DNA of 36,704 nt from Candidatus Scalinduaceae bacterium. Lineage in GTDB: Bacteria > Planctomycetota > Brocadiia > Brocadiales > Scalinduaceae. Shown here piece by piece: positions 1 through 36,704 of this stretch. Below the pieces are notes generated by a model, which did not search any database, was not told where the DNA came from, and saw only the letters and a program-made list of their open reading frames with translations. The DNA is taken from positions 1 to 36,704 of the forward strand of contig JBHICG010000030.1 in NCBI GenBank assembly GCA_046759445.1, read 5' to 3'. The translations under genes were made by a program, and so were the position numbers. Every line of letters begins with the position of its first letter. Positions within the stretch are counted from its first letter, which is position 1.

Positions 1-97
1 AGCAAAGCCAGCCCTAGCTGGCCCTTTGTGCCAGCACACCTGAGCAAAGCCAGCCCTAGCTGGCCCTTTGTGCCAGCACACCTGAGCAAAGCCAGCC
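1..97. repeat. 42-bp perfect tandem repeat (2.3 copies visible, runs off the window start)
   Basis: AGCAAAGCCAGCCCTAGCTGGCCCTTTGTGCCAGCACACCTG at 1-42 and 43-84, partial copy at 85-97; GC-rich in an AT-rich background. Confidence 0.95.
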
Positions 98-185
98 GTC
101 ATTACACTACTTTATTAAACCTATATAGCTTATATATATTTTATACTGAAACTCATATCTAAATAAAGTTACCAAGTCTTACCTC

Positions 186-214
186 TTGACAAAATCAAAT
201 AAGCGGCATAAAAT
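186..214 (+). promoter_or_regulatory. sigma70 promoter, probably giving a leaderless mRNA
   Basis: TTGACA (186-191), 17-bp spacer, TAAAAT (209-214); ATG at 222 lies at the expected start site with no SD. Confidence 0.7.
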
Positions 215-221
215 ACAGAAG

Positions 222-419
222 ATGAAATACTTTGTTGATAAAGGTGCAAAAGATAATGTATCAAAATACTTTTATGATATTTCAAAGATCATAGTTGGAA
301 CTGCCGTAATTGCCCCCTTTATCAATCAAGATTACAAGATTAAAACCGTAGTTTTGGGTTTACTAGTATCAATCATATTCTTTATTTTAGGATACCTTAC
401 TGATAAAATGGAGATATAA
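222..419 (+). CDS. small 2-TM membrane protein, DUF6722-like
   Basis: SKYFYDISKIIVGTAVIAPF followed by a second hydrophobic helix; the ORF-track TTG start at 186 is the -35 box, so ATG 222 is preferred. Confidence 0.6.
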   Translation: MKYFVDKGAKDNVSKYFYDISKIIVGTAVIAPFINQDYKIKTVVLGLLVSIIFFILGYLTDKMEI

Positions 420-423
420 CCTT

Positions 424-537
424 ATGAATACTTTGGAATTCGCATATCTAATTCTCGGGAGTTTAGGATTGATAGGAATTATATTTGTGCTTATTCATAA
501 TCGCAAAATTAAGCATATTAAACATAAAGTAAAATAA
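424..537 (+). CDS. 37-aa single-TM peptide (MNTLEFAYLILGSLGLIGIIFVLIHNRKIKHIKHKVK), absent from ORF track
   Basis: SD GGAG inside the end of the upstream gene; hydrophobic helix plus basic tail; 4 nt after the upstream stop. Confidence 0.6.
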   Translation: MNTLEFAYLILGSLGLIGIIFVLIHNRKIKHIKHKVK

Positions 538-729
538 GATATAAATTTTTATCTATTCGTACCTTCTTTTATCTATTTTTTCTGAACTTGATATCTTCCG
601 TTTTTCCCTCCATGTACGTTAAGTCATTATAATAGAGAGCGTTTAAATACAGTTGTATCTCCTTCTGGTAAATGATCTAAAATGCCTAAGGTTGAATGGC
701 AAATTTATTCCAAATTTCAACAGGTTAAA

Positions 730-810
730 CCGTCATCAAGCTGCCCCGTTGTGCTGATCTAGTGTGCAAGTCAGCCGTCATTAAGCTGGTTTTGCTCGCC
801 CTGTTGAATA
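730..810. repeat. degenerate relative of the 1-104 repeat
   Basis: GCAAGTCAGCCGTCATTA (766-783) vs GCAAAGCCAGCCGTCATTA (86-104); GCTGGTTTTGCTC (785-797) is a near reverse complement of GAGCAAAGCCAGC. Confidence 0.6.
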
Positions 811-1106
811 TGGTATAATACCATTTTGCTCAACAATCCATCTCCTACCATCTAGCTGATGTCCCATCAGCTGCCATAACGTTTGAACGGATATCTCTTG
901 ACAAATAGTACTATTTTCATTAAAAGTAAAAATCATATGATTAGGACTACAGCGACATTTCAAATACTAATATACAATATTGCTGTTATGCTTATTGTTT
1001 TGCACAATTTATAGTTTACAAAACAATAATTTGTCCCTGTAGTGTTAGGAATTTCAAAATAGCCACAAAGGTGTTAAGCCACTAATTAAAAGAAAGGATA
1101 ATTACT

Positions 1107-1343
1107 ATGAAGCAAGAAGTTTTAAATGACACTGTTGATATCCTCCATAAGATCGAGACCATTGAAAAAGAAGTCATGGATTTGAAATTATCTGTTCTCA
1201 AAAAGCTCACCCCAACAGGCAAAAAAGTTATATCGCTCAAAGGTATTCTCAAAGGTATAGATATTACCGATAAAGATATTGCTTCCGCAAAAAAGTCGCT
1301 ATACAGCAAAATATCTCAATCTCCCCATAATCACAAGGGATGA
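1107..1343 (+). CDS. small hypothetical protein, probable orphan antitoxin
   Basis: SD AAGGA; C-terminal SLKGILKG..I...DI..AKKSL pattern resembles antitoxins found upstream of PIN toxins; no toxin ORF follows. Confidence 0.45.
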   Translation: MKQEVLNDTVDILHKIETIEKEVMDLKLSVLKKLTPTGKKVISLKGILKGIDITDKDIASAKKSLYSKISQSPHNHKG

Positions 1344-1493
1344 AAAACTTATCAATATAAAGACCATATGGTAATAAAAATTCCATTGCTCAACGCAATG
1401 AAGACTCATGTAAGATCAGAAGAATATCCACCCCTTAGCATCATAAAAAATTCAGGGACACTTCCTCTATTCTTTTGCTAATTACTCTTTTTT

Positions 1494-1523
1494 CACGGTT
1501 TCAATTCACACGGTTTCAATTCA
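1494..1523. repeat. 15-bp tandem duplication
   Basis: CACGGTTTCAATTCA x2, with a degenerate third copy after. Confidence 0.8.
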
Positions 1524-1611
1524 TAATAGTTTTCAATCATAGGTAATAGGTTGTAAGGTAAAGGTGGTAGTACTTCAGCATCTTCTGGTTGTCCAATTAT
1601 TTAAGTTTATC

Positions 1612-2934
1612 CTATCTTTGCATCTCCTTAGCCCATTTTGTAATACTATCAACGTTTACGGGTTCACCACCTGTTACAATCTTGAGTTGTTTTCCTTCAA
1701 ATACTTCTTTTACTTCACCTTCTGAAGTTACCGTTGCCTTGCCCTTCGTCACTGTAACAAAAATCCTATGTTCTGATACCTTAATGTCAATATTACTGTC
1801 GTTTGCAGTTACGTTGCTGTTATTTGCCGTTATCGTAAAAGGGTTTGCGTCTGCTTTTATTGATACAAGTATTTGTCCTTTTGAAATATCAATCTTCCTT
1901 TTTCCTATGAGTTTAATTTCCGTATCTACGTCCATTATGATATGTGTGCTATCCTTTAGCAGAAAGGATGCTTTGCTGCTTTTCCCGGTTTTCAATGTGG
2001 CGCCATTGTGAATTCTGGTATTTGATGATAACGCGAGCCATCCTGTACCCTTTGCCGGAAGCATTTTAACAAGACCCGTTGTTTCTAAAAATTCTGCTTT
2101 TGCTGGAAGTGTGAGAATCAAAAATATAATGTATATTAATAGTGCGCCTGAGCCCAATAATATGTTGAATCGTATGATAGCCTTTTTTGTAGGCCTTATT
2201 ATGAGGATACCCACTTCATAAAGGGCAATCATTGGTATGGCCGTCATTACTTGTGTAAATGGATCTGGTGGTGTTATTATGGCTGCGAGAATAAACATAA
2301 TAAGGATGGCATACATGCGCCATTTAACAAAATCTTCGGCATTGAATATTCCAATTTTAGAAATGAATAACATTATAAGGGGTAGCTGAAACACGATGCC
2401 TAAAGCAAAAGTTAACAAGGAAATGAGGGTGATGTATTGACTCATCGTAATAATGGGTTGTATATTCGGTCCAAGTATCTTTATCAAGAATTGAAGACCA
2501 AACGGTATCAGGAGAAAATATCCGAAAAGTACGCCTATTATGAATGCCGTTAAGGAAATTGGAGAAAATATTTTTACATACCTGCGCTCTCTCTTATATA
2601 AACCGGTTTCGACAAATTTCCAGATTTGATATGCGATTATAGGATATGACATAAAGATGGCGGTTATTAAACATAGCTTTATGTAAGCGTAAAAACCTTC
2701 CTGGTAGCTCAGTACCTGAAGGGATGGTGATATGCCCAGGTTTTCCATGGCAAAATTATGTGGTTTCATTACGATATCCATGATTTTCGATTTGAAAATC
2801 CAGCTGATAAAGAAGAAACCAATAACGACAAGGATGGAATATATAATCCTTGATCTTAACTCTTCCAGGTGTTCACTTATGGGCAGCCTTTTTTCATCAA
2901 CTACTTTGTCTCTTTCTCTTCCGTTTTGCATCAA
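1612..2934 (-). CDS. tatC: twin-arginine translocase TatC with an extra TM helix and C-terminal FecR-like domain
   Basis: HLEELRSR, YQIWKFV..GLY..E, FQLP and AAIITPPDPFTQ..A.P...LYE motifs; about 160 extra aa (LKTGKSSKASFLLKDSTHIIMDVDTEIKL...GQILV...VTVTKGKATV) match the FecR beta-rich pattern. Confidence 0.93.
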   Translation of the reverse strand: MMQNGRERDKVVDEKRLPISEHLEELRSRIIYSILVVIGFFFISWIFKSKIMDIVMKPHNFAMENLGISPSLQVLSYQEGFYAYIKLCLITAIFMSYPIIAYQIWKFVETGLYKRERRYVKIFSPISLTAFIIGVLFGYFLLIPFGLQFLIKILGPNIQPIITMSQYITLISLLTFALGIVFQLPLIMLFISKIGIFNAEDFVKWRMYAILIMFILAAIITPPDPFTQVMTAIPMIALYEVGILIIRPTKKAIIRFNILLGSGALLIYIIFLILTLPAKAEFLETTGLVKMLPAKGTGWLALSSNTRIHNGATLKTGKSSKASFLLKDSTHIIMDVDTEIKLIGKRKIDISKGQILVSIKADANPFTITANNSNVTANDSNIDIKVSEHRIFVTVTKGKATVTSEGEVKEVFEGKQLKIVTGGEPVNVDSITKWAKEMQR

Positions 2935-2982
2935 ATATATCCTGATTAATTAAGTTTCCGCTTTTATTTTTCAGGCAAGATT

Positions 2983-3011
2983 ATAATACTAGGATAGGTA
3001 TGAAATTACAA
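2983..3011 (-). promoter_or_regulatory. candidate sigma70 promoter for tatC
   Basis: TTGTAA-17bp-TATTAT on the minus strand. Confidence 0.45.
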
Positions 3012-3065
3012 GATTCAATATAATTATCTAAGGTTTTAATACTCCAAGCGGGTATTAGAAAAGCC

Positions 3066-3094
3066 TTGCAAGGGAAATTTATTTCTGATACTAT
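3066..3094 (+). promoter_or_regulatory. sigma70 promoter for ribH
   Basis: TTGCAA-17bp-TACTAT with extended -10 TG. Confidence 0.55.
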
Positions 3095-3141
3095 CCTTTG
3101 TGAGTTATGCTTTTCTTCCTTTATGATTAGGAGATAATATC

Positions 3142-3615
3142 ATGGTTAAATCATTTGAAGGTAATTTTGTTGGTACTGGTAAGACTTTTGGTATCGTTGT
3201 TAGTCGGTTTAATAGTTTTATTACAAAGAGAATGTTAGAGGGCGCTCAGGATTGTTTAATTAGACATGGTGTAAATGATGGTGATATTGATGTGTTTTGG
3301 GTCCCAGGCTCCTGTGAAATACCAATTACGGCTATGAGACTAGCTAAAGGAGCCAGGTATAATGGTATTATCTGCTTGGGGGCAATAATACGTGGGGAAA
3401 CCCCTCATTTTGATTATGTATCCGGTGAAGCAGCCAGGGGTATTACTGAAGTTGGTCTTACAACAGGTATACCAACAATTTATGGAGTCATTACTACGGA
3501 AACACTGGAACAGGCCATAGATAGGGCTGGCGCAAGAGGCGGGAATAAGGGAGCAGAGGCAGCTCTTACGGTTTTGGAGATGGTGGATTTGTTTGATAAT
3601 ATTAAGGATGTATAA
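3142..3615 (+). CDS. ribH: 6,7-dimethyl-8-ribityllumazine synthase
   Basis: IVVSRFN, WVPGSCEIP, LGAIIRGETPHFDYV, QAIDRAG...GNKG; SD AGGAG. Confidence 0.98.
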   Translation: MVKSFEGNFVGTGKTFGIVVSRFNSFITKRMLEGAQDCLIRHGVNDGDIDVFWVPGSCEIPITAMRLAKGARYNGIICLGAIIRGETPHFDYVSGEAARGITEVGLTTGIPTIYGVITTETLEQAIDRAGARGGNKGAEAALTVLEMVDLFDNIKDV

Positions 3616-3638
3616 AAGTTCCACTTACTGTAGATTCG

Positions 3639-3784
3639 CCCTGTTAGGTGTATAATATCTAACAGGGAAACCGCTGAGATCACAGAGATGTTTAGCAAAA
3701 GTATGATAAATTATTTTGGTGAGTTTATTGAACCATCTTTGATTTTAATGTTTGCTTTGCGTGCTCTGCACACTCTGTGGTGAA
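3639..3784. repeat. intergenic palindromes: CCCTGTTAG..CTAACAGGG hairpin plus an inverted pair of CACAGAG-type repeats
   Basis: hairpin 3639-3667; AACCGCTGAGATCACAGAGA (3669-3688) faces CTTTGCGTGCTCTGCACACTCTGTGGTGAA (3755-3784). Confidence 0.65.
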
Positions 3785-3808
3785 CATTTTTATTGTGGAG
3801 ATTTGTGG

Positions 3809-5122
3809 ATGAGGAAAAGAACACGTTCTCGTGAAATTGCATTACAGGCTCTTTATCAGTTGGAGATACGCGGTGATGAAATTATAAGCGAGATAGATTC
3901 TTTTTGTAGAGAACGCGGTAAGGAACCGGTGGTGAGTGATTTTGCCATCATCTTAGTTAAAGGTTGCATTAAGTTTATGCAGGAAATCGATAAAAAGATA
4001 GTTTCTATATCAGAGAAATGGAATTTGCACAGGATGCCAGTAATAGACAGGATTATTTTAAGAATAGCGTGTTATGAGCTTCTTTATTTGAGTGATATAC
4101 CCCCTAAAGTTTCTATTAATGAGGCAATTGACCTGGCTAAAAAATACAGTACTGAGAAATCTGGTTTGTTCGTAAATGGAGTGCTGGATAAGATGTATTC
4201 ACTTTACGTAAAGAAAGATAAAAGGGTTAAAAAAGGCATCTCTAGTTTGACGGAGGTTAATTTAGAAAAGGAGAGTTACAAAGGAGCTGATTTACACATA
4301 CACACAGAATATTCTGATGGCACTATGTCACCTGAGCAGGTGGTTGAGGAAGCGCTAAAACTCAAGTTGCATACAATTGCAATAACTGATCATGATAGCA
4401 TTGATGCTATTGAAATTGCTCAGGCCATTTGTGTTGAAAAGGGATTGAATATTATTCCTGCAATAGAACTTTCATCATATTATTGTGCTGCAGATATTCA
4501 CATTTTGGGCTACTTTATAGACATAAAGAATAGCACACTATTAGAAAAATTGACTGAGTTGCGTTTTGAAAGGGTGGAGCGAATAAAGAAAATAACTAAG
4601 AAATTGGTTAGTTTGGGTGTTATTGTAGACCCGCAAGAAGTTTATGATGTTGCCGGAAAAGGGGTGCCTGGCCGAATGCACGTTGCTGATGTTTTGTGCA
4701 GAAAAGGCTATTGCAGCAGTATTCAGGAAAGCTTTCAAAGGTATTTGTCAGACAATGGTCCTGCTTTTGTTCCAAAGGTAGCATTGTCATTAGAAAATGC
4801 TATAAAACTTATAAACTCTTCAGATGGTATTTCTGTTCTTTCTCACCCAGGTACTACAAAAAGAGATGAATTAATCCCGAAGATGGTAGAATTTGGACTA
4901 CAAGGAATTGAGGTTTATTCTCCATCACAACTGGCAAATGATATAGAGAGATATATTCGATTGGCAAATGAATATGATCTTGTAATTACGGGTGGTTCAG
5001 ACTGTCATGGTGAGCGAAGACCGGATATCAGGTTGGGTAGTATAACAATAGATAATGACATAGTTGAAAAGATTAAGGAAAGACACGATAATATGATTGG
5101 TATGTTGAGTTGTAATAACTAA
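3809..5122 (+). CDS. nusB: transcription antitermination factor NusB fused to a PHP (YciV/TrpH/RNase AM-like) domain
   Basis: MRKRTRSREIALQALYQ, DRIILR, P.KVSINEAIDLAKKYS, FVNGVLD; then DLHIHT..SDG, AITDHD, HILGY, GRMHVA, SHPG, GIEVY, TGGSDCHG in one frame; SD GGAG before ATG 3809. Confidence 0.93.
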   Translation: MRKRTRSREIALQALYQLEIRGDEIISEIDSFCRERGKEPVVSDFAIILVKGCIKFMQEIDKKIVSISEKWNLHRMPVIDRIILRIACYELLYLSDIPPKVSINEAIDLAKKYSTEKSGLFVNGVLDKMYSLYVKKDKRVKKGISSLTEVNLEKESYKGADLHIHTEYSDGTMSPEQVVEEALKLKLHTIAITDHDSIDAIEIAQAICVEKGLNIIPAIELSSYYCAADIHILGYFIDIKNSTLLEKLTELRFERVERIKKITKKLVSLGVIVDPQEVYDVAGKGVPGRMHVADVLCRKGYCSSIQESFQRYLSDNGPAFVPKVALSLENAIKLINSSDGISVLSHPGTTKRDELIPKMVEFGLQGIEVYSPSQLANDIERYIRLANEYDLVITGGSDCHGERRPDIRLGSITIDNDIVEKIKERHDNMIGMLSCNN

Positions 5123-5136
5123 GGCAAGGTGAGATT

Positions 5137-6111
5137 ATGGCTTGGTTTTCAAAAAAGGGATCGGGATTGTCTACTCAAGAAGATGTGGAAGACAAATCAT
5201 TATTTCCCTTCCAAATATTGAGAAGAGGTTTAGAGAAGACACGTACAAAAATAACCTCTAGGTTTAAAGATTTATTATCATTCAGAGGGAAGATTGATGA
5301 GAGTATTTTGGAGGAATTAGAAGTTATATTAATCGAATCTGATATGGGTGTAATCCCGGCAACTAAGATTATACAGGATGTAAGAGAAGCCTGGAAATCT
5401 AAGGAAATTGAGGATACATCCGGTGTCTGCGATTTTTTAAAAGATAAGCTTAAACAAAGACTAAAGGGATTGGATGCTTCATTAAAGATTGCGCCTGTTC
5501 CACCAACGGTTATTATGGTTGCTGGCGTTAATGGTGCAGGAAAAACCACTTCAATTGCAAAGCTTGCAAATTTACATATAAAACAGGGCAAGAAAGTGAT
5601 GTTAGCGGCAAGTGATACCTACCGCGCTGCAGCTATGGAACAACTGGATATTTGGAGTAAAAGGATTGGTGCGGATATCGTGAAGCATCAAACAGGCGCT
5701 GATCCTGCGGCGGTTACTTTTGATGCACTTGAAGCTAGTTTAAGTAGAGGAATAGATGTTTTGATCGTTGATACTGCGGGACGTTTGCATACTCATGATA
5801 ATTTAATGAATGAGTTATCAAAAATAAAACGAGTAATTTCAAGAAAAATAGAAAATGCGCCTCATGAAGTTCTACTTGTTTTGGATGCTACTACTGGACA
5901 AAACGCTATTTCACAGGCAAAACTATTCAAGCGAGCGGTTGATATTACAGGGATATTTTTATCAAAACTTGATGGAACCGCTAAGGGTGGTGCCATTTTA
6001 GGTATGCATGATGAGATAGATATACCAGTAAAATTTATTGGTTTAGGCGAAGGCGCTGATGATATTCAGGAGTTTGATGCAAATAAGTTTGTGGATGTAT
6101 TATTTGATTAG
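5137..6111 (+). CDS. ftsY: signal recognition particle receptor FtsY
   Basis: GVNGAGKTT, DTYRAAA, DTAGRLH, DATTGQN, KLDGTAKGG. Confidence 0.98.
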   Translation: MAWFSKKGSGLSTQEDVEDKSLFPFQILRRGLEKTRTKITSRFKDLLSFRGKIDESILEELEVILIESDMGVIPATKIIQDVREAWKSKEIEDTSGVCDFLKDKLKQRLKGLDASLKIAPVPPTVIMVAGVNGAGKTTSIAKLANLHIKQGKKVMLAASDTYRAAAMEQLDIWSKRIGADIVKHQTGADPAAVTFDALEASLSRGIDVLIVDTAGRLHTHDNLMNELSKIKRVISRKIENAPHEVLLVLDATTGQNAISQAKLFKRAVDITGIFLSKLDGTAKGGAILGMHDEIDIPVKFIGLGEGADDIQEFDANKFVDVLFD

Positions 6112-6185
6112 ATGAAAAAAGCAGATCATTTCTTTTGCAATTGTTTTTTTCTTCCCAAATATCATCAAGTAAAAATACAAAATTC

Positions 6186-6624
6186 GCACGGAGACACAAA
6201 GCCACAAAGAAAATGAGTGAAAACGAAATTGGAAAAATTGTTGTTGACAGTGCTGTTTGCCTGCATAAGGAGCTTGGGCCTGGACTTCTTGAATCTGTCT
6301 ATGAAGTGCTACTCTCCTATGAATTGCAATCGAGAGGTTTGAAATTAAAGCGGCAGGTTTCAATCCCAATAGAGTACCGTGGAATTAAATTTGATGAAGG
6401 CTTCAAAGCTGATATAATTGTAGAGAACAAAGTGATTCTAGAACTCAAATCGGTCGAGACAGCTTCAAAGGCACACAAGAAACAGGTATTAACATATTTA
6501 AAATTGACTGGAATGAAACTGGGATATTTGTTGAATTTTGGAGAATCTCTGATGAAGGATGGAATCACAAGACTGCTTAACGGGGAAATTTGATAAATAT
6601 CTCCGTGGCTTTGTGGCTTTGTGC
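6186..6624. mobile_element. GxxExxY gene bracketed by 25-bp inverted repeats
   Basis: GCACGGAGACACAAAGCCACAAAGA (6186-6210) and TCTCCGTGGCTTTGTGGCTTTGTGC (6600-6624), each made of three 8-bp units; mobility is inferred. Confidence 0.55.
6213..6593 (+). CDS. GxxExxY family protein (PD-(D/E)XK nuclease-like)
   Basis: LHKELGPGLLESVYE, ADIIVENKVILELKS, HKKQVLTYLKL, LGYLLNFG. Confidence 0.95.
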   Translation: MSENEIGKIVVDSAVCLHKELGPGLLESVYEVLLSYELQSRGLKLKRQVSIPIEYRGIKFDEGFKADIIVENKVILELKSVETASKAHKKQVLTYLKLTGMKLGYLLNFGESLMKDGITRLLNGEI

Positions 6625-6673
6625 AAGAAATAAACGAAATTTTCAGAAAACGTGTTTTTAATCCTCCTACATT

Positions 6674-7660
6674 ATGAAAAATAATATCTCAAGAAGGTCT
6701 TTTCTCAAAACTAGTGTTTCCATTGGTGCAGGACTTTGTGGTTTGTCATATTTGAGTTCAATTGAAAGACCGAGGCACTTAAAGGGGTTAAAGGAAAATA
6801 GTTTTAAAAAAGATCTGGTTATAGTACATGGTGACATTGATGAAAGAAATGATGAAGTTTCTGTTATAAAGGAAATGTTGCGTAGAGGAATTAAGGTCCT
6901 TGGCGGCATGGAAAAACTGGTATCGAAGGGGGATAAAATTGTGATCAAACCTAATATAGCATGGGACAGGCAACCTGAGTATGCAGTGAATACGAATCCC
7001 TTTGTTGTTGCTGCATTGGTTGAGCTGTGTAGAGAGGCTGGAGCATATAGAGTAAAAGTTCTTGATCATACTTGCTCGACGAACCCGGGACCGTCGTACA
7101 TTAATAGTGGAATCGAAAAAGCTGCAAGAGAAGCGGGTGCAGACGTAAGGTTTATTAATAAGAAGTTATTTAAAGATGTTAGGATAGAAGACGGTAAAGT
7201 ACTTGATTCATGGTTGTTTTATGAGGAATTGATATACCAGGATGAGATTGATGTATTGATTAATGTTCCTATAGCTAAACAGCATAGCACTTCGCGTTTA
7301 TCTATGGCCCTTAAAAACACATTGGGAATGGTAGGTGGCAATAGGGGTTTACTTCACAAGGATATACATCCAAAAATAGCAGATCTTAATAAAGTTGTTA
7401 AGGTCGACCTTACGGTACTTGATGCATTTAGAATTTTAAAGCGACATGGGCCTACAGGAGGAAGATTAGAAGATGTTGATAATACCTTTGAAAATGCGAG
7501 AAGATTAGTAATAAGTACGGACCCCGTAGCGGTAGATTCTTATGGCGCTACTATGTTCGGATATGAAGGTAAGGACATAGGTTTTATCCAGGAATCGTAT
7601 GAGGCTGGATTGGGAGAAATCGATTTTAAATTAAGTGGCTTTGAAGAAATAAGTATTTAA
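6674..7660 (+). CDS. DUF362 domain protein with Tat signal
   Basis: ISRRSFLK; VIKPNI, NTNP..V, INVPIAKQH, ALKNTLG, DPVAVD. Confidence 0.9.
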   Translation: MKNNISRRSFLKTSVSIGAGLCGLSYLSSIERPRHLKGLKENSFKKDLVIVHGDIDERNDEVSVIKEMLRRGIKVLGGMEKLVSKGDKIVIKPNIAWDRQPEYAVNTNPFVVAALVELCREAGAYRVKVLDHTCSTNPGPSYINSGIEKAAREAGADVRFINKKLFKDVRIEDGKVLDSWLFYEELIYQDEIDVLINVPIAKQHSTSRLSMALKNTLGMVGGNRGLLHKDIHPKIADLNKVVKVDLTVLDAFRILKRHGPTGGRLEDVDNTFENARRLVISTDPVAVDSYGATMFGYEGKDIGFIQESYEAGLGEIDFKLSGFEEISI

Positions 7661-7731
7661 AAGAAGGATTGAGGGTGCCCATGTATCTCTGTTAGGTATT
7701 CTCGGACAGCCTGTCAATTGAAGACTTCATA

Positions 7732-8067
7732 TTAGCTATTAAAATTCTTTTCCTTATTTGATCGCTTTTCTTGTTTCCAGATTGTATTTAGATCACGTGC
7801 CCCATGAATAAATCCGATTATATAAACGGTCCCCTCAGCCACTTGGTATATCATCCTATAACTTCTCACAAATATTTCATGAATATTCTGATTGTTTAAC
7901 TCAGGCACTATTCGTCCTCGTTCAGCAAAATTAGTTAATGAACGTGCAGCATCTCGTGCCTCACGAACAAATGCAGCAGCGTAATAAGGTGAATCCTTAG
8001 CAATATGGTTTGCAACTTCCTCAAGGTCACTCCATGCTACATTAGTCCATTTTACTTTCCAAGCCAT
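7732..8067 (-). CDS. RelE/ParE family toxin
   Basis: KVKWT..AWSDLEEV..HIAKDSP.YA, ERGRIVPE, YRMIY, FIHGARDL. Confidence 0.92.
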   Translation of the reverse strand: MAWKVKWTNVAWSDLEEVANHIAKDSPYYAAAFVREARDAARSLTNFAERGRIVPELNNQNIHEIFVRSYRMIYQVAEGTVYIIGFIHGARDLNTIWKQEKRSNKEKNFNS

Positions 8068-8240
8068 TTGGACATCCTTCGCTCAACTTCTTCATGATCT
8101 AAGACACGGCCTTCTTCAATATCTTTCAGCCCAAGTCGAATCTTTTCCTGAACATAAATGTGATATTGAATATCTTCATACGAAGCATTATCAGGAATCT
8201 GATCAAGCATTTTCCTTATGTTTTCTTTTGCCGTAACCAT
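8052..8240 (-). CDS. antitoxin of the RelE/ParE pair
   Basis: AKE...LDQIPDNASYEDIQYHIYV..KI..GLKDIEEGRV..HEEV; SD GGAGGT; overlaps the toxin start. Confidence 0.88.
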   Translation of the reverse strand: MVTAKENIRKMLDQIPDNASYEDIQYHIYVQEKIRLGLKDIEEGRVLDHEEVERRMSKWLGK

Positions 8241-8456
8241 ATCCACCTCCAGTTAAATTATCTGTGCCAAAAATACTTTTATTATAGAAAAAATGAATTT
8301 TATCTTTTATTTGTTCCTTTTCAATAGATTTTATTGAAAGGATAAAAGAATTTAAAAATTTTAACTTATCATAATTATCCTGTAAATTCAGTCTAAATTT
8401 CTTTTGCATATTCATATGATTGAAAAAATACACCTAATATCGATATTTAAGATGTG

Positions 8457-8826
8457 TTAATTATTCTCCAACGATAAAATAGGCAACCCCCTATTATTGT
8501 CTAGATTTACGATCTGGAATTTAGACGATTTAATAGGGACAGCTGTCCCTATTTTCCTTTCCTCACCTATCGCCAAATATAGAGCAGCTTTAGCAGCCAT
8601 TTGGACGGAAAGGAGAATTGGATGATGTCTTTTCATGATTGGAGAGGGATGGGGAATGGCCAATTCCATTGCAATCCGATTAGCAATGGCTTCCTCAAGA
8701 CAGTCAGCAGCCTCGACAATGGCACCCCTTAGTTCTAATTGCTTCCGGTAAATCAGGAAAAGTAACAACAAAGCCAGCATCTTTTTTGTCCCGGGTGATT
8801 TTAGCTGGATAAATAAAATTTTCCAT
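8457..8826 (-). pseudogene. hicB: HicB antitoxin pseudogene
   Basis: MENFIYPAKIT...GFVVTFPDLPEAI from ATG 8826, frameshift, then EAADCLEEAIA.RI.....IP.PS...AAKAALYLA; breaks off at the 8532-8553 palindrome, so the C-terminal DNA-binding part is missing. Confidence 0.85.
8532..8553. repeat. 22-bp perfect palindrome (REP-like)
   Basis: AATAGGGACAGCTGTCCCTATT; related degenerate copies near 8476-8498, 1455-1475 and 10666-10693. Confidence 0.8.
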
Positions 8827-8829
8827 TTT

Positions 8830-8897
8830 TTACTCCTTAAGATCGTTTAATGAAAGTCCAAGTTGGTCGATCATTGCGTGTAATGTACCATCTGTAA
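8830..8897 (-). pseudogene. hicA: 3' remnant of HicA toxin
   Basis: TDGTLHAMIDQLGLSLNDLKE* directly upstream of the hicB start; 5' part absent. Confidence 0.65.
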
Positions 8898-8986
8898 GAG
8901 AATAAGGGTGGGATTACCTTGGCCTACTCGACTTAATCATGTCTAAAAAATTGAAATTTGTGCCGAAAATAATTATTCACTATTCA

Positions 8987-9174
8987 ACAGGTTGTCCGAG
9001 AACTGTCATTCCGCTCCCATTCCTAGCTTACGCAAGGAAGCTATGGGGGGCAGAATCTAAAACCTCTGTAAATACTTATAATTATAGATTCTGACCCCGC
9101 TTCTTGCTTTCGCAAGAAAGCAGTGGGGTCAGAATGACAAAAATGACGCTTTTGCTAATTCTCGGACAACCTGT
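8987..9174. mobile_element. 188-bp MITE-like element with nested palindromes
   Basis: perfect 16-bp TIR ACAGGTTGTCCGAGAA / TTCTCGGACAACCTGT; internal GTCATTC..GAATC / GATTC..GAATGAC pair. Confidence 0.75.
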
Positions 9175-9359
9175 CAAGACGTGACCATCTCTCCTCCAAC
9201 GCAAATACCTTGCAACAAGAATTATTTTCTGCTCATTTTTCTTGCATATTAAGGCTGATGTAAAATCAGAAGGCTGATGGTGTAATTCTTCGAATTAACT
9301 TAACCAGAAGGCAACGGATTCATATTAAATGATATGCAACCCTGAACATTCCTATTCGT

Positions 9360-9664
9360 TCACTTGATTTTCTTTTTTGGTATTAAAGATAGAAACTCAA
9401 GTTTAATCCCATAAGATTTTTCTCCAAGCAAACAGTCTTTGAAGAAGATTAGATCTTCTTGAGCGGTATCAAATCTTTCATCTTCATCATGTAAGAGAGA
9501 GAGCGCGCTGTTATAGCATCCTCTATCAGAATATCCTCCACATGAAAATATTCCTCTGTTAACTTCTTTATTGCCTATGCAGAAGCTTCTCCTTTTGAAA
9601 CTTTACCTTTAAGATAATCATTAGTTTTCTCGACAACCTCTTTCCCCCCCCCTACCTTACACAT
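9360..9664 (-). pseudogene. degraded ~100-aa hypothetical gene
   Basis: ATG 9664 with G-rich SD; MCKVGGGKEVVEKTNDYLKGKVSKGEASA*AIKKL..., in-frame TAG at 9575-9577 and a frameshift at a (GA)n tract near 9500, then LHDEDERFDTAQEDLIFFKDCLLGEK. Confidence 0.45.
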
Positions 9665-9849
9665 ATTATTCGCACCCCCATAATTGTATCACGAGACATC
9701 ATTGAAAGGGAATTGTAAAGAGATAAAAGTTGGCTGATGTAGGTTTGGCAGTTTTTCCTAAACATTATGTCAAAGACGAAAAAAATGTAATAAATGAAAG
9801 ATGACCCAACTTGTTGAATAAATTAGTTTTTGTCATATTGGTTTTCTAC

Positions 9850-10532
9850 TTAAATGTTACTTTTAGCGCAAATTTCCTTAAATTGACAATCTTTAATATC
9901 CTTAAACTGCAGTCCAATACCTGGAACACACATATTTTTACCCCAATCATTCTTCCATAGTACTTGCCCTCGTATAGGTGTTTTGTCCTTTAATTCCTTA
10001 ATGATAAACCAAGCATCATTACCTACTCCCAGTTACTACTTGAAAAAATAAAACATCCTCCTAGATCAATATTCATTATTACAGTCTTCTCATAATCTCC
10101 AGAACTCACGTTCTTACTTTTAGACAAAATAACGTTAAAGTTAATATCTCTTCTAAGATTAGATCGAATTATCCTTGCACTAAAAGAACAACATTGTTGA
10201 GTTATGAAATTATCTAATGTCCCACTCCCTTTAACTTTGCCAATGTAAAGCGTTCTTATTTGTCCAGATTTCATATCAAAAGTAAGTTGTATTACAGGAT
10301 AATGTTCAAATATATTCTGAGCCCTCCCTTTTTCATCACTATGACTTCTTATTTTTGTTAGCATGTCAATCATCAATCCATTATAGGGCATACCGACAAT
10401 TACTTTGAAAAGCTCTTTGAATGATGAAACAACATCTACTCGGGCTCCTAACTTTTTACTTGCATCCAAATATTTTTGTCTGGCGCTTCCTTTTTTGCAA
10501 ACAAGTAATATCCTAACACTCATTAAGAACAC
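9850..10532 (-). pseudogene. receiver-like + PilZ domain protein, frameshifted
   Basis: RSNLR and NIDLGGCFI motifs; after a 1-nt frameshift near 10026 the frame continues VGNDAWFIIKELKDKTPIRGQVLW..WG...PGIGLQF to TAA at 9850. Confidence 0.8.
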
Positions 10533-10665
10533 CTTTTTCCTGTAAATTATTTTTCAATATGTGGTTGTTTATTGATGAGTAAGGAATTTGATGTTGTGGT
10601 ATATTGTATCGTAGAATACGATTACAATAATAAAGTCATTTTGTCAAGAAGTGTTTTATATGATA

Positions 10666-10770
10666 AATCGGGGGACACCATACCTATTTAATTGATTTAT
10701 GAGAGTATGAAAGCTAATATTTTGCTATGCCATAATTGCCCGAGTAACTGTACCAAGTATTCTACATCAC
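10666..10770 (+). pseudogene. 5' remnant of a REP-associated tyrosine transposase with its REP and promoter
   Basis: AAATCGGGGACACCATACCTATTT, then TTGATT-17-TAATAT, then ATG 10727: MP(fs)IARVTVPSILHH, resembling the MPRIAR..VP..PHH start of RAYTs. Confidence 0.6.
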
Positions 10771-10868
10771 GCTTGCGGCACATCGTTGACATATAACCCA
10801 AAGGTAAAACCGTAGACAAAAGATCTTTTATTTCAGTTTTAATTTTTAGTAGCAGATTTGCCTGTTGT

Positions 10869-10925
10869 TAGTTCAGGCTTGTAGCCGGAACCTAAACGTT
10901 TCGGTTCAATCTAAAAGATTGAACC
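10869..10925. repeat. GTAG-type REP remnants
   Basis: GTAGCCGGAACCTAAACGTTTCGG adjoining the hairpin GGTTCAATCT-AAA-AGATTGAACC. Confidence 0.6.
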
Positions 10926-11001
10926 AGCAATAGTAATGGGTGTTTAATTTCGGATGGAATGATATTTTGCATCGCCTTTACTTTGCGTGTCTGTTGCCGC
11001 A

Positions 11002-11259
11002 TTATATAAATGCGCTGAGAAATTTGCTTGCGCTGATAATTCGGATGTTTCCTTTTATAAAATCAACGTTCTCATCTTTAACCACTTCATAAATAAAAGG
11101 AATTTTGAGCTTTTTTCCGAAGTACTTTAAAGAAACTGGCACATCTTTTTTATAAGAACTCTTAACTTCAACACAAAACCATATCCTGTTTTGGACAGTA
11201 ATCAGAAAATCTTCTTTTAAATCGTCTAAAATATAATTTTGTAGATACCTTTTAATCAT
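11002..11259 (-). pseudogene. AAA_14/DUF4143 ATPase with a large in-frame internal deletion
   Basis: typical N-terminus MIKRYLQNYILDDLKE joined directly to C-terminal DFLI....WFCVEVK...SLKYF; no Walker motifs. Confidence 0.7.
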
Positions 11260-11498
11260 CAGTTTAAACGGGATAACAAGTCAGATAAATTATACCAAAG
11301 TAGAAAATATTATAGATATTATTATACTTTAGTCAAAATAAAAAACTTTGTTTTTAAGCAGGCATTTAAGTGGAAAGGAGGATAGGTAAAGATGGAAAGG
11401 GTATTATTTTTGATGACATTATGAATGAGAAAATATAAGATATTATATTGTATAGCTTTCAAAATTATATAACAATACCAGATATAAAAGATTTAAGA

Positions 11499-13973
11499 AT
11501 GACAGGACATAGAGATGTAAATGTAAAAAAAGGTTCAATAACTTACAAAATTAGACTATTTGTACAAGCCTTCATTTTTATCATTTTTATTTGTCTACTA
11601 ATATATGCTGATCCTATTGCTGAAAGGGATAAAGCCGTAAACATTTTTCTTCGTTTAAGTCCTCTATCCGCAATTGGCGCAATGGTGGCTGCTAAGGAAT
11701 TTATTGTTATGTATTGGCCAGCTGCCATTATATTAGTAGCATCAGTATTTATGGGCCGTTTCTTTTGTGGTTGGGTATGTCCTCTTGGGACAACTATAGA
11801 TATTACCGACAACTTACTTAAGGAACAAAGGAAGAGAACTTCATATAAGATTTATGATGCTAAAAAATTTAAATATTATTTGTTGGCTTTTCTACTTTTA
11901 AGTTTATTTATAAGCCATCAGATGGTTGGCTGGTTTGATCCACTTAGCATTGTAACAAACGCATATACTATTGTTATCCATCCATACTTTGTTTCTCTAA
12001 TTGATTCACTTTTCAATTTTCTTCATAAATTCTACCTGATAAGCTTTGTAAGCTATAGTATTCATGGTTTTTTCAAAGAGATATTATTTGCATTACACGC
12101 CCCTTTTTTCAGAGGCCATTTTATTTTCCTGATTATACTTTCTGTTATTGTTGGTTTAGGCATTTTTTACAGGAGATATTGGTGTAGAAATATATGCCCC
12201 TTGGGCGCCTTGTTATCTTTGCTTTCAGACTGGTCACTATTCAAACGTGTTGTGGGAGAAAATATTTGTGAAGGGTGTGAGAAATGTTATGTGGAATGCA
12301 AGATGGGGGCCATTGATAGTACAGGCAAAAAGACACAAGAGGGTGAGTGTATTTTATGTATGAAATGTCAGGATATATGTCCTGCTGGAACTGTCAGGTT
12401 TACGCGTAGGCAGCCATCCAGGCAAGAATTATCTGTTAGTTTGACAAAAAGAGGTTTTATGACAGCGTGTGTTTCCAGCGTTGTTGTAGCGCCACTTCTG
12501 TCACTAAACTTTCGCAAAAAAAATAGTGAAGGCAATCTTGGTATAATTAGGCCTCCTGGGTCGGTGCCTGAAGATGAATTTCTGGCGAAATGTGTAAGAT
12601 GTGGTGAATGTATGAGAGTGTGTAAGACAAATGGATTACATCCAACAATTTTAGAAGCAGATTTGAGTGGGATGTGGACACCACAATTGATTCCACGTAT
12701 AGGATATTGTGCCCATGATTGTGTGCTTTGTACAAGGGTTTGCCCTTCCGGGGCAATCACCAAAATTCCTAAAGAAAAGAAACAATGGTTGGCAATTGGA
12801 AAAGCCAGGATAGATAGGAACAGATGTATTCCCTGGGTAGGCTATGCGGGATTGCCGGATTTAGAAAAGAATTGGGAAGATGTTAATTGTGGAGTATGTG
12901 AAGAGGTTTGTCCTGTTCCAACAAAGGCAATTCACTTCAATACGTATGTCCACGGTGAAGGTAAAGAGATAAGAAGGGTTTACGTTAGAGAAGATGCCTG
13001 TATTGGTTGTGGTTTTTGTGAGAAGGTTTGTCCCGTAGCTGGTCATTCTGCAATTGTTGTAGAGGGAATACAACCACAAGTAATGACCAATAAGGTTGAT
13101 GTAATAGAAAGCGATTTTTTTCCTGAGTCTATTGCCCAATGGCAAAGGAAAGAAGGGCCAACTGTATATATTGGCAAGAACAGACTTTTTGAATATATAA
13201 ATGGTGGTGCGGAAACATATTTATCTTATTCGTTTGTTAAGGTATCAACGTCAGTGTATATTAAAAAGGGTACGGGAAATTCTATAAACGTAAACATATG
13301 GGAATTTGATGATTCTGATGATGCTTATGGTGTGTTTGCGAAGGACAAAGCCGGGCAAGCTATAAAGGTAGGACATGGGGCTTCTTTATATGATAATTAT
13401 TTGTGGATATGGAAGGGGAAATATTTTATAAGTGTAGAACCGTATAAAGGTAGTATTACACCTGACGAAGCGATATTTTTCGGTAATTCGATAGTAAATA
13501 ATATTCCTTCTCTCAAGGTGCAGGAGCCAACTATTTTGAAATTATTGCCTGAAAAGGGCTATATACAGGGAAGTTCAAAATTTTTTCACAAAAAGATAAA
13601 TTTTGATAATATTTATGTTTCTGACAAGTTTATGAATAAAAATATATTAAATCTTGGCGAGCAAACGGACGCAGTAGTTGCTGAGTATAAATCTGAAGAA
13701 AATAATCTGCCTTTCAAAATTTTACTAGTCAAGTACCGTAATAAAGCAATAGCAGAAGAATCACTTAAGAATTTTATAGAGTTACGGAAATCATGGGGCG
13801 AAAAAGTTATTCGTACTGACGCATTATATACGTTTGAAGACTTAAAAGGTAGATATAGTAGTGTAACTTGCATAAATAGTTTCGTTATTGCGACGTTTCT
13901 TGTAGGGACAAGGAAGGATTCTGAGGCTTATGTTCAGGATATTATGCTAAATACTTTAGCAGGCTATAGATAA
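11499..13973 (+). CDS. membrane polyferredoxin (NapH/MauN-like + NapG/MauM-like) with C-terminal DUF6599-like domain
   Basis: GRFFCGWVCPLG, RYWCRNICPLG, several CxxCxxCxxxCP, IRPPG; LFEYINGGAETYLSY marks DUF6599; start could be TTG 11448. Confidence 0.88.
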   Translation: MTGHRDVNVKKGSITYKIRLFVQAFIFIIFICLLIYADPIAERDKAVNIFLRLSPLSAIGAMVAAKEFIVMYWPAAIILVASVFMGRFFCGWVCPLGTTIDITDNLLKEQRKRTSYKIYDAKKFKYYLLAFLLLSLFISHQMVGWFDPLSIVTNAYTIVIHPYFVSLIDSLFNFLHKFYLISFVSYSIHGFFKEILFALHAPFFRGHFIFLIILSVIVGLGIFYRRYWCRNICPLGALLSLLSDWSLFKRVVGENICEGCEKCYVECKMGAIDSTGKKTQEGECILCMKCQDICPAGTVRFTRRQPSRQELSVSLTKRGFMTACVSSVVVAPLLSLNFRKKNSEGNLGIIRPPGSVPEDEFLAKCVRCGECMRVCKTNGLHPTILEADLSGMWTPQLIPRIGYCAHDCVLCTRVCPSGAITKIPKEKKQWLAIGKARIDRNRCIPWVGYAGLPDLEKNWEDVNCGVCEEVCPVPTKAIHFNTYVHGEGKEIRRVYVREDACIGCGFCEKVCPVAGHSAIVVEGIQPQVMTNKVDVIESDFFPESIAQWQRKEGPTVYIGKNRLFEYINGGAETYLSYSFVKVSTSVYIKKGTGNSINVNIWEFDDSDDAYGVFAKDKAGQAIKVGHGASLYDNYLWIWKGKYFISVEPYKGSITPDEAIFFGNSIVNNIPSLKVQEPTILKLLPEKGYIQGSSKFFHKKINFDNIYVSDKFMNKNILNLGEQTDAVVAEYKSEENNLPFKILLVKYRNKAIAEESLKNFIELRKSWGEKVIRTDALYTFEDLKGRYSSVTCINSFVIATFLVGTRKDSEAYVQDIMLNTLAGYR

Positions 13974-13981
13974 GTTTTTTG

Positions 13982-14011
13982 TTGAAAATTTTACGACCAT
14001 TGTGATATATT
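13982..14011 (+). promoter_or_regulatory. sigma70 promoter for rpsO-pnp
   Basis: TTGAAA-18bp-TATATT with extended -10 TG. Confidence 0.5.
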
Positions 14012-14036
14012 AAACCAAATTTTTAGGAGATATTAA

Positions 14037-14315
14037 ATGAGTATAGCAAAAGAGTTTAAAAAACAAATAATTGAAGATAGTAGAATACATGAGAATGACA
14101 CGGGTTCGCCGGAAGTACAAATCACCTTGTTAACTGAACAGATAAAACATCTGACTAATCATCTTAAGGTGCACAAAAAAGATCATACCTCAAGACGAGG
14201 TTTGCTTATGATGGTAGGGAAGAGGGCCTCTTTACTAAAATACCTTAGTAAGAGAAACGTGGAAGGTTACAAGACGTTGGTAAAGAAACTGGGTATACGT
14301 CAAAAAATTAGCTAA
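14037..14315 (+). CDS. rpsO: 30S ribosomal protein S15
   Basis: [30 protein letters not shown]. Confidence 0.99.
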
Positions 14316-14331
14316 CGAAAGGATTGTTAAG

Positions 14332-16434
14332 ATGAAATTAAAAGTTGAGGAGACCATTGGTAAAGAGGTTTTTAGCATTGAAAGCGGTGAAGTAGCAAAG
14401 CAGGCAGATGGCGCTGTTATAGTCCGTTATGGAGATACGGTTGTGTTGGTTGCGGCAGTATGTGGAGAGACGAAAGGTGATGGTGGATTTCTCCCATTAA
14501 CGGTTGATTATAGGGAAAAGACTTATGCCGCGGGGAAATTTCCTGGTGGATTTTATAAACGTGAAAGTAGGCCCACCAACAAAGAAATATTAACAATGAG
14601 GATGACAGATAGACCTATGCGTCCCCTTTTTCCGGAAGGATATTCAAATGAAATACAAATAATGGCGGTAGTTCTATCTGCTGATAAAGAAAACGACCCC
14701 GACGTTATTGCTATGGTAGGAGCTTCTGCAGCAATAGCTGTATCGAGTATACCGTTTAATGGCCCTACCGGCTCAGTAAGGGTAGGTTTAATAAATGATG
14801 AATTTGTAATTAACCCTAAAAACTCAGAGCTTGAATCTAGCGCCCTTAATTTGGTTGTTTCCGGGACAGAAGATGCTGTAATGATGGTAGAAGCTTCTGG
14901 AAAAGAAATTTCCGAGGATAGATTTGTTGATGCAATAATGTTCGGTTTTGAAGAAATTAAAAAGATAGTACAAATGCAAAAAGACCTGATTTCCGAATGT
15001 GGGAGGGAAAAACAAGAACATGAGGAACCAACAATAGACTCTTCGCTTTTTAATGACATAAAGACAAAGGCTTATGAAGAGATTAAGGAACGATCTAGAG
15101 TCATTGGGAAGTTTGCCCGCAAAAAGGCGTTAAAAGAAGTACGCGATAGATTAATTGAAGAATATTTGACTGATACAGATGACGAAGATAGAGAAGAAAA
15201 GGTTAAGACAATTTTTGGAAAGCTTGTGGAACAAGTAGTACAGGAACAAATTATTAAAGAGAGAAAAAGGATTGACGGTAGGGGTCTTGAAGATATAAGA
15301 CCAATTACATGTGAGGTCAGTTACTTGCCTAGAACACATGGTTCCGCTTTGTTTACCAGAGGTGAAACTCAAGCACTTGTAGTTTCTACCCTGGGAACGT
15401 CAATGGATGAACAGCGTGTAGATGGTTTGGTAGAAGGATATAAAAAAAAGTTTATGCTTGATTACAATTTCCCCTCTTTTTGTGTAGGTGAAGTAAAGCC
15501 AATCCGTGGGCCAGGTAGAAGGGAAATAGGCCACGGGTCCCTAGCTGAAAAGGCTTTAGAACCAATGATACCTTCTTATGAAGATTTTCCTTACACAATT
15601 CGTATAGTATCGGACATTCTTGAATCAAATGGTTCATCTTCAATGGCTTCTGTGTGCGGTGGTACACTTTCGATGATGGATGCTGGAATTCCGATAAAAC
15701 GACCTGTTGCTGGTATAGCAATGGGATTGGTAAAAGAAGGTGAGGAAGTTCGAATACTATCTGATATATTGGGAGATGAGGATCATTTGGGGGCTATGGA
15801 CTTTAAAGTAGCTGGAACAGAACAAGGCATAACCGCCCTTCAGATGGATCTGAAAATATCAGGCATAAATGAACAAATTATGAGGGATGCGCTTGCTCAG
15901 GCCAAAGAAGGTAGAATGCATATTTTGAAGGAAATGCTAATTGCCATTGAGAAACCTCGCAGTGAGGTTTCAGTACATGCTCCGAAACTTATTAAGATTA
16001 AAATAAATCCTGATAAGATTGGATTAGTTATTGGCCCTGGAGGCAAGATGATCAAAAGGATACAAGAAGAATCGGATTCGCGTGTAGAAATTGAAGACGA
16101 TGGAACCATTGTTATTTCATCTGATACTTTCGAATCAGTAGAGAATGCTAAGACATATATTATGGGACTCACAGAGGATGCGGAAATAGGAAAAACCTAC
16201 GTGGGTAAGGTTGTAGCAGTGAAAGATTATGGCGCTTTTGTTGAGATAATGCCAGGAAAAGAAGGCCTGGTGCACATTTCTGAACTTTCGAATGATTATA
16301 TTGAGAAGGTAGAAGATGTAGTGAAAGTCGGACAAGAAATAAAAGTAAAATTGATAGGAATTGATGATCAAAAAAGAATAAAGTTAAGCAGGAAGGCCAC
16401 TTTAAAAGAAGAAGGTATTAAGACGGGTACATAA
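14332..16434 (+). CDS. pnp: polyribonucleotide nucleotidyltransferase
   Basis: PLTVDY.EK, HGSALFTRGETQ, RREIGHG, ESNGSSSMA, MDFKVAG, KH and S1 domains. Confidence 0.99.
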   Translation: MKLKVEETIGKEVFSIESGEVAKQADGAVIVRYGDTVVLVAAVCGETKGDGGFLPLTVDYREKTYAAGKFPGGFYKRESRPTNKEILTMRMTDRPMRPLFPEGYSNEIQIMAVVLSADKENDPDVIAMVGASAAIAVSSIPFNGPTGSVRVGLINDEFVINPKNSELESSALNLVVSGTEDAVMMVEASGKEISEDRFVDAIMFGFEEIKKIVQMQKDLISECGREKQEHEEPTIDSSLFNDIKTKAYEEIKERSRVIGKFARKKALKEVRDRLIEEYLTDTDDEDREEKVKTIFGKLVEQVVQEQIIKERKRIDGRGLEDIRPITCEVSYLPRTHGSALFTRGETQALVVSTLGTSMDEQRVDGLVEGYKKKFMLDYNFPSFCVGEVKPIRGPGRREIGHGSLAEKALEPMIPSYEDFPYTIRIVSDILESNGSSSMASVCGGTLSMMDAGIPIKRPVAGIAMGLVKEGEEVRILSDILGDEDHLGAMDFKVAGTEQGITALQMDLKISGINEQIMRDALAQAKEGRMHILKEMLIAIEKPRSEVSVHAPKLIKIKINPDKIGLVIGPGGKMIKRIQEESDSRVEIEDDGTIVISSDTFESVENAKTYIMGLTEDAEIGKTYVGKVVAVKDYGAFVEIMPGKEGLVHISELSNDYIEKVEDVVKVGQEIKVKLIGIDDQKRIKLSRKATLKEEGIKTGT

Positions 16435-16575
16435 TATTACAATTATAAATAATAAAATTTTTTGTATTAGTAATAAGAATTTTTTATAGGAGGTAAAGTA
16501 AAAAAAGAAAATAATGAGAAATATTGATTAAGTTTTTTATTTTATATGTTGTGTGTTCTTAAATGAGGAGAAGAA

Positions 16576-16788
16576 ATGTCGACTAAAGGCAAAGTAAAGT
16601 GGTTTGATGTAAAAAAAGGTTTTGGCTTTATTCAACAAGAAGATGGCAATGATGTATTTGTTCATTATTCAAACATTATCGGAAAAGGCTTTAAAGTTTT
16701 AGAGGATGGTGAAGAAGTAGAGTTTGATGTTGTAGATGGATCAAAAGGACTACAGGCTCAAAACGTTGTTTCTGTAAATAAAGAATAA
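16576..16788 (+). CDS. cold-shock protein
   Basis: [28 protein letters not shown]. Confidence 0.97.
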
Positions 16789-16803
16789 GCTTTGAGTTTA
16801 TTT

Positions 16804-16856
16804 ATAAGCCAGGAAAGTAAGTAAAAAATATACTTCACATCCTGGCTTATTTTTTT
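16804..16856 (+). terminator. intrinsic terminator after csp
   Basis: ATAAGCCAGGA...TCCTGGCTTAT followed by a T-run. Confidence 0.75.
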
Positions 16857-16990
16857 ATTTGGTTATTTTTCTACCCCTGTAAGTGTAGACCGCAACTATT
16901 AGGGGCAAATCAATTCAAGCTATCTCTTTTCAAGGTAGTTGTTGACTACATATATATTTTACAATTTAAGTATTAAAGAGTTTAATAAGG

Positions 16991-17710
16991 ATGATTAAGA
17001 AAAACAAGGATTCTGATAAATTAAATAATCTTGATACATTAGGCGCTGGTTTAGTGCATGAAATAAAGAATCCCTTAAATACAATAAGTGTAAATTTACA
17101 GTTACTTAATGAGGATTTACAAAATAATAATTCAGAAAATAACTTGAAAATGTTAAGAAAGGTTCAGTTGTTACAAAAAGAAGTTTTTAGATTGGAGAAT
17201 ATACTTAGTGATTTCCTGAGATTTACGAAAAAACATGAACTTCATTTTGAAGAGTGTGATATTAACGAAATTATTGGCAGTGTACTTGATTTTATAACTC
17301 CTGAAGCCATGCAAAACTCTATTAGAATACTTAAGAGTTTTGATAAAAGATTGCCAAAATGTAATCTTGATAGTAATATAATAAAGCAGGCATTTTTAAA
17401 CATAATCCTTAATGCACAACAGGCAATGCCAGAAGGTGGAGAACTTATAGTACGAACTTATAAAAACGAAGAATATATCTGTGTCGATATTACAGACACA
17501 GGGGTCGGAATATTACCAGACAAAATGGATAAGATGTTTAAAGTATACTATTCAACTAAGAAAAAGGGTACAGGTCTTGGATTACCTACAGCCAAAAGAA
17601 TTATTGAAGAAAATGAAGGTACGATTAGTGTGCATAGTGAGTATGGTAAAGGAAGTAGCTTTTTGATAAAGATACCATTCCACAAGAATGGAGTTTCGCC
17701 TAGTGAATAA
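16991..17710 (+). CDS. histidine kinase (HisKA + HATPase only)
   Basis: LVHEIKNPL, NIILNA, DTGVGI, STKKKGTGLGL. Confidence 0.93.
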   Translation: MIKKNKDSDKLNNLDTLGAGLVHEIKNPLNTISVNLQLLNEDLQNNNSENNLKMLRKVQLLQKEVFRLENILSDFLRFTKKHELHFEECDINEIIGSVLDFITPEAMQNSIRILKSFDKRLPKCNLDSNIIKQAFLNIILNAQQAMPEGGELIVRTYKNEEYICVDITDTGVGILPDKMDKMFKVYYSTKKKGTGLGLPTAKRIIEENEGTISVHSEYGKGSSFLIKIPFHKNGVSPSE

Positions 17711-17732
17711 ATATTCATGAGAATAAAATATC

Positions 17733-19091
17733 ATGAAACGAGAAGCGAATATTCTTATAATCGATGATGAAAAAGATCAGGCTGAAGCTATTGCTGAGAG
17801 CTTGAGAAAAGTTGGATATGAGTGCATTTCCGTCATGAGCGGTAATGAAGGGCGTAACATGATTAGGAAAGATAGAATTGACTTAGTGATTACGGACCTA
17901 GTTATGCAGGATTTTAATGGAATGGAAATTCTAAAGGAGGCAAAAGAAAAATCACCAGATACGGAGGTTATCTTAATAACTGGTTATGGTACAGTTGAAA
18001 ATGCAGTTACTGCAATGCAAAAAGGAGCAGCAACATATCTCTTAAAACCCGTTAACATAAATCAGCTAAGAGCAGTAGTTGATAAAGTGGTTGAAAAGCA
18101 AAATCTAATGAGAAGTAATATAGAACTGCATAAACAACTCGAAGAAAAGTATGGCTTTGGAGGTATTATAGGCAATAGCCAACAAATGCATAGGATATTT
18201 AATATACTTAAACAGATTTCTTTAACTACGGCAATAGTATTAATAATGGGTGAAAGTGGCACTGGTAAAGAGTTAATAGCCAGTTCAATACATTACAATA
18301 GCCCGCGAAAAAATAATCCTTTTGTAGCTATAAATTCTGCTGCAATTTCAGAAACTTTACTAGAGAGTGAATTATTTGGGCACGAAAAAGGTGCTTTTAC
18401 GGGAGCTGTATATCAAAGAAAAGGAACATTTGAATATGCAAATAATGGCACTTTGTTTCTAGATGAAATTGGAGATATGCCACTTTCAATTCAGGCAAAA
18501 CTGTTAAGAGTAATAGAGGATGGAAGAATTACGCGTGTCGGTAGTAATGAGTCTATAAAAGTAGATGTAAGAATAATCGCTGCCACAAATAAGGACCTGG
18601 GGGAGTTAGTAAGGGAGGGCAATTTTAGAGAGGATTTATACTATAGATTCAATGTTATATGTCTGAGACTACCACCTTTAAGAGAGAGGCCGGAAGACAT
18701 CTTTTTGTTGATTGATACTTTTCTTCAAGGATTCTCAAGAAAATATGGTAAAATAATTAAAGGTATGACTCCAGAAGCAAGGAAAACGCTCTATCGATAT
18801 AGCTGGCCTGGAAATATCAGGGAACTTAAAAATTGTATAGAAAGTATGGTGGTTATCAGTCAGAATGATTTCCTCGATGTGAATGAAATTCCCGAACATA
18901 TATATAATAGTGATAGAACAGCCTTACCAGGACCAGTCTTTCCTGCTGGGATAACGTTGGATGAAATGGAGAAGGAGTTAATAAAAAACACATTGACATA
19001 TGTAAGTGGAAATAGAGGAGAAACAGCAAAAATACTGGGAATTGGCGAGCGAACTCTTTATAGAAAGCTTGACAAGTACGGCTTAAAATAA
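17733..19091 (+). CDS. sigma54-dependent response regulator (NtrC/AtoC/ZraR family)
   Basis: receiver domain, GESGTGKE, GAFTGA, LFLDEIG, WPGNIREL, Fis-type HTH. Confidence 0.97.
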   Translation: MKREANILIIDDEKDQAEAIAESLRKVGYECISVMSGNEGRNMIRKDRIDLVITDLVMQDFNGMEILKEAKEKSPDTEVILITGYGTVENAVTAMQKGAATYLLKPVNINQLRAVVDKVVEKQNLMRSNIELHKQLEEKYGFGGIIGNSQQMHRIFNILKQISLTTAIVLIMGESGTGKELIASSIHYNSPRKNNPFVAINSAAISETLLESELFGHEKGAFTGAVYQRKGTFEYANNGTLFLDEIGDMPLSIQAKLLRVIEDGRITRVGSNESIKVDVRIIAATNKDLGELVREGNFREDLYYRFNVICLRLPPLRERPEDIFLLIDTFLQGFSRKYGKIIKGMTPEARKTLYRYSWPGNIRELKNCIESMVVISQNDFLDVNEIPEHIYNSDRTALPGPVFPAGITLDEMEKELIKNTLTYVSGNRGETAKILGIGERTLYRKLDKYGLK

Positions 19092-19102
19092 AGGAAATAA
19101 TT

Positions 19103-19480
19103 GTGACAGAAATATTAATTTGTGGTCGATGTAAAAGGAGCATTCCCAACAAAGATTTTGAATCTGGTTTAACAATAGAGCGTTACGGTCATATAATTTG
19201 TCGAGAGTGTTCCACTATTCTTAGTAAGAACAAAAAAGGGGGGTACGATGAGCAAAAATTTTTCTTTGAATCTATTCTTAACGAGGTGAAAAATATTACA
19301 AGGTTATTAACGTATGAACATAGTTCCTGGTTGAATATTATTGCTGCTGTAGCTCAGTGTTTTGTTTTTGGTTCCTTAATTTTTGCTTACATTAATAGAA
19401 ATGGTGATGTACATTCAATCTTGCTCCTTACTATAGTCTTTCAGCTTATGGCGCTAACTTTTTTTGTGATTAAAAGATAA
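19103..19480 (+). CDS. hypothetical membrane protein with N-terminal CxxC..CxxC
   Basis: CGRC and CREC, two C-terminal hydrophobic helices; SD AAGGA. Confidence 0.75.
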   Translation: MTEILICGRCKRSIPNKDFESGLTIERYGHIICRECSTILSKNKKGGYDEQKFFFESILNEVKNITRLLTYEHSSWLNIIAAVAQCFVFGSLIFAYINRNGDVHSILLLTIVFQLMALTFFVIKR

Positions 19481-19605
19481 TCATAATATTAGCAATCTTT
19501 TCTACATGTTTACAATTTCTAAACGTTCAAGAATCTGAAATGAAAATAGTGTTTATTGCACGATTATAAGGCATTTTATCTTTACATAAATATTAGGAGT
19601 TCTGT

Positions 19606-20469
19606 ATGCGGAATCAGGTAACTATAAGATATGGTGTTTTGAGGAATATCGAAAACGTTTATACTGGTATTTCCACTTTGATGAAAGGAGATATGGTGAT
19701 TATACGTTCATCACGTGGTGAAGAAATTGCCGAAGTTGTTTCGCGGCCACAAAGTATAGATGATGAGATGGATGTCACAAGTATGGGAGAAGTCCTATGC
19801 AAGGCAACAGAAGAAGATAAGAAAAAGCAGCATGAACTTGAAGAGGAAAGAATTCCATCAGCATTCAGTTTTTGTAAGAAGAAAATGAAAGAACATAATT
19901 TACAAATGAAACTTGTTAGTGTAGATCATCTATTTGGAAGCAGAAAGATAATATTTTATTTTCTAGCCAAAGGAAGGGTTGATTTTAGAGAACTAGTTAA
20001 AGATCTGGCAAAGGAATACAAAGCTAGGATAGAGATGAAACAGATCGGTGTTCGAGATGAAGCTAAATTGTTAGCTGAATATCAACATTGTGGTCGTGAA
20101 CTATGTTGTAGAACCTTCCTTAAAGATCTGGAGCCAGTTACCATGAGGATGGCTAAAAATCAAAAAACAACACTAGATCCATCAAAAATATCTGGAAGAT
20201 GTGGTAGGTTAATGTGCTGTCTTAGATACGAGGATGATGCTTATGAAGAACTTAAACATTATCTTCCTAAGAAAGGGACGCTTATCGTAACTACTAAAGG
20301 AGTAGGTGAGGTTGTTGATTATGATGTTTTACAACAAAAAGTAACTATGGAAACAAAAGATAATAAATTAATTGTCATATCGAAGGATGAAATTTTGGAA
20401 AAAGTAAGCGAAACAAGAACGAACATGGAAGATGGATGTGGAAAGAACTGTGGAAGTAAATGTGGATAG
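19606..20469 (+). CDS. ricT: PSP1-domain protein (RicT/YaaT family)
   Basis: RVDFRELVKDLA, RIEMKQIGVRDEA, CGRELCC, KISGRCGRLMCCLRYE. Confidence 0.93.
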   Translation: MRNQVTIRYGVLRNIENVYTGISTLMKGDMVIIRSSRGEEIAEVVSRPQSIDDEMDVTSMGEVLCKATEEDKKKQHELEEERIPSAFSFCKKKMKEHNLQMKLVSVDHLFGSRKIIFYFLAKGRVDFRELVKDLAKEYKARIEMKQIGVRDEAKLLAEYQHCGRELCCRTFLKDLEPVTMRMAKNQKTTLDPSKISGRCGRLMCCLRYEDDAYEELKHYLPKKGTLIVTTKGVGEVVDYDVLQQKVTMETKDNKLIVISKDEILEKVSETRTNMEDGCGKNCGSKCG

Positions 20470-21994
20470 AAAAACATTTTATGTTACTACACCGATTTAT
20501 TATGTTAATGATATACCCCATATAGGACATTCGTATACTACAATAGCCGCTGATGTCTTAGCAAGATACAAGAGGATGAAGGGTTATGACGTGTTCTTTC
20601 TGACTGGAACAGATGAACATGGGCAAAAAATACTGAAGGCTGCTAAGTCAAACAACGAAGAGCCCATTGAATTGGCAAATAGAACGGTCGAGAAGTATAA
20701 ATGCCTTTGGAAAGTCCTCAATATCTCAAATGATGACTTCATTAGAACTACAGAGAGCAAACATGTTAAGCAAATAGTGAGCATATTTGAAATAATATAT
20801 GAAAATGGTGATATCTATTTAGGAGAGTATGAAGGTTGGTATTGTATACCTTGTGAAAGTTTCTGGACTGCTTCACAATTATCTTCAGGAAACTGTCCAG
20901 AATGCGGCCGTTCAGTAGAAAGACTTAGAGAGAAGAATTACTTCTTTAGATTATCAAAATATAGAGATTTACTTTTAAAATACATAGAAGAACATCCTGA
21001 TTTTATAAGACCAGAATCCAGACGAAACGAATTATGTAAAAAAATATTAGCTGGTATGGATGATATTAGTGTGAGTAGAGCTGCAGTCGAATGGGGCATT
21101 CCAGTGCCAATGGAAAAAACACACACTATTTACGTGTGGGTGGATGCACTTTTTAATTATATAACTGCCTTAGGTTATTATGATAATTCTGAGAAACTAA
21201 CAAAATACTGGCCTGCCAATGTTCAGCTAATTGGCAAGGAGATTCTGTGGTTCCATGGTGTTATATGGCCTGCAATGTTGATGTCATTGGGAATAGAAGT
21301 ACCTTATAAAATTTACGCACATGGCTGGTGGACAATAGAAGGGCAAAAGATATCTAAATCCTTAGGTAATGCAATTGACCCTGTTAGAATAACAGATAAA
21401 TACGGAGTTGATGCATATAGATATTTTATGCTCAGAGAAGTGCCTTTTGGGCTAGATGGCAATTTTTCTTACAATGCCCTTGTAAATAGAATCAATTGTG
21501 ATTTGGCAAACGACTTAGGAAATCTCCTACATAGAGCTCTAACTATGATTGAAAAATATTGTGATGGAAAAGTTCCAGAAGCGAGAGTTGTGTCAAAAGA
21601 AGGTCGGGAGTTGTTTGAAAAATACAAAGTGCTTAATGATAAAGTTGAGCATGCAATGGAAGATTTACAATTCAGTATTGCGCTGGAAGCGATTTGGGAA
21701 TATATTGGATTAGTTAATAAATATGTGGAAATATCGAAACCCTGGGTGTTGGCAAAAGACCCTGATACAAGGAACAAGCTTAATGAAGTTCTATACAACC
21801 TGGTTGAGGCTATTAGAATAATTTCATTTTTTATCTTACCATTCATGCCAAACACGGCTGAAGAGATACAAAAACAATTGGGATTATCTGAGGATAAGAA
21901 GCCTGTTGGAGATGATATTACTTGGGGTAATATGCAACCAGGAATAAGTGTGTGTAAGGGAAAACCAATTTTTCCTAAGGTAATTGCTGTATAG
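20462..21994 (+). CDS. metG: methionine--tRNA ligase (short form, no C-terminal tRNA-binding appendix)
   Basis: TTPIYYVN..PHIGH, GTDEHG, Zn knuckle, YVWVDAL, KISKS; GTG 20462 preferred, ATG 20432 possible. Confidence 0.97.
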   Translation: MDRKTFYVTTPIYYVNDIPHIGHSYTTIAADVLARYKRMKGYDVFFLTGTDEHGQKILKAAKSNNEEPIELANRTVEKYKCLWKVLNISNDDFIRTTESKHVKQIVSIFEIIYENGDIYLGEYEGWYCIPCESFWTASQLSSGNCPECGRSVERLREKNYFFRLSKYRDLLLKYIEEHPDFIRPESRRNELCKKILAGMDDISVSRAAVEWGIPVPMEKTHTIYVWVDALFNYITALGYYDNSEKLTKYWPANVQLIGKEILWFHGVIWPAMLMSLGIEVPYKIYAHGWWTIEGQKISKSLGNAIDPVRITDKYGVDAYRYFMLREVPFGLDGNFSYNALVNRINCDLANDLGNLLHRALTMIEKYCDGKVPEARVVSKEGRELFEKYKVLNDKVEHAMEDLQFSIALEAIWEYIGLVNKYVEISKPWVLAKDPDTRNKLNEVLYNLVEAIRIISFFILPFMPNTAEEIQKQLGLSEDKKPVGDDITWGNMQPGISVCKGKPIFPKVIAV

Positions 21995-22054
21995 CTAACT
22001 AAGTAAGTAGTAATAGTAAAGAACATTTATAACCTAAGGTTTAGAGGAAAGAAT

Positions 22055-22504
22055 ATGGGTAAAAAAAATGTGATTGATACATGGAAGAGATTGCAGGAGA
22101 TTGTTAAGAAAGATAAGCGATATTCATTACAATCATACCAATTTATTTTTGAAGCTCTTGATTATACTGCTTCTAAACTAGGCAAAAAATATAGTAGCTC
22201 CAGGGATGAAGAACGCCATGTTACAGGACAAGAACTTTCTGAAGGAATTAGACAATACGCTTTGGAAAAATATGGTTTCATGGCAAGGAGTATTTTCAAA
22301 CAATGGGGGATAAGTAAAAGTAAAGATTTTGGTGAAATAGTATTTAATTTGGTTGATAGTGGACTAATGGGTAAGACAGAATCAGATTCGTTGGAAGATT
22401 TTAAAGATCTATATGATTTTAAAACAGAGTTCGACGATAAATTCAAATTTGATGGTGCTTTTAATCTTACTCAGGATTGGGATATTTTCAGGAAGAAGAA
22501 GTAG
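22055..22504 (+). CDS. Minf_1886 family protein
   Basis: D.RY....YQFIFEALDY, RHVTGQEL..GIR.YA...YG.MA, WG....DFGEIVFNLV. Confidence 0.85.
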   Translation: MGKKNVIDTWKRLQEIVKKDKRYSLQSYQFIFEALDYTASKLGKKYSSSRDEERHVTGQELSEGIRQYALEKYGFMARSIFKQWGISKSKDFGEIVFNLVDSGLMGKTESDSLEDFKDLYDFKTEFDDKFKFDGAFNLTQDWDIFRKKK

Positions 22505-22670
22505 GTATCCGGTTTTCATACAGAAAAAAATAGTTTAAAGCCTAAGTTCACAAGCTGGACAAATGAATTCATTTTGTTTATATATGTTTCTAGTAGATGG
22601 ATATCAAAAAAACTTTTCTACTATGTTTATTTTAATTTAAGTACAATCTTTTAGAATTTTAAGTATTAAA

Positions 22671-23321
22671 TCAAATTACATCCTTAACGCAACGAAAACC
22701 AACATTGTTATCTTTACCACTTGGAACACTGCAACTCCTGTAAGCACATCTTAGAATATACATATGGTTTATCCATGATCCTCCACGAACTACGCGATAT
22801 TTTCCAACCGTATACCATTCTTGACACCATTCCCAGACGTTTCCTGACATGTCATGACAACCGTACATACTCACTCCTGATGGATGTGTTCCAACAGGAG
22901 CAGGGTAGCCTTTTGAAATATCTAAGTTGAAGACAGCCAGTTGTTTGTCAGGTTTTACATTACCCCATGGGTATTCCCTTCCGTCTGTACCTCTAGAGGC
23001 TTTTTCCCATTCTTTTTCCTTTGGCAATCTCTTTTCAGCCCATTTTGCATAAGCAACTGCGTCATTCCAACTCGCACCTACTACGGGTTGTTTTGGGTTA
23101 TTAAATCTATTATCATTCCAAAAAGCTGGTTCATTATAGTTTGTTTCTTCAATGAAATTTTTATATTGAGCATTTGTTATTGAATATTTGTCAATGTAAA
23201 ATGCATCAACTTTTACAGATTCTTTTTCATTGCCCATTAAAAAAGTGCCAGAAGGAATATATAACATAGCTGAAGCATCTTTTTCACTTTTGATCTCTTT
23301 CTTATGAACAAGATTATCCAT
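22671..23321 (-). CDS. FGE-sulfatase (SUMF1/EgtB/PvdO) domain protein
   Basis: IP.G.F.MG, RLP.E.EWEKASRG, DMSGNVWEW, RGGSW, GFRCV. Confidence 0.95.
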   Translation of the reverse strand: MDNLVHKKEIKSEKDASAMLYIPSGTFLMGNEKESVKVDAFYIDKYSITNAQYKNFIEETNYNEPAFWNDNRFNNPKQPVVGASWNDAVAYAKWAEKRLPKEKEWEKASRGTDGREYPWGNVKPDKQLAVFNLDISKGYPAPVGTHPSGVSMYGCHDMSGNVWEWCQEWYTVGKYRVVRGGSWINHMYILRCAYRSCSVPSGKDNNVGFRCVKDVI

Positions 23322-23529
23322 TATTAAAATATTAAAGGGTAAGAGGTTAGCTTTGCTTGTCTTGATATGTATATGTTATTATGCCAAAGATTTCCCTACG
23401 TTCACATATATCGGGTAAATTATAAAAATAGCTTCCTAAGTTTGCAAGGATAAAGACATATTTTATTTTAGCTGTTCCACTTATATATGGAGAAAGGATT
23501 GAAATTATTCGTCCTGTTTTTCATGAGAA

Positions 23530-23682
23530 TTATCTGCACGGTGCATACCATGCAGTGCACACTAGAGCCATCACTAACCCAAGTAAAAAGATACGACCTT
23601 CTGTGGTAGTGAGGAGCATTATCCACATACGTTTTTTTTCGTCTGATAGCGTGGGATCAGGTTCTTTACGATTTTTTGACAC
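23530..23682 (-). CDS. possible 50-aa membrane peptide or truncated gene, absent from ORF track
   Basis: GTG start; MSKNRKEPDPTLSDEKKRMWIMLLTTTEGRIFLLGLVMALVCTAWYAPCR; higher GC than flanks. Confidence 0.35.
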   Translation of the reverse strand: MSKNRKEPDPTLSDEKKRMWIMLLTTTEGRIFLLGLVMALVCTAWYAPCR

Positions 23683-23986
23683 AATCTTGTTTCTATATTC
23701 AGTCTGATAATTATGATAAGTGTGTAAAATATTTACAAATAGTTATAGATACGAGAGGTAACGGCAAATACAATGGTAATATCTTACCACTATCTTTCTA
23801 AATACGGGTCATACTGTCCAAATCGTTAGTCTCTAAATCATGTTCTGTTAATTTAAAAATTTTATTTTGAGATATTTAAGAAGGATTTTATCACAATACA
23901 ACAATAATTAAAATGTTTTTAAGTCCTTAGGTTAAAGTGGTTAGATTTTGTTTGATATTGAGTTTGTTTAGTATAAATTGTTTTAG

Positions 23987-24041
23987 GTGTCATAATGGCA
24001 GCAAAAAAAATTAGCCAAAATATTAAGTGTCAAAGTGGCAG
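23987..24041 (+). promoter_or_regulatory. paired enhancer-like (UAS) sites
   Basis: GTGTCATAATGGCAG and GTGTCAAAGTGGCAG, 40 bp apart, 100-150 bp upstream of the -24/-12 box. Confidence 0.65.
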
Positions 24042-24140
24042 TAATTGGTTATTTTTTGCATTTTTTGTAAATTACATAAATTTATTAATTCTTGCTACTT
24101 ATGTAAAATTAAACAGTAGTAAAGTATATTAAAAATATGT

Positions 24141-24155
24141 TGGCATTCTTTTTGC
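24141..24155 (+). promoter_or_regulatory. sigma54 (-24/-12) promoter
   Basis: TGGCAT-TCTTT-TTGC matches TGGCAC-N5-TTGC. Confidence 0.75.
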
Positions 24156-24171
24156 CATTATACTATCTAAT

Positions 24172-24570
24172 ATGATGACATTCTTAAAATACGAAAAAGA
24201 TAATTATAGGATTTTGATAACTGACGACGATGAAGATTGTCGGCATTCCCTACAAAATATATTCGAACCAGAGGGTTATATAACTTACTTAGCAAGTTGT
24301 GGAAAGGAAGCAGTTGAAATCGCCAGGCAGAAATTCTTGCATCTGTTAATATTAGACATACATCTACCAGATTTTAGCGGTTTTGAGACTTTTGAATTCA
24401 TAAAAGAGGAAAAAAAAACATTAATCCCATGTATTTTTGTGTCAGCCGATGACTCTAAAGAGTTAAAAATGGATGCAATAGAAGCAAATGCTTACACACT
24501 TATTTCGAAACCGATAAATAAGGAGATGATCAAGTATGTAGTAGAACAGTCAATAGAAAAATATTATTAG
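24172..24570 (+). CDS. single-domain response regulator
   Basis: ILITDDD, LILDIHLPDFSG, IFVSA, KP. Confidence 0.93.
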   Translation: MMTFLKYEKDNYRILITDDDEDCRHSLQNIFEPEGYITYLASCGKEAVEIARQKFLHLLILDIHLPDFSGFETFEFIKEEKKTLIPCIFVSADDSKELKMDAIEANAYTLISKPINKEMIKYVVEQSIEKYY

Positions 24571-24573
24571 AAT

Positions 24574-24742
24574 CTAAATTGAGCGATTTGTGTAGCCGCA
24601 ACCTTTAGGTTGCGTAACTTACGTGAAATCTTCATATACCCATCAGGTGATGAGAAACGCAGGCTTATCCCGTTGCTAATATCTACGGGACTTTTAAGCG
24701 CTGCGGCTACAGTAATATATAATATAAAATCGCTCAATTTAG
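24574..24742. mobile_element. 169-bp MITE-like element enclosing a REPIN-like GTAG doublet
   Basis: perfect 16-bp TIR CTAAATTGAGCGATTT / AAATCGCTCAATTTAG; inner TGTAGCCGCA...TGCGGCTACA. Confidence 0.8.
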
Positions 24743-24801
24743 GTAGAAGTAATTTATAGTATGAAATTTTTTATGTTTTAGCGAAAGGATGAAAAGTAAA
24801 A

Positions 24802-25086
24802 ATGAAAACGAAACCAGTAGGGGAAAAAATATTAGTGAAAAGATTGGAACCAGTAGAGAAAACGGCAGGAGGTATAGTTTTACCAGATACTGCTAAAGAA
24901 AAGCCAAAAGAAGGAAAAGTAATTGCTTTAGGTGATGGAAAATTATTGGATAATGGACAAAGGGCAAAATATCAAGTACGGAAAGGGGACAAAGTAGTAT
25001 TTTCCTCTTATGCTGGAACTGAAGTTGAGATTGAAGGGGAAGAATATCTTTTGATGTCTGAAGAAGATATTCTTGCCGTAATATAG
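24802..25086 (+). CDS. groES: co-chaperonin GroES
   Basis: KTAGGIVLPDTAKEKP, YAGTEV, EEDILA. Confidence 0.99.
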   Translation: MKTKPVGEKILVKRLEPVEKTAGGIVLPDTAKEKPKEGKVIALGDGKLLDNGQRAKYQVRKGDKVVFSSYAGTEVEIEGEEYLLMSEEDILAVI

Positions 25087-25108
25087 TAATGTTTTTTAGG
25101 AGGAAACA

Positions 25109-26713
<1,605 letters not shown>

Positions 26714-26742
26714 ACATAACATAGACAGAATAACTATTATAT

Positions 26743-26775
26743 AATGCCATCTTTAAAAAAGATGGCATTTTTTTT
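26743..26775 (+). terminator. intrinsic terminator after groEL
   Basis: AATGCCATCTTT-AAA-AAAGATGGCATT followed by a T-run. Confidence 0.85.
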
Positions 26776-26796
26776 AATTATATTTATATTACAATA

Positions 26797-27318
26797 ATGC
26801 GCTTAAAACAATTAGGCAAAGAAATCGTTGAGACATCATACATTGAGGGGAATTTTATTTTAAGCTCTGGCAGAAGGAGTAAGTATATTTTCGACAAATA
26901 TGCATTTGAAACAAGACCAATAATTTTAGAAGCTATTGCCAAAAAGATGATAAAAATGATTAGCGGTAATATAACTAAGATTGCTGGTATGGAATTAGGT
27001 GGAGTGCCACTTGCTACGGCAATTTCAATTAAAAAAAAATTACCTTTTGTTATAGTGAGAAAAGGTAAAAAGGGGTATGGCATTGATAGGATGATAGAAG
27101 GCCATATAAATAATAAGGATAAAGTTGTTCTAATTGAAGACATTGCAACTACTGGTAAACAAGCGCTGTTGGCTGCTAAAATAATTGAGAGGGCTGGGGC
27201 ATCAGTGTTAAAAATAATATACGTAATAGATAGAGAAGAAGGCGCAAGAAAAAAGATAGAAAATAAAGGTTATAAATTTGAATCATTATTCACAAAATCA
27301 GATTTGGGTATAGCATAA
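26797..27318 (+). CDS. pyrE: orotate phosphoribosyltransferase
   Basis: F.LSSGR.S.Y, GGVPLA, VRK..K.YG, VLIEDIATTG, VIDREEGA. Confidence 0.93.
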   Translation: MRLKQLGKEIVETSYIEGNFILSSGRRSKYIFDKYAFETRPIILEAIAKKMIKMISGNITKIAGMELGGVPLATAISIKKKLPFVIVRKGKKGYGIDRMIEGHINNKDKVVLIEDIATTGKQALLAAKIIERAGASVLKIIYVIDREEGARKKIENKGYKFESLFTKSDLGIA

Positions 27319-27330
27319 AAGAGGAACAAA

Positions 27331-28779
27331 ATGTTAAATGTCAAAAGGTTTGATAAATATCAAAGTCCCTTAGTGGAAAGATATGCCGGTAAAGAAATGT
27401 GTCATAATTTTTCAGATATACTTAAATATGGTACATGGAGAAAACTTTGGATTGCGTTAGCGGAAACACAACAAGTTCTCGGGATTAAGGCTATAACTAA
27501 AAAACAGATTGATGAAATGAAAAAATTCCAGGATAAAATAAATTTTAATGTTGCAAAGAAACACGAACTCAGAGTGAAACATGACGTGATGGCGCATATT
27601 CTCGCTTTTGGCGAACAATGTCCTAATGCTAAGCCGATAATTCATTTGGGCGCAACGAGCGCATTTGTTCAAGACAACACAGACTTAATACAAATTAAGA
27701 GAGGTATGAATATATTATTAAAAAAGTTGGTTAACATAGTTGACGCTCTTGCAGATTTTGCTAAAAGAAATAAAAATGTAATTACATTGGGTTATACACA
27801 TTATCAACCGGCTCAACTTACAACCGTTGGCAAAAGGTCATGTTTATGGATGCAAGATTACATTCTTGACATCGAGGACATTAATTACAGGATTGATAAT
27901 TTAAGATTTCGAGGTGCAAAAGGTACGATAGGTACACAAAATAGTTTTATGGCCTTATTCAATAACAATGAAGGAAAAGTGAAGAGACTTGATGTGGAAA
28001 TTGCAAAAAAAATGGGTTTCAACAAAATCTTTCCCATTACGGGTCAAATATATCCTCGTAAAGTAGATAGCCAAATTTCAGACGTTTTATCTGGCATTGC
28101 CCAATCTGCTCATAAGTTTGCAAATGATATTAGATTACTACATAATTTAAGAGAAATTGAAGAGCCGTTTGAAAAAAAACAAATAGGTTCTTCTGCAATG
28201 CCTTATAAAAGAAACCCAATGCGATGCGAGAGGATTACATCACTGGCTCGTTATATAATCTGCAATAGTATGAACACAGACCTCACTAGTAGTGCTCAAT
28301 GGCTTGAAAGAACACTTGATGATTCTGCAAACAGGCGTTTAGTGCTGCCTGAGATTTTTCTTGCATCTGACGCAATGCTGAATATTGTCCTTGGTGTTGT
28401 AAGAGGTATGGTGGTTTATCCAAAAATGATAGAGCGACATGTAATGCAGGAATTACCATTTATGGCTTCAGAAAGTATACTGATGGAGGCGGTAAAGGCG
28501 GGTGGGGATAGACAAATACTTCATGAGAAGATACGAAAATATTCAATGGAGACTGCCAATCTTATGAAAGAAAAGGGCGTAGACAATAATTTACTGGAAA
28601 GAATCAATAAGGATGATGATTTTGCAATTATTAGGGATAAAATACAGAATATCCTTGATCCAAAGAATTTTGTAGGTAGGGCGCCGAAGCAGGTAGACGA
28701 ATTTATTAAAGAGGTTGCAAATCCTTTACTTAGAAAATTTAAAAACTTACTTGGCTTGAGTGTAGATTTCAGGGTTTAA
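27331..28779 (+). CDS. purB: adenylosuccinate lyase
   Basis: HDVMAH, HLGATS, THYQPAQ, GSSAMPYKRNP, WLERTLDDSA. Confidence 0.98.
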   Translation: MLNVKRFDKYQSPLVERYAGKEMCHNFSDILKYGTWRKLWIALAETQQVLGIKAITKKQIDEMKKFQDKINFNVAKKHELRVKHDVMAHILAFGEQCPNAKPIIHLGATSAFVQDNTDLIQIKRGMNILLKKLVNIVDALADFAKRNKNVITLGYTHYQPAQLTTVGKRSCLWMQDYILDIEDINYRIDNLRFRGAKGTIGTQNSFMALFNNNEGKVKRLDVEIAKKMGFNKIFPITGQIYPRKVDSQISDVLSGIAQSAHKFANDIRLLHNLREIEEPFEKKQIGSSAMPYKRNPMRCERITSLARYIICNSMNTDLTSSAQWLERTLDDSANRRLVLPEIFLASDAMLNIVLGVVRGMVVYPKMIERHVMQELPFMASESILMEAVKAGGDRQILHEKIRKYSMETANLMKEKGVDNNLLERINKDDDFAIIRDKIQNILDPKNFVGRAPKQVDEFIKEVANPLLRKFKNLLGLSVDFRV

Positions 28780-28784
28780 AAATA

Positions 28785-29456
28785 ATGTTAAAAATTATTA
28801 AGAAATTTGATCTTGTTTTGATTACTAACGGAAAAATTTGTGAATCTGAGCTTACAACTATTATTACACAAGCTCTTGAAGGGGGAGTAAGGACTGTCCA
28901 ATTAAGAGAAAAGGATTTAAGTACCAAAAAATTATTTGAATTAGCGAAAAGGCTCCGTGAAATAACTAAAGACTTAGACGCAAACCTTATAATTAATGAT
29001 CGAGTAGATATAGCATTAGCAGTTAATGCGGATGGAGTTCATTTGGGCTGGCAATCTTTGGATATAGATGTGATAAGAAAGATAATTGGGCATGAGAAAT
29101 TGATTGGCTTTTCCGCACATAATTTACAAGAAGCAAGAAAGGCAGATATTAAGGGAGCAGATTACATCACACTTAGTCCTATATTTAACACATCGTATAA
29201 GGATTTTTTAATACAGCCTTTAGGGATAGAAGAAATAGGGAAGATAAAGAAACAAATAAGTATACCCGTCATTGCATTGGGTGGTATTAACGAGGACAAT
29301 ATCAGGGAGGTTCTGGAAAACGGCGCAGATGGTATTGCTGTTGTTTCTAATATAATCTTATCAGAAGACCCTGGACAAAGCGCAAGTAGGCTTTGCGATG
29401 AAATTAAAAGATTTAAACAAGAATCTGAAAATAGAATTTTAGTAAGGGAGACATGA
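28785..29456 (+). CDS. thiE: thiamine phosphate synthase
   Basis: VQLREK, INDRVDIA, GVHLG, ALGGI. Confidence 0.9.
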   Translation: MLKIIKKFDLVLITNGKICESELTTIITQALEGGVRTVQLREKDLSTKKLFELAKRLREITKDLDANLIINDRVDIALAVNADGVHLGWQSLDIDVIRKIIGHEKLIGFSAHNLQEARKADIKGADYITLSPIFNTSYKDFLIQPLGIEEIGKIKKQISIPVIALGGINEDNIREVLENGADGIAVVSNIILSEDPGQSASRLCDEIKRFKQESENRILVRET

Positions 29457-29842
29457 TGCAGCTATTAAACAATTTAAAATTTAATGATAAAGGTCTAATA
29501 CCAGCTATTATCGTTGATATGATTGATAATAGAGTTCTAACACTATGCTACATGAACCAAACTGCCTTAGAAAAAACAATAGAAACTGGCAAGGTTTATG
29601 TTTTTCGTCGTTCAAAAAACAGGTTGATGCTTAAAGGCGAAACTTCCGGGCATATTCAGCTTGTGAAGGAAGTATTTTTAGATTGTGAAGGAAACTCATT
29701 AGTTATTAAGGTTGAACAAAACGTTGCAGCGTGTCACGAAGGATATAGGTCTTGTTATTTCAGAAAATATAACGAAAAAACCGACAATGTTGAAATAGTA
29801 GAAAAAAGAATCTTTGATCCTGAAAAGATATATAAAGCTTGA
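29453..29842 (+). CDS. hisI: phosphoribosyl-AMP cyclohydrolase
   Basis: GLIPAI, KGETSGH, ACHEGYRSCYF. Confidence 0.93.
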   Translation: MMQLLNNLKFNDKGLIPAIIVDMIDNRVLTLCYMNQTALEKTIETGKVYVFRRSKNRLMLKGETSGHIQLVKEVFLDCEGNSLVIKVEQNVAACHEGYRSCYFRKYNEKTDNVEIVEKRIFDPEKIYKA

Positions 29843-29873
29843 GTTATAAAATTCATAAATGGTCAGAAATAAC

Positions 29874-29902
29874 TTGAAAAGGATATTATCAAGTGTTATA
29901 TT
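29874..29902 (+). promoter_or_regulatory. sigma70 promoter for the ompA-family gene
   Basis: TTGAAA-17bp-TATATT with extended -10 TG. Confidence 0.55.
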
Positions 29903-30038
29903 CGTTCTTAACTTAAAGTAAACTGTACGTGATACGTATAATTAGTATCTTATTATTGATATCCAAAATATGAAATATTTTACGAAATATCTAAAAACTT
30001 ATTTTTATATTAAAGGGAAATAATGGGGGAAGCAAAAC

Positions 30039-30743
30039 ATGAAGAGAAATTGGCGTTATAGCGGATTCGTGTTTTTTTCTTTATTGGTTTTTGGTTTTAT
30101 CCCGGGGTGTGCGGAACTAGACGAACTAAGGACGGCAAACCGTCGTCAGGCAATTACTGTTCGTGATCAAATGGATGAAATTGAAAAAATGAAGATAGAA
30201 CTTGAAGCGGCTAGGAAGCTTAACACGGCATATGAAGATCGCGCACAGGCTGATGAGGAATTAAAAAAGAAGCTTCGTGGCGACTTGGAAAGGCTTGCAA
30301 GATCAATAGGTGGTGGAGCCACTGTTAGAGATACTATTGAGGGTCCAGTAATTCAACTTCCAGAGAAAATTCTTTTTGATTCAGGCCTTGCAGAGATAAA
30401 GAATGACGGCAAATCAGCTTTAGGAAAAATAGCCGAACACCTTAAATCAAAATCTTCTGCGTTTGTAAGAATTGACGGCCATACGGATACTGATCCCATT
30501 TTTAAATCAAAATATTTGTGGAATTCCAATCATCATCTTTCAGCAGGAAGGGCGCTTAGTGTGTTCCTTTTCCTTACTAAAGAGAAAGGTATAGATGAGA
30601 AAAGAATACACATAGCCGGTTATGGTCCGAACCGACCCATTGCCTCTAATGATACCAAAGTGGGGAAGAGACAGAATAGAAGAGTAGAATTTCTTATCTT
30701 GCCCCCATTAGCTGGAAAAATTAATACCAAAACAGGAACCTAA
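30039..30743 (+). CDS. OmpA/MotB family lipoprotein with coiled coil
   Basis: lipobox-like IPGC, ILFDSG, GHTDTDPI, LSAGRA..V, NRRVE. Confidence 0.93.
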   Translation: MKRNWRYSGFVFFSLLVFGFIPGCAELDELRTANRRQAITVRDQMDEIEKMKIELEAARKLNTAYEDRAQADEELKKKLRGDLERLARSIGGGATVRDTIEGPVIQLPEKILFDSGLAEIKNDGKSALGKIAEHLKSKSSAFVRIDGHTDTDPIFKSKYLWNSNHHLSAGRALSVFLFLTKEKGIDEKRIHIAGYGPNRPIASNDTKVGKRQNRRVEFLILPPLAGKINTKTGT

Positions 30744-30861
30744 TGACGACGGTATTTCATTTCTAAGTGATTAAAAAAAACTTCTTACTCAACTTAAAAA
30801 TATCAATTTAAGGGGTGGAAGATGTGTACAGATATAAAGGGTAAAAATTCAGTAAGGCAGT

Positions 30862-32733
30862 ATGACAAAAGTAACAAAGTCAGGAAAGAAAAGGGTAAAA
30901 AATGATAGTAAAGTTTGGCAGTTTTTGTGCTCTGTTAAGCTTGCCGTAATCATCATAATAATACTTGCTGTTGCATGTATTGCAGGTACGTTAATACTTC
31001 AACAGCGATCGGCTGAAGAATATATAGCAAAATATGGTGAAGGCCTTACTAAATTCTTTACAGTAGTTCAACTTACGGATATATTTCATTCCTACTGGTT
31101 TGCATTCCTTTTAATATTATTATGCGTCAACCTGACTAGTTGCACAATCAGGAGATGGCGAAATACTGTACTCCAAATAGGTTTTTTAGTTACACATATT
31201 AGTATAATACTGACCTTAATTGGTTGCCTTATTGATTTCCAACTTGGTGAAAACGGTGGTGTAAATGTTTATGAAGGCGAATATGTTGATTATTATCTAA
31301 AACGTGACTACGAGAAGGTACCATTAGATTTTCAGGTGTACTGCGATGATTTTATAATAGAAAGACATCCTCCAAAGTACAGATTAGTGTCTTATGTAAA
31401 AGATAAAGACAGGCAAAAAACTATTCCAGTAAAAATGGGCAAAAGGATCAAGATTCCGGGTTCCTACTACGCAGTTACAGTTAAAGATTATTATCCTGAT
31501 GCAGAATATTTGCGTGAACCAATCAATATATCCAAAGAACCAGAAAATCCTGCAATATATGTACAACTGTTTGGTTCTCAACATATTGCTGCTGAAGGAT
31601 GGCTTCTTGCTAGAGGGCGTAATTGGTACAATGACAGCGAGCGAGATTTAAAGATTGAATATTTGTGGGCAGATAATGACGAGGATTATGAGAGACTACT
31701 TAAAACAACAAAGAAAAGTAAAAAAGCAGAACTAAGTATTATCCTTGAAGAAAAGAATATTCTGAAAAAAGTACCAATTGAAGTGGGGAAAGGTATTGCA
31801 ATTGATGGTACAGATTATCAGATTGAGATTAAGGAATTCACGCTGGACTATGCAAACAGGTCAAAACCATTAAAAGAGCAGGCTCCAAATAACCCAGGCG
31901 TTAGAGTTGAGATAATAGGTCCTCAGGGCATAGATTCTCGCTGGTCATTTACAAAGTATCCTGATTATTGGGATAAAGCCCACCAAACAAAATACAAGGA
32001 TGTTAAGTTAATTTGTTATGTTCCTGATGATTTTTCACTTGCTTCAAACAGATTAAGGATAGTTCAAAACAAAAATGGAAAACAGGCTTTTTCTTATATA
32101 AAGGACGAAAATGTAATTAGCATTACAGATTGGGAAATTAATAAGGTATACGATATCGATGAGACAGACCTGCAACTAAAAATAATAAAGTATTTTCCAT
32201 CGTATAGTGTGAGAAAGGAAGTTGTTAGAAAGTCTGACAATCATGAGGGTCATGCTCATCCGCCTGGTGAACATGTGGGAACTCCTGCGATATTTGTAGA
32301 AATAGATGGGCCCAGGGGTAAAGTAGGAGAGTGGATACTGTCACAGAATCCTCCCGTATGGTACACAGATAATAACTTTGCGCTTTTGTATGAAAGATCT
32401 GGCATGGCAGTAAAAGATTACAAGAGTAAATTGAGAGTGCTTGAAGATGGAAAAACTGTACTATCAAAAACAATTGAAGTAAATGATCCTTTAAAATATA
32501 AAGGTTATGTGTTTTATCAGTCTAGTTATGATCCTGAAGGAGAGAGGTATACGGGATTACAAGTAACCAGAAATCCTGGTCTAAGTGTGGTTTATTCTGG
32601 ATTTATTCTTTTATGTGTTGGTGTTGTATTTATTTTTTATGTAAAGCCATTCTTAAGACGTAAATTGAAGAAAGGGCAAAGGGTGGAAGAATATTATACT
32701 GAAGAAGAGATTGTGGCAGAGCATATAGATTGA
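30862..32733 (+). CDS. resB: System II cytochrome c biogenesis protein ResB/Ccs1
   Basis: SVKLA, FHSYWF..LL..L.VNL..C, THIS, I.VNDPL.YKGY.FYQSSY, PGL..VY.G. Confidence 0.9.
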   Translation: MTKVTKSGKKRVKNDSKVWQFLCSVKLAVIIIIILAVACIAGTLILQQRSAEEYIAKYGEGLTKFFTVVQLTDIFHSYWFAFLLILLCVNLTSCTIRRWRNTVLQIGFLVTHISIILTLIGCLIDFQLGENGGVNVYEGEYVDYYLKRDYEKVPLDFQVYCDDFIIERHPPKYRLVSYVKDKDRQKTIPVKMGKRIKIPGSYYAVTVKDYYPDAEYLREPINISKEPENPAIYVQLFGSQHIAAEGWLLARGRNWYNDSERDLKIEYLWADNDEDYERLLKTTKKSKKAELSIILEEKNILKKVPIEVGKGIAIDGTDYQIEIKEFTLDYANRSKPLKEQAPNNPGVRVEIIGPQGIDSRWSFTKYPDYWDKAHQTKYKDVKLICYVPDDFSLASNRLRIVQNKNGKQAFSYIKDENVISITDWEINKVYDIDETDLQLKIIKYFPSYSVRKEVVRKSDNHEGHAHPPGEHVGTPAIFVEIDGPRGKVGEWILSQNPPVWYTDNNFALLYERSGMAVKDYKSKLRVLEDGKTVLSKTIEVNDPLKYKGYVFYQSSYDPEGERYTGLQVTRNPGLSVVYSGFILLCVGVVFIFYVKPFLRRKLKKGQRVEEYYTEEEIVAEHID

Positions 32734-32783
32734 TGATAAATAGTAATCGTTTAACAAGAATATAAAAGAGAGGTGCGTGAGAC

Positions 32784-33668
32784 ATGAATATTATGCTAAA
32801 TATTACTTATTATGTGTTTATTTTGGGTATAGTAGCTTACGTAGTCAGAGAAATATGGAGAACAAAAGCATTGCGCTGGATAGCATTTGGTATCCTTTCC
32901 TGTGCTTTTATATTGAATACAATCCTGGTACTAACAAGATGGATTGAAGCAAATCATGCTCCGATGTCTGATAAGTATGAGTCATTTGTTTTCTTTGCAT
33001 GGACTATAGGTCTTGTATATCTGATTATGGAGTTGGTAACTATCTTTATTGTACGTGTTCACGAATCTCGTTTAGGGATTATAGGTGCATTGCAATGTGT
33101 TTTGGCTGCATGGATGTTATACCTTGCAATCAATACTGATAGTACCATAAAGGAATTGCCTCCAGCGCTTCAAAGTACCTGGTTGGTTATACACGTGATA
33201 AATTACTTTATATCTTATTCAGGCCTGAGCATATCTTTCTCGGCTGCAATTGTTTATCTAATATACAGGGCAATATATCGTGGAAGGGCGCAAGAAATAG
33301 TTATGTCTGGTACAGACAGTAAATTAAGTAAGGACATAACCTTTGATAAGTTAGCTTATATCTCCGTTACTATTGGCTTCCCCTTTTTAACCGTTGGACT
33401 TATTACGGGTTCGATTTGGGCTAAAGGGGCCTGGGGTACTTATTGGGGATGGGATCCTAAAGAAACCTGGTCTTTAATTAGCTGGCTTGTTTATCTTGCT
33501 TACCTGCATTTACCTATGATTTTGCCCAAGACAAAGATTAAGAAAACCTTTGCGCCTATTTTACTCTCTATAGTACTATTGGTTGCTTTTCCTATTGTTT
33601 TATTTACCTTTATGGGTATGCACAAGCTTCCTACTGCCGCTGATAGCGATCATATTTATGCAGAATGA
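32784..33668 (+). CDS. ccsA: System II cytochrome c synthase CcsA/ResC
   Basis: RW....HAP, PALQSTWL.IHV, WWD motif WAKGAWGTYWGWDPKETW. Confidence 0.96.
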   Translation: MNIMLNITYYVFILGIVAYVVREIWRTKALRWIAFGILSCAFILNTILVLTRWIEANHAPMSDKYESFVFFAWTIGLVYLIMELVTIFIVRVHESRLGIIGALQCVLAAWMLYLAINTDSTIKELPPALQSTWLVIHVINYFISYSGLSISFSAAIVYLIYRAIYRGRAQEIVMSGTDSKLSKDITFDKLAYISVTIGFPFLTVGLITGSIWAKGAWGTYWGWDPKETWSLISWLVYLAYLHLPMILPKTKIKKTFAPILLSIVLLVAFPIVLFTFMGMHKLPTAADSDHIYAE

Positions 33669-33740
33669 TCCTCAAGAATATATTTAGTCTTGCATAAAAT
33701 ACATACTACATATATCATATCCACGTAAACACTCCATGTG

Positions 33741-33800
33741 AAAAACGGAAAATGTCCTGAATTAATTTTTAAAAATACAGGGCAATTTTCCGTTTTTTTT
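33741..33800 (+). terminator. long hairpin / intrinsic terminator
   Basis: AAAAACGGAAAATGTCCTG...CAGGGCAATTTTCCGTTTTTTTT. Confidence 0.75.
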
Positions 33801-33903
33801 AATATAATCTTCCAGTTAAATAGCAGCAAGACTTACAACATGTTACCGTAAACTCAGACTTAAAGTCTTATAATATGGCATAAAATGATGTAATAAAATA
33901 AAA

Positions 33904-34182
33904 GTGGAAAAGGCAAGAGCGCATATTTTTGTTGATGGCAGAGTTCAAGGAGTGTTTTTCAGGGCTAACACAAGGGAAGAGGCATATTCGTTGGGATTGA
34001 CTGGTTGGGTGAGAAATTGCTGGGATGGTCGTGTTGAAGCAGTTTTCGAAGGCGAAAGGGATAAAGTTGAAAAGATTATAAGTTGGTGTAAAAAAGGACC
34101 ACCTGGAGCGTTAGTAAGAAATGTTGAAATAAACTGGGAACAGGCAACTGATGAATATGACACATTTTCAATAAAATATTAA
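33904..34182 (+). CDS. acyP: acylphosphatase
   Basis: GRVQGVFFR, GWVRN, GRVEAVFEG, GPP.A.V. Confidence 0.96.
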   Translation: MEKARAHIFVDGRVQGVFFRANTREEAYSLGLTGWVRNCWDGRVEAVFEGERDKVEKIISWCKKGPPGALVRNVEINWEQATDEYDTFSIKY

Positions 34183-34214
34183 ATCGACATAATAACGCAT
34201 TTTCGATATCATAA

Positions 34215-34389
34215 CCTCGTTCCCACGCAGAGCATGGGAACAAGGTGTCTTGAACTAGGAATTTGTAATAAAGTCTTGCTGTTTTGTTTTAAAGTCTTGC
34301 TCCCACGCTCTGCGTGGGAGCACTGTGTCTTGTTACCAAGAATTTGTAATGAATTTAGACTGGTTCCCATGCTCTGCGTGGGAACCAGT
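34215..34389. repeat. three REP palindromes upstream of RAYT
   Basis: CCTCGTTCCCACGCAGAGCATGGGAACAAGG (34215-45), TGCTCCCACGCTCTGCGTGGGAGCA (34298-322), ACTGGTTCCCATGCTCTGCGTGGGAACCAGT (34359-89). Confidence 0.92.
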
Positions 34390-34426
34390 TCTTGACACTT
34401 TTAAGTTACAAATATTAGGTTAATCT

Positions 34427-34960
34427 GTGGGAAGAGGTAGATATAAAACAATTGAAAACAAATGTCCTCATTTTCTTACTTGTACCGTAATTAAATGGAT
34501 TCCAATTTTCAAAGATAGAGACACAGTACAAATTCTGTTAGATTCTTTACATTATTTACAAGAGCAAAGCCGTTTGAAACTTTATGGTTTCGTTATCATG
34601 GAAAATCATATTCACCTCATAGCTTCAAGCTATGATTTAGTTAAAGAAATAGGTCACTTCAAGTCGTTTACGGCAAGAGAGATTATTGATTATCTTAAAG
34701 ATAATAAAATGGAAGTGATACTTAAGCAATTGGAATATTACAAACTTAGACACAAAAAGGATAGGAAATATCAGTTTTGGCAAGAGGGCAGTCATCCAGA
34801 GTTGATTCAAGGTGAGAAAATAATGAGACAAAAGTTAGAATACATGCATTACAATCCTGTAAAAAGAGGATATGTAGAAGACCCTATCCATTGGCATTAT
34901 TCCAGTGCAAGGAACTATGCTGAGCAAGAAAGTTTACTTGATATTTGTATGGAGTGGTAA
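34427..34960 (+). CDS. REP-associated tyrosine transposase (RAYT, Y1/IS200-like HUH)
   Basis: FLTCT, FVIMENHIHLI (HUH), FKSFTA, FWQEG, YMHYNPVKRG, YSSA; flanked by REPs. Confidence 0.95.
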   Translation: MGRGRYKTIENKCPHFLTCTVIKWIPIFKDRDTVQILLDSLHYLQEQSRLKLYGFVIMENHIHLIASSYDLVKEIGHFKSFTAREIIDYLKDNKMEVILKQLEYYKLRHKKDRKYQFWQEGSHPELIQGEKIMRQKLEYMHYNPVKRGYVEDPIHWHYSSARNYAEQESLLDICMEW

Positions 34961-34981
34961 CTTAGAGCGTCTTGAAGTAGC

Positions 34982-35105
34982 CGTTCCCATGCAGAGCCTG
35001 GGAACGAGATGTAAAGTCTTACTGTCTTGTTTTAAAGTCTTGCTGTTTTGTTTTAAAGTCTTGCTCCCACGCTCTGCGTCTTGTTACCAGGAATTTGTAA
35101 TGAAT
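34982..35105. repeat. REP, 21-bp tandem repeats and a truncated REP downstream of RAYT
   Basis: CGTTCCCATGCAGAGCCTGGGAACG (34982-35006); TAAAGTCTTRCTGTYTTGTTT x2 (35012-35053); 35033-35079 identical to 34269-34315. Confidence 0.9.
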
Positions 35106-35822
35106 GAATTAGATAGTACATTAATAACAGAGAAGAAGGTTATAGCGCAGAATCTGGCTGATTTGCAAAGACGCATAGGGCTGGCGAGATTACGCTCCAG
35201 GCATAATCATGGCCCAGTTGAATTAGTAATTTCGACAAAGTATGTAGACGCACACATCATAAAAGTGTTATATGAATTGGGTATTTCATGCGTAGGTGAA
35301 AACCGTTTACAGGATACGGAGAGAAAATTAAAAACTTTGAGTAACCTGGATTTACACTGGCATATGTTTGGACACCTTCAACGAAATAAGGTTAAAAAGG
35401 CAATCCGTATCTTCGATCTGATCCACTCGGTAGAAAATATACGCCTTGCAGAGGAAATAAACAAAGAGTCTTTAAAGCTGAATAAAAAAACCAGAATACT
35501 GGTGGAGGTAAACGTAAGTGGTGAAGAGTCTAAATATGGTCTTTCTTCAGGTGACGTTATTCCTTTTATGTATGAATTAAGTAAAATGGAAGGAATTAGC
35601 ATTGAGGGTTTGATGACAATGGCGCCTATTGTTGATGATCCCGAAGAATGCAGGCCAATTTTCAGGGGGTTATGTGAGTTGAGTGAGAAGGTTGAAAACG
35701 AAGGCGTAAATGGTATTGAGATGAAGTATCTTTCAATGGGAATGACTCAGGATTTTGAAGTTGCAATTGAAGAAGGCGCAAACATGGTTCGCGTTGGATC
35801 TGCGGTTTTTAAAGGGATATAA
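35100..35822 (+). CDS. yggS: pyridoxal phosphate homeostasis protein YggS
   Basis: STKY, GENRLQD, WHMFGHLQRNKVK, EESKYG, GLMTMAP, LSMGMTQDF, VRVGSA; start moved to ATG 35100. Confidence 0.96.
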   Translation: MNELDSTLITEKKVIAQNLADLQRRIGLARLRSRHNHGPVELVISTKYVDAHIIKVLYELGISCVGENRLQDTERKLKTLSNLDLHWHMFGHLQRNKVKKAIRIFDLIHSVENIRLAEEINKESLKLNKKTRILVEVNVSGEESKYGLSSGDVIPFMYELSKMEGISIEGLMTMAPIVDDPEECRPIFRGLCELSEKVENEGVNGIEMKYLSMGMTQDFEVAIEEGANMVRVGSAVFKGI

Positions 35823-36334
35823 ATTAGCTCACTCCCTACCTGTCGGTAGACAGGCGTTCGCTAATTTATTGCATTTTGCTCCGTAAAATGAGATTAAGAT
35901 TAAATATATGCAAATTCTGTAGGGTGGGCATTGCCCAACATACAATATCTAATAAATTTTATAAGATTAAATGTTTCAATAGGTTACAGAGCTAAGCTCA
36001 GCTTTGTAGAATTTCCAAGAAGTTAAGTTGTGTAGCGGAAGGCTTCAGCCTTCCACTTCCACATTGTGAATTAACGGAGGCGTGGGTGGCATGGATTCAC
36101 CCTGTGGAATGAGTAAGTATAGTAATTCTAAAATAAGTTCAATTTGCAAAATAGCTATCATTTATTCATTTGATAAGTAAATGTAAATTCCACAGTGCAG
36201 GCTTGTTTGTCCGTGTAAACTGTGTCCTAAAAACATAAAGAAAGTAGGGTGGATTAAGGACGAAGGACGAATCCACCAATAAGGGATATGAATATAAAAG
36301 GATTAATCGTAACAATCTGCGTTTATCAGCGTCC
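35820..36334. repeat. cluster of multiple distinct palindromic REP-like elements
   Basis: about eight different hairpins or half-elements in about 515 bp (listed in findings). Confidence 0.8.
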
Positions 36335-36343
36335 TATTATTTC

Positions 36344-36628
36344 GTGATGATCAAGATCAGAGAAACGAAAGATGGAATAATAATACCTGCAAAGATACAG
36401 CCAAATTCAAGCAAAGAAAAGATCCTGGGCGAATACGCTGAAAAACTGAAAATTGCAGTCACATCACCACCCTTAAAGGGAAAGGCAAATAAGGCAATAG
36501 TTAAAGCCCTTGCTAAATGGTTAAATATCAAAACCTCTGATATTCAAATAGTCTCCGGCGAAAAATCAAAAGACAAAGAAATATTTGTAAGAAATATTAC
36601 AGAAAAAGACGTATACAGGCTGATTTAG
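36344..36628 (+). CDS. DUF167 (YggU) family protein
   Basis: KIQPNSSK, LKIAVTSPP..GKANKA, IVSGEKSKDK; neighbour of yggS. Confidence 0.93.
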   Translation: MMIKIRETKDGIIIPAKIQPNSSKEKILGEYAEKLKIAVTSPPLKGKANKAIVKALAKWLNIKTSDIQIVSGEKSKDKEIFVRNITEKDVYRLI

Positions 36629-36704
36629 TAAATGAGCTATAAGGATACTATAAATTTACCAAAAACAAAATTTTCCATGAAGGGAAACCTTATCCAAAAG
36701 GAAC

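Follow-up and report, generated by a model that had tools for sequence, protein, structure and literature searches.

Why would a bacterium write the antitermination factor NusB and a hydrolase of the PHP family as one protein? The field has yet to settle how rRNA is transcribed, folded and end-trimmed in a coordinated way in bacteria (PMC10250234; Jain 2020), and NusB and RNase AM-type enzymes have until now been studied each on their own. From a covalent link between a core antitermination factor and an intact 5'-phosphate-dependent hydrolase, maintained in a whole bacterial class, follows a prediction of the processing activity that travels with the rRNA transcription complex. An earlier note on this DNA knew of no characterised example, and our literature searches likewise found no published description of a NusB-PHP-domain fusion. 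The gene lies on contig JBHICG010000030.1 of a Candidatus Scalinduaceae bacterium, of which 36,704 nucleotides were analysed (hereafter, the window). The features that matter here are the following.

3142..3615, + strand: ribH (6,7-dimethyl-8-ribityllumazine synthase; Pfam DMRL_synthase, E 1.3e-54), which precedes the fusion, as ribH precedes nusB in the conserved gene order.
3797..3800, + strand: GGAG, a Shine-Dalgarno-like motif read from the sequence, 8 nt ahead of ATG 3809.
3809..5122, + strand: the fused nusB::PHP gene, of 437 codons and a stop (ORF list, translation, Pfam, NCBIfam).
3809..4198, + strand: NusB domain, aa 1-130, with an Arg-rich N-terminus and Tyr16, Asp80, Lys100 and Phe121 (TIGR01951, residue mapping, Foldseek).
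4199..4285, + strand: linker, aa 131-159 (29 aa), a helical extension followed by a disordered polar segment (pLDDT, alignment).
4286..5119, + strand: PHP phosphoesterase domain of YciV/TrpH (COG0613) type, aa 160-437 (Pfam, NCBIfam, phmmer, alignment, Foldseek).
4526..4813, + strand: PHP insertion lobe, about aa 240-335, with the 5'-phosphate pocket (R255, R258, R289) and the stacking F309.
5137..6111, + strand: ftsY (SRP receptor; Pfam SRP54, SRP54_N), which starts 15 nt past the fusion stop.

The earlier note had described a complete NusB, a short linker and a complete PHP domain in one uninterrupted frame at the canonical ribH-nusB locus, and this description holds. The 437-aa open reading frame, with its Pfam and NCBIfam matches, is open throughout from ATG 3809 to the stop codon at 5120-5122, and ribH lies directly upstream. 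We place the start at 3809 and not at TTG 3752, where the longest formal ORF containing the gene begins, because the alignment with homologues of 433-440 aa begins at residue 1. Within the linker region, no ATG, GTG or TTG in frame is preceded by a Shine-Dalgarno sequence. The fusion gene and ftsY probably belong to one operon; a promoter and terminator scan of positions 2900-6700 returned counts on a par with those of shuffled sequence. The arrangement recurs elsewhere, with ribH immediately 5' of the fusion or of nusB in L001-L012, L013 and L038, and ftsY downstream of the fusion in L001-L011 and of a stand-alone nusB in L038. Rfam gave no matches in the window, which holds no rRNA operon or boxA, no rrn leader, no second NusB and no rpsJ. 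Databases currently name the whole fusion protein either 'NusB' or 'phosphotransferase'.

The fusion is genuine, old and conserved across class Brocadiia. It occurs as a single frame at 12 independent genome loci (L001-L012). Protein clusters with the fusion number more than 200, and contigs of 2.9-4.1 Mb encode some of these. Both domains are present in all 120 listed matches to the fusion protein P0001 and in 110 of the 120 listed matches to a distant fusion (P0124), with identity down to ~35%. The names attached to these matches are Scalindua, Brocadia, Hypogeohydataceae, Brocadiia and Planctomycetota. In the ESM Atlas, P0001 retrieved two NusB+PHP clusters of Planctomycetota (64 and 61 members), and a query with P0138 retrieved generic PHP clusters only. 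Residue conservation was read from an alignment of 220 full-length fusion homologues.

Judged by its sequence, the N-terminal module is an orthodox NusB, with predicted determinants for S10/NusE pairing and boxA stacking. Pfam NusB matches aa 6-130 (E 6.5e-36), and the protein reaches 135 bits on the NCBIfam nusB equivalog model TIGR01951, whose cut-off of 88.35 is also exceeded by the distant fusions P0110 (138.1 bits) and P0124 (130.6 bits). The module is predicted to adopt the all-helical NusB fold (AF2 pLDDT >88 across aa 1-130), and Foldseek aligns it to 1tzw, 3r2c_B and 3d3b_A with TM scores of 0.82-0.90, reaching 0.90 with the NusB of a NusB-NusE-boxA complex. In E. coli, Y18 lies at the NusE interface, and F122 and E81 bind U8 of boxA (PMC3177189). 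The corresponding residues here are Tyr16, Phe121 and Asp80, and Lys100 corresponds to K101. Across the 220 fusions, position 16 is Tyr in 212 and a gap in 8, position 121 is Phe in 215 and Tyr in 5, and K100 is kept in 210. Position 80 is acidic throughout (Asp in 215, Glu in 5).

Judged by sequence and predicted fold, the C-terminal module is a YciV/TrpH-family PHP phosphoesterase whose three-metal site is intact. It has the buried 5'-phosphate pocket through which E. coli RNase AM and Cv1693 come to act on 5'-phosphorylated nucleotides. Pfam PHP matches aa 161-222 (E 1.3e-11; the PHP_C match is weak), and aa 160-412 align end to end with the NCBIfam models for RNase Rnm and for the pNp-phosphatase. 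Every element of the motif set that had been noted before is present in the translation: HIH (163-165), TDHD (192-195), HILGY (231-235), GRMH in the insert (288-291), SHPG (345-348) and GGSDCHG (395-401). The proposed affinity to YciV/TrpH is borne out by the NCBIfam alignment, by phmmer (E 3.4e-25 against Cv1693), by residue alignment and by Foldseek (TM 0.85-0.86 to 9etk, 3e0f and 2yb1). The metal site of E. coli RNase AM is built from H13, H15, D20, H45, E72, H83, H198, D255 and H257, and its 5'-phosphate pocket from R107, R110 and R141 with a stacking F161 (PMC9410882). The corresponding ligands in the fusion are H163, H165, D170, H195, E220, H231, H346, D398 and H400, and R255, R258, R289 and F309 are the equivalents of the pocket residues. 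None of the 13 positions (nine ligands, three Arg and the Phe) varies in any of the 220 full-length fusions. As these residues are invariant and the NusB residues are kept across fusions, both modules are under selection. One residue of the E. coli enzyme, Arg201, which contacts the scissile-phosphate mimic, has no aligned equivalent, with a gap in 219 of the 220 fusions; where it would fall the alignment reads HPG-TTKR, and basic residues follow 2-3 positions further on.

By its score, the PHP domain falls outside the equivalogs of RNase AM, the enzyme by which E. coli trims rRNA 5' ends. Its score against the RNase Rnm model NF047791 is 158 bits, with a cut-off of 375 and a positive control, E. 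coli Rnm, at 505.9 bits. Nor does it reach the cut-off of the pNp-phosphatase equivalog NF041577 (172 bits against 400). The latter is nonetheless the top NCBIfam match of every fused PHP domain tested (172-185 bits, versus 158-175 for Rnm).

Between the two modules runs a flexible tether of 15-57 residues, the range across the 220 fusions, and they have no fixed interface. AlphaFold predicts two confident domains (mean pLDDT 93), with disorder limited to aa 143-154 (pLDDT <50). Mean column conservation in the 220 fusions is 0.25 for the linker, 0.66 for NusB and 0.61 for PHP. With the linker unconserved and a pTM of only 0.67, nothing points to an interface shaped by co-evolution. Only two positions, Y224 and C302, tell fused from stand-alone PHP domains apart, and these therefore provide no evidence for an interface either.

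Some relatives do without the fusion. In L013 the genes are separate, in the order ribBA-ribH-nusB-PHP-ribD, with 15 nt between nusB and PHP. Thirteen stand-alone NusB proteins (125-151 aa) nest beside the Brocadia fusions (FastTree, SH-like support 96, 143 columns); two of them are named Ca. Anammoxibacter, and two lie on contigs of 0.43 and 5.1 Mb. The fusion is thus dispensable in relatives. The earlier note had asked whether close relatives encode two genes; two-gene arrangements occur in distant relatives only, and give no pointer to an artefact. Two PHP-only entries of a high-GC clade (P0359, P0362) begin with a Met just ahead of HxH and may be split forms; they lie on short contigs and may equally be gene-calling artefacts.

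Among stand-alone PHP genes from other phyla, none of 24 loci has nusB within 6 kb. RNase Y or YmdB adjoins stand-alone PHP relatives in 4 of the 20 loci examined. One such relative (L017) adjoins ATP sulfurylase and APS kinase, of the pAp-producing pathway, and in a Bacteroidota locus (L016) the PHP gene is followed directly by ribH, the only one of the 20 stand-alone loci with a rib neighbour.

Did the fused PHP domains arise once? A FastTree that took in every second one of 139 stand-alone representatives groups the 47 fusion representatives, without exception, with 10 stand-alone proteins in a single clade of 57 rows (support 99); the L013 PHP falls outside it. An IQ-TREE mixture tree of 56 PHP rows is poorly resolved (7 of 53 branches starred). 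Constraining the fused PHP domains to one clade gave a tree that surpassed the free one by 21.7 lnL units (p-AU 0.84), and with L013 included in the clade the gain was 17.4 units (p-AU 0.78). A single origin is not rejected and may be regarded as compatible with these AU tests, which do not prove a clade.

What, then, could the fusion do? Our preferred reading, to which we give a probability of roughly 0.45, is that the PHP module is a 5'-phosphate-dependent hydrolase tethered to boxA-bound NusB and acting on nascent pre-rRNA. NusB would remain at the transcribing polymerase, bound to boxA in the rRNA leader and spacer, and the tether would thereby hold the hydrolase no more than a few nanometres from the leader-trailer region. 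Endonucleases would make 5'-monophosphate ends in that region, and the hydrolase could trim pre-rRNA 5' ends from them, 5'->3' and co-transcriptionally. Alternatively, its task may be to clear excised leader and spacer fragments, again 5'->3' and co-transcriptionally. A more specific version is tentative, and rather doubtful as it stands: that in Brocadiia the NusB-tethered PHP domain is an exonuclease that engages boxA-proximal 5'-monophosphate ends during transcription, and either matures rRNA 5' ends or degrades the excised leader and spacer, allowing NusB to recycle. Processing of rRNA 5' ends would then be part of the antitermination complex itself. If true, it would be a co-transcriptional processing machine without counterpart in E. 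coli or B. subtilis. Overall, the findings suggest, short of proof, a physical coupling between the synthesis of rRNA and its processing in anammox bacteria and related lineages.

The tethering of a nuclease to the rrn antitermination complex had been proposed in the earlier note, and it survives in part. Conserved residues in both domains, the flexible tether and the separate nusB-PHP pair of L013 are compatible with it. It is weakened by the missed Rnm cut-off, by unfused relatives and by the behaviour of E. coli RNase AM, which is described as acting late, on assembled ribosomal particles, and not co-transcriptionally (Jain 2020). For coupling we also counted the fusion of RNase AM paralogues to RNase III in some deltaproteobacteria (Jain 2020), the report that NusB keeps boxA anchored while the 16S rRNA loops out (PMC10250234), and the RNase Y/YmdB neighbours in 4 of 20 loci. 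Against coupling we counted the missing Arg201, the 0 of 24 nusB neighbours, the higher pNp-phosphatase score and the presence of just two fusion-specific positions.

The main rival, which is possible although we think it unlikely to be the answer, is that operon neighbours fused without mechanistic coupling. The PHP domain would then be a general pAp phosphatase and/or a nanoRNA or diribonucleotide hydrolase working on free small nucleotides, and the fusion would only ensure co-expression with a growth-rate-linked gene. The pNp-phosphatase model as best match of all fused PHP domains tested agrees with this, as do the sulfurylase and APS kinase beside L017, the unconserved and flexible linker with its low pTM and two fusion-specific residues, and the existence of split or unfused relatives; RNase AM is itself a diribonuclease/oligoribonuclease (PMC11528712). 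However, the fusion persists with both domains intact across sequences only ~35% identical; had it been neutral, breaks should be more frequent. The L013 pair, which sits in a different downstream context (ribD, not ftsY), argues for selection on the pairing itself, and the window contains no sulfate-assimilation genes. Should passive fusion be correct, the gene would be an annotation curiosity, yet a useful one for correcting database names.

It is improbable that the PHP domain instead serves riboflavin synthesis, removing the 5'-phosphate from the ribitylamino-pyrimidine intermediate and standing beside nusB only through the rib cluster. In model organisms this dephosphorylation is carried out by HAD phosphatases. 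The L013 PHP gene does lie inside a ribBA-ribH-nusB-PHP-ribD cluster, the L016 gene directly 5' of ribH and the fusion itself 3' of ribH. Yet the invariant three-Arg pocket and base-stacking Phe, as in RNase AM and Cv1693, are nucleotide-specific, and a rib neighbour occurs at only 1 of the 20 stand-alone loci examined. Moreover, ribH and nusB are also adjacent in E. coli, where no PHP domain is present, so the rib link is explained by the position of nusB itself.

Improbable, too, is a purely structural role in the antitermination complex, with the PHP domain as a SuhB-like scaffold whose catalysis is irrelevant. The precedent is that SuhB, a phosphatase-fold protein, is required in E. coli for stable NusB/E integration. 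The PHP and SuhB folds are unrelated, however, and the fusion has no specific surface beyond two residues. A pure scaffold would not need metal ligands or a substrate pocket, and the invariance of these residues in all 220 fusions counts against one. Finally, the chance that an error in sequencing or assembly, or a frameshift of recent date, has merged two genes in this contig is negligible, since the same frame recurs at 12 independent loci and in more than 200 clusters, megabase contigs included, and nothing speaks for such an error. A few short entries (P0128, P0239) resemble broken or chimeric copies or fragments.

Coupling to rRNA transcription would reach beyond this locus: stand-alone PHP proteins form a large group outside the Proteobacteria, most of it uncharacterised, and the fusion hints at what their role may be. 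How does the fusion compare with known systems? Its N-terminal module shares the fold, the ribH-nusB locus and the Y18/F122/E81/K101 equivalents of canonical NusB from E. coli, T. maritima and A. aeolicus (3D3B, 1TZW, 3R2C), but the fusion has a C-terminal extension of ~300 residues with an enzyme domain, and at the position of E. coli NusB D118 most fusions have Lys or Asn. The PHP module has the PHP fold and insertion lobe in common with RNase AM (Rnm/YciV/TrpH) of E. coli (7UG9) and V. cholerae (9ETK), with TM scores of 0.83-0.85. The nine metal ligands, three pocket Arg and stacking Phe are identical to those of the E. coli enzyme, although overall identity is ~24-31% and the Arg201 equivalent is missing. 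E. coli has rnm as a gene of its own, at a distance from nusB; here the PHP domain is fused to NusB. Cv1693 of Chromobacterium violaceum (2YB1), a 3',5'-nucleoside bisphosphate phosphatase (NF041577), likewise shares the fold and active site (TM 0.85), but is a stand-alone enzyme; the fusion falls far under the cut-off of that model and has no sulfur-assimilation genes in its window.

The closest parallels in design are two. In the RNase III-RNase AM fusions, as they have been described, a PHP domain is also joined to a component of rRNA maturation, but the partner is an endonuclease and not a transcription factor. The 16S rRNA methyltransferase RsmB/Sun similarly places a NusB-fold RNA-binding module before an rRNA-directed enzyme. 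This analogy, drawn in the earlier note, is a fair one: RsmB models do match the fusion, although only at aa 5-137 and far under their cut-offs (best 57 bits against 319), with no methyltransferase domain. The fusion differs from RsmB in that its N-terminus is a true nusB equivalog and its enzyme a phosphoesterase, not a methyltransferase.

The earlier note had described one uninterrupted NusB-PHP frame at the canonical ribH-nusB locus, and both points hold, the fusion lying between ribH and ftsY:

3142-3615, ribH, upstream neighbour of the fusion
3809..5122, + strand, nusB::PHP fusion gene, one open frame of 437 codons
5137-6111, ftsY, downstream neighbour of the fusion

The start is placed at ATG 3809, which on reading the sequence has a GGAG motif 8 nt upstream, and not at the upstream TTG 3752, because alignments with full-length homologues (433-440 aa) begin at residue 1. 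Pfam recognises both domains in the window ORF: aa 6-130 match NusB (E 6.5e-36) and aa 161-222 match PHP. The PHP motifs previously named are all present in the translation. By NCBIfam, the NusB module exceeds the threshold of the nusB equivalog TIGR01951 (135 bits, cut-off 88.35), and aa 160-412 align to the RNase Rnm and pNp-phosphatase models over their whole length. Neither an rRNA operon with its boxA nor rpsJ occurs within the 36,704-nt window.

Elsewhere in the window, a 440-aa ORF (1612-2934, - strand) encodes TatC (aa 21-234, E 2.4e-63) and, fused on its C-terminal side, a FecR-type domain (aa 313-400, Pfam E 5.4e-10), an unusual architecture for a Tat translocase core subunit. A ParE-family toxin ORF (7732-8067, - strand, E 4.5e-15) is followed by small unassigned ORFs at 8203-8780, among which its antitoxin could lie. 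Inside the ORF-poor stretch 8780-10020, a ~300-nt segment with nested inverted repeats (8925-9250, + strand) has an MFE of -108.5 kcal/mol, against -61.9 +/- 5.0 for shuffled sequence (z = -9.2); it has no Rfam match and could represent either a structured RNA or the relic of a mobile element. A small PD-(D/E)XK_3 protein (PF13366; 6135-6593, + strand) is encoded just downstream of ftsY. Another, at 5516-5893 of genome-scan locus L017, lies directly upstream of the stand-alone PHP gene there, and this may be coincidence.

The fusion is not an artefact. A genome scan returned 38 loci, 12 of them with NusB and PHP in a single frame at 67-75% identity, under the names Scalindua, Scalinduaceae, Brocadiaceae or Planctomycetota; the ribH-fusion-ftsY order is kept in 11 (L001-L011), and L012 is cut off by a contig end. 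Both Pfam domains occur in all 120 protein matches listed for the window protein, whose names include Scalindua, Brocadia, Brocadiales and Hypogeohydataceae (a separate order within Brocadiia in NCBI taxonomy), and some of these fusions are on 2.9-4.1 Mb contigs. A search with a second, distant fusion, P0124, gave both domains in 110 of the 120 matches listed, named Planctomycetota, Brocadiia or Brocadiaceae, and the two NusB+PHP clusters in the ESM Atlas are both from Planctomycetota. A representative library clustered at 50% identity yields 31,197 matching proteins at E <= 0.001; the best 150 comprise 7 fusions, 2 N-terminal fragments and 141 stand-alone PHP proteins (215-305 aa, 36-46% identity). 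Given this recurrence across genome loci and protein searches, the architecture is lineage-specific but old. One fusion from the representative library, P0121 (386 aa), keeps an intact PHP domain but is missing the last two helices of NusB, and the boxA-stacking Phe with them; either an assembly defect or degeneration of the NusB module may account for this.

Automatic database names include ‘transcription antitermination factor NusB’, ‘putative phosphotransferase’ and ‘metal-dependent phosphoesterases’. The earlier note knew of no characterised example, and we found no published treatment of a NusB-PHP fusion in the literature searched. This is a new domain architecture assembled from known kinds: real, ancient and experimentally tractable.

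The two separate genes that would have spoken against the fusion had close relatives encoded them occur only in more distant ones, and an artefactual junction is contradicted by the 12 one-frame loci. In L013 (‘uncultured Planctomycetia bacterium’; ribBA-ribH-nusB-PHP-ribD), separate genes for NusB (141 aa) and PHP (277 aa) share a reading frame across 6001-7275, with only TAG (6424), TAA (6436) and 15 nt between them, so a fused frame would take the loss of only a couple of stops; the PHP gene also overlaps the ribD start (7251). L038 (Phycisphaerales) has ribH-nusB-ftsY without PHP. Stand-alone NusBs, 55-67% identical, came up when short proteins were searched for; two lie on 0.43- and 5.1-Mb contigs, two carry the name Ca. 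Anammoxibacter (Brocadiales), and 13 group together (support 96) beside Brocadia-type fusions in a NusB tree built by FastTree only, from few columns. The fusion is thus dispensable in related lineages. At the 24 loci where other phyla carry a stand-alone PHP gene, no nusB lies within 6 kb.

Of 239 candidate fusions, 220 (400-500 aa) were taken as full-length. With NusB residue roles as described in PMC3177189, 212 of them keep the NusE-interface Tyr (8 gaps) and 210 the K101 equivalent; at the position of the boxA-stacking Phe, 215 have F and 5 have Y, and at the acidic residue that reads U8, 215 have D and 5 have E. E. coli RNase AM is described as holding three Mn ions by H13, H15, D20, H45, E72, H83, H198, D255 and H257, a buried 5'-phosphate by R107, R110 and R141, and stacking the base on F161 (PMC9410882); equivalents of all 13 are invariant in the 220 fusions. 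The linker has 15-57 residues (median 30) and a column conservation of 0.25, versus 0.66 for NusB and 0.61 for PHP. AlphaFold2, with 94 fusions as input (mean pLDDT 93, pTM 0.67), predicts two confident domains whose mutual orientation is not fixed, with pLDDT < 50 confined to aa 143-154. By Foldseek, the NusB half matches solved NusBs (TM 0.82-0.90) and the PHP half matches a B. adolescentis phosphoesterase (0.86), V. cholerae RNase AM (0.85), Cv1693 (0.85) and E. coli RNase AM (0.83); among solved structures, no chain spans the two domains.

The proposed YciV affinity stands for fold and active site, which place the fused domain in the YciV/TrpH family, but not at the level of the two curated equivalogs. 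It scores 158 bits on the RNase Rnm model (cut-off 375; control E. coli Rnm, 506) and 172 on the pNp-phosphatase model (cut-off 400), and every non-proteobacterial relative tested falls between 130 and 240. Trees nest the fused domains, far from E. coli Rnm, in a wide stand-alone radiation from Bacillota, Acidobacteriota, Bacteroidota, Chloroflexota and archaea; a single clade is not rejected for all fused domains (lnL +21.7, p-AU 0.84) or for these plus L013 (+17.4, 0.78). Comparison with stand-alone domains yields only two fusion-specific conserved positions, Y224 (98% versus 7%; nt 4478-4480) and C302 (91% versus 6%; nt 4712-4714).

Neighbours were surveyed at 20 of the 24 stand-alone loci (71 of 89 ORFs), leaving aside near-duplicates L022, L024 and L028, the short L034 and four outer ORFs. 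The PHP gene adjoins YmdB (L014, L025) or RNase Y (L026, L029) in four, and in one each ATP sulfurylase with APS kinase (L017), ribH (L016) and a SpoU-type methylase (L031), so the family context is mostly RNA or nucleotide turnover. In the first four, from Bacillota and Dehalococcoidia, the gene sits beside a rny/ymdB/spoVS cluster, a hint that this uncharacterised non-proteobacterial family works in RNA decay.

At the canonical nusB locus, two intact, selected modules are joined by a flexible tether; what the fusion means for function is unproven. NusB-NusE is described as binding boxA and staying anchored as rRNA loops out of polymerase (PMC10250234), and the tether would keep a hydrolase that depends on a 5'-phosphate concentrated around the leader and boxA of nascent pre-rRNA. 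RNase AM is reported to trim the last 5' nucleotides of 5S, 16S and 23S rRNA and to break down short oligonucleotides (PMC7261194; PMC11528712). Simple transfer of that role is counted against by the late action of the E. coli enzyme, on ribosomal particles (PMC7261194), by the fusion's dispensability in related lineages, and by the structure model and fused versus stand-alone comparison, in which no domain interface or fusion-specific surface was detected. The main rival to rRNA tethering is a housekeeping pAp/nanoRNA hydrolase, passively fused to its operon neighbour. CysQ is a member of the IMPase family. The rib surroundings in L013 and L016 would suit a riboflavin-pathway phosphatase, against which the invariance of the nucleotide 5'-phosphate pocket counts; in model organisms that pathway is served by HAD phosphatases. 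A SuhB-like scaffold has a precedent (PMC6614801), but the invariant catalytic residues count against it.

Tethering of this nuclease family has a parallel in the RNase III-RNase AM fusions of some deltaproteobacteria, as described by Jain (PMC7261194). Relative to RNase AM itself, the fused PHP domain differs in Arg201, the sole such residue with no aligned equivalent in 219 of the 220 fusions, whereas the metal, 5'-phosphate and stacking residues are common to both.
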